Assembly: GCA_037443035.1 (NCBI GenBank)
Contig: JBBIPC010000005.1
Span: forward strand, 32,001 to 96,000
Reading direction: 5' to 3'
Length of the DNA stretch: 64,000 bases
From: Chthonomonadales bacterium
GTDB taxonomy: Bacteria; Armatimonadota; Chthonomonadetes; Chthonomonadales; CAJBBX01
This document shows positions 1-64,000 of the stretch, one piece after another. Under the pieces are notes generated by a model, which worked only from the letters and a program-made list of their open reading frames with translations, did no database searches and was not told the origin of the DNA. The stretch's first letter is position 1; each line of letters begins with the position of its first letter. The position numbers and the translations under genes were made by a program.

Positions 1-582
1 GGCGTCCAGCCGTTCCTTCCTGACGCCGACCTGGATCTCCCGAACATCGCCTCCGGTGACCGTTACGGCAGCGACGCCGCTGATCTTGCTGAGGCGGGGC
101 TTGACGATGTTGTCGGCAATGTCGCGGATTTCCCGGCTAGGGCGCTTTCCCACGATGCCGTAGTAGATGATCGGCATCGAGTTGATGTCGAACTTGAGGA
201 CCACAGGGTCCTTGCAATCGTCGGGTAACGAAGCTCGAAGAGCGCTAACCTTCTCACGGACATCGGAAGCCGCCACGTCGGATGGCGTGCCTATGTTGAA
301 CTCGATGGTAACGGCGCTCTGGCCCTCCTGAGAGTTGGAGGTGATCGTCTTGACGCCGTTGACGCTTGCCACGGCGTCTTCGATTTTCTTCGTTACCTGG
401 GTCTCGATCTCCTGAGGTCCTGCGCCCGGGTAGATGGTAAGCACCGCGATCATGGGAAAGTCCACGCGCGGATTCAGCTCCAGGCTCATCTTGCTGCGGG
501 AATTCCAGCCGAGGACGATGAGTGCCGATACCAGCATGAGGATGAAGACAGGACGGCGGATGGCAAGGTTAGTCAGCCACAT
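1..582 (-). CDS. Efflux RND transporter permease (AcrB/AcrD/AcrF family), N-terminal part, runs off the window edge
   Basis: Manual translation from ATG at 582 gives MWLTNLAIRRPVFILM...ELNPRVDFP...YPGAGPQEIETQVTKKIEDAVASVNGVK, a typical RND N-terminus. GGAG RBS upstream; follows the MFP gene. Confidence 0.93.
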   Translation of the reverse strand, partial: MWLTNLAIRRPVFILMLVSALIVLGWNSRSKMSLELNPRVDFPMIAVLTIYPGAGPQEIETQVTKKIEDAVASVNGVKTITSNSQEGQSAVTIEFNIGTPSDVAASDVREKVSALRASLPDDCKDPVVLKFDINSMPIIYYGIVGKRPSREIRDIADNIVKPRLSKISGVAAVTVTGGDVREIQVGVRKERLDA

Positions 583-612
583 ACAGGACTCCTTCCAATG
601 CAGTTCGGCCGG

Positions 613-2151
613 CTAGCGCACAGTGACTGTATCGCCGTTCCGCAGCACGTTCTGTCCTGCGACAACGACCCGGTCGCCCGGCTTCACACCCGAGAGGATT
701 TCCACGAACTCCGGATTGCTGAATCCAACCCGCACCTTGCGTTCTTCCGCCCTGTTGTTCGCGTCCACGACGAAAACGGTTGCCTCGCTATCCGTGCCCC
801 CGAAGATCACCGCGTCCTTATTGACCAGCGTGGCATTCCGATGGGTCCCAACGTTGATCATGCCTCTTGCGAACATCTGGGGCCTCAGCCGGCTATCACC
901 TTGGAAATCCACGCGGACGGTGAAGCTCCGGGCGGCAGATGATGCCACTGGAAAGATCCTCGTGACCCGTCCGGCGTATCTGCGGTTCGGCAGCGCATCC
1001 ACGGTGACGTCCACCGGTTGGCCAACGGCGAGATCAGCGTATTCGCTTTCGGAGACGGTGGCTTGGAAGTACACAGAGCCAGGGGCCACAATACGAACGA
1101 TGGGTCCACCAGCGCCAAGCTGCTGTCCCGGCTCAGCGAGTCGCGCTGCAACATACCCATTCACGGGAGCCCGCACGTAAGCGTTATTCAGCGCGTTCTT
1201 GGCAATGTCCAGTGCCGCCCGCGCCTGTCGCACAGACTGCTCGGCAGTGGCAACGCCTGCCTGCGCAGAGCGAAGCGCTGCTCTGGCATTGGCTACGTCT
1301 GCCTTTCTCAGATCCACCTGACGGCGATCTGCCTCGGCCTTCTTCAGACCTTCTTGAGCCTGCTCCACTGCTAGCTCGGCCTTGCGGATGTCTTCCTTCC
1401 GCGCCCCCTCTTGAACGAGGGAAAATGCCTCGAGCGCGGTCCGATAGCTCGCTTCGGCTGCATCGTACGAAGCCTGGACCTGATCGAGCTGACTGGCGGA
1501 GATGGCCTGATCCTGGTACAGCTCTTTCATGCGCTTCAGGTCTGCCGACAACTTGTCGAGATTCGCCTTGGCCGCTCGGACTTGCTGCTGGGCCTGCTCA
1601 CGCTCCTGTTGCCGGGCGCCCTGACGCACGACGGAGAGCGTCTGCTCTGCCGAGGCCAGAGCCGCCCTAGCGACCGCCAGCGCTGCTGCCGTGCTCTTGT
1701 CCGTCACATCGAGGTTCATCTCGGCCTGCGACAGTTGGTTCCGCGCCTGCTCGGCAAGTATGTTCGCCTGATGTTGGCGCGCGACTGCAGCATCGAGATT
1801 GGCCCGAGCTGACTCCACCTGCGCTTGGTAGTCCACCATGTCCATCGTGGCAACGATCTGTCCGACGGTCACCGGATCGCCCTCGCGCACGAGAACGGCG
1901 GTAACCTTGCCAGCCATGCGAGCACCAACCACCACGTCGTTCAGCGCAACCAGGCTTCCCGTGACTTCCACGGACTTCGAAATATCGCGCCTGATCGCGG
2001 GCGCGACCGTAACTGCGGCACCGCCATTGCCATGCGCTTCACGTTTCTCTGGCGCTGCAGTCCTGCTGCAGCCGCCGACGACAGCGCCAACGATAGCGAC
2101 GGCGACAAGCAGAGCCGATCGCTGCATAGGGTGAGAAGTCTTGCTGATCAC
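613..2151 (-). CDS. Efflux RND periplasmic adaptor (MFP), lipoprotein with long coiled-coil hairpin
   Basis: Lipobox-like VGGC, lipoyl halves (GKVTAVLVREGDPV, VRAPVNGYV), C-terminal EILSGVKPGDRVVVAG; GTGA overlap with the TolC stop. Confidence 0.92.
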   Translation of the reverse strand: MISKTSHPMQRSALLVAVAIVGAVVGGCSRTAAPEKREAHGNGGAAVTVAPAIRRDISKSVEVTGSLVALNDVVVGARMAGKVTAVLVREGDPVTVGQIVATMDMVDYQAQVESARANLDAAVARQHQANILAEQARNQLSQAEMNLDVTDKSTAAALAVARAALASAEQTLSVVRQGARQQEREQAQQQVRAAKANLDKLSADLKRMKELYQDQAISASQLDQVQASYDAAEASYRTALEAFSLVQEGARKEDIRKAELAVEQAQEGLKKAEADRRQVDLRKADVANARAALRSAQAGVATAEQSVRQARAALDIAKNALNNAYVRAPVNGYVAARLAEPGQQLGAGGPIVRIVAPGSVYFQATVSESEYADLAVGQPVDVTVDALPNRRYAGRVTRIFPVASSAARSFTVRVDFQGDSRLRPQMFARGMINVGTHRNATLVNKDAVIFGGTDSEATVFVVDANNRAEERKVRVGFSNPEFVEILSGVKPGDRVVVAGQNVLRNGDTVTVR

Positions 2152-3569
2152 TTGCGTTCTCCAGGGGGGACCGTGTCCAGACCAGGTCGGGCGTTGGCTC
2201 CATAGGCGTACTTTCCGGTAGCACGCTCCAGCCTCGTCCGAGCAGTCTCGACGTCGTACTGAGCATTGATCTTGTTCGTTTGCGCTTGTGTCAGGGCCGT
2301 CTGAGCGTCACTGATCTCCAGCAAAGGTGATCCACCCGGCGTAAGCGTTACGCCTGCCTTGTATCGGACCTGCGCCAGGCGATAGGCCTCCTCCGCCTGT
2401 GCCAGCGCTGCCTCGGCAACCTTGAGCCGCTCATTCGCTTCCACAAGCGACAGGTAGGCCTGACGCACCTCCAGGGCAATGCCATCCATAGCTTGCCGTC
2501 GGCTCAAGCGCGCAGCTTCGAGGCTCGCTTCGGCCTGCTGACGCCGTGCGGCCCCGACCCCTCCGTCGAAGATCGGCACCGTAACCTTGGCGACGGCAGC
2601 CCAGGAAGACTTGCGGCCGAACGCACCGGCGTCAGGAGTATATTGCTGGCTCCAGGCCACAGCCAGAGTGGGTAACTGACTGCGGCTGGCGAGGTAATGA
2701 CCCTTCTCTGCGGCCTTGATGCCGGCCTCGGCTTGCAGCACCTCAGGCCGAACGCGGTACGCCTCATCCAGCGCGGCGTCCAGAGGCGGAGGCGTCACAG
2801 GCGAGGGTGGAGAAGGCAGCGGTTCGAGCTCCAGTGGCGTGTTCTGGTCCAGCCCCATGATGTTGTCGAGGGCTGCTGTTGCCAGGTCCACTCGGTTGCG
2901 CGCGCTGATAAGGTTCTGCCGGGCATTGGCGATATCCGCCTGCGAGCGAAGGACGTCGAACTTAGTCCCTGTGCCGGCTTTCAAGTAGGCTTCCGCAATG
3001 CGGCCCCGTTCCTCTGCATTCTTCAGCGCCTGTTCTGCGACCTCGACGAACGCCTGGGCCCGGAGCACGTCGTAGTATGCCGTGGTCACATCCTGAACGA
3101 GCTGATTCCGCTGCCGGTTGTAGTCCAGACGTGCGATGAGATACTGAAACTCGGAGAGGGACGCCGCGGCTTTGAGCATGCCCGAGATGTCCACCGGCAC
3201 AGCGGCCGTGATCGTCGCGCTCTTCTGATCCTGTTTGACAATCGTGATACGTTGGGAAGGGTCGGCGCCGAGCTGGGCAGTGACGCCCTGATCCAGATGG
3301 GTCAGTGAGCCCTCAGCGCTGAGTGTTGGTAGGAACGCCGACTTGCTTTCGTTCAGCGCCCCTCGCGCTTTCACGACCTGCTGAGCCGCCGCTCTGAGTG
3401 CCAGGCTATTGCCTAGTGCGGTCTCCACAGCCGACTGCAGCGTGATCTTGCGCGCGGCCGGCTTGGAACCCGGCACCGTAGTCGGTCCCGGTGCCTGAGC
3501 CGGCGCGCTGGGTACCAAGCAGACGCCGAGGGTGGCTCCAACCAGACCGATCCATAGGCGTTGTATCAT
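2148..3569 (-). CDS. TolC-family outer membrane efflux protein
   Basis: Signal peptide, ITLQSAVETALGNS, two OEP repeats (FLPTLS; VPIFDGG; RYKAG). ATG at 3569 has a GAGGAG RBS; the ORF track extends it to 3584. Confidence 0.92.
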   Translation of the reverse strand: MIQRLWIGLVGATLGVCLVPSAPAQAPGPTTVPGSKPAARKITLQSAVETALGNSLALRAAAQQVVKARGALNESKSAFLPTLSAEGSLTHLDQGVTAQLGADPSQRITIVKQDQKSATITAAVPVDISGMLKAAASLSEFQYLIARLDYNRQRNQLVQDVTTAYYDVLRAQAFVEVAEQALKNAEERGRIAEAYLKAGTGTKFDVLRSQADIANARQNLISARNRVDLATAALDNIMGLDQNTPLELEPLPSPPSPVTPPPLDAALDEAYRVRPEVLQAEAGIKAAEKGHYLASRSQLPTLAVAWSQQYTPDAGAFGRKSSWAAVAKVTVPIFDGGVGAARRQQAEASLEAARLSRRQAMDGIALEVRQAYLSLVEANERLKVAEAALAQAEEAYRLAQVRYKAGVTLTPGGSPLLEISDAQTALTQAQTNKINAQYDVETARTRLERATGKYAYGANARPGLDTVPPGERK

Positions 3570-3588
3570 AGGCTTTCTCCTCATCTTG

Positions 3589-4218
3589 TCAATCCGCGGC
3601 GTCCTGACGCGTCGTCAGCCCATGCATGAGCAAGCGCGTGAAATGGACCGCCATGTGTTCGGCCACGGCCTCCCACTCCTCACGTGGCAAGCGTCCGTGG
3701 ATGATGAAAAACGTAACAGAAGTGCCCAGGATGCTCCCCGCAACGACTTTCGGGTCAACATCCGAACGGATATGTCCGGCAGCCTGATGCCTGCGCAAGT
3801 ACGCTGCGATGGCATCGTGCGTTTCGTCGTTGTACTGCTGGCTGAGCGCTGCCAGTTCTCCATCGCGAAGCATCTCGGCCGCGTGCATGCGGAATGCTGG
3901 CCCGTTCTCGTATAGGATGTCGAGATGCTCCCGGATCAAGTGATGAAGGACTTCGCCCACAGGGCGGTCATCTGCCTCCTGAACGATAGCGAGAGCACGT
4001 GCGTGCCAACTGTGCCTGTGCCAGCACTCACTGATGAGTGCCGCCTTGCTGGGGAAGTAGTGGTAGATGAGCCCTTCTGTGATGCCGACCTCCCGGGCGA
4101 TATCCCGAATGGTCGTACCCTCATAGCCTTTCTCACAGAAGAGCCGGACAGCCGCGTCGAGAATCTCCTCCCTGCGCTGCTCCGCTCCGTGGCGGCGTGG
4201 TTCTGGGATAGCCGTCAT
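3589..4218 (-). CDS. TetR/AcrR family transcriptional regulator
   Basis: HTH: RREEILDAAVRLFCEKGYEGTTIRDIAREVGITEGLIYHYFPSK; first gene of the efflux operon. Confidence 0.95.
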   Translation of the reverse strand: MTAIPEPRRHGAEQRREEILDAAVRLFCEKGYEGTTIRDIAREVGITEGLIYHYFPSKAALISECWHRHSWHARALAIVQEADDRPVGEVLHHLIREHLDILYENGPAFRMHAAEMLRDGELAALSQQYNDETHDAIAAYLRRHQAAGHIRSDVDPKVVAGSILGTSVTFFIIHGRLPREEWEAVAEHMAVHFTRLLMHGLTTRQDAAD

Positions 4219-4232
4219 GCGCACCTGCGTTG

Positions 4233-4252
4233 TTGAGTAAATGTTCAATCAA
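4233..4252. promoter_or_regulatory. Candidate TetR operator (imperfect 20-bp palindrome)
   Basis: TTGAGTAAATGTTCAATCAA, 14/20 self-complementary and AT-rich, between a minus-strand TATCAT (4257-4252) and the tetR start. Confidence 0.5.
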
Positions 4253-4380
4253 TGATACCGCATGTCTGCCACGAAAGTTTCACCTCTGGTGAGTCTTTTT
4301 CGGGCAGTTCGGCAGACCGTCTGGGCAACGTTCCAGGAACGCAGGACTCCGCGCCGCTTGCAGCGTACAATGTACTGACC

Positions 4381-4902
4381 ATGACGAGTTCCACAGACAA
4401 GGGCAGCTCTGCAAAGAAAGACGATCGCGGCGCGGTGAGCTTTCGCGCCTGGGGCGAGGAGGTCATACGCCAACGCATTGGCAAGCTCCTCAGCTACACG
4501 CGAGCGGTCCGTCGAGGCAACGATCCCGACGCCCTACACGATATGCGTGTGGCGTCCCGGCGCCTGCGCGCGGCGCTCAATGTCTTCGCCGAAGCTTTCG
4601 AATGCCCGGACTACGGCCGACTCCAGAAGGAGATGCGTCAAGTCACCGCTGCGCTGAGCCGCGCACGGGATCTCGACGTCATGATCGCTGGTCTGCAGAA
4701 AGATGCAGCCCGGCTTCCTGCTAGCCAGCGCAGCGTTATCAGCGACGTCATCCGCGAATGGACGGCCGAGCGACGCAAGGCACAAGGGGATGTTGTGGCG
4801 ATCCTGGACAGGCTGATAGCATCGGATATCGCGGGTGTGTTCGAGGGTATCGTAGCTGCCACGGCGCCCACCTCCGAGGAGCGAGCTGCCCATGAACCGT
4901 GA
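4381..4902 (+). CDS. CHAD-domain (polyphosphate-binding) protein, N-lobe-like half
   Basis: DALHDMRVASRRLRAAL and ARDLDV motifs. TACAAT at 4366-4371 just before the ATG suggests a near-leaderless start. Confidence 0.85.
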   Translation: MTSSTDKGSSAKKDDRGAVSFRAWGEEVIRQRIGKLLSYTRAVRRGNDPDALHDMRVASRRLRAALNVFAEAFECPDYGRLQKEMRQVTAALSRARDLDVMIAGLQKDAARLPASQRSVISDVIREWTAERRKAQGDVVAILDRLIASDIAGVFEGIVAATAPTSEERAAHEP

Positions 4903-5434
4903 ATCTGCCGTCCACGGCATAGATCCCCAGGCGTCGGTTGCGGAGAATGCGCCTCTCATCATCGCAGCCCGAGTGCAGGACCTTGTCCAGTGGGAACCAT
5001 TCCTGAAGGATCCTTCCCGTGTGACAGAACTCCACGAGATGCGCATCGCAGCGAAACGACTCCGTTACACGTTGGAGATCTTCGCACCGCCGCTGGGCGG
5101 CGTGATCCCAGCGGTAATCGAACGTCTCAAAGTGCTGCAGGATCTCTTGGGTGACATCCATGACCTCGACGTGGCGGCGCCGCTCCTGATCAAGTCTGCC
5201 CGGAAGGCTATGAGGATCGGCCGAAAGATGGAGACCTGGCAGGAGACTGACCTGATGAGTGTCGCAGGGCTATGCACGCTTTGTCGAAGGAAACAAGCCC
5301 TCCGTAGGACGCTGCACGCTCGCGCGAAGGCTGAGTGGCGGCGCCTGCGCAAGGACGGACTCCTCGACGCTCTGTGCAGTGGCATGTCGGATGCCAACGC
5401 GAAGACAGGAGGAAGCAATGCCGTGGTGTCCTGA
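4892..5434 (+). CDS. CHAD-domain protein, C-lobe-like half
   Basis: ELHEMRIAAKRLRYTLE and LQDLLGDIHDLDV motifs; GAGGAG upstream; 11-bp overlap with the previous gene. Confidence 0.85.
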   Translation: MNRESAVHGIDPQASVAENAPLIIAARVQDLVQWEPFLKDPSRVTELHEMRIAAKRLRYTLEIFAPPLGGVIPAVIERLKVLQDLLGDIHDLDVAAPLLIKSARKAMRIGRKMETWQETDLMSVAGLCTLCRRKQALRRTLHARAKAEWRRLRKDGLLDALCSGMSDANAKTGGSNAVVS

Positions 5435-5825
5435 ATGCAGAACGGAATACGACGCAGGCATACAGAGATGCGCGGACTGCGGCGCAGCTCTGGTCACGGA
5501 GCTGCCGCCAGAGGACTTCGGCAGAGACCCAGTCATTATCCTCAGGGCCAAGAACGCGCACGAAGCGCAAGTGAGCGCCGCCACGCTCCGCTCGGAAGGC
5601 ATTCCCACCTACGTCGCTTCGCCGGATGTCTACCTGCCTCAGCTCGGCAACCCCGTGGCGTCGGTCACCCCCGAGTTCTTCGTATGGGTACCAGCGGATG
5701 CCGCGGACGACGCTCGACGTGTTCTTTCCCAGCCGCCGGTTTCCGAGGAGGATCTGCTCGAGGCTGAGCAGGCGACGGATCCTGAGCCAGAGATAGACGA
5801 GGAACTCCCGACCGACGCTCCGTAG
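5418..5825 (+). CDS. Zinc-ribbon plus DUF2007-like (PII-fold) small protein
   Basis: MPWCPECRTEY...CADCG zinc ribbon, then EAQVSAATLRSEGIP...VWVPADAADDARRVL; AGGAGG RBS. Confidence 0.75.
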   Translation: MPWCPECRTEYDAGIQRCADCGAALVTELPPEDFGRDPVIILRAKNAHEAQVSAATLRSEGIPTYVASPDVYLPQLGNPVASVTPEFFVWVPADAADDARRVLSQPPVSEEDLLEAEQATDPEPEIDEELPTDAP

Positions 5826-5954
5826 AGTGCTCTGCGAGTTCCCGCGACACGGCGCAGGCAACCCCCGCGAACCCAGCGTGCGTATAGAACACCATGCCAC
5901 GGGAGTGCGAGGGGCTGCGTCGGCGAATCGCACCATCCGCCATGGAGGTTGGCC

Positions 5955-7883
5955 GTGAGGGAGCCATTGCGTCTGTATAGTTTGCTACTCAGAGCTTCGC
6001 TCGGCATTCTTGCCGCTACAGTGCCCATTGCGTCGTGGGCGCAGTTCGGCGGGGTCGAGCATGTGAAGCTGAAGGTCAGAGCACCACAGGTGATCGCACC
6101 CGGGAAGGCGTTCGATCTCGTGGTCAGGCTCGAGATAGACCCAGGCTTCCACATCCAATCGAACAAGCCTGCGCCGAACTACGTACCCACAGTCGTAAAG
6201 GTCAGCGGTCCTTCGGGCTTTGGCTTCGGCGAACCGCGCTATCCGCCATCCGAGCGGGTGCGGGCCGCCGGCGAGACGATACCGGTGTTCTCAGGGACAC
6301 CTGAAGTCTTCGTGCCGGTTACCGTCCCGCGCAAGGCCGCTGGCAAGGTGACGCTGAAGGTTGTCTGCAGCTACCAAGCTTGCGACGAAGGGAGTTGTTA
6401 CCCACCTACGGAGACGACCGCGGAGGTCTCCGTCACCGTGGGTGCACCTGCCCCCCGCACCGAGCAGCATGGGGCGAAACCTGCGCCCAGCACGTCGGGG
6501 ACGGCGCCGTCGAAGCCGACGCATAGTGTTGCGACGCCCGAACCGAAAAAGGCGCCAAGCGTGCCTCTACCGTCGGCCCCTGTGAAGCCAGTCGAGACTG
6601 CTGTCGGTTCGGGAGCAAAGAAGGAGGCGCCGCCCGTTGCAGGTTACTCCATGGCCAAGATCGCACAGTTCGTAGGACCGGAGGAGTTCGCGCGCTTCTT
6701 GGAAGGAGGTTCCTCCGAAGCAGGCGAGAGCGCCGGCCGCGTCTCGCGGCTTCTGCAGTCAGGCAACCTCCTCGTCGCATTGCCGCTCATCTTCCTGCTG
6801 GGGCTGGCGCTGAACCTGACACCCTGCGTCTATCCGATCATCCCCATCACCATCTCGTACTTCGGTTCTCAGACTGGCAAGGATGGCAAGAAGCCGCTCA
6901 CTCTCGCGGTGGTGTACGTGTTGGGAATGGCGTTCATGTACTCGGCTCTGGGTGTTGCCGCGGGAATGACGGGCACTCTCTTCGGCTCCCAACTGCAGAA
7001 CCCGTGGGTTCTGTTCGCCTTCGCACTGGTCATGTTCGCCCTGGCACTCTCCCAGTTCGACCGGCCTGACGGGAGACCCATTTGGGAGTTTCAGTTGCCC
7101 GGCTTCCTTCGGAACCGTGCACAGTCTCGTTCTGGGATCGTTGGTGCGCTGTTGATGGGCATGATGGTAGGAGTAGTTGCGGCGCCATGCATTGGACCTG
7201 CGGTCATTGCTCTGCTCCAGTGGGTGGGAATGCAGCAGAGCCCTATGTTAGGCTTCGCCGTATTCCTCAGTCTTTCTCTTGGTCTCGGACTCCCCTATCT
7301 GTTCCTCGCGACTGCATCCGGCTCGGTCAGGAACCTGCCCAGGGCCGGTGAGTGGATGATGGGCGTGAAACACATCTTCGGTGCCGTATTGATCTGGATG
7401 GGCTTCTACTACCTCCAGACGCCCCTGGCCCTGGTCTATGCCGGGTTGCCGAAGATCGCCATGGTCGGCGTGACCGTCCTGCTGGCGCTCTACCTGCTCT
7501 TCCTCGACCGCTCAGGCGCAGGGATTCGTGGTTTCGCGACGTTCCGACGCCTCGTCGGCATCAGTGCAGTAGCTCTTGCCGTCTGGTTGGCCATGCCCGC
7601 TCCCGCAGAGCGCATCGCGTGGAAACCCTACAGCGATACGGCGTTGGAAAAGGCTATAGCAGAGCGTGAGCCTGTGCTCATAGACTTCACTGCAGCGTGG
7701 TGCGCTGCCTGCAAGGAACTGGAGGAGAAAACCTTCACGGACCCACGTGTAGGTGAGATCTCCAGGCGCTACGTGGCTCTCCGCGCCGACATGACGAACT
7801 ACCGCGGTCCTGAGGCGCAGAAGTGGCAGAAGATCTACGGCATCAGCGGCCTTCCGACGATCGTCCGCCTGACCCCTCTCTAG
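5955..7883 (+). CDS. dsbD: Protein-disulfide reductase DsbD-like (alpha, transmembrane and thioredoxin domains)
   Basis: YQACDEGSCYPP (alpha), LTPCVYP and APCIGP (TM Cys pair), DFTAAWCAACK (Trx); Pro/Ala/Lys linker. Confidence 0.9.
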   Translation: MREPLRLYSLLLRASLGILAATVPIASWAQFGGVEHVKLKVRAPQVIAPGKAFDLVVRLEIDPGFHIQSNKPAPNYVPTVVKVSGPSGFGFGEPRYPPSERVRAAGETIPVFSGTPEVFVPVTVPRKAAGKVTLKVVCSYQACDEGSCYPPTETTAEVSVTVGAPAPRTEQHGAKPAPSTSGTAPSKPTHSVATPEPKKAPSVPLPSAPVKPVETAVGSGAKKEAPPVAGYSMAKIAQFVGPEEFARFLEGGSSEAGESAGRVSRLLQSGNLLVALPLIFLLGLALNLTPCVYPIIPITISYFGSQTGKDGKKPLTLAVVYVLGMAFMYSALGVAAGMTGTLFGSQLQNPWVLFAFALVMFALALSQFDRPDGRPIWEFQLPGFLRNRAQSRSGIVGALLMGMMVGVVAAPCIGPAVIALLQWVGMQQSPMLGFAVFLSLSLGLGLPYLFLATASGSVRNLPRAGEWMMGVKHIFGAVLIWMGFYYLQTPLALVYAGLPKIAMVGVTVLLALYLLFLDRSGAGIRGFATFRRLVGISAVALAVWLAMPAPAERIAWKPYSDTALEKAIAEREPVLIDFTAAWCAACKELEEKTFTDPRVGEISRRYVALRADMTNYRGPEAQKWQKIYGISGLPTIVRLTPL

Positions 7884-8130
7884 ACTGGTATTCCTGCCTG
7901 ATGCGGCGTAACATGGCCTGACGCTGGAAGTGATACCAGGCGCCGACAACGACGGCAGCCAGCAAGAGCGCACCGAGGCCGAGCAAGCCCGGCGCCACAG
8001 CCTCTGCCGCCTTCGGTGACACACCCTCCTCCTCGTGTGCGAGAGCACTCAAGGGTGCCACTATCATCAGCAGTGCGAGCATGCCCCCGAGCCAGGATGC
8101 CAAGGACGCCCATTGTCTCACACGCTTCAC
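7843..8130 (-). CDS. Small membrane protein (signal peptide, N-terminal His, one TM helix)
   Basis: GGAGG RBS before GTG at 8130; ...PLSALA/HEEE... followed by a hydrophobic helix. Confidence 0.6.
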   Translation of the reverse strand: MKRVRQWASLASWLGGMLALLMIVAPLSALAHEEEGVSPKAAEAVAPGLLGLGALLLAAVVVGAWYHFQRQAMLRRIRQEYQSREGSGGRSSEGR

Positions 8131-8234
8131 TTTCTTACCCTCCACCGCTGGCGTTCGCCACCGGGAGTATATCACCTCGAACACGATGGGCGAAGGAAGG
8201 ACCGGCCGTCCATCCGGCAGAAATAGGCGGCGTA

Positions 8235-9188
8235 ATGAACGGGCTCGAGGGCAATGGGGACAACTCCCAAGCTTCGAATGGTCCTCGTGCCAACGACGCC
8301 TGCTTCGAGCACGTCGTTGTCGTCCTCAACCCTGCCGCTGGACGGGGACGGGGTCGGCGTTGGCAGCCCGTCCTCGCGCAGGGCCTCCGCCGTGCGTTGG
8401 GTCGAGAATGCCATATCGAATTCCGCCACACAGAGCTCGATCGAGGTGCCGAGACGGTGGCACGCCAGGCGCTCCATGACGGGGCCGACCTCATTATCGC
8501 GGCAGGTGGTGACGGTACCCTCCACGGTGTTGTCAATGCTCTGGCAGGGTCGGGCGTGCCGGTTGCGCAGATCCCGCTCGGCACGGGCAATGATTTCGCA
8601 CGCGCCGTGGGTATCCCGATGGACCCAATGGAAGCGCTCGAGGTGCTGCGAACCGGTTCTGCGGTACCGGTGGATCTCGGGCTCAAGGGTGAGAGGTACT
8701 TCATCAACGCTGCCGGTTGCGGATTCGATGCAGCAGTGGCGGAACGTATCCAGCGGGGGTTCCGGAGGCTTCGGGGAACACCGGCGTATGTGGCCGCCGT
8801 CATCGCGGCGCTCCTGCGGTACCGTGCCACAGACATGACCGTTACGGTGGATGGCACGACCGTCGCACAGCGGGCGATGCTGTGCGCCGTTGCCAACGGT
8901 CGAAGCTACGGAGGAGGGATGCGTATCGCGCCTGAAGCCCGGTGGGATGATGGTTTGCTGGACATCTGTGTTGTCGCAGCGTGCACACCGCTGGAGTTTC
9001 TGCGAGCGTTCCCCATGGTCTTTCGCGGGGAACACGTGCATCACCCGAAGGTGACTCTGCTCCGCGGGGCCTCCGTCACCGTAGCCAGCGAGCCTGCAGT
9101 ATCGGTGCTCATGGATGGGGAGCTATGCGGCGCGACCCCTGTATCCTTCGGCATTGCACCCGGTGCCCTGCAGTTTGTAGTACCATAG
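8235..9188 (+). CDS. Diacylglycerol kinase family lipid kinase (YegS/Rv2252/BmrU)
   Basis: NPAAG, AGGDGT, PLGTGNDFA, GFDA, YGGG, DDGLLD and DGE motifs. Confidence 0.93.
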   Translation: MNGLEGNGDNSQASNGPRANDACFEHVVVVLNPAAGRGRGRRWQPVLAQGLRRALGRECHIEFRHTELDRGAETVARQALHDGADLIIAAGGDGTLHGVVNALAGSGVPVAQIPLGTGNDFARAVGIPMDPMEALEVLRTGSAVPVDLGLKGERYFINAAGCGFDAAVAERIQRGFRRLRGTPAYVAAVIAALLRYRATDMTVTVDGTTVAQRAMLCAVANGRSYGGGMRIAPEARWDDGLLDICVVAACTPLEFLRAFPMVFRGEHVHHPKVTLLRGASVTVASEPAVSVLMDGELCGATPVSFGIAPGALQFVVP

Positions 9189-9284
9189 GATAGTGCGGTT
9201 GCTTGGTGAAACATCGGCACCGAGGAGAATACGGGCACCGGCTGGTGACGCAGCGTTCCAGACGAGGGCAACGAGAGGCCGACG

Positions 9285-10136
9285 ATGATCTGGAAACGAT
9301 GGCTGACAGCAGTACTAGGAGTTCCGGCCCTGCTGATACTCTGCTGGTTGGGGCCGAAGGTCTTCGCACTGACTATTACGCTCGTGGCAGTCGTCGGTCT
9401 GGGTGAGCTTCTTGCAGCCTACCGAAAGGCCGGCTTTGGACCCAGTGTGCTCGTCGCGGTATCGGGTCTCCTGGGGCCCATGTTGCCCCTTCTCTTCCCG
9501 CACGGCGTCCGTGCATCGGCGATCTCTCTGTCGGGCCTTGCATCGGTCGCGTTGGCGCTCTTCCTGAGCGGGCTCATTCACGAAGTCACCGTTGCGCACC
9601 GAGATCAGAAGGTGACGACGGGCGCGAACGTCGGGCTCGGTATGCTGTGTGGCGGCTACATCGCGTTGTTCGGCGGTATAAGCATGCTTCGTGTCCCGCG
9701 AAACCTGGACGCGGTCCTGCCGGTGGCGAATGCCGACGCGGGCTTCTTCCTCGTCTTGCTCGTGCTCTGCTGTGTCTGGGCGACGGACACCGCAGCCTAC
9801 TACGTGGGGAACAGCGTCGGTTCCGTGAAGCTAGCTCCGGCACTCTCGCCCCACAAGACAGTAGAGGGAGCCGTGGGGGGATTCGCGGCTGCGGTCATCC
9901 TCGGTGCGATCCTGGGTCATCTCCTGCTGGGGCGGGCGTTGCTGGGCTGGGGCATCGGCGCCGCGGCCGGCATCGCAGGCCAGCTCGGCGACCTCTTCGA
10001 GTCGGCGCTGAAGCGGGAGCTGGGCATCAAGGATTTCGGCTCTATCGTTCCAGGTCATGGCGGTATCCTCGACCGCTTCGATAGTCTATTGTTCACTGCG
10101 CCAGCCGTCTGGATATTGGTCCTGGCGCTGGGCTGA
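9285..10136 (+). CDS. cdsA: Phosphatidate cytidylyltransferase
   Basis: WATDTAAY, SPHKTVEG, GDLFESALKRELGIKDFGSIVPGHGGILDRFDS signature. Confidence 0.95.
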   Translation: MIWKRWLTAVLGVPALLILCWLGPKVFALTITLVAVVGLGELLAAYRKAGFGPSVLVAVSGLLGPMLPLLFPHGVRASAISLSGLASVALALFLSGLIHEVTVAHRDQKVTTGANVGLGMLCGGYIALFGGISMLRVPRNLDAVLPVANADAGFFLVLLVLCCVWATDTAAYYVGNSVGSVKLAPALSPHKTVEGAVGGFAAAVILGAILGHLLLGRALLGWGIGAAAGIAGQLGDLFESALKRELGIKDFGSIVPGHGGILDRFDSLLFTAPAVWILVLALG

Positions 10137-10789
10137 TGGAGCGCCGGCTGATCCTGGCTTCGGCCTCTCCACGCCGGGCGGAACTCCTCGCTGCCATGGG
10201 GCTCCGCTTCGACGTGGTTGTCTCCAATGCTGACGAGACGCCTGTGCCCGGCTCGTCACCGGCAGAAGCCGCCGTCACGATCGCCTTCAGCAAGGCGCTC
10301 CAAGTCCAGCACATTCACCCCGATGCCATAGTGCTGGGGGCGGACACCATGGTCATTCTCGGCGATCCGTATCAGAAAGACGGTGTCGTCTACTATGCCA
10401 AGCCTGCGGATCCTGACGATGCCGCGCGGATGCTGACGGAGCTATCAGGCCGGATTCACCATGTCGTGACGGGTGTGGCTGTCGTATGGCGTGCATCCGA
10501 TGGAAGGTTGTGTGGGCGTATGGAGGCGGTCGCGACGCGAGTTCAGTTCAGGGTGCTCACCACCCAGGAGATCGCGGCTTACGTGGCAACGGGTGAACCG
10601 ATGGACAAGGCGGGTGCCTATGCCATTCAGGGGGGTGCGGCGGCGTTCGTCGAGCGCGTGGAAGGCGACTACTACAACGTGGTCGGGCTCAGCCTCGCTT
10701 CGGTTCGGCGTTTGTTGCGAGGGCTGGTGCGGGACGTGGGCCGTGTACCCCCCGTACCTCGGGTGCCCTTTCCCATCGCATCGTGCTGA
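10136..10789 (+). CDS. maf: Maf family nucleoside triphosphate pyrophosphatase
   Basis: LILASASPRRAELL, GADT, GEPMDKAGAYAIQG, GDYYNVVGL. Confidence 0.95.
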   Translation: MERRLILASASPRRAELLAAMGLRFDVVVSNADETPVPGSSPAEAAVTIAFSKALQVQHIHPDAIVLGADTMVILGDPYQKDGVVYYAKPADPDDAARMLTELSGRIHHVVTGVAVVWRASDGRLCGRMEAVATRVQFRVLTTQEIAAYVATGEPMDKAGAYAIQGGAAAFVERVEGDYYNVVGLSLASVRRLLRGLVRDVGRVPPVPRVPFPIASC

Positions 10790-13700
10790 GCTGTTGGTCG
10801 CGGGTCGCATCGCGGAGCAGGAGCGGCGCAACCCTCTCCACGCGGAGGGATGTCCCCCGACCGCGCTTCTCCACAATCCCGTCGACGATCACCGCAGGCG
10901 ATGTCAGGAAAGTCGCGGTACATCGCTCGATGGCGTCTCCCACTACTGTCACGGGCAGCAGGCCGGTCTCATCTTCCACCTGGGCGAAAAGGACGGGATG
11001 TCCCGACCGAGTAGGGGGACGATGGGGGCGAATGTTGAGCCCTGCAACTCGCACACGCGTTCCGGGATCTCGGGAGGAAACGTCGGCCGTTCGGAGAATA
11101 CCACGCTCGTCCAGGAGGTCCCGCATGTAGGCCATGGCATGGCATTCAGCGCATACGCCCGTGATACGCCATGTCCATACGAACTTGTCCCACACAGAGA
11201 AATCAGGAATGTCCCATGCCGTCGGAGTCGGCAGCGAGGCGGCATCCCCTAGTGGTAGGCGTTGCACCACAGCCGTCGCTGCAGATGGGTTGCCAACCGA
11301 GGGCTGCGGGCCATGGGCATCTCCTGAAGATCTCCAGACCCTGTCTCCTTCAAGAATGCCTTCGAACCCACGAAGGGAGATCTTATCACTCCCTGCGGGC
11401 GATCCATCGCCTGGCCACCCCACCTCCGCACGGTAGATACGCCCCATCTCCAGGGTCTCATCGAGCCGCCACAGGATCCCCCTTCGGTGTTCGTGTAGAC
11501 TATCGAAAGCACCACAGAGGATCAAGTTCTCGATGACATCTCGGGGCACCACCACTCTCGTACAGAAGTCCAGCAGCGACCGGAAGGCACGTTCCCGTCG
11601 AGCACGCAAGATGGCCTCGATATCCTGATCGCTGATGCCGGCTACGATGCGGAAACCGAGCCGAATGGTCTCCGGATCTTCTGCCACGCACTTGTCGCAG
11701 CTCTCGTTGATATCCACCGGCAAGATTCGCACGCCTCGTCGTCGGGCTTCGCCGGCCAACGTATTGGAGCTATAGAAGCCCATGGGCTGGTGGTTCATCA
11801 TGGAAGCGAAATGCTCAGCGGGATGATGGACGGAGAGATAAGCGGTCTTGTATCCGGTCAGTGAGAATGCAGCCGCATGGCCCTCGATGAAGCCATACCC
11901 GCTCCATCCTTCGATCTGGTCGAAGAGCCTGTCCAGTCGCTCCTCGGAAAGCTCAGGGTATCGCTGGAGAGCGCGTTCGATGAACCATCGCCGTGGCTCA
12001 TCCATGGTATCCAGCTTCGCATGGCGCTTGAGGCTCTTCCGGAAGCGATCCGCCTCGGCGTCCGAGCAGCCCGTCATGACAGCCACGACTTCGTTCACCT
12101 GCTCCTGAAAGACAATGCATCCGTAGGTCTTGGCTAGGACTGGCACCAGGCAGGGATGGACCCAATCGGCTCGCGCCCAGCCGTTGCGACATGCCACGAA
12201 CCGCCGCACGACATTGCCGCGGACCGGACCAGGGCGGATGAGCGCCACCGATGCCACAAGATCCTCGAAGTGTCTCGGCTCGAGAATGACCGCCAGGGAA
12301 AGCTGAGCTGCACTCTCGAACTGGAATGCACCGATGGCTGCGCCAGCCTGCATCATCCGATATGTTTGCCGGTCATTCAGCGGTAGCCGGTCGTAGCGAA
12401 AGTCAGGATGGAGGTCCCGAATCTGAGCCTCGGCATCCGCCACTGCCGAAAGCGCCCGTAAGGAGAGGACATCGAACTTGATAGCGCCTACCTCTTCCGC
12501 ATCATCCTTATCGAGGGTCCAGATCTGCGTAATCCCTCGGGCCGACGGCTGCAGAGGTGCGATCGTAGCAAGGGGCACGGCGCTGATGACCACCCCCGAG
12601 GAGTGGGTGCCAATATGCCTGGGGAAGCCTGCAATACGGCCGCAGAGATCGAAAAGGAGGCGGAATCTGTCCATGAGATGGCGATGAGGTCGGAGCTCGG
12701 CAAATCGTTCGAAGGCCGCTTCGATGCGGTCGGCTCGGACACTGTGATGGAGCCTCTTAGCGAGGAAATCCACCGCATCCGCCGGGAGATCCAGGACCTT
12801 GCCGAGATCTCGCACAGCCGATCGTGCCCAGAAGGTGTAGAAGGTACAGACCATGCCCACATGGCCTTCCCCGTACTTCTCGATGATGTGCCGAAAGACC
12901 TCATCTCGTCGCTCCGAGGGGAAGTCCATATCAATATCCGGCGTGCGCCCAGGTGAGAGGAACCGCGCAAAGGGCAGGTTGCGCTGGATCACGTTCACAT
13001 CCGTCAGGAATAGACAGTAAGCCACGCAACAATCGGCGGCAGAACCACGCCCCGTGCATCGAATGCCCTGCTTGCGAGCCCATCGGACAATGTCCCAGAC
13101 CATGAGAAAGTAGTCGGCATAGCCCATCTCGCTAATGACCGTCAGCTCATGCTCGATGCGTTGAGTGATAGCCGGCGTCAGTTGGCGAAATCGCGCCTTG
13201 GCACCGCGATAGGTCATCTCCCGCAGATAGGTGACCGCCGTATGGCCTTCCGGAACGGGAAAGGCCGGTGTAATCTCCTCCTTTCGTGGTAGGCAGCTCT
13301 CGCACCGTTCGGCAATGACCTCGGTATTACGGAGAGCATCGGGACGCCACGCGAAAAGCGCCGCCATCTCTGCGGGCGACTTGAGATAACGCTCTGCATT
13401 GAGGGGACGAAGAGGATGCGGTTCGTCCATGGAGATACCTGCAGCGATGCACCGAAGCACGTCATGGGCCACGAAGTCCTCTCGGTTGGCATGGTGTACG
13501 TTGTTCGTGGCCACTACCCCCGCTCCGATGGAATCCGCCAACCTGGCCAGATCGGCGCATACTCGGGCGGAGTCGGGCGTCAAGTCATCCTGCAGTTCGA
13601 TGTAGAAGTTGTCGCGGCCGAACAGTTCCTGGAGCATACGAGCTGCGGCAACGGCCTCCTCCTCGCGATGCAGACGAACCAGGGAAGCAATACGCCCTCT

Positions 13701-14132
13701 CCGACAACCGGAAAGACAAAAGAGATCGGGACAAGCCAGCGCACGGAACTTCTGCCACGACAGACGTGGTGTAAGGCGGTCTCCATCTCGATAAGCCTCG
13801 GTGAGCATGGTGCAGAGGACGCCATAGCCTGCCCGATTCCGGGCTAGCAAGGTCAGGTGTTCTTCTTCCTCGGTGGAGACCTCGGCCTGTGGTGGATGAT
13901 CGGTGGAGAAGCAGAAAGTCGCCTTCTTCAGTGTGATCTCGGCTCCGAGGATAGGCCGAATACCATAGGCTTCGCAGGCGCTGGTGAACTTCACCGCGGC
14001 GCAGAGACTGTTGTGATCCGTTAGAGCGAGGGCCGGTGCACCCTGACGAGCAGCTTCCCGCACCAGCACAGGGATATCGCTGCCGCCATCGAGGAAGCTG
14101 TAGGGACTGTGGACATGAAGATGAATGAACAT
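10689..14132 (-). CDS. dnaE2: Error-prone DNA polymerase III alpha (DnaE2-type)
   Basis: PHP domain (HLHVHSPYSFLDG, TDHN), GRGSAA, PDIDMD, KFDVL, NHQPMGFY, OB fold with RPPT; no C-terminal tau-binding domain; directly downstream of an imuB-like gene. Confidence 0.93.
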   Translation of the reverse strand: MFIHLHVHSPYSFLDGGSDIPVLVREAARQGAPALALTDHNSLCAAVKFTSACEAYGIRPILGAEITLKKATFCFSTDHPPQAEVSTEEEEHLTLLARNRAGYGVLCTMLTEAYRDGDRLTPRLSWQKFRALACPDLFCLSGCRRGRIASLVRLHREEEAVAAARMLQELFGRDNFYIELQDDLTPDSARVCADLARLADSIGAGVVATNNVHHANREDFVAHDVLRCIAAGISMDEPHPLRPLNAERYLKSPAEMAALFAWRPDALRNTEVIAERCESCLPRKEEITPAFPVPEGHTAVTYLREMTYRGAKARFRQLTPAITQRIEHELTVISEMGYADYFLMVWDIVRWARKQGIRCTGRGSAADCCVAYCLFLTDVNVIQRNLPFARFLSPGRTPDIDMDFPSERRDEVFRHIIEKYGEGHVGMVCTFYTFWARSAVRDLGKVLDLPADAVDFLAKRLHHSVRADRIEAAFERFAELRPHRHLMDRFRLLFDLCGRIAGFPRHIGTHSSGVVISAVPLATIAPLQPSARGITQIWTLDKDDAEEVGAIKFDVLSLRALSAVADAEAQIRDLHPDFRYDRLPLNDRQTYRMMQAGAAIGAFQFESAAQLSLAVILEPRHFEDLVASVALIRPGPVRGNVVRRFVACRNGWARADWVHPCLVPVLAKTYGCIVFQEQVNEVVAVMTGCSDAEADRFRKSLKRHAKLDTMDEPRRWFIERALQRYPELSEERLDRLFDQIEGWSGYGFIEGHAAAFSLTGYKTAYLSVHHPAEHFASMMNHQPMGFYSSNTLAGEARRRGVRILPVDINESCDKCVAEDPETIRLGFRIVAGISDQDIEAILRARRERAFRSLLDFCTRVVVPRDVIENLILCGAFDSLHEHRRGILWRLDETLEMGRIYRAEVGWPGDGSPAGSDKISLRGFEGILEGDRVWRSSGDAHGPQPSVGNPSAATAVVQRLPLGDAASLPTPTAWDIPDFSVWDKFVWTWRITGVCAECHAMAYMRDLLDERGILRTADVSSRDPGTRVRVAGLNIRPHRPPTRSGHPVLFAQVEDETGLLPVTVVGDAIERCTATFLTSPAVIVDGIVEKRGRGTSLRVERVAPLLLRDATRDQQLSTMRWERAPEVRGVHGPRPAPALATNAEPKRG

Positions 14133-14142
14133 GGAAGTGAAC

Positions 14143-15579
14143 TCAATCTGCCACAGCCGTCAGCCGCCATTCATTCCCGCAACGACGTATCTCGGCCAAA
14201 CCCAGCGACGGCGTCTCCACTCGAAACACCATGCCCTGCTCCAGATGGCCATACTTCCATCCGGCTTCAGACCACCGGTTCTGTACCTGCGCCACATCCC
14301 ACCACCGACCGTGTCGCTGGTAGCGCAGAGGTACCCCCAAAGAGTTGGTGAGGACCTGGATGGTTTCGTTCAACCGCCGCGTCAGCGGGTAGGTCCAGAG
14401 CTGGAAGGGTTCCCGTCGTCGCAGGGCCGTCGCCTGGCCGACCGATTTCCGTCCAAACCGCTCCCTGACATGTTCGATCGCTCCATTCAGTCGAATCTGC
14501 CGTTCATGCGGCAGTACCTCCGAGGGACGGTTCTCATCGAAAAGAAGCCTCTGCACACTCTCCGCCGGTTCCGCAACCAGAACCCTCAGAGCCACACTGG
14601 TAGGCGGTGCATCGAAGGTCAACCCAGGACCAGATCTCATGCGACTCAGGAGCCGCAGCGCCACCCGCATCAGAGCTGCAGCATCATCTTCGGGAGCATT
14701 CAGAATCTCCGTGCGTACATGAGCCCTCCCCGCTTCCGAGCGAAGAGCGAGAGTGACCGACCGAGAGCGCCGCCCACGGTGCTGGAGTTTCTCTGCAACG
14801 CCGGTGGCACATTGGCGGATGGCTTCCTGGAGCAACCCCTCCTCCGTCACACCGAAATCGAGGTTCAGCACATGCTCTTCGCTATCTGGCGGCCATAGCG
14901 CCCGCACCGGATCTCGATCCTGCCCGAGAGCCAGCCGGCGTAGCAAGGCGCTGCGCTCCCGGAAGACTCTTCTCGTCTCCTCTTCGGGGATGGTCAGGAT
15001 GTCCCCTAGAAAACGAATGCCAAGCCGCTGCAGCCGCTCACGTTCCTGGCGATTCAGATGGGATAGCTGGTCTACTGGCACCCTGGCTATCAGCGACGCC
15101 TCGGTTCCTTCCGGCACGATGACCGGTGCGCCGCCCGGATCGTGTTGGGCAGCAATGTGCGCCGTGAAGCGGGAACGAGACATCCCCATGTGTACCGCCA
15201 CGTCGGCAATGCTGTGCAAGTCCTCGGCGACCCCTATCGCACGCTCTCGAACACCTGCACCCACAAACCCAGCAAGACACACTTCAGGCGATATCGGCTC
15301 GACGCAGGAGCTATCGCACGCGATCCGATCCCATAGGGGTTCTGCCTTCTGACGGTACGCCGAGAGGTTGTAGGGAACCACCACTAGATCAGGGCAGAAC
15401 ACACGCGCCGCAGAAGGCGTCTGGCCAAGGCGCACACCGGCCCTGGTAGCCTCCAAGGAGACGGCTTGCAGAAGACCGTCCTCCCCCAGAAGTGCCAGGG
15501 GTACGTTCTCGAAGTTCGGATGCAAGATCCGTTCCGAAGCTATCGCGAAATCGGGTAGGTAGTAGCAGGCAATCCACAT
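14143..15579 (-). CDS. imuB: ImuB-like inactive Y-family polymerase with fused ImuB-C/DUF6504-like C-terminus
   Basis: Y-family fold (AVSLEATRAGVRLGQ, LQRLGIRFLGD) with the catalytic acidic motifs lost (CYYLPDF; ISPE instead of SIDE); QRLLF clamp motif; ends EWRLTAVAD. Confidence 0.85.
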   Translation of the reverse strand: MWIACYYLPDFAIASERILHPNFENVPLALLGEDGLLQAVSLEATRAGVRLGQTPSAARVFCPDLVVVPYNLSAYRQKAEPLWDRIACDSSCVEPISPEVCLAGFVGAGVRERAIGVAEDLHSIADVAVHMGMSRSRFTAHIAAQHDPGGAPVIVPEGTEASLIARVPVDQLSHLNRQERERLQRLGIRFLGDILTIPEEETRRVFRERSALLRRLALGQDRDPVRALWPPDSEEHVLNLDFGVTEEGLLQEAIRQCATGVAEKLQHRGRRSRSVTLALRSEAGRAHVRTEILNAPEDDAAALMRVALRLLSRMRSGPGLTFDAPPTSVALRVLVAEPAESVQRLLFDENRPSEVLPHERQIRLNGAIEHVRERFGRKSVGQATALRRREPFQLWTYPLTRRLNETIQVLTNSLGVPLRYQRHGRWWDVAQVQNRWSEAGWKYGHLEQGMVFRVETPSLGLAEIRRCGNEWRLTAVAD

Positions 15580-15607
15580 CGGAGACCTCTGGGCGCGAAA
15601 GGCGTCG

Positions 15608-15667
15608 GCATTATAGTGTACTTGCGAACGGCAAACAATACACGTCTATATATGTACACTATAATGC
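15608..15667. promoter_or_regulatory. Divergent promoter pair formed by a perfect 14-bp inverted repeat
   Basis: GCATTATAGTGTAC (15608-15621) and GTACACTATAATGC (15654-15667); each arm contains an outward-facing TATAAT; the leftward one has TTGTTT 17 bp upstream. Confidence 0.75.
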
Positions 15668-15850
15668 GTCGTTTGTCAACATCTTCGCGCAAGATTCTCC
15701 CAGGAAGATCGCCCGCCACCTTCCGGTACACCCGCACATGCCGACTCCTGGCAGATGTGAGATGTAGACATACGCACCCATCACTACCTCGCACATCTCC
15801 ATGCCGCCACACACGGCGCAACGGGTACCATTCCTGAAGGAGGAAAGAAA

Positions 15851-16357
15851 GTGCCCGATCCTGTTGTGTGGCGTCTGCCACATTCCTACGTCTGCTTCGT
15901 CTGCGGAGAAAGCAATCAGCGCGGCCTCAACGTCCGCTTCTACACCGACGGCCAGCGCGTGTGGACCAATGTCACGCTCAGCGAACCTTACATGGGCTAC
16001 GCAGGTATCTCCCACGCCGGCGTGCTCACCGCCATCCTGGACGAGACCATGGGCTGGGCCACGGCAGTCCGCGCCGGTCGCTTCTGCATGGCTATCGAAC
16101 TGAACATCGAGGTCCGCAAGTCGGTGCCCATTGGGAAAGAAGTCACCGTCACTGGCGAAATGACCGACATCTCCAGGCGGATCTGGGAGGGGCGCGGTGA
16201 AATCCGTGGTTCCGATGGCACTCTCTACGTACGCGGCAGAGGACGTTTCATCCCCATGAGCCGTGAACAAACCGAGGAGGTCATGGACATGCTCGTCTTC
16301 GATGACGACACTATTCCGCGGGACGTCCTCGCCAAAGGTCTCGATCCAGCCTCCTAG
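15851..16357 (+). CDS. PaaI family hotdog-fold thioesterase
   Basis: CFVCGESNQRGL, HAGVLTAILDETMG; AAGGAGG RBS before GTG. Confidence 0.9.
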   Translation: MPDPVVWRLPHSYVCFVCGESNQRGLNVRFYTDGQRVWTNVTLSEPYMGYAGISHAGVLTAILDETMGWATAVRAGRFCMAIELNIEVRKSVPIGKEVTVTGEMTDISRRIWEGRGEIRGSDGTLYVRGRGRFIPMSREQTEEVMDMLVFDDDTIPRDVLAKGLDPAS

Positions 16358-16371
16358 ACCCGGCATCGTCT

Positions 16372-18591
16372 ATGCAGCCCACCCTCTTCGACAACCTCGA
16401 GCCTCCAGAACCCCGGCGCGAATCGGCAACGGAAGACCTATCGCCGATCCTTTTCGGTTTCGATCCCACCGATCGGATCGTAGCGGCTGAGATCTCCGGA
16501 GAACAGCTCATCCTGTGGCGGCGTCGACCGGATGACACCGTCGAGCGGCTTGTGCGCTCAGTGCCTGCCTGGTTTCTTGTCACGAACCCTTCCGATGCGC
16601 CGCCCGGCTCGGAGATCGAAGAGCTGGAAGGCGGGGAATTCAGGTTCCTCTGTCGCCTGCCGTGGAATGCCTATAGGTCCGCCAGGATGGACCTTCTAGA
16701 CCGCCACGCCGAGCACATCGCCTACTCGGGTCAGATCCGCGCAGCACTGACTATGGCCGGCGCTACCCTGTTCAAAGGCATGAGCATGCGCGATGTGCGG
16801 CGCATGCAAGTGGACATCGAGACGGCCGGGCTGAACGGCGAGCGTCCGGAGGACCGCATTCTCCTCATCGCCGTAGGAGACAATCGAGGTCTGCTGACAT
16901 CCCTAGAGGGGAAGGAGAGGGACATCCTCTGGCAGTTCATCGAACTGGTACGAGAGCGGGATCCCGACATCATCGAGGGGCACAACATCCACGGCTTCGA
17001 CCTCCCCTACATCGCGGCCAGGTGCCGCTTCCACCGTATACCGCCTGTACTTGGTCGAGACGGGGCCGAGTTGGAAGCAGGCGTCAAGCGAACCTATTCT
17101 GTTGGCGGAACGAACCGGCCCATCGTCCCTTGGCAGATCGCCGGTAGGCATGTGGTGGATACCTTCCTGGCCGTACAGCGATTCGACTGGGCAAAGGGGT
17201 CGCTCACCGGATACGGCCTCAAAGAGGTAGCGCGAACGCTCGGCATTGCCGCTGAGGACCGCATCGAGCTGCCGCGCCAGCACATGGCCGAGCTGTACCG
17301 GTCCGACCGCCAGTTGGTCGTGACGTATGCACTGCAAGACATTGTCGAAACCGCTCGTCTGGCCGACCTCGTGACGGCAACGGAGTTCTATCAGACTCAG
17401 ATGATTCCCGACAGCTACAGCTCTTCAGCTCTGAGCGGTGCGGGGGAGAAGATCAACGCTATCTTCCTCCGCGCCTACCTCCATGCAAGGCACGCGGTGC
17501 CCCGGCCGCTTCCCACCCGACCCTACACCGGTGGCTACACGAGCCTACGACGCGCAGGCGTCATCCACCGCATCGTCAAAGCCGATTTCGAGAGCCTGTA
17601 CCCGAGCATCATGCTTGCCAGGCGTATTCATCCACGTACCGATACCCTCGGGGTATTCTTGCCCGCGCTCGAGGAGCTTACGCAAAGACGTCTGGATGCC
17701 AAAGCTCGCGCCAAAGCCGCCGAAGGCCAGGAGGCGCGCTACTGGGATGGCCTCCAGGGCTCGTTCAAGGTCCTGATCAACTCGTTCTACGGCTATCTGG
17801 GTGCTCCGGGGTTCAACTTCAACGATCCAGAAGCCGCAGCCGAGGTGACACGGATTGGCCGGGAGCTTGTCCAAGAAGTTTCCGACCGCATCGAACGTGC
17901 AGGCGGGTCTGTCATCGAAATAGACACAGACGGCGTGTACTTCGTGCCACCGACGGATGTCACGGGCGAAGAGGCGGAACGGCGCTTTGTCAGCGAGATC
18001 GGCAAGGGCTTGCCCGAGGGCATCCGCCTTGCCTTCGATGGTCGCTACCAGACCATGGTATCGGTGAAGACGAAGAACTACGTACTCCTGGACTACGAAG
18101 GGGAGCGCACTTTCAAGGGCGCCTCTCTGCGGTCGCGAGCTGACGAACCCTACGGACGCGAGTTCCTTGCCCAGGCCGTGGATTGTCTCATGGCCGGCGA
18201 GACCGAGCGTTTGCGACAACTCTACCTCAGCACCGTGAAGGCCCTTCAGGAGCACCGAATACCCGTCGAGAAGCTCGCGCGGAGAGAGAGAATCACCGAG
18301 AAGGTGTTCAGCAGTACGGCGCGAGAGAGACTGGCGCCACTCGCTCAGGGCATGTCTGTGGGAGATTACATCACCGTCTACGAGCGCGCCGATGGAACGC
18401 TCGGACGGCTAGAGGACTACCAGCCAGGGGATGAGAGTGTATCCTATTACCTTGACAAGCTCTACAAGTTCGCTGCCAGGCTTCAAGACGTCATCGGACC
18501 CAGATTCGACGAGCTGTTCCCACGACCGCGCAATGGGAATGTCGTGATCAGTAGCGCCTTGGACCTCTTCGGCGACGCCGACGGACCGTAG
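16372..18591 (+). CDS. polB: Family B DNA polymerase with 3'-5' exonuclease domain
   Basis: ExoI DIET, ExoII GHNIHGFDLPY, ExoIII YALQD, motif A DFESLYPSIM, motif B KVLINSFYGY, motif C IDTDG; all intact. Confidence 0.93.
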   Translation: MQPTLFDNLEPPEPRRESATEDLSPILFGFDPTDRIVAAEISGEQLILWRRRPDDTVERLVRSVPAWFLVTNPSDAPPGSEIEELEGGEFRFLCRLPWNAYRSARMDLLDRHAEHIAYSGQIRAALTMAGATLFKGMSMRDVRRMQVDIETAGLNGERPEDRILLIAVGDNRGLLTSLEGKERDILWQFIELVRERDPDIIEGHNIHGFDLPYIAARCRFHRIPPVLGRDGAELEAGVKRTYSVGGTNRPIVPWQIAGRHVVDTFLAVQRFDWAKGSLTGYGLKEVARTLGIAAEDRIELPRQHMAELYRSDRQLVVTYALQDIVETARLADLVTATEFYQTQMIPDSYSSSALSGAGEKINAIFLRAYLHARHAVPRPLPTRPYTGGYTSLRRAGVIHRIVKADFESLYPSIMLARRIHPRTDTLGVFLPALEELTQRRLDAKARAKAAEGQEARYWDGLQGSFKVLINSFYGYLGAPGFNFNDPEAAAEVTRIGRELVQEVSDRIERAGGSVIEIDTDGVYFVPPTDVTGEEAERRFVSEIGKGLPEGIRLAFDGRYQTMVSVKTKNYVLLDYEGERTFKGASLRSRADEPYGREFLAQAVDCLMAGETERLRQLYLSTVKALQEHRIPVEKLARRERITEKVFSSTARERLAPLAQGMSVGDYITVYERADGTLGRLEDYQPGDESVSYYLDKLYKFAARLQDVIGPRFDELFPRPRNGNVVISSALDLFGDADGP

Positions 18592-18612
18592 CGGTCCGCC
18601 GACGACCCTGGC

Positions 18613-19047
18613 TTATTTCTTGGCTTTCTGCTCAGCCTCGCTCATGAGCTTCAGCATGTCTTTGGGTTGGTGATAGCCCTCGGACCTCAGGATCTCCTTG
18701 CCGCGTGAGTCGTAGAAGACCACCGTCGGCACCGCCTCGATGCGTGCAGCGTCAGCGTCCTTCCGCTGCTTGTCAATGTCCACCAGAACAGGGACGAAGC
18801 GCTTGGAGCGCTCCACGACGTCCTTGTTCTTGTACGTCGTGGCGAACATGGCCCGACACGGTGGGCACCAGTCGGCGTAGTAATCCACCATCATGGGCTT
18901 CTTCAGTTTCGCGGCTTGCTTCTTGGCCTTGGCCATGGATGCTATCCAGCGGATGTTTCCATGGTCCTTCTTCTGCGCCGCGGCCGGAGCCACGGCGAGC
19001 ACGAACGGGAGCGCCATAGCCAGTGCCATCATGTGAAATCGTGACAT
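18613..19047 (-). CDS. Exported thioredoxin-family protein
   Basis: Signal peptide; VDYYADWCPPC; cis-Pro AVPT. Confidence 0.88.
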   Translation of the reverse strand: MSRFHMMALAMALPFVLAVAPAAAQKKDHGNIRWIASMAKAKKQAAKLKKPMMVDYYADWCPPCRAMFATTYKNKDVVERSKRFVPVLVDIDKQRKDADAARIEAVPTVVFYDSRGKEILRSEGYHQPKDMLKLMSEAEQKAKK

Positions 19048-19123
19048 GCGTTCTTGTCTCCATGCGCGGGGCAAGGATCGCCACACCCTCCTGCCCCGCG
19101 CAGTCTCGATCGTCTAGGCGGAA

Positions 19124-19708
19124 CTAGATTACCTTCGAAACAGCCTCCCGCAGCGCTGCCAGTCCCTTCTCGTCCGCCTTCAGGTTGACGAACTTCGAGT
19201 CGACCGTACGCTCCTTGTATACGAAGACCGTGTTGCGGACCGACGGGTCCACGTTGATACCATACCCCTTGATAGCCGGATGATCGGGACCGGGGAGGTA
19301 GACTAGCGAGACCTGCTCGAGCTTCAGCTTGTTGCCCAGGTTCTGGAGCCTTGCCGAGATGCGGTCGGCAGACTCGCGGTCGGGGTTCAGATAGACGATG
19401 AACGCCTTGAACTTGGCGCTGGCATTCGCCCTGGCGATCTTCTCGAGTTCACTCGCCAGAGCTGCAACATTCTTCTCATCGTCGTTGTTGATCCAGACCT
19501 GCACGGCCGGGTTGCGAGGATACTTGCATACCGGGCAGGTGGAAGTGCCCTTGTCAGGTCCCGTCACATGCGAGGGATTGTAGGCGGGAAGTGCCGCGCC
19601 CTTTCCCACTCCGGATGTCGGCGCCTTGGGTCCGGCCAGGGCTATGGCGGCCAGTGTTAGCGATCCCAACAGCGCCAGGATAGTGGTATTCGCTTTGCCT
19701 TGGTACAT
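19124..19708 (-). CDS. Exported hypothetical protein, possibly redoxin-like fold
   Basis: AGGAG RBS, signal peptide, VTGPDKGTSTCPVC (CxxC). Confidence 0.65.
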   Translation of the reverse strand: MYQGKANTTILALLGSLTLAAIALAGPKAPTSGVGKGAALPAYNPSHVTGPDKGTSTCPVCKYPRNPAVQVWINNDDEKNVAALASELEKIARANASAKFKAFIVYLNPDRESADRISARLQNLGNKLKLEQVSLVYLPGPDHPAIKGYGINVDPSVRNTVFVYKERTVDSKFVNLKADEKGLAALREAVSKVI

Positions 19709-19951
19709 CTCATGTCTCCTGTTGAGCATGATCTCGGAGCGTGTCTTTCCGGCCCCGAAGTGATATTTAGTACCGCTAAGTCTCCCCGTTGAGTTCCAGG
19801 CCGTCCAGTCGTTGCTGTCGGGAGGAGCGCAGTACACTTCCATCGAATAGGTGCAGCAACCGGATTCCACGAGAACGCTACGGCGAAGGGGTGGTCAAGT
19901 CGCATTGCGAGGGCCGAGCGTTTACGAACGTAAGGAGACATCAGAACGGAC

Positions 19952-20290
19952 ATGGCAACAGCACCGGCGGACTGCGCCAACTACGCCATCAACCAGCAAA
20001 TGTGTCCATGCACCAACGAGACCTGCGCCAACCACGGCATCTGCTGTGAGTGTCTGAGGAACCATGTGAACTACGGTGTGCCGACGGCGTGTATGAACGG
20101 CTTCGAGCGGCCTACAAGCACCCTCCAACTGACAGGTGCGAGCACTTGCCCCACGAATGCCTCCCGGAACACCGAGTGGTGTCCGTGCAGCAGCACAAGC
20201 TGCCCTCGGAAGGGTGTCTGCTGCAACTGTATCCGCAACCACTGGACGGCCGACGGTACCGGCCGCGTAGCTTGTATGAAAGGACTGTAA
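19952..20290 (+). CDS. Cys-rich small protein, two tandem DUF6485-like repeats
   Basis: 16 Cys arranged as two copies of C-x9/10-CPC-x4-C-x3-G[IV]CCxC[LI]RNH...ACM; AAGGAG upstream. Confidence 0.75.
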   Translation: MATAPADCANYAINQQMCPCTNETCANHGICCECLRNHVNYGVPTACMNGFERPTSTLQLTGASTCPTNASRNTEWCPCSSTSCPRKGVCCNCIRNHWTADGTGRVACMKGL

Positions 20291-20291
20291 G

Positions 20292-22037
20292 ATGCACCGC
20301 TTGCTGAGGACTTGTATATCGGTGGTCTCCGTATTCTCTCTCCTCGCCACCGTCGCAGCCGGCGCAGAAACCCCGGCGCAGTTCGCCCAGCGAACCAAGT
20401 GGTGGCGTGAGGCGAAGTTCGGCATGTTCATCCACTGGGGTGTCTATGCCGTGCCAGCCAGCGCCAAGGGTGGCGCTGAATGGTACCTGCATGGCACACG
20501 CATGCAAGTAGCCGACTACGAGAAGTTCGCGCCGCAGTTCAATCCTGTGCGATTCGACGCCGCCACGTGGGTCCGTACAGCCAAGCAGGCCGGGATGAAG
20601 TACATCGTCATCACCAGTAAGCATCACGACGGGTTCTGTATGTTCGATACCAAGCTCACCGACTGGTGCATCACAAAGGCAACGCCCTTCAAGAGGGATC
20701 CGCTCAAGGAGCTAGCCATCGAATGCCGCAAGCAGGGTGTTCGGCTGTGCTTCTACCACTCCATCATGGACTGGCACCACCCCGACTACCTACCCAGACG
20801 TCAGTGGGATGTACGGCCGACGGCCGGCGCCTCGCTCGATCGCTATATCGAGTACATGAAGGGGCAGCTTCGGGAACTCCTCACCAATTACGGCCCCATC
20901 GGCGTCCTATGGTTCGATGGTGGGTGGGAGCACAATGCTAAGGAGCTCCACTCGGCAGAAGTCAACGCCATGATCCGCTCCCTGCAACCCCAGATCCTTA
21001 TCAATGACCGGAACCAACTGCCGGAGGACTTCTCCACGCCAGAGCAGACAATCCCTGCAGGGGCATTGCCGAACAACAGGCTCTGGGAGACCTGTATGAC
21101 GATCAACGATACCTGGGGCTACACACGAGACAACACCAACTGGAAATCCACAGAAGACCTGATCCACAAGCTCTGCGACATCGCGCACAAAGGTGGGAAC
21201 TTCCTCCTGAACGTTGGACCCACTGAACTGGGCGAGTTTCCTCAGCCGATTGTCGAGCGTCTCCAGGGCATGGGACAATGGCTGGACAAGAATGGCGCGG
21301 CCATCTACGGCACGACGCGCAGCCCCTGGCGCACGATGCCCTTCGAGGGGCGTTGCACCGTCAAGGGTAACCGGCTGTACATCCATGTCTTTCGCTGGCC
21401 AGAGGACGGTCTCAGGGTCTTGGGCTTGCGCACTCCGGTTCGCGCCGCCCGTGTACTCGCTACGGGTGAGAGGCTGAAGTTCGCCATCACGAAGGCGGAA
21501 GACCTGCCTTCCGTAGCCATCGAGCGTCCATCGCAGCTCGATCCTATTGCAACGGTCATCGAGCTGCAGCTAGCTGGCAAGCCCGTCACCGAGGATCCGA
21601 CAACGGTGATCAAGGCCGATGCCGATGGAAACCTCCGTCTCCACGCCTCCAAAGCCGTCATCCATGGTTCTGCACAATACGAGACGGGCAACGGACACGA
21701 CAACATCGGTTTCTGGACCAACCCCTCGGACTTCGTGACGTGGCAGGTGCAGATTGCGCGAGAGGCCGATTACGAAGTAGCGGTCACCTACGCTTGCCAG
21801 CCAGGATCGGAGGGCTCCACCTACACGGTCGTGCTAGACAGGCAGGCACCCGACGGCAAGGTCAGCGGCACGGTGGAAGCCACAGCGTCATGGACGGACT
21901 TTCGAACCGTGAAGCTTGGCACAATCCATGCCGTCAGACCAGGTCGGTACACTGTCACCGTACGGCCTTCCTCCATGCCACGCGGCGCGGTCATGAACCT
22001 CAAAGAAGTTCTCCTCCAGCCCAAACTCGGACCATAG
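20292..22037 (+). CDS. Alpha-L-fucosidase (GH29) with C-terminal CBM-like domain
   Basis: WWREAKFGMFIHWG, TSKHHDGF, LWFDG nucleophile, WETCMT, GGNFLLNVGP; signal peptide. Confidence 0.95.
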   Translation: MHRLLRTCISVVSVFSLLATVAAGAETPAQFAQRTKWWREAKFGMFIHWGVYAVPASAKGGAEWYLHGTRMQVADYEKFAPQFNPVRFDAATWVRTAKQAGMKYIVITSKHHDGFCMFDTKLTDWCITKATPFKRDPLKELAIECRKQGVRLCFYHSIMDWHHPDYLPRRQWDVRPTAGASLDRYIEYMKGQLRELLTNYGPIGVLWFDGGWEHNAKELHSAEVNAMIRSLQPQILINDRNQLPEDFSTPEQTIPAGALPNNRLWETCMTINDTWGYTRDNTNWKSTEDLIHKLCDIAHKGGNFLLNVGPTELGEFPQPIVERLQGMGQWLDKNGAAIYGTTRSPWRTMPFEGRCTVKGNRLYIHVFRWPEDGLRVLGLRTPVRAARVLATGERLKFAITKAEDLPSVAIERPSQLDPIATVIELQLAGKPVTEDPTTVIKADADGNLRLHASKAVIHGSAQYETGNGHDNIGFWTNPSDFVTWQVQIAREADYEVAVTYACQPGSEGSTYTVVLDRQAPDGKVSGTVEATASWTDFRTVKLGTIHAVRPGRYTVTVRPSSMPRGAVMNLKEVLLQPKLGP

Positions 22038-22132
22038 GCAGCAGACCGACAAAGGGAACTACATGCCCGTCATGCTGGTAATAGGAAGAGATAGCGTTAT
22101 CCTTCACAAGGTACACGGAGAGGAGTCCAGCG

Positions 22133-22870
22133 ATGAGTGACGAGACATGCAAGTGCGAGTGCGAATGCAAGTGCGCAGATTGCGACGGTAACAAGCTACC
22201 CCTGATCGGGGACGACGCCCCGGCATTTCACGCAGAGACGACCAACGGACCCATCAACTTCCCTGACGACTACAAAGGCAAATGGGTGATCCTGTTCAGC
22301 CACCCTGCCGACTTCACCCCAGTATGCACCACAGAGTTTGTCGCTTTCGCTCGGATCCAGGAGGACCTGCGGAAGCTGAACTGCGAACTCGTCGGACTCT
22401 CCATTGACAGCAACTACAGCCACATCGCCTGGCTTCGGACGATCAAAGAGAGAATCGAGTTCAAGGGCCAGAAGGGCGTGGGAATCACATTCCCCGTCAT
22501 CGCCGATGTCAAGCAAGAGGTAGCGAAGCTCTACGGGATGCTGCAACCCGGAGCGAGCACCACTCAGGCTGTGCGGGCGGTCTTCTTCATCGATCCCAAC
22601 AGCAAGGTCCGTGCCCTCATGTACTACCCGCTGAGTAACGGCCGGAACTTCGACGAGATCCTGAGGCTGCTCATCGCCCTACAGACCAGCGATGCCCATG
22701 GTTGCGCCACGCCTGCGGACTGGCGCCCTGGCGATGATGTCATCATCCCGCCTCCGGGTACGACTGCTGCCGCCAATGAGCGAGTGGCGAACGCCGGCGG
22801 CGATTACACCTGCCACGACTGGTTCTTCTCGCTGCGGCCTCTCCCGAAGGACAAGCTGACTCTGCCGTAG
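22133..22870 (+). CDS. Peroxiredoxin (Prx6 subfamily) with Cys-rich N-terminal extension
   Basis: FSHPADFTPVCTTE, GRNFDE, TPADW; AGGAG RBS supports the start at 22133. Confidence 0.95.
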   Translation: MSDETCKCECECKCADCDGNKLPLIGDDAPAFHAETTNGPINFPDDYKGKWVILFSHPADFTPVCTTEFVAFARIQEDLRKLNCELVGLSIDSNYSHIAWLRTIKERIEFKGQKGVGITFPVIADVKQEVAKLYGMLQPGASTTQAVRAVFFIDPNSKVRALMYYPLSNGRNFDEILRLLIALQTSDAHGCATPADWRPGDDVIIPPPGTTAAANERVANAGGDYTCHDWFFSLRPLPKDKLTLP

Positions 22871-22894
22871 TTCTCGGGTCTACGTGTGTCGTCT

Positions 22895-22924
22895 GTGCCC
22901 GTGCCTCCATGAAGGCACGGGCAC
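22895..22924. terminator. Stem-loop between convergent genes
   Basis: GTGCCCGTGCCT-N6-AGGCACGGGCAC, perfect 12-bp stem. Confidence 0.65.
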
Positions 22925-22951
22925 GGTCTGTCCACAACCTGGCCGTTTCGG

Positions 22952-24388
22952 CTACCCGTGGAAGACATATAGTTCCACATCGAAACCTCTAATGCCGTCC
23001 CTGAGGGCCCTGCCTCGCACCGTGTGATCCCCTGCTGAATGCTCTCTGGACCGCAGGGGCTGTCCTTCCAGAGGCGCCGGCAACCCGTTGATGGTGAACG
23101 CCACACCGTAGGGATTCTCGTTGACCACGATGATCAAGTAGTCGCTACCAGCCTTCTTCACAACAACGCGAACGCCGGTCCCATCGTTGGATGCATAGTG
23201 CTCCTCCACCCGAACGGTGGGTGCGGGACTGTAGTCTGGTTCGACGATGAACCGCTCGTACGACCGTACCTCGGCCGTGACTTGCAGCAGCTCCAGCCAG
23301 AACTTCCGGCTCTCGGCACTCTCCGGGTCCTTGAGGTAAGCCGTACCCCAGTAGAGGATGGCGTTGGCACCATGGACAATGGCGTCCCAGGCCATGAACC
23401 GCTGCTCCTGCAGATTGGGGCGGCGCCCGAACCCTGCCTTCGCTCTCGTTTCGTCAGGATGATCTTCGAGATCTCGCCAGCCGAACCCCTGCAGCACCAT
23501 GGCGCAGGCTTTGCCAGGCGCACCCTCGCGCATCCTGTCGGTGTAATCGCCGACGCTGCTGGGTCGCATGTTCACTAGATCACTGTGACCCGTGGCGAGG
23601 TTGTACGGGATCGGATAGATGTCGCAGCCAGCCATATCCACCGCCCGATTGTGCTGCCGCATGGCGCGAATGCTGTTGCGAGGGGCATGATTCAGCCAGA
23701 TGAAATGCTTGGGATCGAGTTGGCGCAGGAATCGAGCGCCAGCAGCGAAGCCGTCTCCCATCCTGGCAGCTCGCGCTTCGGCAGCGTCCATGCGTGCGTT
23801 CGCGTAGGGGCAGGGCTTACCTGCGCGGCGCCAGAAATCGGCCCTCAGCGCTTCCCATTGCTTCCAGAGCGCGCGGTCATAGGCATCCCGGGCAGCGGCC
23901 AGGACCGGACGTAGCGCCGGATCGCGTTGCGCCTCGGTGGCCATGTCAACGAACTCCGCTTCGATCTGTTGCATCGTGCCGTACCAGCAATTCCAGAGCG
24001 CTTCGTCGGGTCCCTCCCAAATGAGCAGGCCTGGATGGTCGCCGAAGTTGCGCACCATCTCAGCGAGAGCCGTCTTGCGCTTCTCCGCCTCCTCGCTCAG
24101 GTCGAGGGCGTAGCCCGTATTCAGCCAGCCCCACGCACCGAACCGCTGCACACGATCCAGCGCGTCTCTGTCCGCCGGACAATGGATTAGATCGATGCCG
24201 GCCTCCACTGCCTCCTTCAGCTTCGTGTCGGACTTCGGATGCTCGTAGAGACCTATGAGGAAACGGGGCCTGCCGTTGACAATGAGCATGCGGTTCAGCG
24301 ACAGACGCGCCTCGGGCGGCCCCGACATTGCTGGCAAGGCGAGGAACGCCCCCGCCACGATAGCCGCAAGGATGATGCAGCAGTTCAT
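22952..24388 (-). CDS. Exported hypothetical protein, probable glycoside-hydrolase-like TIM barrel
   Basis: Signal peptide; VNGRPRFLIGLY, WEGPDE, DIYPIP, VLQGFGW, AIVHGANAILYW; AAGGAG RBS. Confidence 0.7.
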   Translation of the reverse strand: MNCCIILAAIVAGAFLALPAMSGPPEARLSLNRMLIVNGRPRFLIGLYEHPKSDTKLKEAVEAGIDLIHCPADRDALDRVQRFGAWGWLNTGYALDLSEEAEKRKTALAEMVRNFGDHPGLLIWEGPDEALWNCWYGTMQQIEAEFVDMATEAQRDPALRPVLAAARDAYDRALWKQWEALRADFWRRAGKPCPYANARMDAAEARAARMGDGFAAGARFLRQLDPKHFIWLNHAPRNSIRAMRQHNRAVDMAGCDIYPIPYNLATGHSDLVNMRPSSVGDYTDRMREGAPGKACAMVLQGFGWRDLEDHPDETRAKAGFGRRPNLQEQRFMAWDAIVHGANAILYWGTAYLKDPESAESRKFWLELLQVTAEVRSYERFIVEPDYSPAPTVRVEEHYASNDGTGVRVVVKKAGSDYLIIVVNENPYGVAFTINGLPAPLEGQPLRSREHSAGDHTVRGRALRDGIRGFDVELYVFHG

Positions 24389-24537
24389 TGGATGCTCCTT
24401 CCGAAGGTCTCGTGTCCGGCGTTCGCCGAACGAGAGCGGATTCCCTGCACTCGGCAACGCGGCATTCCGTGAAGAGCGTAGAGGTATGATAAGCGCACGG
24501 AGCCGACGCACCTCTGCGGCTCTGGAGGAGAGACGAT

Positions 24538-25608
24538 ATGAAGCGCATCATTGCACTGGCAGGGGCGTTGGCTGTCCTATTCAGTCTCGCGACATCCGCG
24601 ACTGCGGCGCTCGGCCCCGGCGATCCAGCTCCGCCGATCAAGGTGGCCAAGTGGTACAAGGGCACACCCGTAACGACTTTCGAGCCGGGCAAGGTCTACG
24701 TAGTGGAGTTCTGGGCGACTTGGTGTCCCCCCTGTCGGGAGAGCATTCCCCACCTTACCGAGCTGGCACGCCAGTACCGGGGCAAGGTGACATTCGCCGG
24801 CATCAGTGTCTGGGAACGAGATCCCCAGTACCTTACGAAGGTGGGCGAGTTCGTCGAGCAGATGGGCGACAAGATGAACTACAACGTAGCGGCCGATGAA
24901 CAGTCCGGGACCATGGCTCAGACGTGGATGACGGCTGCCGGCGAGAATGGCATACCCTGCGCTTTCGTGGTAGATGGCGCTGGCAAGATCGCGTGGATTG
25001 GTCATCCCATGGCAGACCTGGCGCCCACGCTCGACAAAGTCCTCGCTGGCACCTGGGATACGGCTGCCTTCAAGGCGAAGCGCGCTAAGCAGCAGGCCGC
25101 TGAGGAGAAGCAAGCCAGCCTTAACTCCAAACTTGGCCCGCTGGTCCAGCAGCGCAAGTATGCCGAAGCGCTCAAGATTCTGGATGCCGCCATTGCGCAG
25201 GACAAGAGCCTGGAGAAGGACTATGCTTACGGGCGGTTCACGCTCCTCGCCCGGGTAGACGAGGCCAGGGCACAGACCTACGCACTCAGGGCGGCGCAGA
25301 CGTTCTACCGCAACGAGCCGGAAGCGCTGAACCAGCTTGCCTGGACCATCGTCATGCCGAACTCCATGCTCAAGAAGCCGAACTACAAGATCGGACTGCA
25401 AATCGCGACGATGGCTGCCACTGCCACCAAGAACAATAACGCAGATGTCCTGGACACGCTGGCACTGGCGCAGTACCGCAACGGTCAGAAAGCTGCCGCA
25501 GTGGCCACCCAGACCAAGGCCGTGGCATTAGCCAAGAAGCAGGGCGCCAGCGCTCAGAACCTGGCCGAGATGGAATCCCGCCTCAGACAGTTCGAGGCGG
25601 GAAAGTAG
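24538..25608 (+). CDS. TlpA/ResA-like disulfide reductase with C-terminal TPR-like helices
   Basis: VVEFWATWCPPC, GIPCAFVVD, WIGHP; LNQLAW and VLDTLA TPR-like motifs. Confidence 0.9.
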   Translation: MKRIIALAGALAVLFSLATSATAALGPGDPAPPIKVAKWYKGTPVTTFEPGKVYVVEFWATWCPPCRESIPHLTELARQYRGKVTFAGISVWERDPQYLTKVGEFVEQMGDKMNYNVAADEQSGTMAQTWMTAAGENGIPCAFVVDGAGKIAWIGHPMADLAPTLDKVLAGTWDTAAFKAKRAKQQAAEEKQASLNSKLGPLVQQRKYAEALKILDAAIAQDKSLEKDYAYGRFTLLARVDEARAQTYALRAAQTFYRNEPEALNQLAWTIVMPNSMLKKPNYKIGLQIATMAATATKNNNADVLDTLALAQYRNGQKAAAVATQTKAVALAKKQGASAQNLAEMESRLRQFEAGK

Positions 25609-25632
25609 GCGGAGATCGTTGGACTCAGACGC

Positions 25633-25668
25633 GTCCGACCTGTCTGACCTGTCCGACCTGTCCGACCT
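25633..25668. repeat. 9-bp tandem repeat (GTCCGACCT)x4
   Basis: gtccgacct gtctgacct gtccgacct gtccgacct, intergenic. Confidence 0.9.
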
Positions 25669-25670
25669 CT

Positions 25671-25709
25671 TGAAAAGCGAGGCGCGCCTCTCAGGGAGGC
25701 GCCCTCGCT
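25671..25709 (-). terminator. Rho-independent terminator of the S8 gene
   Basis: AGCGAGG(C)GCGCCTC / GAGGCGCCCTCGCT hairpin followed by TTTTCA on the minus strand, right after the stop at 25713. Confidence 0.7.
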
Positions 25710-25712
25710 GTC

Positions 25713-28700
25713 TCAGTAGATCGTCAGGGTGCCGACGCCGGAACCTGCCTCCACCCAAGCGTCTCCGCCGAATTCCACAGTAATTGTATGGGGGCCAACC
25801 GCCTCCACGGTTGGATAGAGGTGTCGTGCGACTCCCGCCGTACCGGCGGCCGTGGTACCGGTGTTCGCTGTACCCACTACTGTGCCGTCCACCTTGAACG
25901 TCAGCGTCTTGTTTTCCTGCTTCTGGTAATCCGGCAGCCGCCGGAAATAGGCATACAGGTTCGCCGTGCCTCCGTATGGAACGGACTTGTTCATCACCCA
26001 GATGTACGGTTGAGCCTTCAGCACCGTGAGCATGGCCGTCTTCGCCACAGGCTTGTAGCCGGGGCCCCCAGCGTAGTCGCACAGGATCAGCCGCACCCCA
26101 GCGCCAGTGCCATCAGGTACGTCGTAGTAGGGGTAGCTGGCATATCCCTCGGTGTTCGTCGGGCGTGCAATGACGAACGTTCCCCCGACGTAGAAGTTGA
26201 TCGTCTGGTTGGCGATGGGCACGTCGTCGGAGCGTACCAGGCGAGCTTTCAGCTCCGTCCGTGCACCGATCCTCGCAGTCCGGTCGAAAGTCGCCATCTT
26301 CGTGGTCCAGGCCGGGAGGCATGTGAGGGTGCTTGTGGCCGAAGCAGGCTCATAGCTGGCGTCGCCGGCGAACTGAACCGTAATCGTCCGCGTGGCGCTG
26401 CCGTCCGTGATCGTCCAGGTGTAGTTCGAGTCCCCGCCAGCATCGGTGACGGCGGTTCCCACGGTTGTCCCATCCACCTTGTAAACAATGGTCTTACCAG
26501 ACAGAAGCATATTGTCCGTCGTGCGCTTCAGGTCGTATTGGCGGAGAATAACGACATCGGTGATGCGACCGGATCGGTCAATGGTCCACAAAGTCGTTTC
26601 TGCTTTCTGAACCGTCAGTGTGCCGGTTCCAGAGGAAGCGTTGTACTGCGCTTCTCCTGCGAAACTGACCTGGATCGTCCTGGAACCGGCCCCTTCGGGT
26701 ATTCCATATGACACGGACGCAGCACCGGTACCGTCAGTGGGCGCTGAGCCAACTCCTGTTCCATCCACCGCGAACTGAAGCGTACGTCCTGCGAGCGGAC
26801 TGCCCGTGTTGCTGGCGGTCAGCGTCGCGGACAGCGAAACGGTCTGACCCGGCTTCCCGGTTCGGTCGGCCACGGTTATCGTAGTATCGGACGTCACCGT
26901 CAGCGTCCCATCGCCCGCGGAAGGGTTGTAATTGTCATCGCCTGCGAAGGCGGCGTGAACGGCGTAGTCACCCACGGCTGTGGCCGACGGGATTGCATAG
27001 GCAAAGGCATAGTTGCCGGAAGCGTTCGTCACGGCTGAGCCGACAGGCGTCCCGTTCACGCTGATCTCCACGGTTCTTCCGACCACCGGCGGGTTCGTAC
27101 TCAAGTTGCCGGTGAGGTCCACGCTGTGTCCCGCCGTGCCCGTCTTGCTGTCCACTGTGAGGACGGTGTCCGCCTTACTGATGGAGAGGGTCCCGTCAGC
27201 GCTGGACGCCAGGGCGAAGGCGTCACCAGAGAACGCACCATGGATCGTGCGGCTGAGAGAACCTTCGGATACCGTCCAGTCACACGTCGCCAGTCCTGTT
27301 GCATCGGTCGTGCCCGATCCCACAGCAGTCCCGTCAATCGAGAACTGAATGGTCTTACCAACCACGGGGCTGCTGTCGCTCAGCTTGCGCAGAACCCCCT
27401 CCAGTGTTACGGTGTGTGCTATGACCCCCGTGCGGTCAGGGACCGACAACGTGGTCTCGAAGGGACTCGCGACGGTCAAAGTGCCGGTACCGCTGCACGA
27501 CTGGTACGCACCGTCGCCATAGTAGACGACGGTGATCGTGTGCGCTCCAACGGCAAGGTCCGAGGGTACATCGAAGGGGAACTGGGCGACACCCAAGGCA
27601 TCTGTTATTTCGTGCCCGAGCTCCGTGCCGTCTACTTCGAACCAGAGGCGGGCATCCTCGACGGGATCGCCTGAGGGCACGCGGGTCATCGTCGCTCGGA
27701 GGTCGGCGGTTGCGCCGGGGGCCGTTTCCACATCATCAACGACAATCTGAGCTGCGAAAGCGCCTACGTTGAAGTCCTGCCCCGGTGTGTCGCACCCCGG
27801 GAGCACCACGACGTTGTACAGCTTCTGGGTCTCGCCGAAACAGCTGGCGGTGACATTGTACGTGCCTGCCGGTAGGTTGATGATCCGGTAGCCGCCGTCG
27901 TTTCGGGTGGAGGCAGAGAAGGTAGCGCTCCCTCCCACCACTTTGGCTGTGACATTAGCATTCTGGACAGGCGTACCGCGGTAACGGACTTGGCCTGTGA
28001 TACAGCCCACCGTATCTCCCCTGGGATTCGGATAAGTGTCCAGGCTCAACGTACGGTAGACGTCGATCAGACCATAGCCGAAGTAGGGATCCCATCCGCC
28101 CGTGCCATCGGCAGCCTGCTGGATAGCCTGCCAGGTTAGGAGATTCGCGCCAGGAGTGCTACGGGTATAGCCCTTGTAGCCTGCGTACAGTGCCGCCAAG
28201 CCAGCCACATGTGGGCTGGCCATGGAGGTGCCCATGAGATAGTCGTAGTTCTGCGCGGCGCCGTAGTAGTTCGGGTCGTTCAGAGTGACGTAGTAGGTGG
28301 GCATGGTGCTGTAGACACCCAGCATCCACATGAGCTCATAGTCGTAGTCGCCGCCCGGCGCCGCGATGCCTACGAAAGGTCCGTAGTTCGAGTAGGTAGC
28401 TGTGCTGATTCGTGAGGTAGCCGCAACGGCAAGGACCTTGCTCAAGGCCCCCGGGTAATTCAGCTTGTCATATCCGTCATTGCCAGCAGCCGCCACCACG
28501 AGCACATTCTTCCGCCAGGCGTAGTTCACGGCATCCTGTTCCACTTGCGAGTACTCGTAGCTTCCCAGCGACAGGTTCATCACCAGCGCACCATGGTCCA
28601 CAGCGTAGACCATGGCCTGAGCGATGTCCGTATCCGTGCCGTTGCCTTCGGCGTCCACCACCTTGATGGAGAGGATTTCGGCGTTATAGCCCGTGCCCAC

Positions 28701-29507
28701 CGTGCCCAGAGCATTGTTCGTAGCTGCTGCCGCAATGCCGGCCACGTGTGTGCCATGACCGTAGTCGTCAGCCGCTCCTGGCGTCACCTCACCGCTGAAG
28801 ATGGACACATCCTCGGAGCTGACAAGCTGCCCGCCCTGTTCCACAGACGTGCCCGTCCCGCCGGTATTGACGAAATCGGGATGCGTGTAGTCTATTCCCG
28901 TGTCAATGACTGCCAGCCGGACGGCATCGGTACCTTTCGGCGAACCGGCGCTGTAATAGCGGTTCGGCCAGATGGACCAGCCCGGCACGCAGTTGATCAT
29001 ATGGCTATCCCACTTGTACCAAGTGGCAACGTCGGGATCGGATGAGATCAGATAGTCCAGTTGGTTGTAGGCCGGGTCATTGGGATCGGCCAGGAGAGGA
29101 TAGCGGTAGAGACGTGGCGCAACCCACAGGACGTCCGGATGCTTGCGTAGCTGCGCCATGGCTTCATCCACGGAGGGCACTTGGAACACGCTGACATCGA
29201 GCTGAGGAATCTGCTGGATCAACTTGGAGCCGGCGAGAAACGCCTGCTTCCCGGTTCGAGCAGCAAGCCTGGCCATCGTTCGCGGACCGCGAAACTTCAC
29301 AACGATCTGGTTCGGTACTCGGCTTGGGCGCTCCGCTGCCAATCGAAGGGGAGGCAGGCCACGGCCACGAGACGACTCGTACGACACCGCAAAGGGTAGG
29401 CCGGCACCCTGCCGTGCAGGCGGCACGAGCCACTGGGCGGATGCAGCACCAGCGAGTAAGAATGCGATAACCGCATGAAGCGCGGTGAGAATGTGCTTGC
29501 GAGCCAT
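25713..29507 (-). CDS. Secreted S8 subtilase with carboxypeptidase-regulatory-like domain and about 7 Ig-like repeats
   Basis: Triad AVIDTGID / HGTHVAG / GTSMASPHVAG; oxyanion AAGN; repeats F.VDGT.VG...T...G.A...F.GD..Y..S.G.LTV. Confidence 0.92.
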   Translation of the reverse strand: MARKHILTALHAVIAFLLAGAASAQWLVPPARQGAGLPFAVSYESSRGRGLPPLRLAAERPSRVPNQIVVKFRGPRTMARLAARTGKQAFLAGSKLIQQIPQLDVSVFQVPSVDEAMAQLRKHPDVLWVAPRLYRYPLLADPNDPAYNQLDYLISSDPDVATWYKWDSHMINCVPGWSIWPNRYYSAGSPKGTDAVRLAVIDTGIDYTHPDFVNTGGTGTSVEQGGQLVSSEDVSIFSGEVTPGAADDYGHGTHVAGIAAAATNNALGTVGTGYNAEILSIKVVDAEGNGTDTDIAQAMVYAVDHGALVMNLSLGSYEYSQVEQDAVNYAWRKNVLVVAAAGNDGYDKLNYPGALSKVLAVAATSRISTATYSNYGPFVGIAAPGGDYDYELMWMLGVYSTMPTYYVTLNDPNYYGAAQNYDYLMGTSMASPHVAGLAALYAGYKGYTRSTPGANLLTWQAIQQAADGTGGWDPYFGYGLIDVYRTLSLDTYPNPRGDTVGCITGQVRYRGTPVQNANVTAKVVGGSATFSASTRNDGGYRIINLPAGTYNVTASCFGETQKLYNVVVLPGCDTPGQDFNVGAFAAQIVVDDVETAPGATADLRATMTRVPSGDPVEDARLWFEVDGTELGHEITDALGVAQFPFDVPSDLAVGAHTITVVYYGDGAYQSCSGTGTLTVASPFETTLSVPDRTGVIAHTVTLEGVLRKLSDSSPVVGKTIQFSIDGTAVGSGTTDATGLATCDWTVSEGSLSRTIHGAFSGDAFALASSADGTLSISKADTVLTVDSKTGTAGHSVDLTGNLSTNPPVVGRTVEISVNGTPVGSAVTNASGNYAFAYAIPSATAVGDYAVHAAFAGDDNYNPSAGDGTLTVTSDTTITVADRTGKPGQTVSLSATLTASNTGSPLAGRTLQFAVDGTGVGSAPTDGTGAASVSYGIPEGAGSRTIQVSFAGEAQYNASSGTGTLTVQKAETTLWTIDRSGRITDVVILRQYDLKRTTDNMLLSGKTIVYKVDGTTVGTAVTDAGGDSNYTWTITDGSATRTITVQFAGDASYEPASATSTLTCLPAWTTKMATFDRTARIGARTELKARLVRSDDVPIANQTINFYVGGTFVIARPTNTEGYASYPYYDVPDGTGAGVRLILCDYAGGPGYKPVAKTAMLTVLKAQPYIWVMNKSVPYGGTANLYAYFRRLPDYQKQENKTLTFKVDGTVVGTANTGTTAAGTAGVARHLYPTVEAVGPHTITVEFGGDAWVEAGSGVGTLTIY

Positions 29508-29643
29508 GGTCCAGCCCTCCGTGTTCCGGTCGTAACGCCGACTACCAGGGGCACACCATACCCATCGCCGCCCCCGGCGGACATGTCTAATGACGGATGC
29601 CCGCGGAATCTTGTTCCGGCTATGCTGGATCGTCGGAAGCGGG

Positions 29644-31044
29644 TCAGCGGATGCGAATCGGACGTGGCGACTGGGGTTTCGCGCCCTCGGCGTACGAGAT
29701 CGAACCGTGGGGCGCCAACTCGTAGCCGAACCGCTGAATGTAGTACTGCCGGGGATGGAACTCATCACCGACTTTCGCGAGCTCGGTGTGGAGGCGCGCA
29801 TCGAGGTGCGCACGAAGGCTGTCGTGCTCGGACGACGCTACCAGATTACGCATCTGGTACGGGTCTTTCTCGTCATCGTACATTAGCCACGGACCTGTAA
29901 TGCAGCGGACATATGTGTGGGTCGTGGTCCGTATCGCTCGGTACTCGAAGTCCACGTGCTTATGTCCGTGGAACGGGGAGATAAGCATGTACAGGGCCGC
30001 TCGGTCCTCATCTGGGGCTCCGCGGACCAGACGAGATAGGTCCTCCCCTTCCACGGTTCGCGGGATCCGAAGCCCTGCTAGACCCAAGAGCGTCGCCAAC
30101 AGGTCCGGCGTGTTCAGGGGCGTCTTTACCGTCCGGCACTTGTCGCCGTGCAATGCCGGGTACCGGACCAGGAGCGGCACCAGCGCCGATTCGCTCCATG
30201 GGACCTGCTTTGTGTAGGGTGGGCAGTTGTGCGAACCCAGCATCTCGCCGTGATCGGAGGTGAAGACGAAGACCGTGTTATCCGCAAGACCGAGCTTGTC
30301 CAGTGCCTCCACCAGCTGGCCCACGCATCGGTCCAGCAGTTCACAGTGGGCGTAGTAGCCTGCTGCCTCTTTGCGCGAGCGTTCCTGCAACTCCGGTGGC
30401 ACGTTAGGAGGAAGTCGGATGGAGGCAGGATCGTAGAGCCGCTCCGCACCGGGTGGAAGGTTGAAATGCGGGAAGTGGGGCGGGCCATACGCGACAAAGA
30501 GCAGAAACGGGCGAGACCGTCGCGAGGGGTCCTGCAAGTAGCGGATGGCCTCGTCCGTCTCGGCGAATGCATCGTAACCGTCCCAGTAGAGCTTCTTCGG
30601 CGAGTCATCCGCGTAGTAATGGGAATGCATATAGTCGTGCTCGCATTCCGCAGCTTTCCAGAAACGCCAGCCTTGCCTCCTCTCTGGTGGTATGTAGGAC
30701 TCGCGTCCGTGACCATCCAGGTGCCACTTCCCAATATAGGCCGTATCGTAACCGGCAGCATCGAAGATCTCTGCCATGCACAGCTCTGACGTCGGCAGAT
30801 GAAGGTCGTTCAAGAACATGCCGGTAGAGGTGGGGTAGCGTCCCGTCATCAGTGCAGCGCGCTGGGGAGTGCAGACCGGGCAGACCGACACGGCGTTGCT
30901 GAACGATATGCTCTGGCGTGCCAGCCGATCTAGATTCGGAGTCCTCACATTGGGGTCTCCGGCATAGCCGGTGGCAGATGCACGCCACTGGTCCACGAGG
31001 ATGAACACGATGTTGGGTCGCGAAGTGGATTCTCTCGAGTCCAT
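29644..31044 (-). CDS. Sulfatase (formylglycine-dependent, Cys type)
   Basis: PNIVFILVDQ, CTPQRAALMTG (CxPxR), GKWHL, FTSDHG. Confidence 0.95.
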   Translation of the reverse strand: MDSRESTSRPNIVFILVDQWRASATGYAGDPNVRTPNLDRLARQSISFSNAVSVCPVCTPQRAALMTGRYPTSTGMFLNDLHLPTSELCMAEIFDAAGYDTAYIGKWHLDGHGRESYIPPERRQGWRFWKAAECEHDYMHSHYYADDSPKKLYWDGYDAFAETDEAIRYLQDPSRRSRPFLLFVAYGPPHFPHFNLPPGAERLYDPASIRLPPNVPPELQERSRKEAAGYYAHCELLDRCVGQLVEALDKLGLADNTVFVFTSDHGEMLGSHNCPPYTKQVPWSESALVPLLVRYPALHGDKCRTVKTPLNTPDLLATLLGLAGLRIPRTVEGEDLSRLVRGAPDEDRAALYMLISPFHGHKHVDFEYRAIRTTTHTYVRCITGPWLMYDDEKDPYQMRNLVASSEHDSLRAHLDARLHTELAKVGDEFHPRQYYIQRFGYELAPHGSISYAEGAKPQSPRPIRIR

Positions 31045-31054
31045 GATGCTCCTT

Positions 31055-32188
31055 CTAGACTGGAACCGGTCGGCCAGAAGCCGCCGATCGCTCGGCCGCG
31101 GCTAGCCATCGCTCGATCTCGACTCCTCGGGCAAGGGATGGGTCGAATGGGCGACGCTCGTGGTAGGCGGTAATGAAACTGTAGAGACAATGCAGGTGGC
31201 CGCGGAGCCAGCCTATAGTGGCCTTGGGAGTGGGAAAGATGGCAGGCGGCAGATAGCGCTGGACACAGTGGATACGTTTGAAACCGGAGGTGCCGCCCAG
31301 GGGAGCTTCTGGATCCTTCACGTCGAACCAGTCCAGGTAGTTCGGATCCATGAGCGAGAAGCGAAGGGCTCCTGTCGTTCCATGGATCTCCAGGCGCAGC
31401 TCGTCCTGAGCCCCGGTGGCGATTTTCGACGCTTCCAGGGTACCAATAGCGCCTGAGCGCATGGTGACAAGCATGACCGTCAGGTCGTCTGCACTCTGCT
31501 CCACCATCCGCGAGGGGTCTTCTCGTGAGGGGCGCAGCGGATGCAGGATCCTCTGACGCGCCATCACTTCTGCTGGTTCATCGCCAGCCAGCCACGTGAG
31601 CAGATCGAGCACATGGGAACCCAGATCGTAGAGCACGCCTGCGCCGTACTCCTTCGTGTCCTTCCATGCAAGAGGTCTCCCTTCCGGCACGTTGCCCGAG
31701 TGGAGATAGGCAGCCCGGAATCCAATCACTTGGCCCAGCGCTCCCTGCTCCATCATCTGGCGCGCACGCATGGTCGCAGGGAAAAACCGATTGTGAAAGA
31801 CCATCTGACCTGCCTGGACCAAGTCCGGAACGCGTCTAGCTAACTCCTCGGCCTGTTGCAGGCTACCGGTGAGGGGTTTGTCGCAATACACCGGTTTGCC
31901 AGCGGCATGCGCTGCGAGTATGGCCTCCAGGTGAGCGCTGTTAGGCGAGGCGATGTCGAGCAGGTCTATCTGGGGGTCGTCGGCCATCTCCTGAACCGAA
32001 ATGTACGACCTGGCAAAGCCGAGTTCTTCCCGCGCTTTCTCGGCAGTCTCGCGGCGTGAGGTGCAGACACCATGAAGCTCGCAACGAAAGTCCAGAGGAC
32101 TGTAGAAGAATGGCAGACTTCTCCAACACCAGGCGTGCGTGCGCCCCATGAAGCCTGCGCCGACGATCCCAATGCGATACGTTTTCAT
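31055..32188 (-). CDS. Gfo/Idh/MocA family oxidoreductase
   Basis: IGIVGAGFMG, GKPVYCDKP, GVLYDLGSH. Confidence 0.93.
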   Translation of the reverse strand: MKTYRIGIVGAGFMGRTHAWCWRSLPFFYSPLDFRCELHGVCTSRRETAEKAREELGFARSYISVQEMADDPQIDLLDIASPNSAHLEAILAAHAAGKPVYCDKPLTGSLQQAEELARRVPDLVQAGQMVFHNRFFPATMRARQMMEQGALGQVIGFRAAYLHSGNVPEGRPLAWKDTKEYGAGVLYDLGSHVLDLLTWLAGDEPAEVMARQRILHPLRPSREDPSRMVEQSADDLTVMLVTMRSGAIGTLEASKIATGAQDELRLEIHGTTGALRFSLMDPNYLDWFDVKDPEAPLGGTSGFKRIHCVQRYLPPAIFPTPKATIGWLRGHLHCLYSFITAYHERRPFDPSLARGVEIERWLAAAERSAASGRPVPV

Positions 32189-32199
32189 AGTTACAGTCC

Positions 32200-33549
32200 T
32201 TACGGCGTACCGCCTGATGCAGTGAATAGCTCCATGAGGGAGAGGGCGAACATCTCGTGCCCGCGGTCATCGGGGTGATTCAGCGAGTTGACCATAAGCG
32301 TGATGAAGGGTATCCCCTCCTTCGCTAGGTGGCAGTACCGGAGCGAGGCGTCAGCGAGGGCAACGCCGTGCTTCTTGGCGAACGCACGGACGCCGGCCAC
32401 GTACGGCCGCGGGTCCTCCAAGATCTTCGCGGTGTTCTTGCCCATCCACGGCGGCCAAACAAGATGCGGAGTGAGTATGGCCCATTCGATGCCCGCGTCA
32501 CGGAACCGTCCGAGCAAGTACGAGTACTTCTCCTCCACCATCTCCGGCGTCATATAGCTGTCATTGACGAACTCCATGACCACCAAGTCGGGCCGCGGTT
32601 CGATGACGGCATGATCGAAGTTGTACTCAGCTCCAGGGGGTTCCTTGAGGAAGCTATCGCTGTTGCGACCGCCCCAACCGGCTGTTGTGAGGCGAATGCG
32701 CGCCTTTGGAAACTGCTCCTTGAGCATGGCGACGAAACGGTTCTGCCATCGCTTGTCCACGCTACTTGCTTCGCCCCCTGCTGTCACGCTGTCGCCCCAC
32801 GCCAGGATGTGGAGATCACCGCCGCTGGTGAGCTTCTGCCAGGTGCGTGGGAGCAGAGTCATGGCCGGAGGGCGCTGACGGCGCGGAGGAACGTAGGTCG
32901 GCTCTAGAATAGGAAAGAGGTTGTCCGGCCCCAGCTCCCGGAGGCGTGCCGGTATCCACAAGTTGCAGAGAGGCGACCAGCCTTGCGGTAATGCAGGCGG
33001 CTTCGGGGTGGCGTTGTGTGGTTGTCCGGGATAAACGCGAACATCGCCTTTGCCATCTACCGCAATCGTGTCTATCCGATGCAGGCCGATCTCATAGTCC
33101 ACGTACACAGGCACGCCTTCCGATATTCCCCCCTGGAGACGTCCGAACGTGCCCCACTGAAGGTCCATCTCGTAGTCGCGACCGCGAACGTACGCCACGG
33201 TGTCCCCTGGGCCTGACTTCACTACCACGCTCTCCGGTATGAGAATGTCAGGCGCGGTCGTCTCTGAAGTGATGACGCCTAGGAGGCGCACGCCTCGCGT
33301 CCACGGCGCAGCGGAGGGGTTGTAGACGGGCAGGGACTCGTACTTCTCATCGGTCGTCTTTACCGAAGTCGCTTCCATGACTCGAAGCTCCACAGGTTCC
33401 TCGATGGTCACCTGCACGTTGCCTACCCGGAGCTTGCCCGGGTGCACCGTGACCGCCCACGGGCCCGATACGGTCACCTCCGGTAGTCTGTCCGGCACAG
33501 CCGCTGGCCTATCCTGCATACAGAGACCTAGCGCCAGTATCACGAGCAT
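32200..33549 (-). CDS. SGNH/GDSL hydrolase with N-terminal extra domain
   Basis: WGDSVT, GWGG, EFVND and NHP blocks. Confidence 0.85.
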   Translation of the reverse strand: MLVILALGLCMQDRPAAVPDRLPEVTVSGPWAVTVHPGKLRVGNVQVTIEEPVELRVMEATSVKTTDEKYESLPVYNPSAAPWTRGVRLLGVITSETTAPDILIPESVVVKSGPGDTVAYVRGRDYEMDLQWGTFGRLQGGISEGVPVYVDYEIGLHRIDTIAVDGKGDVRVYPGQPHNATPKPPALPQGWSPLCNLWIPARLRELGPDNLFPILEPTYVPPRRQRPPAMTLLPRTWQKLTSGGDLHILAWGDSVTAGGEASSVDKRWQNRFVAMLKEQFPKARIRLTTAGWGGRNSDSFLKEPPGAEYNFDHAVIEPRPDLVVMEFVNDSYMTPEMVEEKYSYLLGRFRDAGIEWAILTPHLVWPPWMGKNTAKILEDPRPYVAGVRAFAKKHGVALADASLRYCHLAKEGIPFITLMVNSLNHPDDRGHEMFALSLMELFTASGGTP

Positions 33550-33554
33550 TCCCT

Positions 33555-34598
33555 CTATCCTTTCGCGACCATTTTCGCCATGGCGATGAAGTTCTTCGCA
33601 CCTCTGTCACCGTACGTACCCGACGCCGTCCCGCCCAGGATGAACGCTCTCGTCCCTGCCGCCTCCAACCTATCGCGGGCGATCTCCAGGACCTCATGCT
33701 CTGGCAGAGCGTTGATGATCTCCATGTCGTCGAGGTTCCCGACGATGCAGAGTCTATCTCCAACCAACGCGCGAGCCGCAGACAAGTCGGCCACATCGCC
33801 CCACGGCGGCGCCTCGAACGGATCCATGGCATCCATGCCGAGGGCAGCCAGTTCGCGCAGAAACCGCATCACCTTTCCATGATTGTGGTAGTACGCCACA
33901 GTGCCGTATCGGTGCATGATCTCGATCAGCGCAGCATCATAGGGAGCGATGAGGTCAGCGAACGCCTTGTGCCCCAACTGCACCGTCACGTACTCACCAC
34001 CAACGATGCGGAATCCTTCGACGCCAGCCTCGCACAACCGTTCCACATACCCGTTGAGGCGTTCTGCAGCCACCGCAACGAGTCGCCGCATCGAGTCCGG
34101 CGCTTCGGCCCAGCACAGAGCGAACCCTTCTGGCGAGAACCAGTCCGCAGGCACACAGACCGCGTTACCAATGGCGATCATGACAAATCCATTCTCACCG
34201 ATTCGGTCTCGCCACTCACGATAGGCCCTCAGGTCTATGGGAGGCGGTTCGTAGGGAATCGCGAGAAACCGCTCGACGTCTTCAGGCGACTTGAAGGGGA
34301 ACTCCACGGTGGCCGAAGTGACCGCAGTGCGACGGACTCTCCGCGTTAGCGGGCCCAGCGGACTCTCGATGGTGTAGGTCGTCTCGTTGTCGGTATCCTG
34401 TCGCCGGACCGACGCGGCGCTTCCCAAGAACGGATCCCCGCCGGCCCCAACGTCTATGAGGATGTCCGTCCGCTCGATGAGTTCCTTGCCGATGTCGCTG
34501 TCAGCCGAGACACGCCCCATCCCGAACGGGGCAACCGGCACTCTGTCTGGCTCACCGCCCCGCATGGCAACGAGCAGACGTTCGCGAGACGTCATCAC
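33555..34598 (-). CDS. Uroporphyrinogen decarboxylase/MtaA-like family protein
   Basis: MTSRERLLVAMRGGEPDRVPV start, YYHNHG, DPFEAPP.GD, CIVGNLD, FILG. Confidence 0.85.
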   Translation of the reverse strand: MMTSRERLLVAMRGGEPDRVPVAPFGMGRVSADSDIGKELIERTDILIDVGAGGDPFLGSAASVRRQDTDNETTYTIESPLGPLTRRVRRTAVTSATVEFPFKSPEDVERFLAIPYEPPPIDLRAYREWRDRIGENGFVMIAIGNAVCVPADWFSPEGFALCWAEAPDSMRRLVAVAAERLNGYVERLCEAGVEGFRIVGGEYVTVQLGHKAFADLIAPYDAALIEIMHRYGTVAYYHNHGKVMRFLRELAALGMDAMDPFEAPPWGDVADLSAARALVGDRLCIVGNLDDMEIINALPEHEVLEIARDRLEAAGTRAFILGGTASGTYGDRGAKNFIAMAKMVAKG

Positions 34599-35305
34599 AG
34601 TGCCGTTCCGAAGATGCAGCGCGCGGCTGCCACGACGATGTCCGCTGCGGTCTCATAGCCCAGAGCATCGGTCCGTAACACCATGTCGTAGGAACAGGGA
34701 TCATCCACTCTGGCCTGGAAAAGCTGTTTGATCGCTTCGGCTCGGCGAGCGTCGGTCCTCTGTAGCTCATGGAGAGCCTCATCGCGCGAGCATCCGAGCC
34801 GGCGCATGGTCTCCGCCATGCGAAACTCGAGGGATGCCACGAGACGCACGTTCAACGCATCGCGGAGGATGTAATTGGCTCCACGGCCGATGATGATCTT
34901 CTTGCCCTGTTGCGCGAGTGCCAGGACGACTTCTACAAGGCGATGCTTGTACCGGGTCTCGTCCATGCCGGTGCCCAGCATCGCCTCGAACATGGCTGTC
35001 AACCAGTGTCGCCTGTCCTCGTCCAGCGCCTCCACAACATGTCGTCGCACCGACTCCCTTTCCGCGATGAAGTCCACGATGTTGCGGTCCCAGACGGTCC
35101 AATCCGGGCCAAGCCTCGCCTGCACCATCTGCGCGATCGTGTGGCCGCCAGCACCATACTCACGTGAAATGGTGATGACGACGGGCCGCTGCGATGGACG
35201 CGCGACTGGTCCCTGGGTCTCCTTCTGGAGTGCCCGCTGACGGACTTCGAACTCCTTCAACCGTTTTTCGACCAAATCACCGATATTCGATTGTGGTTCA
35301 CGCAT
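34595..35305 (-). CDS. Cytidylate kinase-like family protein
   Basis: VITISREYGAGG, IIIGRGANYIL, DDPCSYDMVL. Confidence 0.88.
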   Translation of the reverse strand: MREPQSNIGDLVEKRLKEFEVRQRALQKETQGPVARPSQRPVVITISREYGAGGHTIAQMVQARLGPDWTVWDRNIVDFIAERESVRRHVVEALDEDRRHWLTAMFEAMLGTGMDETRYKHRLVEVVLALAQQGKKIIIGRGANYILRDALNVRLVASLEFRMAETMRRLGCSRDEALHELQRTDARRAEAIKQLFQARVDDPCSYDMVLRTDALGYETAADIVVAAARCIFGTAL

Positions 35306-35479
35306 TGGCGCATCCCTCCGTCGGTACCCGCGTTGTGCCTATCCACGGTACGTATACGCCGCACTCGCTGCCGTTCCCTGTCTCATTGTCAGCGCGACAT
35401 CGGCCGAAGCGTTGCGCACGGTGCCACACTGCTCCCGGGTGCCAGCAACACCTTCCGCATGGTGAGGTACCATGCCCTC

Positions 35480-35794
35480 ATGGATGTCGAGAAGACGCCA
35501 GAAGCTGGCAAGGAAGAATATCGCTGTCGAGTCCGCATTGTGGTAAGCGGAAGGGTCCAGGGCGTCTGGTTCCGGGAGAGCACCAGGGAAACCGCAGATG
35601 CTCTCGGTCTCGTAGGGACAGTGCGCAACCTCCTGAGCGGCGAGGTGGAGATCATCGCAGAGGGCCCACGCCATAGGCTCGAAGCGCTTGCCGTGTGGGC
35701 CCGGCGTGGTCCCAGTGCCGCACGAGTGGACCACATCACAGAGGAGTACTCGCCAGCCACTGGCAGCTTCAGCGAGTTTCGGGTGATCCGTTGA
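35480..35794 (+). CDS. acyP: Acylphosphatase
   Basis: VSGRVQGVWFR, GTVRN, GPSAARV. Confidence 0.92.
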   Translation: MDVEKTPEAGKEEYRCRVRIVVSGRVQGVWFRESTRETADALGLVGTVRNLLSGEVEIIAEGPRHRLEALAVWARRGPSAARVDHITEEYSPATGSFSEFRVIR

Positions 35795-35853
35795 GGATGT
35801 GGATGGACGACCATGCCTCACGTCTTCGGCGGACGCCGGAGTAGGCAGGGCAC

Positions 35854-36450
35854 ATGCCGCCGCTTCCCATCCTGGACGACCGCTGGTTTCGATGCCTCAA
35901 TGCTGGAGCCACCAACCGGGTGTTGGACGCCCTTTTCCCCATGATCACAAGCCTCCACCAACAGACCTGGTTGATGGCCACGGCAGCGCTTGCCGCAGTC
36001 GCTGCTCTTTGGAGAGGCGGTCGAGGGGCGCGACTCTGGGTTGTCACGCTTCTCCTATCTGTGGCACTCAGCGACGTTACCTGCAGCCGCATAGTGAAGG
36101 GGCTAGTACACCGGCAGCGTCCGTGCCAAGCAGTGGCGAGGGGGACACCGGCCCCCACCGGCTTCGCTGTACGCGTCGTGAACCCCGAACGCTGTCCCGG
36201 TTCAGGCTCGTTCCCCTCGAACCACGCGTCCAATACGATGGCTGGCGCGACGGTCGCCTGGTACCTAACGCGTCGTCGCTGGCGGTGGATGTGGTTCCTC
36301 CTGCCGCTGGTCATAGGCTACACGCGCATCTACCTCGGATACCATTATCCTTCGGATGTGGTCGGTGGATGGATTCTGGGCGGAGCCGTTAGCACGGTCG
36401 TGATTCTGGTCGCGTCACGCTGGATGCGAGACCGCGTACTCCCTCGGTAG
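35854..36450 (+). CDS. PAP2 family phosphatase
   Basis: K-x6-RP, SFPSNH, TRIYLGYHYPSDV. Confidence 0.92.
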   Translation: MPPLPILDDRWFRCLNAGATNRVLDALFPMITSLHQQTWLMATAALAAVAALWRGGRGARLWVVTLLLSVALSDVTCSRIVKGLVHRQRPCQAVARGTPAPTGFAVRVVNPERCPGSGSFPSNHASNTMAGATVAWYLTRRRWRWMWFLLPLVIGYTRIYLGYHYPSDVVGGWILGGAVSTVVILVASRWMRDRVLPR

Positions 36451-36458
36451 AGGGCCAG

Positions 36459-37469
36459 TTACGACTCGGATTCCGTCGAAGGAGGAGAAACGGGCGGTGC
36501 TACGGTCCACCGTCCCATCCTGCGGAATCGCCGGTAACGCTCCTCGAGGCGCTCGTCCGGTGATAGCGCCTCGACTTCGCGAAGGTGGCGCAGAATGGCG
36601 TCTGAGAGGGTGCTTGCCATGACAGCCAAGTCTCGGTGAGCACCACCGAGGGGTTCGGGTACGACCTCCTCGATGACGCCCAGTTCCAGTGCGTCCTGCG
36701 CCGTCAGTTTCAGGGCTGCCGCCGCCTCTTCAGCGCGGCTCTTGTCGCGCCACAGTATCGCCGCACATCCCTCCGGCGGGATGACAGAGTAGATCGCATG
36801 CTCCAACATGAGCACCCGGTCTCCCACGGCAACCCCGATGGCGCCGCCGGAACCACCTTCGCCGATAACGACGGCGATGATCGGAACACGCAGGGCGGAG
36901 AACTCCGCCATGTTCCGGGCAATCGCCTCGCTGATGCCGTGTTCTTCCGCGCGTAGGTCGGCCGCCGCGGCCGCTGTGTCCACGAAAGAGATGATGGGGC
37001 GATCGAACTTCTCAGCCAGCCGCGCCAGGCGCAATGCCTTTCTGTAACCCTCTGCGCGAGCACTGCCGAAATTGCGACGTTGCCGCTCGCGCAGGTCCCG
37101 GCCCTTCTGATGTCCAATGACCATGATGGGCCGACCCCTGAGAAAAGCCGGCCCGCCCACGATCGCCTCGTCGTTATCTGCCAGGCGATCGCCTGACAAC
37201 TCCAGGAAGTCGTCGAACATGACGCGGACGTAGTCGAACGTGTAGGGGCGTTCCTGGTGTCGGGAGAGGAGCGTCTGCTCCCAGGGGGTGAGACGAGCGA
37301 AAACCTCCTCGATGGCCTTTCTAAGCTCGGCCTCGAGCCGTGCGATCTCGGCATCCAGGTCAATGCCCTGCTGGCGTGCCTCGGCTTGCTTCTCAGGCTT
37401 CCGAAGCTCGTCGAGGAGGGCCTCCAGCTCCCGTATGGGTCGCTCGAAGTCGAGGAAGCTACTGGCCAT
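36459..37469 (-). CDS. accA: Acetyl-CoA carboxylase carboxyltransferase alpha
   Basis: FLDFERPI, GHQKGRD, EGYRKALR, IGEGGSGGA, YSVIPPEGCAAILW. Confidence 0.97.
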   Translation of the reverse strand: MASSFLDFERPIRELEALLDELRKPEKQAEARQQGIDLDAEIARLEAELRKAIEEVFARLTPWEQTLLSRHQERPYTFDYVRVMFDDFLELSGDRLADNDEAIVGGPAFLRGRPIMVIGHQKGRDLRERQRRNFGSARAEGYRKALRLARLAEKFDRPIISFVDTAAAAADLRAEEHGISEAIARNMAEFSALRVPIIAVVIGEGGSGGAIGVAVGDRVLMLEHAIYSVIPPEGCAAILWRDKSRAEEAAAALKLTAQDALELGVIEEVVPEPLGGAHRDLAVMASTLSDAILRHLREVEALSPDERLEERYRRFRRMGRWTVAPPVSPPSTESES

Positions 37470-38304
37470 GTTGCGTGCCCTCGACGAAGAAACGAAGCAG
37501 GAAGGCTAGAGTGCGGCGCATTTCCTTGCGGCTCACGATGCGGTCCACGAAGCCATGCTCATGCTGGAACTCGCTCGTCTGGAAATTGGCCGGCAACTGA
37601 ACGCCCGCATCCTGTTGTCCCACACGCCGCCCGGCGAAGCCCACAATGGCACCCGGCTCGGCCAGTATGACATCGCCCAGGGACGCATAGCTAGCGAAGA
37701 CGCCACCCGTAGTGGGGCTCGTCAGAACGCTGATGTAAGGAACCTTCGTGTCGGCCGCTCGGCGAACCGCCGCGGCTGTCTTGGCCATCTGCATGAGGGC
37801 CAGCAAGCCCTCCTGCATCCGCGCACCACCCGAAGCGCTGAAGAGGATGATGGGACGCCGTTTCTCTGCCGCTCGCTCCATGGACCGAGCGACTTTCTCG
37901 CCGTAGACAGAGCCCATGGACCCGCCCATGAAGCCGAAATCCGCCACCCCGATGACGATCGGCATGCCCTCGAGTGTGGCCTCTCCCGTGATGATGGCCT
38001 CGCGAAGACCTGTAGTCTCCTGTGCCTTCTGCAGCTTCTCCTGATAGTCGGGAAAGCCCAGAGGATCCACCGAGAGGAGGTCACCATCCATCTCGGCGAA
38101 GGATCCCTCGTCCACGGTAATCTCCAGACGCTCCTTCGCGGACAGGCGATGGTGATGTCCGCACTTGGGGCACACCTTCAGGTTCCGCTCTAGTTCCCGA
38201 GCGAAGATGATCTCGTCGCAACCTTCGCACTTCTGGGCGATGCCGTCGGGTACGCTGTCTTGGGAGCGAGCGCGTGCCCTGCGTCCGAACCATCCGCTGC
38301 TCAT
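37459..38304 (-). CDS. accD: Acetyl-CoA carboxylase carboxyltransferase beta
   Basis: C4 zinc finger, FMGGSMGSV, SGGARMQEG, PTTGGV, GFAGRRV. Confidence 0.97.
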   Translation of the reverse strand: MSSGWFGRRARARSQDSVPDGIAQKCEGCDEIIFARELERNLKVCPKCGHHHRLSAKERLEITVDEGSFAEMDGDLLSVDPLGFPDYQEKLQKAQETTGLREAIITGEATLEGMPIVIGVADFGFMGGSMGSVYGEKVARSMERAAEKRRPIILFSASGGARMQEGLLALMQMAKTAAAVRRAADTKVPYISVLTSPTTGGVFASYASLGDVILAEPGAIVGFAGRRVGQQDAGVQLPANFQTSEFQHEHGFVDRIVSRKEMRRTLAFLLRFFVEGTQHGQ

Positions 38305-38373
38305 CGGCGTGGACCACATGGCCGAGGAGTACCGATAGGCTCGCTCACCTCCAACAGGAAGGGAGCCCGCTCG

Positions 38374-39441
38374 GTGACGTCCGTCAGCGAACTGCGCAAG
38401 GAGATAGATAGCATTGATGATCGCATTGTCGAGCTACTGAACCGTCGCGCCGAAATCGCCGTCGAAATCGGCACGCACAAAGCTCGCGCCAGGAGTCAGT
38501 ATTTTACCCCCGAACGGGAGGACGCCATTCTCCGGCGGCTCGCGCAGCGAAGCCGAGGGCCCTTGCCTGCCCAAGCGCTGCGTGCCATCTACCGCGAAAT
38601 CATGTCGGCCTGCCGGGTGCTGGAGAAACCGCTCACGATCGCGTTTCTCGGCCCTCCCGGCACGTTCTCCCATCAGGCGGCCGTCATGAAGTTCGGCTCC
38701 TCGTCGGTGCTGGACCCGTGCGACGCCATCCCCGAAATCTTCACGAGGGTGGAGCGAGGAGTATGCGACTACGGTGTCGTGCCTGTGGAGAACTCGCTGG
38801 CTGGCGTCATCCCTGAAACGCTTGACACGTTCCTCCAAACGAACGTACGGGTCGTCTCGGAGCTTTTCGTACCCATCGTCCACAACTTGGCGACCCGCTG
38901 CAAGAAGCTGGAAGATATCCAGGTCCTCTATACTCATGCGCAGCCTCTCGCGCAGTCCAGGCAATGGCTCAGGGCGCATCTACCCAACGTCGAGATCGTC
39001 GAGGTCGGAAGCACTGTGCGCGCCGCTGAAGCAGCGAGAGATCAGGAGGACGCGGCGGCGCTCTGCCCCGCCATGGCAGCCGAGATCACAGGTCTGCCGA
39101 TTCTGGTCGAACACACCGAGGACAACCCCAGTAATCGGACGCGCTTCCTCGTTCTCGGTTACAACGAGCCGGAGCCTACAGGGCGGGACAAGACCTCCCT
39201 CATGTTCTCTGTGCATCATCGAGCGGGCGCCCTGTTCCGGGCCATGGCGGCCTTCGAGAAGTACGACGTGAACCTGACGATGATCGAAAGCCGCCCGGCG
39301 CGGGTTGCCGTCTGGGAGTACGTGTTCTACGTGGACGTCCAGGGTCATGTGAAGGACGACAACGTCGCCCGCGCCCTGCGCCAGCTCAAAGAGCACACGT
39401 TGTTCCTGACGGTGCTGGGGTCGTACCCGGCGGCGGAATAG
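38374..39441 (+). CDS. pheA: Chorismate mutase/prephenate dehydratase (P-protein)
   Basis: LRKEIDSIDDRI (CM), LGPPGTFS, VPVENS, NRTRF, ACT domain IESRP. Confidence 0.96.
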   Translation: MTSVSELRKEIDSIDDRIVELLNRRAEIAVEIGTHKARARSQYFTPEREDAILRRLAQRSRGPLPAQALRAIYREIMSACRVLEKPLTIAFLGPPGTFSHQAAVMKFGSSSVLDPCDAIPEIFTRVERGVCDYGVVPVENSLAGVIPETLDTFLQTNVRVVSELFVPIVHNLATRCKKLEDIQVLYTHAQPLAQSRQWLRAHLPNVEIVEVGSTVRAAEAARDQEDAAALCPAMAAEITGLPILVEHTEDNPSNRTRFLVLGYNEPEPTGRDKTSLMFSVHHRAGALFRAMAAFEKYDVNLTMIESRPARVAVWEYVFYVDVQGHVKDDNVARALRQLKEHTLFLTVLGSYPAAE

Positions 39442-39444
39442 TGA

Positions 39445-39484
39445 CGCCGCCAGCCCCCCGGTAGCTGGGCGAGGGCTGGCGGCG
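39445..39484. terminator. Stem-loop between convergent pheA and the NHL gene
   Basis: CGCCGCCAGCCC ... GGGCTGGCGGCG, 12-bp inverted repeat. Confidence 0.6.
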
Positions 39485-39499
39485 CGAGCATGCCTCGTC

Positions 39500-42217
39500 T
39501 CAACGCCGTTCCCAAGCGTTGATGGAGTTATCTATGACCCGTTGCAGCGTTCTTATCGCATGGTTGCCCGAGTCGGCAATGAGGATCGTCCCGCCTTCCT
39601 CCATGGCGAGATGCATGGGCGCATTCATCGTTCCCTGATGACCGTCGGAGAATCCCAGTCCGGCTATGAGCTGATGACGCGTGACATCCTGGGTGATCCT
39701 GCTGATCGCATGAAGCGTCGATTCGGCGACGTACGTATGACCGGCCCTGTCGCGAGCCAGTCCGGTCGGCGAAGTCAGCGCCGGTGATGCGGTCGTCACG
39801 CTCATGGTCGTTGCCGTGCTGTCCACAAGCCGCCGAATCCGATTGTTGCCTCTATCGGCAACGTAGGCGACCCCCAACTCATCCATCACGATCTGGTGTG
39901 GACTGCTGAATCGGGCCGCCGATCCCGTTGCGTCCACGTAACCAGACGCTCCAGGGCTGCCGGCCACGGTCGTTACGGCGTAGGAAGAGGGTTTCCGCGG
40001 GTCGGCACCGGGGCGAAGGAGAATGCGCCGGATCGTGTGATTGCCGGTATCCGCCACGAGAACGACTCCGCCCATGGAGACAGCTACGCCGGTGGGAGCG
40101 CTGAACGTGGCGACCTGGCCGCTGCCATCCGAACTACCCTCCGTGGAACCAGCGACTGTCGCCACAACACCGTTGGGCCACACGCGCCGGATCCGATGGT
40201 TGTTCGTATCGGCAATCAAGAGCGATCCATCGGGAGCGACGGCGATACCGGATGGCCCGTTGAACGATGTCGTACCAGCAGTTCCATCACTGGACCCAGA
40301 GCCTGCGAACCCGGCCAGCGTACCCACGTTCCCGCCACGGTCTATGTAACAGACCCTATGCCTGTCGGTGAACACCGCACGGATCGGTTGACCGCTCATC
40401 GTGAGGAAGTTTCCCGCGAGCCGTGCGGGTATTGCCGCCACGCCGACAGGTGTATCCAACCTGGCAACCTGTCCCGGTCCATCCGAGCTTCCAGGCGTTC
40501 CGTTGCCGGCGAGAGTCGTCAACGCACAGGCACCGCCGGCGGGCAGATTCACCAAGTTGCTGTCGGTCTCGATACAGACATAGAACGAGAAACCTGACAC
40601 TCCGTGCGGTACGTAGAACTGCAACTCTGCCTCATAGGCGTTCTCCTTAGGCTCCATGACCTTGCTGCAATCGCCCTGGGGATTCTCGCGGGCGTCCCAG
40701 TTGATCCAGCTCACTGTCTCCGAAGGGCTGCCCGCGGCTCCGCCGATGTGGAGAACGTCGGTGGGTACTACGACCTCACGGATACGGCAGTTGATCGCAT
40801 CGGCCAGATAAGCCGTGGTAGCCGTTGCCTGCGTTCGTAGCATGGTCACGTCATACAGTTGGCTGAACCGTGCCGTGTAGCCGTCCCCGTCTGCATATCC
40901 CGAGGACGTCGAACCCGCCAAGGTAGTGACGAGGTAGTTGCCGGCCTGGGTCGGTTCCGACTCCGAGACTTGTGTGAGTGCCCTAAGCGTGAAAGCGTCG
41001 GTCACCAATGCGAACAGGCCTGGTTGTCCCTCTACCCATCCTGCACAGATCCCACTCAGGGTGGTAAAGGAGGCGGCCGACCCAGGACCATCCGCTGCAC
41101 CGGCTCCATTGCCCCCTGCAATGGTTGTGACCACAGCTGCAGAGCCGTCCGCGGCGTCAATCCTGCGGATGGCGTAGTTCGACATGTCGGCTACCAGCAG
41201 TATGTCGGGCTGCCCGGTGCGCTCCAGCAGAGTGAGGTCGCGGGGTGAGCTGAATCGAGCTGTGGATCCAGGGCCGTCCACGAATCCGGACGCCAAGGCC
41301 AGTCCGGCGATGGTCTCCACGTAATATGAAGCGCTCTTGTCTCTTGGGCCCGCTCCAGTGTAAGTGATACGGCGGATCGTCTGTCCCATACGGTCGCAGA
41401 CGTAGATGCGGTTTCCGTCTCGGCTAACGCAGATGCCACTGGGATTGGCGAAAAGTGCCGAGCTTCCTGGTCCATCCTGCTCCGCGGCTGCTCCGGCACC
41501 GGCAATCGTGGTGACCTGGCCAAGATCGGTAATGCGGCGGATCTTGTGGCCGTATTCGTCCGCTACGAATATAGTGCCACTTCCATCGGTGCAAAGATGG
41601 CAAGGCCCCGAGAACGACGCGGATGAGCCGGTGCCATCAGCACTTCCCACTATGCCGGCGGCACCTGCCAGCGTCGCTACCATGTCGTCTGGCAGTATCC
41701 TGCGAATCGTCGGCCCGTTCAGATCCGACACGAATAGGTCCGTCGCGTTAGGTCCGTCGCCCATACTGACACCCGCGGGTGTGTCGAACGAGGCGTCTTT
41801 GCCGTGACCGTCCGATTCGCTCGAGCTCCCGTTTCCGGCTCTCGTCCTTACGCGAACTCTCATACGGACGTCCTTGCGATCGGAGTTTTCGAGATTGGAC
41901 ACAATGAGCTTGACCGGTGACGCAGGCCACGCATGTCCCGATTTGTTGGTGGCACGAACACGTATCAGACGCTGACCCGCGTCACCGTTGACGATCAGCA
42001 GGTCCGTGCTGGCGAAGGTGACGGCTGCCCCCTCGTAAAGGGCGCGGCCGGCCGGTTGGGTGATCGTAACCTTACCTGTGCGAACGTCCACATCGAATCT
42101 GGCGAGGCCAGAGGCAAGGCTGGAGGGGGTCGTTGGCGATGATGCGTGCTGCCCGCCGCCACATCCCACGAGGCCGAGCAAGACGGGCAGCAAACGAAGG
42201 ACGCGTTGAGCTCTCAT
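39500..42217 (-). CDS. Lipoprotein with two NHL-repeat beta-propellers
   Basis: LVGC lipobox; many T.AG...G..DG.G..A.F..P.G......ADT.NH.IR repeats; GGAGGT RBS. Confidence 0.88.
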   Translation of the reverse strand: MRAQRVLRLLPVLLGLVGCGGGQHASSPTTPSSLASGLARFDVDVRTGKVTITQPAGRALYEGAAVTFASTDLLIVNGDAGQRLIRVRATNKSGHAWPASPVKLIVSNLENSDRKDVRMRVRVRTRAGNGSSSESDGHGKDASFDTPAGVSMGDGPNATDLFVSDLNGPTIRRILPDDMVATLAGAAGIVGSADGTGSSASFSGPCHLCTDGSGTIFVADEYGHKIRRITDLGQVTTIAGAGAAAEQDGPGSSALFANPSGICVSRDGNRIYVCDRMGQTIRRITYTGAGPRDKSASYYVETIAGLALASGFVDGPGSTARFSSPRDLTLLERTGQPDILLVADMSNYAIRRIDAADGSAAVVTTIAGGNGAGAADGPGSAASFTTLSGICAGWVEGQPGLFALVTDAFTLRALTQVSESEPTQAGNYLVTTLAGSTSSGYADGDGYTARFSQLYDVTMLRTQATATTAYLADAINCRIREVVVPTDVLHIGGAAGSPSETVSWINWDARENPQGDCSKVMEPKENAYEAELQFYVPHGVSGFSFYVCIETDSNLVNLPAGGACALTTLAGNGTPGSSDGPGQVARLDTPVGVAAIPARLAGNFLTMSGQPIRAVFTDRHRVCYIDRGGNVGTLAGFAGSGSSDGTAGTTSFNGPSGIAVAPDGSLLIADTNNHRIRRVWPNGVVATVAGSTEGSSDGSGQVATFSAPTGVAVSMGGVVLVADTGNHTIRRILLRPGADPRKPSSYAVTTVAGSPGASGYVDATGSAARFSSPHQIVMDELGVAYVADRGNNRIRRLVDSTATTMSVTTASPALTSPTGLARDRAGHTYVAESTLHAISRITQDVTRHQLIAGLGFSDGHQGTMNAPMHLAMEEGGTILIADSGNHAIRTLQRVIDNSINAWERR

Positions 42218-42301
42218 GGCAGCCACCTCCCCGGGCTGGTCGAGTGTTGCCAAGACGCGCCTCGCGGCAGGTAGCCCTGCCGTTCAGTTGTCTACATAAT
42301 C

Positions 42302-42329
42302 ATTATACGGATGCTAATGGAAATGGCAA
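42302..42329 (-). promoter_or_regulatory. Sigma70-type promoter of the NHL gene
   Basis: TTGCCA-N16-TATAAT on the minus strand. Confidence 0.6.
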
Positions 42330-42553
42330 GGTCTGTCGGCCGATTGTCATGGCGATAGTGGCGGTCACGCGCACCCTCGTGACGCACGCTAGTGCGGGCA
42401 GTGGAGGGTCGAGGGATCTCCCAATGGCATTCGGTACGGAGAACATCCGTGGGGCCACAGAAGGCGCCCGGAATGGTGGGCAGACTGTGGTCCCCAGGCG
42501 CTGGGGGGCCTGTGCCTGAGGACCGTGCGCCGCACCGTCTGCGCTGCCGACTT

Positions 42554-43912
42554 CTAAGCCCTTGCCAGCGCTCCCATGGGATCCCATGGGGGCAGTCGGA
42601 CGGGTTCCATCCGCAGCACCTCGAGGAGCTCCGGCGAAAGGTACTTCTTTTCGACGGCCACCTCGTAGTTGTACTCGTCGAACCAGCGGTCCGTCATGAC
42701 CATGAAACCCTTGTTGCCCGGCTTGTCACCCCAGCTATTCTCGACTCGCCACTTGACCGGCTTGCCCTCGTCATCGAGATCCACACCGGTGAAGACCATG
42801 GCATGGTTCATGGCGCTCTGGCCGTAGTCGAGACGCTGAGCCTTGTCCAGACCGAACTCCACTCCGTAGATCGGCTCGAACTCGAAGAGATCCATGTCCA
42901 TGAGCCCCAGGTCCCGGTCGAACATCTTCCCTACGTCGCAACCGAACCACACCGGCTTGCCGTCCTTGATCATCTCCACCGCCGCCCGCTTCATCACGTC
43001 CAACTCCACGTTCAGGTACCGGATGATATCGCCCTCCAGGACGTTCCCGAGGTACTCGATGGTGTACACGGTGTTGTACCTCTTGCTGGATTGCGGGCAG
43101 TGGATGAGGCACACCATGCTGTCCAGGTCCGGCTGGACGTAACGCTCGGTGAACTCGTGGGGGGTCAGGACGCCGTCCCTGTGGAAGACCTTGTCCTTGT
43201 CGCGCCACTGCCAAACGAAGGAGGATGGAGGCACCCCCAGATGGATACAGAGCATCCGGTAGACCTCTTCAAGCATGGCATCCTTTCGCTTGCGGAGCTC
43301 AGCGACGGGCACTCCTTCGCGTGCCCAGTCTCGTAGCCTACAGGCGTACTCGCGCAGCTTCAGCGTGATGAGCGAGTTCATGACGCCGGTGTTGCTGCTG
43401 CTCTCGGTTTCCGGCATGACTTCCTTGGGCACGACACCGTACTTGCGCACCAGGTTGGCGAACATGTCCCACTGGCCGCCGTCCTGGATGGGGTTCTGGA
43501 CCAGCCACATGATAAGGCGGCTGTCAGTAGCCTCGTCGAGCGTCTCGAGGATGCTCTCGAGAAAGTAGTTCGCCTTCTCCAGCTTGTCCCAGAACATGAG
43601 GTAGTTCTGCGAAAGCTCGAAGTTCTCCAGGTTCATCCGTTCGGCGGCTGCCATGCGCATGGTATTCAGACCGGCGAATAGCCAGCACCGGCCGCTGGCG
43701 TTCTGGCTGGTGGCCTCTCCGGCCTTCACGATGTGGGAAAACGTGTGGTTGCAGCGGACCACCGCCTGGCGGTTCATGGCGATGGAACGGACCGACGTCT
43801 TGGTGACAGCGTTCAGGGCCGCCCGGCGCACCGGGTCGGACTCGAAAGCTCTGCGGAAGCCATCTACCTGCTTCAGGGTGAGCGGGTTGGCTCCGCTGGA
43901 TACTTCTGGCAT
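42554..43912 (-). CDS. pepC: Aminopeptidase C / bleomycin hydrolase (C1B)
   Basis: QNASGRCWLFA, DGGQW, NHAM, VENSWG, C-terminal PWDPMGALA. Confidence 0.96.
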   Translation of the reverse strand: MPEVSSGANPLTLKQVDGFRRAFESDPVRRAALNAVTKTSVRSIAMNRQAVVRCNHTFSHIVKAGEATSQNASGRCWLFAGLNTMRMAAAERMNLENFELSQNYLMFWDKLEKANYFLESILETLDEATDSRLIMWLVQNPIQDGGQWDMFANLVRKYGVVPKEVMPETESSSNTGVMNSLITLKLREYACRLRDWAREGVPVAELRKRKDAMLEEVYRMLCIHLGVPPSSFVWQWRDKDKVFHRDGVLTPHEFTERYVQPDLDSMVCLIHCPQSSKRYNTVYTIEYLGNVLEGDIIRYLNVELDVMKRAAVEMIKDGKPVWFGCDVGKMFDRDLGLMDMDLFEFEPIYGVEFGLDKAQRLDYGQSAMNHAMVFTGVDLDDEGKPVKWRVENSWGDKPGNKGFMVMTDRWFDEYNYEVAVEKKYLSPELLEVLRMEPVRLPPWDPMGALARA

Positions 43913-44054
43913 TGGTGTATCTCCTCAGGCGGACATCTCGGTCAGACGCCGAGATGCCCGTCGTTGTCTCAGTTGTCCGGTTGTTCGCTCGCGCGTATGG
44001 GACCAGGATATGCAGCCCCCGGCACCATGCACGCGTACTGGGCTCGTGGTTCTG

Positions 44055-44936
44055 TCAGCGGTTCGGGCTCGCAGGACGAGGCGGCGCAAGCTTAGCTGCC
44101 GTCTCGCGGAACCACTGGACGCACTTTCGCACGTTCTCCACCAGCTCTGCGCCGGAGGTCCGCTCGAACTCGATGGAGATCGGTCCTCGGAAGCCCTGAG
44201 CCTGCAGCTCGCGAAGCTGTGCTTCAGCATGGCCGACTCCCTGACCGAAGACCACGTCTTCCTTGTTCTCGTTCAGGTCCTTGAAGTGCAGCGAGACGAC
44301 CCGTCCCTTGAGCTGCTTTAGACCCTCCACAGGATCGATCCCTGAACGGTACCAGTGGCCCGTGTCCGCGCAGGAACCGATCGACTCGCTGACACCGCTG
44401 ACGGCCTTGAGTACTGTCTCGGGACTCCAGTAATGGGAGGGCTTGGGGTGGTTGTGAATACCGATCTTGATGCCGTACTCCTTGCACAGCTTGTCCAGCA
44501 TCGGCATGGCCTCCTCGGGCGGTTCCGAGGTGATGACGCGGATGCCCAGGGCTTTGGCGAAATCGAAGACCTTGCGCGCAGCCGCTTCGTCGTTTCCCAG
44601 GCCGACCACGCCATAGGCCACCGCCCGCACACGCGACGCTTGCAGCTTGGCCTTCACGGACTCGATGACCTCAGGAGAGGCGTTGTGATCGAAGCCGATG
44701 GGGTTCTCCTTGGAAAGCTTCTGACCGGGGAAGAACTCGACGAACCGGATCCCGAGCTGGTTCAGCATGTCCAGCGTCTCGAAGACAGTCAGCTCGCGAA
44801 ACGTCCATGCCTGACAGGCCAGTTGCCATCCCAGGCGCTGCTCGGGCGTTCGCTGGCGACGCTGTCCTGGCTGCGCCTGGCCGTAGGCGGCAGGCACTAG
44901 CACTGCAACAAGGGTGAGAATGGCGAGTGTGCGCAT
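44055..44936 (-). CDS. Exported sugar phosphate isomerase/epimerase (xylose isomerase-like TIM barrel)
   Basis: Signal peptide; IGIHNH, DTGHW, LHFKD, SIEFE. Confidence 0.88.
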   Translation of the reverse strand: MRTLAILTLVAVLVPAAYGQAQPGQRRQRTPEQRLGWQLACQAWTFRELTVFETLDMLNQLGIRFVEFFPGQKLSKENPIGFDHNASPEVIESVKAKLQASRVRAVAYGVVGLGNDEAAARKVFDFAKALGIRVITSEPPEEAMPMLDKLCKEYGIKIGIHNHPKPSHYWSPETVLKAVSGVSESIGSCADTGHWYRSGIDPVEGLKQLKGRVVSLHFKDLNENKEDVVFGQGVGHAEAQLRELQAQGFRGPISIEFERTSGAELVENVRKCVQWFRETAAKLAPPRPASPNR

Positions 44937-45059
44937 TGCTTTGCTCCTTTCTGGAGAAAGAAGAGTACAGCACAAGCAACGCTTACGTCAACCGGGGAGG
45001 AGTTGGATGTTTCGTCCGCTAACAGCCCGACGTCTCCCTGGCAAACGGATGCTGAAGGG

Positions 45060-45461
45060 TCACCGGTCGGTCTCTCGGGCTGGTTCACGGGCTTCTTGCA
45101 CGAATCTGGCGAGGGAACCAGCCAGCTTCTCGAGTACGGCCAGCCAATCCTCGAGGTGTAGTCGTCCTGCGGGCGTGAGACGATACAAGTGCCGCGCAGG
45201 TCCTCTCCCCGTCACATCCCATTCGGAAGTCACAAAGCCGTTCGCCTCCAGCATGTGGAGCACACGGTAGAGAGCCGGCAAGTCCACGACCGAGTCGGTC
45301 AGAGCATGATCTTCCAGTGCTTTTCCGAGCTCGTAGCCGTGTGCCGCTCCCCGATCGCGCAGCAGTTGCAGCACTACCGGCTCGATGAACCGGTATAAGT
45401 TCCCCATGGCACAAGAACAGGGCTCTTCGCCACCGTGACGACGGCATCTCCTTCGCTGCAT
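45060..45461 (-). CDS. PadR family transcriptional regulator with Cys/His-rich N-terminus
   Basis: AHGYEL, LYRVLHMLEANGFV, GPARHLYRLTPAG; GGAGGT RBS before the ATG at 45461. Confidence 0.9.
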   Translation of the reverse strand: MQRRRCRRHGGEEPCSCAMGNLYRFIEPVVLQLLRDRGAAHGYELGKALEDHALTDSVVDLPALYRVLHMLEANGFVTSEWDVTGRGPARHLYRLTPAGRLHLEDWLAVLEKLAGSLARFVQEAREPARETDR

Positions 45462-45567
45462 CGGACCTGGACCTCCGGTAGTGTTGGCCGGCGGCGGCAT
45501 AGCTAGCAGTGACGCCTCCGGAAAAAAAGCAAGAAATCTCATGGAACATTGTAACATCTGCCAGCAG

Positions 45568-45588
45568 CTATATGTATAATACATGTAG
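45568..45588. promoter_or_regulatory. Palindromic operator overlapping TATAAT, probable PadR site
   Basis: CTAtATGTAT-A-ATACATgTAG; perfect core ATGTATAATACAT (45572-45584) in the divergent padR/nifX gap. Confidence 0.55.
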
Positions 45589-45631
45589 ACGCAACTAACA
45601 TTGTCTAGGCGGTGCGTAAAAGGAGCATGTC

Positions 45632-45991
45632 ATGAAGATTGCAATCACGGCCAGCGGACATGAACCGACGAGTACTGTGGACGCCCGCTTTGGGAGAGCT
45701 GCCTACTTCATGGTGTACGACACCACGACGTCCACTTGGACCGCAGTGCCGAACGCGCAGAATGCCGGCGCTCCCCAGGGAGCCGGAGTGCAGGCGGCGC
45801 AGTTGTTGGCCAGGGAGAAGGTCTCCGTCGTCATCAGCGGTCACTGTGGGCCTAAGGCGTTCCGAGCCCTTCAGGCGGGCGCCATAGAAGTGTACAGCGG
45901 TGCCAACGGAACAGTGGCGGAGGCTCTGGAGGCGTATCAGGCAGGGAAGCTGGTCCGACTGTCGGCACCAGATGTGCAAGGACATTGGTAG
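45632..45991 (+). CDS. NifB/NifX family (FeMo-cofactor-binding fold) protein
   Basis: MKIAITA, DARFGRAAYF, GAGVQAAQ, GHCGPKA. Confidence 0.9.
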   Translation: MKIAITASGHEPTSTVDARFGRAAYFMVYDTTTSTWTAVPNAQNAGAPQGAGVQAAQLLAREKVSVVISGHCGPKAFRALQAGAIEVYSGANGTVAEALEAYQAGKLVRLSAPDVQGHW

Positions 45992-46046
45992 ACGTTAGGC
46001 GCTACCGCGAGACAAGCACTCGACGAGGTAAGAGGAGGTCAAGAGA

Positions 46047-46358
46047 ATGCCAGGAATGGATGGTAAGGGTCCCGCGGGGCAGGGGCCGATGACAGGTCGA
46101 GGATTGGGTCCATGCGGGCGAGGTCTCGCCCGAGGCCGCGCTCCGGCACGGGGTCTGGGTCTCGGTCGCGGCTGGGGACGCGGGCTGGGTTTCGGACTGG
46201 GGCTCGCACTCGGGTGGTGCCGGCGCGCCGCCTGGTGGGCTGGGACACCTGCCGAGGAACGCGAGGTCTTGAAGGCGCGACAGGAAGTCCTCGAGCGGCA
46301 ACTCGAGCTGGTCAAGCAACAGCTAGCCGAAACTGAGACCAAAGAAGAGCAGGCGTAA
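46047..46358 (+). CDS. DUF5320 family protein
   Basis: MPGMDGKGPAGQGPMTGRGLGPC, Gly/Arg-rich middle, C-terminal coiled coil. Confidence 0.85.
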   Translation: MPGMDGKGPAGQGPMTGRGLGPCGRGLARGRAPARGLGLGRGWGRGLGFGLGLALGWCRRAAWWAGTPAEEREVLKARQEVLERQLELVKQQLAETETKEEQA

Positions 46359-46364
46359 GCCCGC

Positions 46365-47219
46365 GTGAGGATCGGCGTCGCCAGTGGCAAAGGCGGAACG
46401 GGGAAGACGCTCCTTGCCACGAGCCTGGCCTACATCTTGGCCGAAGCCAGGCCGGTTCAGTACGTCGACTGCGACGTCGAAGAGCCGAACGGTCGGATTT
46501 TCCTGAAGCCGCGTATCACACGGTCTGAAGACGTCCGTGTGGACGTGCCGGTCATCGATGGAGAGGCATGTGCACTCTGCGGCGAGTGCGCCGAGTTCTG
46601 CCGGTTCGGAGCACTCGCCGCAATGGGCGAGAAGGTTCTGCTTTTCCCCGAGCTCTGCCACTCCTGCGGCGGGTGTGCGCTCGTCTGCCCGAACGATGCC
46701 ATCCGAATGGGCCGTCGTAGTATCGGCAAGGTCGAGGTGGGACGATCGGGGAAGGTCGGTTTCGTCGAAGGGCGGCTGAACGTCGGCGAACCCATGGCGG
46801 CTCCGGTCATCTACGCGACGCTGGAGGCCGCGGACGAAGAGTCGCTCGTCATCGTGGATGCGCCGCCGGGTACATCCTGCGCGCTCATTGCCGCCATTCG
46901 AGCGTGTGACTACGTCTTGCTGGTCACGGAGCCCACGCCATTCGGGCTACATGACCTGAGGCTGACGCTAGAGGTCGTCGCGGCTCTGGGGCTTCGCGCA
47001 GGGGTCGTGGTCAACCGAGAAGGGCTGGGCGACTTGGAGGTGGAGCCACTCTGCGCAGAGGCAGGCGTACCCATCCTGGCCAGGATCCCGTTCGACCGGC
47101 GGATCGCGGAAGTCTATGCAACGGGAGATAGCGTCACCGATGCTCTGCCGGATGTTCGGTCCATCCTTAGCGACCTGGCCTGTGCGGTATTGCAGGAGAG
47201 CTCATGCCGGAACTCGTGA
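46365..47219 (+). CDS. MinD-like P-loop ATPase with inserted 2x[4Fe-4S] ferredoxin domain
   Basis: SGKGGTGKT, DCDVEEPN, CALCGECAEFC, CHSCGGCALVCP, DAPPGTSC. Confidence 0.92.
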   Translation: MRIGVASGKGGTGKTLLATSLAYILAEARPVQYVDCDVEEPNGRIFLKPRITRSEDVRVDVPVIDGEACALCGECAEFCRFGALAAMGEKVLLFPELCHSCGGCALVCPNDAIRMGRRSIGKVEVGRSGKVGFVEGRLNVGEPMAAPVIYATLEAADEESLVIVDAPPGTSCALIAAIRACDYVLLVTEPTPFGLHDLRLTLEVVAALGLRAGVVVNREGLGDLEVEPLCAEAGVPILARIPFDRRIAEVYATGDSVTDALPDVRSILSDLACAVLQESSCRNS

Positions 47220-48118
47220 TACTGAGCGGCAAGGGCGGCACGGGGAAGACCAGCGTCACTGCAGCATTCGCAGCGCTGGCCGTGCCTGTTACGTTGGCCG
47301 ACTGCGATGTGGATGCCGCCGACTTGCACCTCGTGGCCGCGCCCGAGACAACCGAAACGCACGAGTTCCGATCGGGCTGGCACGCCGTCCTGGACCAGAC
47401 TCTTTGTCGGCAATGTGGACGCTGCATCGCGTCGTGCCGGTTCGATGCAATCCACCGCGATAGGACGCGCTACCGCCAACTCCACATTGACCCGTTCGCC
47501 TGCGAAGGGTGCGGCGTGTGCGAGTTCGTCTGCCGCATGGGCGCCATCTCCATGGAGGAGCCGATTCGGGGATTCTGGTACCGATCCGTGACCCGGTTCG
47601 GACCCATGTTCCATGCCCAACTACACCCGGGCGCAGAAAACTCCGGGAAGCTGGTGACCCTCCTGCGGCGGAAGGCCCGGCAAGCCGCCGAGCAGCCGAA
47701 CGGTCTTCTCCTGACCGACGGGCCGCCGGGAGTGGGCTGCGCCGCCATCGCCACGCTTACGGGAGCGGATCACGTGCTCTTCGTTACGGAACCGACCGCA
47801 ACCGGGCTACACGACCTGAAACGTGCGGAGAGATTGGCCGCTGGATTTCGTATCCCCGGCAGCGTCTTGATCAATAAAGCCGATCTCAGCCCGGAGATGA
47901 GCCGCTCCATTGCAGAGTATGCCGGCCAAGCGGGTCTTCATCTCCTGGGAGAGGTGCCGTTCGATGCCGCGTTCGCCCGGGCGCAGGCCGCCGGCCAGAC
48001 GATATTGGAATACGGTCGGAGTCCTGGAGCCGACGCGCTACGAGTAGCATGGTCGCGGCTTCAGCGGCTGCTATCCGCCAAGACGCGCACACCGTTTCGA
48101 ATTGTCAAGAATATGTAG
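47204..48118 (+). CDS. Second MinD-like P-loop ATPase with ferredoxin insert
   Basis: SGKGGTGKT, DCDVDAAD, CRQCGRCIASC, CEGCGVCEFVC, ENSGKLV, DGPPGVGC. Confidence 0.92.
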   Translation: MPELVILSGKGGTGKTSVTAAFAALAVPVTLADCDVDAADLHLVAAPETTETHEFRSGWHAVLDQTLCRQCGRCIASCRFDAIHRDRTRYRQLHIDPFACEGCGVCEFVCRMGAISMEEPIRGFWYRSVTRFGPMFHAQLHPGAENSGKLVTLLRRKARQAAEQPNGLLLTDGPPGVGCAAIATLTGADHVLFVTEPTATGLHDLKRAERLAAGFRIPGSVLINKADLSPEMSRSIAEYAGQAGLHLLGEVPFDAAFARAQAAGQTILEYGRSPGADALRVAWSRLQRLLSAKTRTPFRIVKNM

Positions 48119-48134
48119 TTCGAGGGAGCCATCC

Positions 48135-48473
48135 ATGATCATCGCGATACCGCTCGTGGGAGACCGGTTGTCGGCCCACTTTGGTCATTGCGAGAAGTTC
48201 GCCCTCGTCCATGCCGATGGCGGCAAAGAGGGCGTTCTCAGGCTGGAGACTGTGACCCCACCGCCGCACGCACCGGGTGTCTTCCCGCAGTGGCTGGCCC
48301 AGTTGGGTGTACAGGTCGTGATCGTAGGCGGCATGGGCTCTCGGGCCCAGTCCCTCTTCGCCCAGCAAGGCATCACCGTCGTCACCGGTGCCCCCGTGGA
48401 CACTCCGGAAGTTCTTGCGCAAGCCTACCTGAGCGGGTGTCTCCAGAGCGGAGAGAACGTCTGCGATCACTGA
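48135..48473 (+). CDS. NifB/NifX family protein
   Basis: SAHFGHC, PPPHAPG, GGMG, C-terminal NVCDH. Confidence 0.9.
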   Translation: MIIAIPLVGDRLSAHFGHCEKFALVHADGGKEGVLRLETVTPPPHAPGVFPQWLAQLGVQVVIVGGMGSRAQSLFAQQGITVVTGAPVDTPEVLAQAYLSGCLQSGENVCDH

Positions 48474-48520
48474 CGAGGTGAGGGCCGCCGTAGCTACCCA
48501 CTAGTCCCCCCAGCCTTCTG

Positions 48521-48568
48521 GATGCCCCCTGATCTCGCAGACTCGGTCGCGATGCGAGAGGGGGCATC
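48521..48568. terminator. GC-rich stem-loop after the NifX cluster
   Basis: GATGCCCCCT-ga-TCTCGCA ... TGCGAGA-GGGGGCATC; no U tract. Confidence 0.5.
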
Positions 48569-48633
48569 GTGTCGTGTGCCGACTAACAACAGAGGAGAAA
48601 GCAGTCCCCAGAGCAGCGAATGTGTGGATATAC

Positions 48634-48651
48634 TTGTATAGATATTCACAA
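48634..48651. promoter_or_regulatory. Rex-like operator upstream of the cytochrome cluster
   Basis: TTGTATAGATATTCACAA against the Rex consensus TTGTGAA-N4-TTCACAA (12/14); extended -10 TGgTAATAT at 48656-48664. Confidence 0.55.
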
Positions 48652-48743
48652 CGTGTGGTAATATAGTGGACGATTGGTGGCGCCGGAGCAGTTGCTCCGC
48701 TTCGACGTCTGCCAGCTACATAGTGACGGAGGTAACGAGCACG

Positions 48744-49091
48744 GTGCAAGGACTATGGAAGCCTGCCATCAGCGTCGTCGTCCTGGTTCTCGGTGCGACA
48801 GCACTCGCCATGCCTGCGTACAAGGCGGTGTTGCACTCCACCTACAAAGTGAAACCGGGCAGCGTCATCGCCAAGGCCGACTGCGCACTCTGCCACGCGA
48901 CGAAGTCCAACTTCAAGAAGCTGAACGTGTTTGGCGCCGACCTTGACAAGGCGCTCAAAGTGGCGAAGTCGAAGGCAATGACCGCGGAGATCCTCAAGAA
49001 AGTCGAGACACTTGACTCCGACAAGGACGGGGTGAAAAACGTGGATGAAATACAGAAGGACACCCTGCCGGGAGATCCGAAGAGCAAGTAG
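48744..49091 (+). CDS. Small exported monoheme c-type cytochrome
   Basis: GGAGGT RBS, signal peptide, CALCH, LNVFGAD, acidic DSDKDGVKNVDEI Ca-binding-like motif. Confidence 0.8.
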   Translation: MQGLWKPAISVVVLVLGATALAMPAYKAVLHSTYKVKPGSVIAKADCALCHATKSNFKKLNVFGADLDKALKVAKSKAMTAEILKKVETLDSDKDGVKNVDEIQKDTLPGDPKSK

Positions 49092-49203
49092 CGAGCGGTA
49101 GCGGATGCCGTGCGAACCCTGACTACCTCGGCTTCCGCCGCCTACAGGCTGGAAGACCCAACACCCATGCGCTCGTTGCACGAGCGCAAGAAAGGACAAG
49201 AGC

Positions 49204-50406
49204 ATGCGGAGAACGCATAAGGCAATCGTCGCAGTCGCCATTCTGTGTGGCTTCGTGGCCGCCGCGTCCAGCGCCTTGGCAGTACCCGCTTTCGGGCGCA
49301 AGACCGGCCTAGACTGCACTTCGTGCCACTTCGGTGGTTCGAATCGACTCACGAGAATGGGCCTGGATTTCCTCGTTCGCGGACATCGTATGAAGGATGA
49401 TCAGGGCATTGCCAAGGGTGACAAGAGCCTGAACGTTCTGGACTACATGTCGTTCTCGTCCAAGGTTCGCTACACCGCGAACAACTCGTCACCGTACACG
49501 GCTTTCGACGTGGAGTCCTTCTCTATCTACACGGGCGGACCTCTTTCCGGGGGTTTCAGCTACTTCGTGGAGTACTACCTCCATGAGCGGGGCAAGGCGG
49601 CGTCCTCGACTGGTGGTCAGGTGGACACAGCTACGAGGTCGAAGCTTGCGGACGCGTATCTCCAATGGAACAGCGCCCCTCAGGGAGATGCGTATTACTA
49701 CGTTCGAGCGGGCCAGATCTACCCGTACGCCGTCTACGTCAATGGTTCTGGCGGTCGCCTGAGTATCAGTCGCCCGACAGTGATCGATGGTGATCTCGGG
49801 GGTGGCAACTTGTATACACCACGCGACCGTGCCTATGGCCTGTCGGCCGGCTACGCGAACGGTAATGGGTACCGTATGGAAGCAGGGATCGTCAACAGCG
49901 GCGGAACCAACAAGCGCGCCAACCTCGCGGAGCAGAATACTTTCAAGGATCTTTTCCTCACCGTGGAGAAGGACCTGACGTCTGAGCTAACGTTCGGACT
50001 GTACGGCTACAACGGACGCATCAACATCCCGGCGGCGGGAAGCATCCCCCAGTGGGAGGATCGCTTCACTCGGTATGGCGTCTTCAGCCGTTACGAGACC
50101 GAGAGTCTCGCCTTGAGCGCCGCGTACTTCGGAGGCCAGAACCAGGTCTACGGCGGCGGACACAGGAATCCTGACGGGTACTATCTCGAAGCGGGATACA
50201 ACGTCCAGCCAACCTTGACGGGATTCGCACGCTACGACCACGTCTACAACGACCTGGGCGCCTCATCGCGGCGAACGGATGTCACGTTCGGCGTGTCCCA
50301 GAGGCTGACGGATGTGGGGCGACTGGTGCTGCAGTTCAGCACTACGACAGTACCAGGATCACCATACAAGCGACAGTTGCAGGCGGAGCTGAACTGGCTC
50401 TTCTAG
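49204..50406 (+). CDS. Cyc2-like fused monoheme cytochrome / outer-membrane beta-barrel
   Basis: Signal peptide, then AVPAFGRKTGLDCTSCH...LTRMGLDFLVRG, followed by amphipathic beta strands and a terminal Phe (LNWLF). Confidence 0.8.
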   Translation: MRRTHKAIVAVAILCGFVAAASSALAVPAFGRKTGLDCTSCHFGGSNRLTRMGLDFLVRGHRMKDDQGIAKGDKSLNVLDYMSFSSKVRYTANNSSPYTAFDVESFSIYTGGPLSGGFSYFVEYYLHERGKAASSTGGQVDTATRSKLADAYLQWNSAPQGDAYYYVRAGQIYPYAVYVNGSGGRLSISRPTVIDGDLGGGNLYTPRDRAYGLSAGYANGNGYRMEAGIVNSGGTNKRANLAEQNTFKDLFLTVEKDLTSELTFGLYGYNGRINIPAAGSIPQWEDRFTRYGVFSRYETESLALSAAYFGGQNQVYGGGHRNPDGYYLEAGYNVQPTLTGFARYDHVYNDLGASSRRTDVTFGVSQRLTDVGRLVLQFSTTTVPGSPYKRQLQAELNWLF

Positions 50407-50424
50407 GCACCGTACCGTTGTCTC

Positions 50425-50464
50425 GCTGCGGTGCTCCTCCCACGCCTAGGTGGAGCACCGCAGC
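50425..50464. other. Strong intergenic stem-loop
   Basis: GCTGCGGTGCTCC-N14-GGAGCACCGCAGC, perfect 13-bp stem after the porin stop. Confidence 0.7.
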
Positions 50465-50647
50465 CTCATACGCAACAAGGGAAAGCACGATACAACGTCG
50501 CGAGACGATAGCTGCCAACCTCTGTGGCTACGACCTCCGTTGCCAGGCTGGGGACGTCGGATGCTTGGTGACCCGGGCGCGCCACCGAATGGCCCGTAGG
50601 CCCTGGGTACTGGCCACATCCATCGGCCAGCGGACCACGATCTGAGG

Positions 50648-52141
50648 ATGAAGCTCCCACGTTCGTTCTACAACGTCACGACCTTCGTGGGAGCCCTCTT
50701 TGCGTTCCTGTTCCTCCTCGTTACGTTGTTCCTCTTCGCGGTGGAGCTGACCGCTCCGCAGTCCCATCCGTACATGGGGCTCGTCGCGTTCATCGTCCTT
50801 CCGACTCTTTTCGTCCTGAGTCTGCTTGTCGCGCTCTTCGGCATCTTCCGGACGTGGCGCCGGCTCCGAAAGCCGACAGCCACTCCCATCCCGCCGTTCC
50901 ATTTCGATCTCAGTGTCCCGGCCCAACGTAACGCCGCTCTGCTCGTCATGGGAGGATCGGGGTTCTTCCTGCTGTTCGCCTCGTTCACGAGCTACCAAGC
51001 TTACGAGTACACCGATTCCGTCGAGTTCTGCGGAAGAGCCTGTCACGCGGTGATGAAGCCCGAATACACCGCCTACAAGGCTTCTCCCCACGCGAGGGTG
51101 GCCTGCGTGGCATGTCACATCGGCCCTGGAGCGACCTGGTTCGTCAAGTCCAAACTGAGTGGTACGTACCAGGTCTACTCCACACTCTTCCACAAGTACC
51201 ACAAGCCCATCGAGACACCCATCGCCAACCTGCGTCCTGCTCGAGAGACCTGCGAGCAGTGCCACTGGCCCCAGCATTTCTACTCGGCCAAACTTCGCAC
51301 GCAGGCCTACTTCCTGTCCGACGAGAAGAACACGCGCTCCAGCACGACGCTGCTGATGAAGATCGGCGGGGGTGATGTCAATCACGGAGCGGCGGCTGGC
51401 ATCCATTTCCACATGTACCTGAACGCCACCATCTCCTACGTAGCCCTGGACAAGAAGCGTCTGGTGATCCCCTACGTGGAGGTCCGGTACCCTGACGGTA
51501 CTTTCAGATCGTATCGAAGCACAGAGAATCCCGTACCTGAAGACAAGCTGCGTAAGTCACCTCGCTACGTCGTAGACTGCATCGAGTGTCACAATCGACC
51601 GACCCACCGGTTCCGCCATCCGGCGCAGACCGTGAACCTGGCCATGTCTTTGAACAAGATCAAGCCGGACCTGCCAGAGATCAAGAAGGTAGCCGTGGAA
51701 GCCCTGGAACAGCCATACAAGACGGAGCCGGAGGCCCTCCGAGGCATTCGCAAGGCTGTACTGGACGCTTTCCGAGCGAACCATCCGGACGTGGCGGCCT
51801 CGCGTGGTGCCGACATCGAAGCGGCCATCGAGGAGCTGCAACGTATCTACCGCACGAATTACTTTCCGGAGATGAAGGTAAGCTGGAAGGAGTTCCCGGA
51901 TCATATCGGCCATCTGTACTCTCCGGGCTGCTTCCGATGCCATGACGACAAGCATGTCAGCCCGGACGGCAAGGTCTTGTCACGCGCGTGCAATCAGTGC
52001 CACACGATACTGGCACAGACGGACGGCCAGGGCAAGATGTCCGAATCGCTCGAGGGGCTGGCCTTCAAGCACCCAGGCGATGTGGGAGATGCCTGGATGC
52101 AGATGAACTGCACAGACTGCCACGCGCAACCAGCACAATAG
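50648..52141 (+). CDS. NapC/NirT-family heptaheme inner-membrane cytochrome c (ImcH-like)
   Basis: Three N-terminal TM helices; CGRACH (CX3CH), CVACH, CEQCH, CIECH, CFRCH, CNQCH, CTDCH. Confidence 0.88.
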   Translation: MKLPRSFYNVTTFVGALFAFLFLLVTLFLFAVELTAPQSHPYMGLVAFIVLPTLFVLSLLVALFGIFRTWRRLRKPTATPIPPFHFDLSVPAQRNAALLVMGGSGFFLLFASFTSYQAYEYTDSVEFCGRACHAVMKPEYTAYKASPHARVACVACHIGPGATWFVKSKLSGTYQVYSTLFHKYHKPIETPIANLRPARETCEQCHWPQHFYSAKLRTQAYFLSDEKNTRSSTTLLMKIGGGDVNHGAAAGIHFHMYLNATISYVALDKKRLVIPYVEVRYPDGTFRSYRSTENPVPEDKLRKSPRYVVDCIECHNRPTHRFRHPAQTVNLAMSLNKIKPDLPEIKKVAVEALEQPYKTEPEALRGIRKAVLDAFRANHPDVAASRGADIEAAIEELQRIYRTNYFPEMKVSWKEFPDHIGHLYSPGCFRCHDDKHVSPDGKVLSRACNQCHTILAQTDGQGKMSESLEGLAFKHPGDVGDAWMQMNCTDCHAQPAQ

Positions 52142-52276
52142 CCACAGAGCGGGAGATCCAGCTCCCGCCACAAACAGGTGGACTGCGCAGTCGCGAAGCC
52201 GGACGAGGTCCCGGCCGCGACCTTGTAAGGCAATGTCCGCACGTGGATGCGGATTCACCGCGGGAGGTGAACAAGT

Positions 52277-52786
52277 ATGCCTGCACAGTCTACGAGGCCG
52301 CTGGACGACGAGAGGTCTGACGTTTCCGCAGCGGCCACGCAAGCCGGTCGCCGAAGCTTTCTCGAGTGGCTGCTGGCCACCTTGCTAGTCGTGACCGGCG
52401 CTACCTTTGTTCGTCCTGTGCTGTCCTATCTCAGTCCCCGAAAGAGCGGCAAGGGTGCCCACGTTCTGCTCGGTACTGACGGCCGCTCCATTCCGTATGC
52501 ACGGCTAGCCACGGAGCCGACACTCGTCGGCATGGGCGTGGACGGGGAGCCTACGATTGTCGTGAGGTACGCCGGAGAAACAAGGGCATTCTCGGCGGTC
52601 TGCACACATCTGGGCTGCCTCGTCAAGTGGGAGGCGGCCAAGGCCGAGTTCATCTGCCCGTGCCACAACGGCCACTTCGACGCGAACGGTGTCAACGTTG
52701 CCGGGCCACCACCCAAACCGCTGAAACGCTTCAAGGTCTACGCAACGGACAGGGGCGAAATCGGTCTCGAGGAGGTATCGGCATGA
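52277..52786 (+). CDS. Rieske [2Fe-2S] subunit of a cytochrome bc complex
   Basis: Tat motif GRRSFL plus TM helix; CTHLGC and CPCHNGHF; GPPPKPL. Confidence 0.93.
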   Translation: MPAQSTRPLDDERSDVSAAATQAGRRSFLEWLLATLLVVTGATFVRPVLSYLSPRKSGKGAHVLLGTDGRSIPYARLATEPTLVGMGVDGEPTIVVRYAGETRAFSAVCTHLGCLVKWEAAKAEFICPCHNGHFDANGVNVAGPPPKPLKRFKVYATDRGEIGLEEVSA

Positions 52787-53847
52787 AGCGCCTCGTTACC
52801 TCGGTGTGGCGATGGATAGATACACGCCTGAAGCTCAGCGATATCTTGCGGGCTACCCTAACCGAGTACATGGTGCCGGCGAACCTCAACTTCTGGCACA
52901 CACTGGGCTTCGTTCTGGTGACCTGCTTCGTCATCCAGGTGGTCACCGGCATGCTCCTCCTGATGTACTACGTTCCGGACACCAGCCGAGCTTTCGAATC
53001 CGTCCAATACCTCAGCAATGAGGTGCCTTACGGGTGGCTCGTGCGGAACATCCACGCGATGACATCCCACCTGTTCGTGCTGGCGCTATTCCTCCATATC
53101 GCCTCCACCGTCTGGATGCGGGCCTACCGCAATCCGCGGGAGCTCCAGTGGCTTTCGGGGATGATCCTCCTGGGTCTAGTGCTAGCTGCCGGTCTGTCTG
53201 GCTACCTACTGCCGTGGAGCCAGCTCTCGTACTGGGCGACAACCGTGGCGACCAACGCCGCAGGGAGCATTCCTGTCGTTGGTGATGATCTCGTGCTCTG
53301 GATTCGCGGAACGCCGAAGGTGACGCAGTTCACTCTCGGACGATTCTTCGCGGCGCACGTCTCCATCATTCCGTTCAGCATTCTGGTCCTGATCGGCATC
53401 CACCTGCTGTTCCTTCGACTGACAGGTATCTCTGTCCCAGGGGGTGAGGAGAGGGGTCCGGTCCGCAGAGTGCCATTCTTCCCTCACATGGTGGTGAAGG
53501 AGATCGGTTCGGTCTTCGGATTCCTGATCCTTCTGAATGTCCTGATCTTCTACTTCCCGCAGATCAACTTCCCCGCGGACGCCCTCATTCCCGCTAATCC
53601 GCTCGAAACTCCCGCTCATATCAAACCGCACTGGTACTTCCTGGCTAACTACCAGTTCCTGAAGCTCGTGCCCAGCGAGTTTCTCGGTGTTATCCTCCAA
53701 GTCGTTGGAGGGATTATCCTTTTCTTCCTGCCATTCCTCGACACAGGTAAGCGACGGTCCCCGCTCTACAACCGGCTGTTCTACGCGGTGGTCGGTCTCA
53801 GCATCCTCGGTTACATCGGCCTGATGGTCTGGGGCTACTACTCATGA
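52783..53847 (+). CDS. Cytochrome b (b6-like region fused to subunit IV)
   Basis: GGAGGT RBS and ATGA overlap; four heme His (RNIH...LH; AAH...IH), GYLLPW.QLSYW, TPAHIKPHWYF. Confidence 0.93.
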   Translation: MKRLVTSVWRWIDTRLKLSDILRATLTEYMVPANLNFWHTLGFVLVTCFVIQVVTGMLLLMYYVPDTSRAFESVQYLSNEVPYGWLVRNIHAMTSHLFVLALFLHIASTVWMRAYRNPRELQWLSGMILLGLVLAAGLSGYLLPWSQLSYWATTVATNAAGSIPVVGDDLVLWIRGTPKVTQFTLGRFFAAHVSIIPFSILVLIGIHLLFLRLTGISVPGGEERGPVRRVPFFPHMVVKEIGSVFGFLILLNVLIFYFPQINFPADALIPANPLETPAHIKPHWYFLANYQFLKLVPSEFLGVILQVVGGIILFFLPFLDTGKRRSPLYNRLFYAVVGLSILGYIGLMVWGYYS

Positions 53848-54665
53848 GGAGGTACGGGTTGATGATGCGCATTCTCGTTACAGCCCTGGCACTATCGGTG
53901 GTCGGGGGGGCGGCCCGGGGGCAGAACTCGTGTCTCGCCTGCCACCGACAGCAAGAGGGTGATCGTGGCGGTCCAGCCCATGACTGGCCGACAAGCGTGC
54001 ACTTCGTGAACGGGATTGGTTGCCAGGATTGCCACGGCGGCGACGCCCGTTCCGACGACCCTCAGATCGCCATGAACCCCAAGAACGGCTTCGTCGGTCG
54101 GCCAGCTCCAAGGGACGTTCCCAACTTCTGTGGCAAGTGTCACGAAGCTGTTCGCGACAACTACCTGCAGAGCGCTCATGCAGCCATGCTCCAGGCTGAC
54201 CCGGCAGCCGCGCCCAACTGCGTCACGTGCCACACCGCCCATAAACAGCAGAAGGTTACGCTGGACCTCATCAACGAGCGAACGTGCGGCCGGTGTCACG
54301 ATTACGCACGGGCAGCGAGGCTCAAGGAAGCCATGCGCGGTATCGAGAACGATGTGCAAGCGGTGACTGCTCGCGAACGTCACGTGTTCCTCCACGGCAT
54401 CGCCACAGACGACGAACAGAAGGCTATCTTTGCCGTCCGTAATCAGGCACACAGGCTTACCCACGTCCTGGAGATCCAGAGAATCCTCGGTGCATTGGAC
54501 AAGGTACGGCCCGACCTGGATCGCGTAGAGGCGCGGATTTCGGTCAAGGAGAAGGTCCTGGAGGATAGACGGCGAGAAGGGAACGCTCTCCTCGTGCTCT
54601 TCTTCATCGGCATGATCGTCGCCTACGCTACGCACAAGAGGCTCATGCATACCGCCAGCGGTTGA
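53844..54665 (+). CDS. Pentaheme cytochrome c with C-terminal membrane anchor
   Basis: Signal peptide; CLACH, CQDCH, CGKCH, CVTCH, CGRCH; helical stalk and C-terminal TM; ATGA overlap with cytochrome b. Confidence 0.88.
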   Translation: MRRYGLMMRILVTALALSVVGGAARGQNSCLACHRQQEGDRGGPAHDWPTSVHFVNGIGCQDCHGGDARSDDPQIAMNPKNGFVGRPAPRDVPNFCGKCHEAVRDNYLQSAHAAMLQADPAAAPNCVTCHTAHKQQKVTLDLINERTCGRCHDYARAARLKEAMRGIENDVQAVTARERHVFLHGIATDDEQKAIFAVRNQAHRLTHVLEIQRILGALDKVRPDLDRVEARISVKEKVLEDRRREGNALLVLFFIGMIVAYATHKRLMHTASG

Positions 54666-54674
54666 GGCACGAGT

Positions 54675-54701
54675 TGGACTGGGGGCGTACGGATTCGAAC
54701 C
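54675..54701 (-). other. tRNA 3'-end-like fragment (T-loop to acceptor strand)
   Basis: Minus strand reads GGTTCGAATCCGTACGCCCCCAGTCCA; the 5' side of the T-stem and the rest of the tRNA are missing. Confidence 0.45.
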
Positions 54702-54706
54702 AACTC

Positions 54707-54736
54707 TTGACAGGCACTCCTTAGCCGTGCTATATA
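54707..54736 (+). promoter_or_regulatory. Sigma70-type promoter
   Basis: TTGACA-N18-TATATA with TG at the extended -10 position. Confidence 0.5.
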
Positions 54737-54765
54737 TTTGTCACGTTCGTGGCAAGGGGAGTGCG

Positions 54766-55467
54766 GTGCATTCGATACGCGTGACATTGGCGGCAGCCCC
54801 GCTGGTGGCGCTTCTGCTATGGCCGTCGGCCGCCGCGGCCGATGTGCGTCACTTCCCCTACACCTACTCCTGGCACCAGCCGTACCGCAACGAGAAGGAG
54901 ATCGCTTATCACCTGCGGTATCTAGATCGAGACAACACCTTCACCCATCGCTTCGAGTTCGAGTACGGCCTCACAGATCACCTGTCCGTAGCACCCTACG
55001 TCGTCTTCACTGGGAATACCGGCGGCGGCTGGACATACGACGCAACGTTGCTAGAGACACGCTGGAACTTCGGAAGTCGCAAGGACGACGTCTGGTTGCC
55101 CGCAGTCTACATGGAGTGGAAGAAGGCCAGATCCGAGCCCTGGGAAGTGGAGGGCAAAATCATCATCACGCGCTATGGCACAGGCGAATCGGATCTCTCG
55201 CTCAACTACATTGTCGAGCAACTCCTGGAGACGGGAGCCAGTGCGCATCATGCGCTGTCTCTGGCGTACAGCAGAACCATCGGTGGCGGCATGCGGGCGG
55301 GATTCGAGTGGATTCAGGGTCTCACGTCTCGCAGGATCAATGCGGGGCCTGTGTTCTCAAGCTACGTGGGACCAGTGTGGCTCACGGGAGGGCTGGCTCT
55401 GCCGCTGAACGGCGTTTCTGGCAATCGCCCCGAGTTCCGACTCATCGCCTCCCACCACTGGTTCTGA
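54766..55467 (+). CDS. Putative small outer-membrane beta-barrel (DUF6662-like)
   Basis: Signal peptide, RHFPYTY, EFEYGLTDHL, E.KII, terminal HHWF. Confidence 0.65.
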   Translation: MHSIRVTLAAAPLVALLLWPSAAAADVRHFPYTYSWHQPYRNEKEIAYHLRYLDRDNTFTHRFEFEYGLTDHLSVAPYVVFTGNTGGGWTYDATLLETRWNFGSRKDDVWLPAVYMEWKKARSEPWEVEGKIIITRYGTGESDLSLNYIVEQLLETGASAHHALSLAYSRTIGGGMRAGFEWIQGLTSRRINAGPVFSSYVGPVWLTGGLALPLNGVSGNRPEFRLIASHHWF

Positions 55468-55497
55468 GCTGTCGGCAGGCACACGGTCAACGATGCC

Positions 55498-56136
55498 ATG
55501 ACAGCAGTGGCGTCCGCTACAGGAGACGTACGGGCCGCTCGGCGGCTGGCCCTGTTCACCGTCGCCTGGAACCTGACCGAGGCGTTCGTGGCCTTGTTGA
55601 GCGGAATACTGGCTGGCAGCATCGCATTGGTCGGATTTGGCGCCGACTCCATAGTGGAGAGTCTATCCGGTGCGGTGATGCTCTGGCGTTTCGGGGCGAC
55701 CGACCACGACGGCCGTCGAGAGAAGCTGGCCTTACGGTTGGTGGGAGCCACCTTGCTCATCCTCGCTGTGTACGTCGCAGGCGACGCAGCTCAGAGCCTC
55801 GCTCGCCGTGAGCCACCCGAGAAGAGCATCCCTGGCATCATTCTCGCGATGCTATCGCTGGCCGTAATGCCTCTGCTCGCACGTGCCAAGCGAAGAGTGG
55901 CCGGCAGGCTACAGAGCGCCTCGTTACATGCCGACTCGCGGCAGACCGACATCTGCGCCGTGCTATCCGCCATCTTGCTTGTTGGACTGGCCCTAAATGC
56001 CATAGCTGGGTGGTGGTGGGCCGATCCTATGGCTGCGATCGCTATGACGCCGCTCATCGCGCGTGAGGGAGTGAATGCCGTGCGCGGAGAAGCGTGCGGC
56101 TGTGCCGTGCAACATCCTACAGCGAAGTCAGACTGA
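55498..56136 (+). CDS. Cation diffusion facilitator-like metal transporter (TM domain only)
   Basis: WNLTE, SIALVGFGADS, SASLHADS, WWWADP; C-terminal CGC. Confidence 0.85.
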   Translation: MTAVASATGDVRAARRLALFTVAWNLTEAFVALLSGILAGSIALVGFGADSIVESLSGAVMLWRFGATDHDGRREKLALRLVGATLLILAVYVAGDAAQSLARREPPEKSIPGIILAMLSLAVMPLLARAKRRVAGRLQSASLHADSRQTDICAVLSAILLVGLALNAIAGWWWADPMAAIAMTPLIAREGVNAVRGEACGCAVQHPTAKSD

Positions 56137-57510
56137 CTCTCCTTGGTTCTCCATGGCGTCGCGGGCCATTCTCACTAGGTCCCGGGCTTCCGGCTCAGTC
56201 GGTGCTTCGGCAATGACGCGGATGATAGGCTCCGTGTTGGACGCCCGGGCCTGCAGCCACCGGTCGGGCCAGATCGCTTTGACGCCGTCGGTGAAGTCGA
56301 GCGTCGCGCCAACACAGGCAGCCTGAAGGCGACGCAGTGCAACGGGTACATCACGCGGACGCGCTGGCATCCGTTCCTTCAACATGGCGTACGCTGGAAT
56401 CGCAGAACGCAGGTCACGGATCGTCGCGCGCTCCGTGGCCATGGCCTCCAGGATGTACCCCATGGCTACGAAACTGTCGCGGCACGGATTGATGTGGGGT
56501 GCTATGACGCCGCCGTTACCTTCACCACCGATACGCGCTCCTACCTCCAGCATCTTCTCTACGACATTGATCTCTCCAACCTTCGTGCGGTACAGCGTAC
56601 AGCCTGTTTCTGAACAGACGTCGTCTATCATGCGGCTCGTGGAAACGTTGACCACAACCGGTCCAGGACTCCGCCGTGTCGCGTGCCGCACCGCCAGTGC
56701 CACGGTCACCTCCTCACCGAGCGGGATGCCGTTCTGGTCGGCGATGGCCAAGCGATCGGCGTCGGCATCCTGTACAAAGCCAACATCGGCTCCCGATTCC
56801 CGAACGGCCATGCCGAGATCCGTCATGTTCTCCGGTACGGGCTCTGGACTGTGGGGGAACGGCCTATCGGGGTCCGTGTGGATGGCCACAACCTTGCAGC
56901 CCAGACCTTCCAGGAAGGTTGGCGTTGCCCTGGACGCCGCTCCGTTGCAGCAGTCCACCGCAACGCGAATGCCGGCGCGACGAATGCTCTCCACATCCAG
57001 AGCCTGCCGGACGGCTTCCAGGTGACGCGGAATGGCCGAGCTATCGTGACGCACTTGCGGAACGGCCGCACCGCCGACGCGGGGATAGATACCCTGATGG
57101 TAGAGATCCGTGAGCTCGGCGGCTTCGTGAGGGCGGAGAAGGATGCCGTCCGGACCGAAGAACTTCAGAGCATTCCACTCGATAGGATTGTGACTGGCCG
57201 TGAGACAAATGCCGCCGAACGCCCCCATGCGCCGTACATGTAGCTGCAACGCCGGCACGGGTAGGATGCCGACGTCCACCGGCGTACATCCCACGCTCTG
57301 AAGCCCGGCTATGACCGCGTACTCCACCATCTCCCGGGATGGTCGGGTGTCCGTTCCCACAAGGATCGGCCCAGCGCCCGCATAGGCACCGAAAGCTGCG
57401 GCAAATGACGTCACGAGCTGTGGCGTCAGCGCATCGCCCACGATGCCCCGCACACCAGAGATGCTGATCTTGAGTGCGAGCTGCTTGCGACGCAACAGGT
57501 TCGCAGCCAT
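56128..57510 (-). CDS. Phosphohexomutase (GlmM/PMM-like), canonical motifs
   Basis: SISGVRG, TASHNP, DADADR, GEGNGG, RASNTEP. Confidence 0.92.
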   Translation of the reverse strand: MAANLLRRKQLALKISISGVRGIVGDALTPQLVTSFAAAFGAYAGAGPILVGTDTRPSREMVEYAVIAGLQSVGCTPVDVGILPVPALQLHVRRMGAFGGICLTASHNPIEWNALKFFGPDGILLRPHEAAELTDLYHQGIYPRVGGAAVPQVRHDSSAIPRHLEAVRQALDVESIRRAGIRVAVDCCNGAASRATPTFLEGLGCKVVAIHTDPDRPFPHSPEPVPENMTDLGMAVRESGADVGFVQDADADRLAIADQNGIPLGEEVTVALAVRHATRRSPGPVVVNVSTSRMIDDVCSETGCTLYRTKVGEINVVEKMLEVGARIGGEGNGGVIAPHINPCRDSFVAMGYILEAMATERATIRDLRSAIPAYAMLKERMPARPRDVPVALRRLQAACVGATLDFTDGVKAIWPDRWLQARASNTEPIIRVIAEAPTEPEARDLVRMARDAMENQGESV

Positions 57511-57511
57511 C

Positions 57512-58888
57512 TCAGCGACCTCCGTGCCCCCAGGCAGCCCGCCGGGCGATCGTCACACACTCGTCGAAGAGCCGGTCGGCATCATCCGCGCTGGATGCTT
57601 CCAATATGATCCGCACCAGAGGCTCGGTGTTGGACGCGCGAACGTGCAACCATGCCTCGGGCCAATCGAATCGAACACCATCTGTAAGGTCGGGCCGGTC
57701 CTCGCGGAATCGTTCGCAGAAGCTGTCGAGGATTCGACGGACGCTAGTGGGCGGGCAGGGCAGCTCGGCCTTGCGCATATGGTACGCGGGCAGGTCCGCG
57801 GCCAGATCCGCAAGCGACCGTCCGCTCACCGATATGGCCTCCAGCACCGTGGCCAGAGAGAGCAGCGCATCGAATGTAGTCGTGTGCGGTAACGCAGCGA
57901 CGCCTCCGTTTCCTTCTCCAGCCAGAGCGGCCGACTCCGTCAGAGCACGGTCCATGACATGGCCTTCGCCAACGCTCGTGCGAATGCATTCGCGGCCGTA
58001 TTGTCGAGCAACGGCCTCCACCATGCGTGAGGTGGATAAGTTCGTGACGACCGGCCCCTCGCGCCGGGCCAGCACGTGCCGCGCCACAATCGGCAGGACA
58101 CACTCTTCGGAAAGAGCCTCGCCGGCGTGTGTAACGAGACCCAACCGGTCTCCATCCACGTTGATGGCGGCCCCAAGGTCGGCCTGCACGCTCCGAAGCA
58201 GGGCCGCGAGTTGCCGCATGTTCGCTGGTGAGGGAGCGGGCAAGTGGGCAAAGGAACCGTCCGCATCGTCGTTCAGTGGTATCACTTGGCAGCCAAGGGC
58301 GTCGAGGAATCGCTTGCCAAGTTCCGTCGCCGCCCCGTTGCAGAAGTCCACGGCGATACGAAGTCCTTTGCTGCGGATGGTAGCCGCGTCCACTGCGTCC
58401 AGTATGGATGCAACATACGCGTTCGAGGCCTCGGCGGTGACATGGCGCTTGCCCAGGGCCTGCCATGGCGCCAGCGTAAACGCTGAGGCATGGTAGATGT
58501 CCAGCAGCTCCTCGGTGTTGGCAGCGTTGAGAAGCGCCCCATCCGGTCCTACGAACTTCAGGGCGTTCCAGCGTACGTCGTTATGGCTGCCTGTAATGGA
58601 GATGCCACCTGCGGCGCTCCGTGAGCGCACTGCGTGGCTTACGGCCGGAGTCGTGCACACACCCAGGTCCAGGACATCCGTACCGGTGCTGATGAGCGCC
58701 GAAAGAACCGCGGCATGGAGCATGCTCGAGCTGAGACGCGTGTCTCGCCCGATCACGACCTCACCGCCGCCGCAATACGTGCCGAAAGCGCTGGCGAAGT
58801 CCACCACCAGCTCGGGGGTCATCGCCTCGCCCACGACGCCTCGAACGCCCGAGACGCCGATCTTGAGTTGACGAAGTGCGAGATCCAT
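57512..58888 (-). CDS. Phosphohexomutase paralog with variant metal loop
   Basis: GVSGVRG, TGSHND, NVDGDR, GEGNGG, RASNTEP. Confidence 0.9.
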   Translation of the reverse strand: MDLALRQLKIGVSGVRGVVGEAMTPELVVDFASAFGTYCGGGEVVIGRDTRLSSSMLHAAVLSALISTGTDVLDLGVCTTPAVSHAVRSRSAAGGISITGSHNDVRWNALKFVGPDGALLNAANTEELLDIYHASAFTLAPWQALGKRHVTAEASNAYVASILDAVDAATIRSKGLRIAVDFCNGAATELGKRFLDALGCQVIPLNDDADGSFAHLPAPSPANMRQLAALLRSVQADLGAAINVDGDRLGLVTHAGEALSEECVLPIVARHVLARREGPVVTNLSTSRMVEAVARQYGRECIRTSVGEGHVMDRALTESAALAGEGNGGVAALPHTTTFDALLSLATVLEAISVSGRSLADLAADLPAYHMRKAELPCPPTSVRRILDSFCERFREDRPDLTDGVRFDWPEAWLHVRASNTEPLVRIILEASSADDADRLFDECVTIARRAAWGHGGR

Positions 58889-59036
58889 GGGTCTTCTCCG
58901 TTAGGGCCATTCTACCGCACGTACCTCGGAGTGTATGGAGCGCGTGCACTGAGAGCGGATGCCGCAACCCGAACGATGTCGGGTACGTAGTGTGAATGTG
59001 CGGCGGACACGCAGGTCCACCGCCGAGGAGGATCAC

Positions 59037-59735
59037 ATGAAATTCGTCAGTCTCCTTGTATTGGCAGGCCTTGCCGCATCGCCTATTCTCGCCCAGACAA
59101 CCGACCTCGCTCGGCCGCTCTCGGGCACAGAGCATCCGCACTCCATGAAACTGAAGCAACTCGACTCGACGTGGCTTCGCCTCGTGATCAAGGGTTCTAC
59201 CGCGGACAGCGGTTCCTCCGACTTGCTGGGGAACTTGGCCCGCATCGGCCTCATGTCCCAGGGATCCACGAAGGGTCAGGAAGCGCTCGGTCTTCTCGGT
59301 CTGCTGGGCGGTCTTGGCGGCGAGAAACCCGCGGTTTACTTCACCAAGGGTGCGACGACAACCATCGGGACGGAGACATTCCTCATCGCCTATACCGTCG
59401 AAAGGAAAGGGCCCGACCTTCTACAGATGATTGCCGAAGCCGAGAAGACCGGCAAAGCGCCGCAGCTCAGCGACATTCTTGCATCAGGCAAGTGGTCGGA
59501 AGACACCGAAGCCAGCTTGGCTCTTGTCAATGTGCGGGCCATCGCTCAGATCACGGGCGTCCGTCCCTTCGAGCTGGCCCGTGAGATCGCCGAGAGCGAG
59601 AAGGGCACGCTGAGCCTCATGGAGATGATGATGCTTGGTGCAGTGTCCGAGTCGAAGGAGCCACCACCCGCTGTGGCACCGGCTCCAGCCGCCCCTACCA
59701 AGCCCGTGAAGAAGCCGGCCACGAAACCGAAGTAG
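59037..59735 (+). CDS. Exported hypothetical protein
   Basis: GAGGAGG RBS, signal peptide, Pro/Ala/Lys tail; no family recognised. Confidence 0.7.
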   Translation: MKFVSLLVLAGLAASPILAQTTDLARPLSGTEHPHSMKLKQLDSTWLRLVIKGSTADSGSSDLLGNLARIGLMSQGSTKGQEALGLLGLLGGLGGEKPAVYFTKGATTTIGTETFLIAYTVERKGPDLLQMIAEAEKTGKAPQLSDILASGKWSEDTEASLALVNVRAIAQITGVRPFELAREIAESEKGTLSLMEMMMLGAVSESKEPPPAVAPAPAAPTKPVKKPATKPK

Positions 59736-59842
59736 GGAGATGCACTGACGTCTGCAGCATGAGTTTGGACAGCGGGAGCTTTCCTCCAGCGCCGTGCGTA
59801 TCGGAACGCATGAGACCATGTCCCAGTGGAGGTAGCTCCCGC

Positions 59843-60436
59843 ATGAACAACTCGCACTGTCTCCTGCCACTAGCCCTATGGGCGGCGGCGATGACATTTC
59901 TTCCTGCAACAGCCTTCTCGTCCGACGGATCGAAGACACCAGCCTCGGTGCATGACTTCACTGTCAAGGATATGCGCGGGAAGGACGTCAAACTGAGCCG
60001 TTTCAAGGGGAAGGTCCTGCTCATTGTGAACGTCGCCTCACGCTGCGGCCTGACCCCGCAATACGCTGGGTTGCAGGCGCTTTACGAAAAGTACCGCAAG
60101 TCCGGCTTCGTTATCCTCGCGTTCCCTGCCAATGACTTCAACAATCAGGAGCCTGGGAGCAATGCCGAGATCGAGCAGTTCTGCAAGACGAAGTATGGTG
60201 TGACCTTTCCGGTATTCGCCAAGATCTCCGTGAAGGGAGAGGCCATGCACCCGCTCTACCGGTACCTCACTTCCAAAGAGACGAACCCGGAGCATAGTGG
60301 AGAGATCGAGTGGAACTTCGCGAAGTTCGTCATCGGCCGGGATGGACGCATCGCGGCTCGGTTCGCGCCGCAGGTGCGGCCTGAGGATCCTGCGGTTGCC
60401 AGGGCCATCGAAGGGCTTCTCGAACAGAAACGCTAA
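59843..60436 (+). CDS. Glutathione peroxidase family protein (Cys type), exported
   Basis: GKVLLIVNVASRCGLT, FPANDF, QEPG, WNFAKF. Confidence 0.94.
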   Translation: MNNSHCLLPLALWAAAMTFLPATAFSSDGSKTPASVHDFTVKDMRGKDVKLSRFKGKVLLIVNVASRCGLTPQYAGLQALYEKYRKSGFVILAFPANDFNNQEPGSNAEIEQFCKTKYGVTFPVFAKISVKGEAMHPLYRYLTSKETNPEHSGEIEWNFAKFVIGRDGRIAARFAPQVRPEDPAVARAIEGLLEQKR

Positions 60437-60439
60437 ACG

Positions 60440-61087
60440 CTACACTCGCTCCAACCGTCCCGCGCACCAGCGGATGGCACGACCAACAACCTCGCGGTAG
60501 GACGGATGCTCCCACGCACGGCGATCATGACCACACTGCAGACAGAAGATGGGCGTCTCTCCAACCTGTCGGATCCAAGCGAGGGGCCGCATGCTTAGAG
60601 GATGGCTCGTGGTCAGCAGGACCGTGCTTTCGGCATCGGGTTCGGCCATGATGTATGTCTCCTCCGGCATGCTCCACGATTGAACTTCCCTAACGATAGG
60701 GTGTTCTGGTAGGGCGACGTCCACCTGCAACGTCTGTTCCGGGTGATAGCTGAAGGACCTGTCCTGTATGCCGACGATCCTGGACCATGTCTCGAGCTGA
60801 GGCCATGCCAGGAGGGCGTGGTGGAGGACGAACACGCCACGACTGCGCTGGATCAGTTCCTCGATGGCGTCGCGGAACGCACCATCGGGCTGATCCATGT
60901 GCATATTGTAGAAAAGTGTTACGTCGTAGGACCGCCGAGCGCGACCCCAGTCGTGGACCCAGTTCTCGAAGTCCTGCGGATAGGAATCTATGTCGTCGTG
61001 CCCTCGGAAGAGAGCATGGAACCCGGGCACGTCGAAGGGGTGTGCGCCTGTTACCACAGCGAGGCGGATGGGCGATCTATCTGGCAC
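60440..61087 (-). CDS. ThuA-domain (class I glutamine amidotransferase-like) protein
   Basis: VVTGAHPFD, GVFVLHH, HPIV, EETY, GHD...W. Confidence 0.8.
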   Translation of the reverse strand: MPDRSPIRLAVVTGAHPFDVPGFHALFRGHDDIDSYPQDFENWVHDWGRARRSYDVTLFYNMHMDQPDGAFRDAIEELIQRSRGVFVLHHALLAWPQLETWSRIVGIQDRSFSYHPEQTLQVDVALPEHPIVREVQSWSMPEETYIMAEPDAESTVLLTTSHPLSMRPLAWIRQVGETPIFCLQCGHDRRAWEHPSYREVVGRAIRWCAGRLERV

Positions 61088-61263
61088 GGCGGAGACCTCC
61101 TTCCCGGACCACGCATAAGGGGCGCGGCTTCGAGTGGCCAACAACGTTGGGTACGACCGCTATTATAGCGGCGTGGGCCCGTCGCAGCATATGACCGAGA
61201 GCACGCGCGTTCCGGTTGGTCACGGCTGCGACGGGCAGCTTGGGAGGTGCCGAAAGCTGGACG

Positions 61264-61947
61264 TTACTGCTCGTCGGTCGGTTCGGGGCGCCGCATCCGT
61301 TCCTGCTCCGCTTCTTGGAGCGACCGATCTTCGTCGCTGAACTCCAACTTCTCCCGCACGTGTTGGCGAACTTCGTCCAGCCGGCGCGCCAGCGATCCGA
61401 AGGCATGGCGGACGCCAGGTGCGCTTCGGTCGAAGGCAAGGCTTGCGCCATACGAGACGCCCAGGCCGGTTGCGTCCTGGATGGCATCGAGATCCGCACT
61501 CAGAAAGACGAACTGCCAGCCGCGCTGCTTTCGTTCCTCCATCATCCGCACGATATCGGACCGCCGATACTCGCGACTGGCGTTCTCAAGCCCGTCAGTG
61601 ATGACGACGAAGAGGACGTGCTCAGGGCGCGAGTCTTCTTCGGAAGCTTCCAGCACGCGGTCCAGGTCCGTCATGCCCCGGCCGAGCGCGTCCAGCAGCG
61701 GAGTGGCGGCTCGCGGAATGTAATCCTGGCTTGTCAGCTTCGGTGCTCTGTTGACGTCTTCGCAGGCGCACAGGACCTCGAAGGGGTCCTGAGAGTCGAA
61801 CTGTACGAGGGTGATGGTCGCCCGCCCGGGCTTGTTGCGCTGTTCATCGAGGAACGCATTGAACCCGCCGATGACGTCGTCTTTGATGCTCTGCATGGAA
61901 CCCGTGCGATCCAGGATGACCATGACATGCGTGTAGTTCGCTTCCAT
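61264..61947 (-). CDS. Standalone vWA-domain protein
   Basis: MIDAS ILDRTGSM, TPLLDA, ITDGLENASRE, WQFVFL. Confidence 0.88.
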   Translation of the reverse strand: MEANYTHVMVILDRTGSMQSIKDDVIGGFNAFLDEQRNKPGRATITLVQFDSQDPFEVLCACEDVNRAPKLTSQDYIPRAATPLLDALGRGMTDLDRVLEASEEDSRPEHVLFVVITDGLENASREYRRSDIVRMMEERKQRGWQFVFLSADLDAIQDATGLGVSYGASLAFDRSAPGVRHAFGSLARRLDEVRQHVREKLEFSDEDRSLQEAEQERMRRPEPTDEQ

Positions 61948-62095
61948 GTTGTTCCTCCTTGGCTTTGCGCCATGTTACGATGTGGTACAAGAAGACACTC
62001 GGTCGAACGCGTCGATTCCGGCAAGCCCACGCGGCAGGAAGTCGAGAGGCTCGGCGCCGAAGATAACGACACAAGCCGCAAGGTGGAGGAAAGGC

Positions 62096-63331
62096 ATGCC
62101 AAACAAGAGAGACGTCGCTATCATTCGCGGGCTCGCTGACGAAGTAGCTCGGATCGCTGCCATGCCCGTCCAGGAGGAGAAGCGGGCTCTCTGGCGCCGG
62201 CTCAACGGCCTCGATCCCGTCCGCCCCATGGTGATGATCGACCAGGTTTGCTGGAACGAGATGAACATCGGCGATGAGCTCGTTCTCCAGTGCGAAGACC
62301 CGGAATGCCGCAACTACGAGGTCCTCCTACGCCGCACCCTCTTCCAATGGCGACACTTCCCCGTTGACATGGTGGTGGAGCCCTTCATTCGCGTGCCTAA
62401 GGCAATCCATGGTCTCGGTGTTGGAGTGGCCGTCCAGGAGGAGATCGCCGTCCTGGATGCCACCAACTCCGTGGTCGGGCACCGCTTCATCAACCAATTC
62501 GAGACGGAGGAGGATCTCCAGAAGATCCGAATGCCTGTCATCTCCCACGACCGTGCCGAGACGGAACGGCGTATGTCGGTCGCCCACCAGCTTTTCGATG
62601 GTCTCCTCGACGTGCGAGCCGACGGAGCAGACCTGAATCTATCCCTCTGGGATCCGATCAGCTCGTGGATGGGGGTGGAGGCGGCGCTCTATGCACTGGC
62701 CGACAAACCAGACTACATGCACCGTCTGGTGGGAAGGCTCACCGACGCCTATATCTCGATGCTCGACCAGCTCGAGGAACAAGGTCTCCTGTGTGGCGTT
62801 CAGAGCCTCATTCACTGTACTGGCGCATGGACCGATGATCTGCCCGCGCCGGGTTACGATCCGGATAAGCCTCGGCGTAAGGACCTCTGGGCCATGGGAT
62901 TGGCGCAGATGTTCTCCACCGTCTCTCCAGCGATGTTCGAGGAGTACGAGGTGCAGTATGTCCAGCGCCTTTTCGAGCCTTTCGGCCTGGTCTACTACGG
63001 CTGCTGCGATCCGCTGGACCAGAAGATGGCCCAGGTCCGCAAGATTCCCCATGTCCGCAAAGTCTCGATGAGCCCCTGGGTCGATCAGGAGAGGGGTGCC
63101 AGGGAGATCCGCGGCGACTTCGTCTTCTCACGCAAGCCCAATCCAGCCTTTCTCGCATGGGACAAGTTCGACGTCGCAGCGGTGAAGGCCGATCTGGAAC
63201 AGACCCGGGACATCTGCTGCCAGTATGGTTGCCCCATGGAGCTCATCCTCAAAGACATCAGCACAGTGCGCTACGAGCCACAACGGCTTACCCAGTGGGC
63301 AGAGGTCGCCATGGAGGTCGTCGGCGCCTGA
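62096..63331 (+). CDS. Hypothetical protein of the UroD/MetE-like TIM-barrel superfamily
   Basis: VSPAMFEEY, YYGCCDPL, KVSMSPW, SRKPNP, ILKDISTV; GGAGG RBS. Confidence 0.75.
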   Translation: MPNKRDVAIIRGLADEVARIAAMPVQEEKRALWRRLNGLDPVRPMVMIDQVCWNEMNIGDELVLQCEDPECRNYEVLLRRTLFQWRHFPVDMVVEPFIRVPKAIHGLGVGVAVQEEIAVLDATNSVVGHRFINQFETEEDLQKIRMPVISHDRAETERRMSVAHQLFDGLLDVRADGADLNLSLWDPISSWMGVEAALYALADKPDYMHRLVGRLTDAYISMLDQLEEQGLLCGVQSLIHCTGAWTDDLPAPGYDPDKPRRKDLWAMGLAQMFSTVSPAMFEEYEVQYVQRLFEPFGLVYYGCCDPLDQKMAQVRKIPHVRKVSMSPWVDQERGAREIRGDFVFSRKPNPAFLAWDKFDVAAVKADLEQTRDICCQYGCPMELILKDISTVRYEPQRLTQWAEVAMEVVGA

Positions 63332-63376
63332 GCCCGGCCCGAAAGCCGAACTGCACCGGAGAGTCGAACTGTGGGT

Positions 63377-63907
63377 CTACAAGTGGCGCAGAATGACGCC
63401 GAGACTTTCGGGGTCTAGTTCGTTGATGTTCGGGAACTCGTAGCGATTGCCTTCGATGTCGGTGACGAAGACGCGCACAGCAGATACCTCCTGCAGGTTG
63501 TCGCGCAGGTTCCGCACGACAATGTCGCGAGGACCACGTGTCGTCTCCAAACTCCAGTACACAGTGCCGAACTCCACCTTCACCTTGCGAACCTTGGTGA
63601 CGACAGGCACGAAATAGCGCAGCTCCAGCTCCTCGGCGAGGATCTGTTTCGACTCTTCATCCAGCCCCGAGGGGTCCTTGATCATGCCGATGTCCTTGCC
63701 GGCTGCATCCAGAAAGCCTATGTAGTGCTCCGGGTCCGATATGGGGAACGCCCTGGCCGGTTGCGCCCTCGTCCAGGAGCGATCGCCCTCGACGGTGAGC
63801 CGAACCATACCGCCATGACGCCGCAACCGCACCTTAGAGGGATCCAGCCAACGAATCTGGTGGTAGTCGCTCGAGTCCGTCCAGCCATCGTCATGTTCTT
63901 CGGTCAT
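63377..63907 (-). CDS. DUF1854 domain protein
   Basis: RAFPISDP..YI, ELELRYFVP, W..ET.RG, DIEGNRY. Confidence 0.8.
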   Translation of the reverse strand: MTEEHDDGWTDSSDYHQIRWLDPSKVRLRRHGGMVRLTVEGDRSWTRAQPARAFPISDPEHYIGFLDAAGKDIGMIKDPSGLDEESKQILAEELELRYFVPVVTKVRKVKVEFGTVYWSLETTRGPRDIVVRNLRDNLQEVSAVRVFVTDIEGNRYEFPNINELDPESLGVILRHL

Positions 63908-64000
63908 TCCCAATTCCTCAGATCGCCCTTGTACTCGTCTGAGAGTCACTGTACCCGCGACTGGCCCCGGCATGACTTCAGTATTCCCACTCCAACCACG

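Follow-up and report, generated by a model that had tools for sequence, protein, structure and literature searches.

The window analysed here, a 64,000-nucleotide stretch of a Chthonomonadales genome (Armatimonadota), contains six co-oriented genes (g1–g6) on the plus strand, all at the places given in an initial annotation of this DNA. g1 (48744..49091) encodes an exported 115-aa monohaem cytochrome c with an acidic DSDxDG tail; its start is most likely the GTG at 48744, downstream of a GGAGG site. It is followed by g2 (49204..50406), a Cyc2-like fused monohaem cytochrome-porin of 400 aa with a signal peptide, called from hydropathy rather than by SignalP, and a CxxCH at residue 38, and by g3 (50648..52141), an ImcH-family heptahaem quinol oxidase of 497 aa. 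g4 (52277..52786) encodes a CbcV-like Rieske [2Fe-2S] protein, g5 (52783..53847) an unsplit 354-aa, CbcW-like cytochrome b with seven predicted helices that is the only PF00033 match in the genome, and g6 (53844..54665) an exported, CbcX-like pentahaem cytochrome c with a C-terminal membrane anchor (TM at 245-264). The cell locations of these products are predictions from hydropathy and fold. Gaps of 112, 241 and 135 bp separate g1/g2, g2/g3 and g3/g4, respectively, while the last three genes are coupled by ATGA overlaps at 52783-52786 and 53844-53847, as had been noted. The 14 c-haem motifs originally counted (1+1+7+5) were all recovered, with one CxxCH in g1, one in g2, six CxxCH plus one CxxxCH in g3, and five CxxCH in g6. 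The same is true of the four b-haem ligands of g5 (H91, H105, H192 and H207, which fall at the haem-ligand positions of cytochromes b of known structure) and of the Rieske cluster of g4, which has both Rieske boxes, an RRxFL anchor and a match to PF00355.

The start of the cluster had been placed at 48634, where no gene begins; the coordinate belongs to a putative Rex-like palindrome (48634..48651) that overlaps a sigma70-like promoter match (48639-48667). The palindrome matches 12 of 14 positions of what we take to be the Rex consensus, and the genome has a Rex-type gene (PF06971). Rex-like sites are not enriched overall (seven in the genome vs one to five in five shuffles), and the sigma70-like promoter scan gave a count equal to the shuffle mean, i.e., chance level. 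In the g2/g3 gap, RNAfold predicts a long GC-rich hairpin without a U-tract on the plus strand (50424..50464, ends approximate), which is possibly a terminator or an mRNA-stability element; it is not among the predictions of a terminator scan.

The cluster lies in a segment of about 11.1 kb (44976..56127) that also carries an upstream ORP/NifB-NifX-type Fe-S ATPase block, g7 and a CDF transporter. The sugar-isomerase-like and phosphomutase-like genes flanking this segment are 12 bp apart in a same-genus genome (G001, 96% complete), and because they are adjacent there and split here we read the segment as an insert. A search for end repeats of the insert found none, the window has no tRNA genes, and GC and GC3 of the insert are similar to those of its flanks. 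g7 (54727..55467, plus strand) encodes a small outer-membrane-barrel-like protein with a homologue near another porin locus (L028) and no match in Pfam or NCBIfam; its look-alikes in the Atlas fall in CopB- and UCP029691-type clusters, which is a lead only. The last gene of the insert (55498..56136, plus strand) encodes a CDF-family cation efflux protein (PF01545).

Family assignments of the cluster products

The Cyc2-like porin assignment of g2 holds, given the signal peptide, single N-terminal CxxCH and predicted 16-stranded barrel; it does not extend to placement in Cyc2 cluster 1, 2 or 3. AlphaFold2 predicts a porin of 16 strands with an N-terminal haem domain (mean pLDDT 87), and Foldseek places this model closest to porins of the OmpF/PorB/OmpK36 type, with OprP and OprO among the further matches (E about 1e-9 to 1e-11). 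g2 has no match in Pfam or NCBIfam, its sequence gave chance antibody matches only in the PDB, and the Atlas returned unnamed or Porin_O_P clusters only. A representative search retrieved 124 proteins at E<=1e-30 and 4374 at 0.001. The closest named homologues of g2 are from Armatimonadota. For g3, the proposed ImcH identity agrees with the published definition, in that three N-terminal TM helices, a length within 495-519 aa, a CX3CH by the membrane part followed by six CX2CH, and NapC/NirT similarity are all present (PMC6295460). Armatimonadota are not in the table of that 2018 survey (PMC6295460).

The Rieske/cytochrome b/pentahaem assignment of g4–g6 was likewise borne out, and g6 has 38-39% identity to proteins of G. 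hydrogenophilus and G. pickeringii across 87-88% of its length. The four b-haem histidines and the Rieske ligands expected of a Q-cycle complex are present in g4/g5. The Qo motif of g5, PHWY, departs from the canonical P-E/D/V-W-Y type and does not occur in the main text of a report of other non-acidic Qo variants (PMC4122944); given the variants described in that text, a Q cycle in g4–g6 would be compatible with PHWY.

The g1 product matches the N-terminal part of NF041762 with a score below the cut-off, and its predicted structure is helical, with no PDB match by Foldseek. Comparison of g1 with the g2 family by hhalign gave 96.2%, and the Cyc2 haem domain seems to share ancestry with those of g1 and of free cytochromes of about 70 aa. 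The g1 family was found in 119 of 401 genomes of the phylum, ImcH in 14 of 401. g1, which has three paralogues in the host genome, is likely a periplasmic electron carrier.

Arrangement of the parts at the locus and in the genome

As a set, the six genes do not form a conserved operon; their sub-blocks recombine freely. The full set was found in none of the 33 porin loci fetched (25 of them 10 kb or longer) and in none of 80 pentahaem loci, so that the synteny envisaged for relatives was not recovered and a conserved operon was rejected. Within the fetched flanks, ImcH was present in two of the 33 porin loci and Rieske/cytochrome b in one. The closest porin homologue in a relative (55%, locus L010) has none of the partner genes nearby, and most close porin homologues stand alone. 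A similar cluster occurs in one other genome only (G011), with a premature stop in its ImcH and another in its distant porin, while in a further genome (G066) the Rieske-cytochrome b-pentahaem genes, ImcH and g1/CbcL are dispersed over three places. The parts of the island are of known kinds, and the locus represents one combination from a modular kit rather than a fixed six-subunit machine.

Gene content points to a Geobacter-like electron-export kit in the host genome. A CbcL-like gene, two HAO-like octahaem genes and DmsE/MtrA-like, barrel and 8-haem lipoprotein genes (an MtrAB-like conduit) are encoded elsewhere, the last of these giving ImcH another exit. Haem maturation, quinone type and terminal oxidases, which the initial annotation had singled out, are represented by CcmC/CcmF, menaquinone genes of futalosine type and an A-type haem-copper oxidase adjoining ACIII; a bd oxidase was not counted, since the PF01654 match is partial and its ORF has a CxxCH. 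The claim of a complete conduit in one cluster was overstated, although the family assignments on which it was built stand: synteny does not extend to all six genes together, g2 and g3 are separated by a strong hairpin, the genome has the separate MtrAB-like conduit and CbcL-like gene, and the Rieske block of three genes corresponds to Geobacter Cbc3, which had been named before. The literature consulted attributes no more than Cyc2, MtoAB-like and unassigned multihaem genes to Armatimonadota (PMC9671151). The loci described here show patchily distributed Geobacter-like quinol oxidases and porin-cytochrome conduits in this phylum. A literature search found no description of a Cyc2-like porin combined with ImcH and a Rieske/cytochrome b/pentahaem complex, in agreement with the earlier impression that this combination is undescribed.

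Low synteny across porin and pentahaem loci, the hairpin in the g2/g3 gap, the mostly solitary close porin homologues and the 10 of 80 loci that have ImcH, Rieske and cytochrome b but no full-length porin would all suit a patchwork, in which g1-g2 and g3-g6 are separate units sharing the insert by chance. Electrons from ImcH and the Cbc3-type complex would then go to the MtrAB-like conduit, the octahaem enzymes or the oxidase, and the porin would have an unrelated job, e.g., metal sensing or uptake with g7 and the CDF transporter. If the porin is unrelated to ImcH, the finding becomes an ordinary cluster of known parts. We consider this rather unlikely, as four separate loci, which differ in porin subtype, combine porin and ImcH (the window, L012, L021 and L035, with a Cyc2-like porin less than 5 kb from ImcH in the latter three). 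Moreover, g1 accompanies both: of 11 ImcH genomes fetched, 5 have a g1-type gene no more than about 4 kb from ImcH, and such a gene immediately precedes the porin at 3 of the 33 porin loci and at L209. At two other loci (L196 and L197), an MtrB-like barrel and an 8-haem lipoprotein occupy the porin's place near ImcH.

Direction of electron flow

The function that we favor for the island, with about an even chance of being correct, is the oxidation of menaquinol under anaerobic conditions, with electrons passing outward to extracellular acceptors. Low oxygen would lead to expression of the cluster genes, possibly via Rex. Menaquinol would be oxidised by ImcH and by the Cbc3-type complex, the latter probably with charge separation, and g1 and its three paralogues would carry the electrons across the periplasm, by analogy with PpcA, a periplasmic electron shuttle in Geobacter. 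Exit could occur through the single haem of g2 to soluble acceptors with access to the barrel interior (chelated Fe(III), humic quinones) and, for solids, through the MtrAB-like/octahaem-lipoprotein conduit. ImcH has an Eapp of -196 mV (PMC13591261) and measured Cyc2 potentials range from -130 to +560 mV (PMC13692758), so transfer from ImcH to Cyc2 would be downhill.

The initial annotation had stressed that a module tied to electron uptake sits beside one tied to export. This paradox is weaker than claimed: g2 has no PXL motif and no assigned place in an iron-oxidiser clade, it has homologues in Geothrix, and Cyc2-like genes are known in relatives of Fe(III) reducers (PMC6344600) and have been reported, by HMM, in G. 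sulfurreducens. Electrons could nonetheless flow inward, with g2 oxidising Fe(II) or reduced humics, g1 delivering electrons to the A-type oxidase by ACIII, and a part reaching the quinone pool by an uphill route via Rieske/cytochrome b or ImcH, as happens in iron oxidisers. The Cyc2 architecture of g2 and the oxidase itself are consistent with such a path, Cyc2 proteins with tested activity in the consulted literature are all Fe(II) oxidases (10.1101/228056; PMC13692758), and bc1 works uphill in Acidithiobacillus (PMC13741234). Conversely, ImcH is a low-potential protein with homologues found in Fe(III) reducers only (PMC6295460; PMC13591261), the function of Cluster 3 Cyc2 has been termed most uncertain (10.1101/228056), and the strict Cyc2 motif AXPXFAR[QK][TY] is found in 1 of 38 g2-family members (36 of 38 for a relaxed form) and the downstream PXL in 2 of 38. 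RuBisCO, the one carbon-fixation route searched for, was not found in the genome, which would leave little need for reverse electron flow. Taken together, an inward path seems distinctly unlikely.

CbcL-like, MtrAB-like or 8-haem lipoprotein genes lie near g1-type genes in 12 of 17 fetched loci, which were picked from the best-scoring matches and not at random; the other five have no such neighbor. Putative relatives of the Cyc2 haem domain (g1 and the cytochromes of about 70 aa) recur beside ImcH, CbcL, MtrAB and porin genes, which is a new observation, and the locus links one divergent Cyc2 homologue to ImcH, CbcL and Cbc3. Cyc2 is widely taken as a marker of iron oxidation. A bolder reading, which we hold tentatively and rather doubt as a whole, is that the Cyc2 haem domain belongs to an unrecognised family of minimal cytochromes that has free periplasmic members too (g1, and the proteins of about 70 aa encoded next to ImcH/Rieske genes) and works for ImcH and CbcL; the g2 clade would be its barrel-fused form in the outer membrane, connected to ImcH and reducing Fe(III) or humics on an outward path. 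If this were true, some of the Cyc2 matches used as iron-oxidation markers would indicate electron export. As small soluble proteins, g1 and the cytochromes of about 70 aa are suited to testing direction, potential and the sixth haem ligand.

Comparison with known systems

In Geobacter, the extHIJKLMNOPQS cluster, which includes Cbc6, likewise brings together a porin, multihaem cytochromes, a Rieske protein and a cytochrome b (PMC5877670). This likeness, the NapC/NirT-like score of g3 (TIGR03153) and the ExtP score of g5, both below cut-off, and the two HAO-like octahaem genes could point to a nitrite-, sulfur- or selenite-respiration module of the NrfH/NrfA or Ext/Cbc6 type. However, ExtI is haem-free, ExtP is a split 23-kDa cytochrome b, and the ext cluster has a rhodanese and no ImcH (PMC5877670), whereas here the porin bears a haem, the cytochrome b is unsplit, and a Pfam/NCBIfam search of the insert found no catalytic subunit, rhodanese or molybdoenzyme. 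Such a module is therefore very improbable.

G. sulfurreducens ImcH (GSU3259) shares with g3 its length of 497 aa, three N-terminal helices, a CX3CH followed by six CX2CH, and a NapC/NirT core, and differs in context, since the neighbours of g3 are a Rieske complex and a Cyc2-like porin. The fused cytochrome-porins Cyc2 and Cyt572 share with g2 a signal peptide, one CxxCH near the mature N-terminus and a 16-stranded OprP-like barrel. Upstream of the CxxCH, g2 reads AVPAFGRKT, with one mismatch to the Cyc2 motif (G for A), while the downstream PXL is missing, with NRL in its place; furthermore, g2 adjoins quinol oxidases of the iron-reducer type instead of an oxidase. Geobacter Cbc3 comprises an FeS subunit, a cytochrome b and a 5-haem cytochrome c (PMC7894505), and its own role is unknown (PMC13591261). 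Like g4–g6, Cbc3/CbcVWX (GSU1648-1650) is encoded by three adjacent genes, the likeness consisting of this make-up plus the similarity of g6 to Geobacter proteins. The same FeS/cytochrome b/pentahaem triplet recurs in many of the loci L115-L146, where the Qo motifs found are PEWY (22 of 26) or PAWY (4 of 26), in contrast to the PHWY shared by the window and G011.

A well-formed redox locus in an 11.1-kb insert

All six ORFs that the initial annotation had read as a candidate complete extracellular electron-transfer conduit are present in the window, each on the + strand: an exported monohaem cytochrome c (g1, 48744..49091) and a Cyc2-like haem porin (g2, 49204..50406), then an ImcH-family protein (g3, 50648..52141), a Rieske protein (g4, 52277..52786), a cytochrome b (g5, 52783..53847) and a pentahaem cytochrome c (g6, 53844..54665). 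The 14 haem motifs (1+1+7+5, the seven of ImcH including one CX3CH), the four cytochrome b histidines, the Rieske boxes and two ATGA overlaps were likewise confirmed, and the guess of Armatimonadota is supported by the closest named homologues of g2, which come from that phylum. This is a real, well-formed redox locus assembled from known families.

The source genome is 3.76 Mb and rated 100% complete, with the window on contig C5. Genes flanking window positions 44976-56127 sit 12 bp apart in a same-genus genome (G001) in which the porin, ImcH and cytochrome b were not found, which places the cluster in an 11.1-kb insert. The interruption of so tight a gene pair makes gain likelier than loss. 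Its composition resembles that of the host, no repeats were found at its ends, and it also carries a small barrel-like gene, a CDF transporter and an ORP/NifB-NifX-type block (45632-48473: two NifB/NifX-domain proteins, a DUF5320 protein and two 4Fe-4S MinD-like ATPases). Similar ATPases precede a Rieske-cytochrome b-pentahaem triplet in a comparison locus (L122). The rest of the genome carries genes for CcmC/CcmF, the futalosine menaquinone route, ACIII beside an A-type oxidase, a CbcL-like protein with a g1 paralogue ahead of it, a DmsE/MtrA-like cytochrome accompanied by a barrel and an 8-haem lipoprotein, and two octahaem cytochromes resembling HAO.

Modular arrangement across the phylum and metagenomes

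Among 401 phylum genomes (source genome counted), matches were found to ImcH in 14, to the cytochrome b in 95 (close matches in G011 and G066 only), to g1 in 119 and to the porin profile, at 1e-8, in 141. Gene order in G011 is g1, USP, porin, ferredoxin, membrane protein, g1, CbcL-like, ImcH, Rieske, cytochrome b, pentahaem; the last four proteins are 60-79% identical to those of the window, and the porin is of a type distant from g2. Its ImcH and Cyc2-like porin (L012:3123-4637, 8631-9971) each contain one premature in-frame stop, reflecting either decay or assembly error. In G066, sub-blocks of the cluster occupy separate sites. Porin loci (n = 33) included ImcH in two, Rieske/cytochrome b in one, g1 in three and the full set in none. 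In the best 80 of 264 pentahaem-related metagenome loci (only 24 of the 80 at least 10 kb), ImcH, Rieske and cytochrome b co-occurred in 10 and a full-length porin in none. Stretches reached twice were counted once. From these counts and the G011 and G066 arrangements, the six-gene set is a modular kit that recombines, and the synteny looked for across genomes does not amount to a conserved operon. Other Rieske/cytochrome b genes lie about 4 kb or less from Cyc2-like porins in L049, L109, L212 and L213, with ImcH absent from the fetched stretches.

Since a long hairpin separates g2 from g3, a single g1-g6 transcript should not be assumed. That the parts are independent units is our second-ranked reading, a rather doubtful one. 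Within about 4 kb of ImcH (loci fetched for 11 of the 13 other ImcH genomes), g1 occurs in five genomes, CbcL-like genes in four, and an MtrB-like barrel with an 8-haem lipoprotein in two; three of the loci without such neighbours are short contigs or contig ends. A Rex-like palindrome at 48634 and a Rex-type gene in the genome are consistent with anoxic induction; Rex-like sites genome-wide are barely commoner than in shuffled sequence. Two others stand upstream of an HAO-like octahaem gene (G000:C14:93812) and shortly before the ACIII/oxidase block (G000:C3:60255).

A probable minimal cytochrome family and the Cyc2-like porin

Twelve of 17 fetched g1-type loci, a non-random set picked from the best profile matches, have CbcL-like, MtrAB-like or 8-haem lipoprotein genes nearby, and five do not. 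With a profile of the mature g2 haem domain, the four g1 paralogues ranked second to fifth among all the genome's six-frame ORFs (E 0.002-0.08), and profile-profile comparison between the g1 and g2 families gave 96.2%, part of the match falling over the signal peptide. Seven free, exported monohaem proteins of about 70 aa match the haem domain in 4 of the 80 metagenome loci, adjoining ImcH, Rieske or multihaem genes (Cyc2-haem-domain-like examples: L173:5989-6201, L173:8020-8232, L174:51-269, L178:6078-6293, L178:8074-8280, L191:1418-2027); the three examined had no Pfam family. These matches suggest a minimal-cytochrome family that exists free, tailed (g1) or barrel-fused (g2), its members being likely homologues. 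The profile of the ~70-aa proteins weakly matched the first haem region of OmhA (PDB 6QVM; E 0.0015), a cell-surface reductase whose N-terminal extension has no known homologue according to the available text of its descriptions (PMC9250108, PMC12203936). A triplet of MtrA-like, barrel and 8-haem lipoprotein genes recurs in Armatimonadota (L196, L197, L233-L236; G000:C3:220888-225165), adjoining g1 and CbcL-like genes and, in L196/L197, ImcH; the available part of PMC6295460 reports no mtrAB adjacent to imcH. Clusters that combine ImcH, Rieske/cytochrome b and MtrAB genes occur in L156 and L175.

A search of Pfam and NCBIfam gave no match to g2. Its AlphaFold2 model (38-sequence alignment; pLDDT 87) predicts a barrel of 16 strands preceded by a small, helical haem domain at the N-terminus, the architecture given for Cyc2 in the accessible text of 10.1101/228056, and its Foldseek matches are OmpF/PorB/OprP-type porins. 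The sequence has the Cyc2 motif with one mismatch and lacks PXL. Excerpted sources already describe a Cluster 3 Cyc2 from an Armatimonadota genome (PMC9671151) and Cyc2-like genes among the relatives of Fe(III)-reducing organisms (PMC6344600).

No conserved His or Met fit to be the sixth haem ligand was found in the g2 or g1 family (49204-49400, 48744-48950). At the likely mature N-terminus of both families a proline is frequent, and the position just before it is a small-residue site. By analogy with cytochrome f, where the N-terminal amine is a haem ligand, this amine could be the sixth ligand. For Cyc2, the sections available give two axial ligands by EPR and one in models (PMC13692758, PMC13741234).

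Electron flow and relation to known systems

Anatomy and neighbourhood are directly observed; each electron-transfer step considered here is an inference. ImcH titrates near -196 mV (PMC13591261, in part) and measured Cyc2 potentials span -130 to +560 mV, prediction placing the haem on the periplasmic side (PMC13692758, in part). Electrons passing from ImcH to a haem of the Cyc2 type would therefore run downhill. Together with ImcH homologues being reported solely from Fe(III) reducers in the available text of PMC6295460, and with RuBisCO not found in the host genome, this favours outward electron flow to soluble acceptors, our leading reading, with about an even chance of being right. Beside these observations the inward path, in which Fe(II) oxidation passes electrons to the oxidase (compare the accessible part of PMC13741234), appears improbable and ranks third. 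A nitrite, sulfur or selenite module (compare excerpts of PMC5877670) comes last and is very improbable. Protein g3 has all the ImcH sequence features listed in the part of PMC6295460 available.

The arrangement is rare and unconserved, and we found no published description of it: in a search that left most subscription journals outside, no paper joined Cyc2, ImcH and Rieske, or linked ImcH, Cyc2 and a monohaem periplasmic cytochrome in Acidobacteria or Ignavibacteria. Motif and novelty claims are made from main texts, and supplementary material (logos for the Cyc2 clusters, a table of ImcH neighbourhoods, Qo-motif tables in PMC4122944, itself available in part) could bear on both. The main value of the locus is a testable link between a Cyc2-like porin, free relatives of its haem domain and quinol oxidases of the kind found in iron reducers.

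The sole cytochrome b of its family in the host, g5, has the Qo motif PHWY, which is also found in G011 and not in G066. L202:974-5600 encodes a 21-haem cytochrome and, after it, a Rieske protein and a cytochrome b fused to 15 haem motifs. The composition of g4-g6 is that of Geobacter Cbc3/CbcVWX (PMC7894505; 10.1101/2021.04.15.440034; both in part), whose role is stated as unknown in the available text of PMC13591261, and g6 is 38-39% identical to Geobacter proteins. In G. sulfurreducens, according to the accessible portion of 10.1101/2022.03.26.485925, a Cyc2-like protein is called by HMM along with ImcH.
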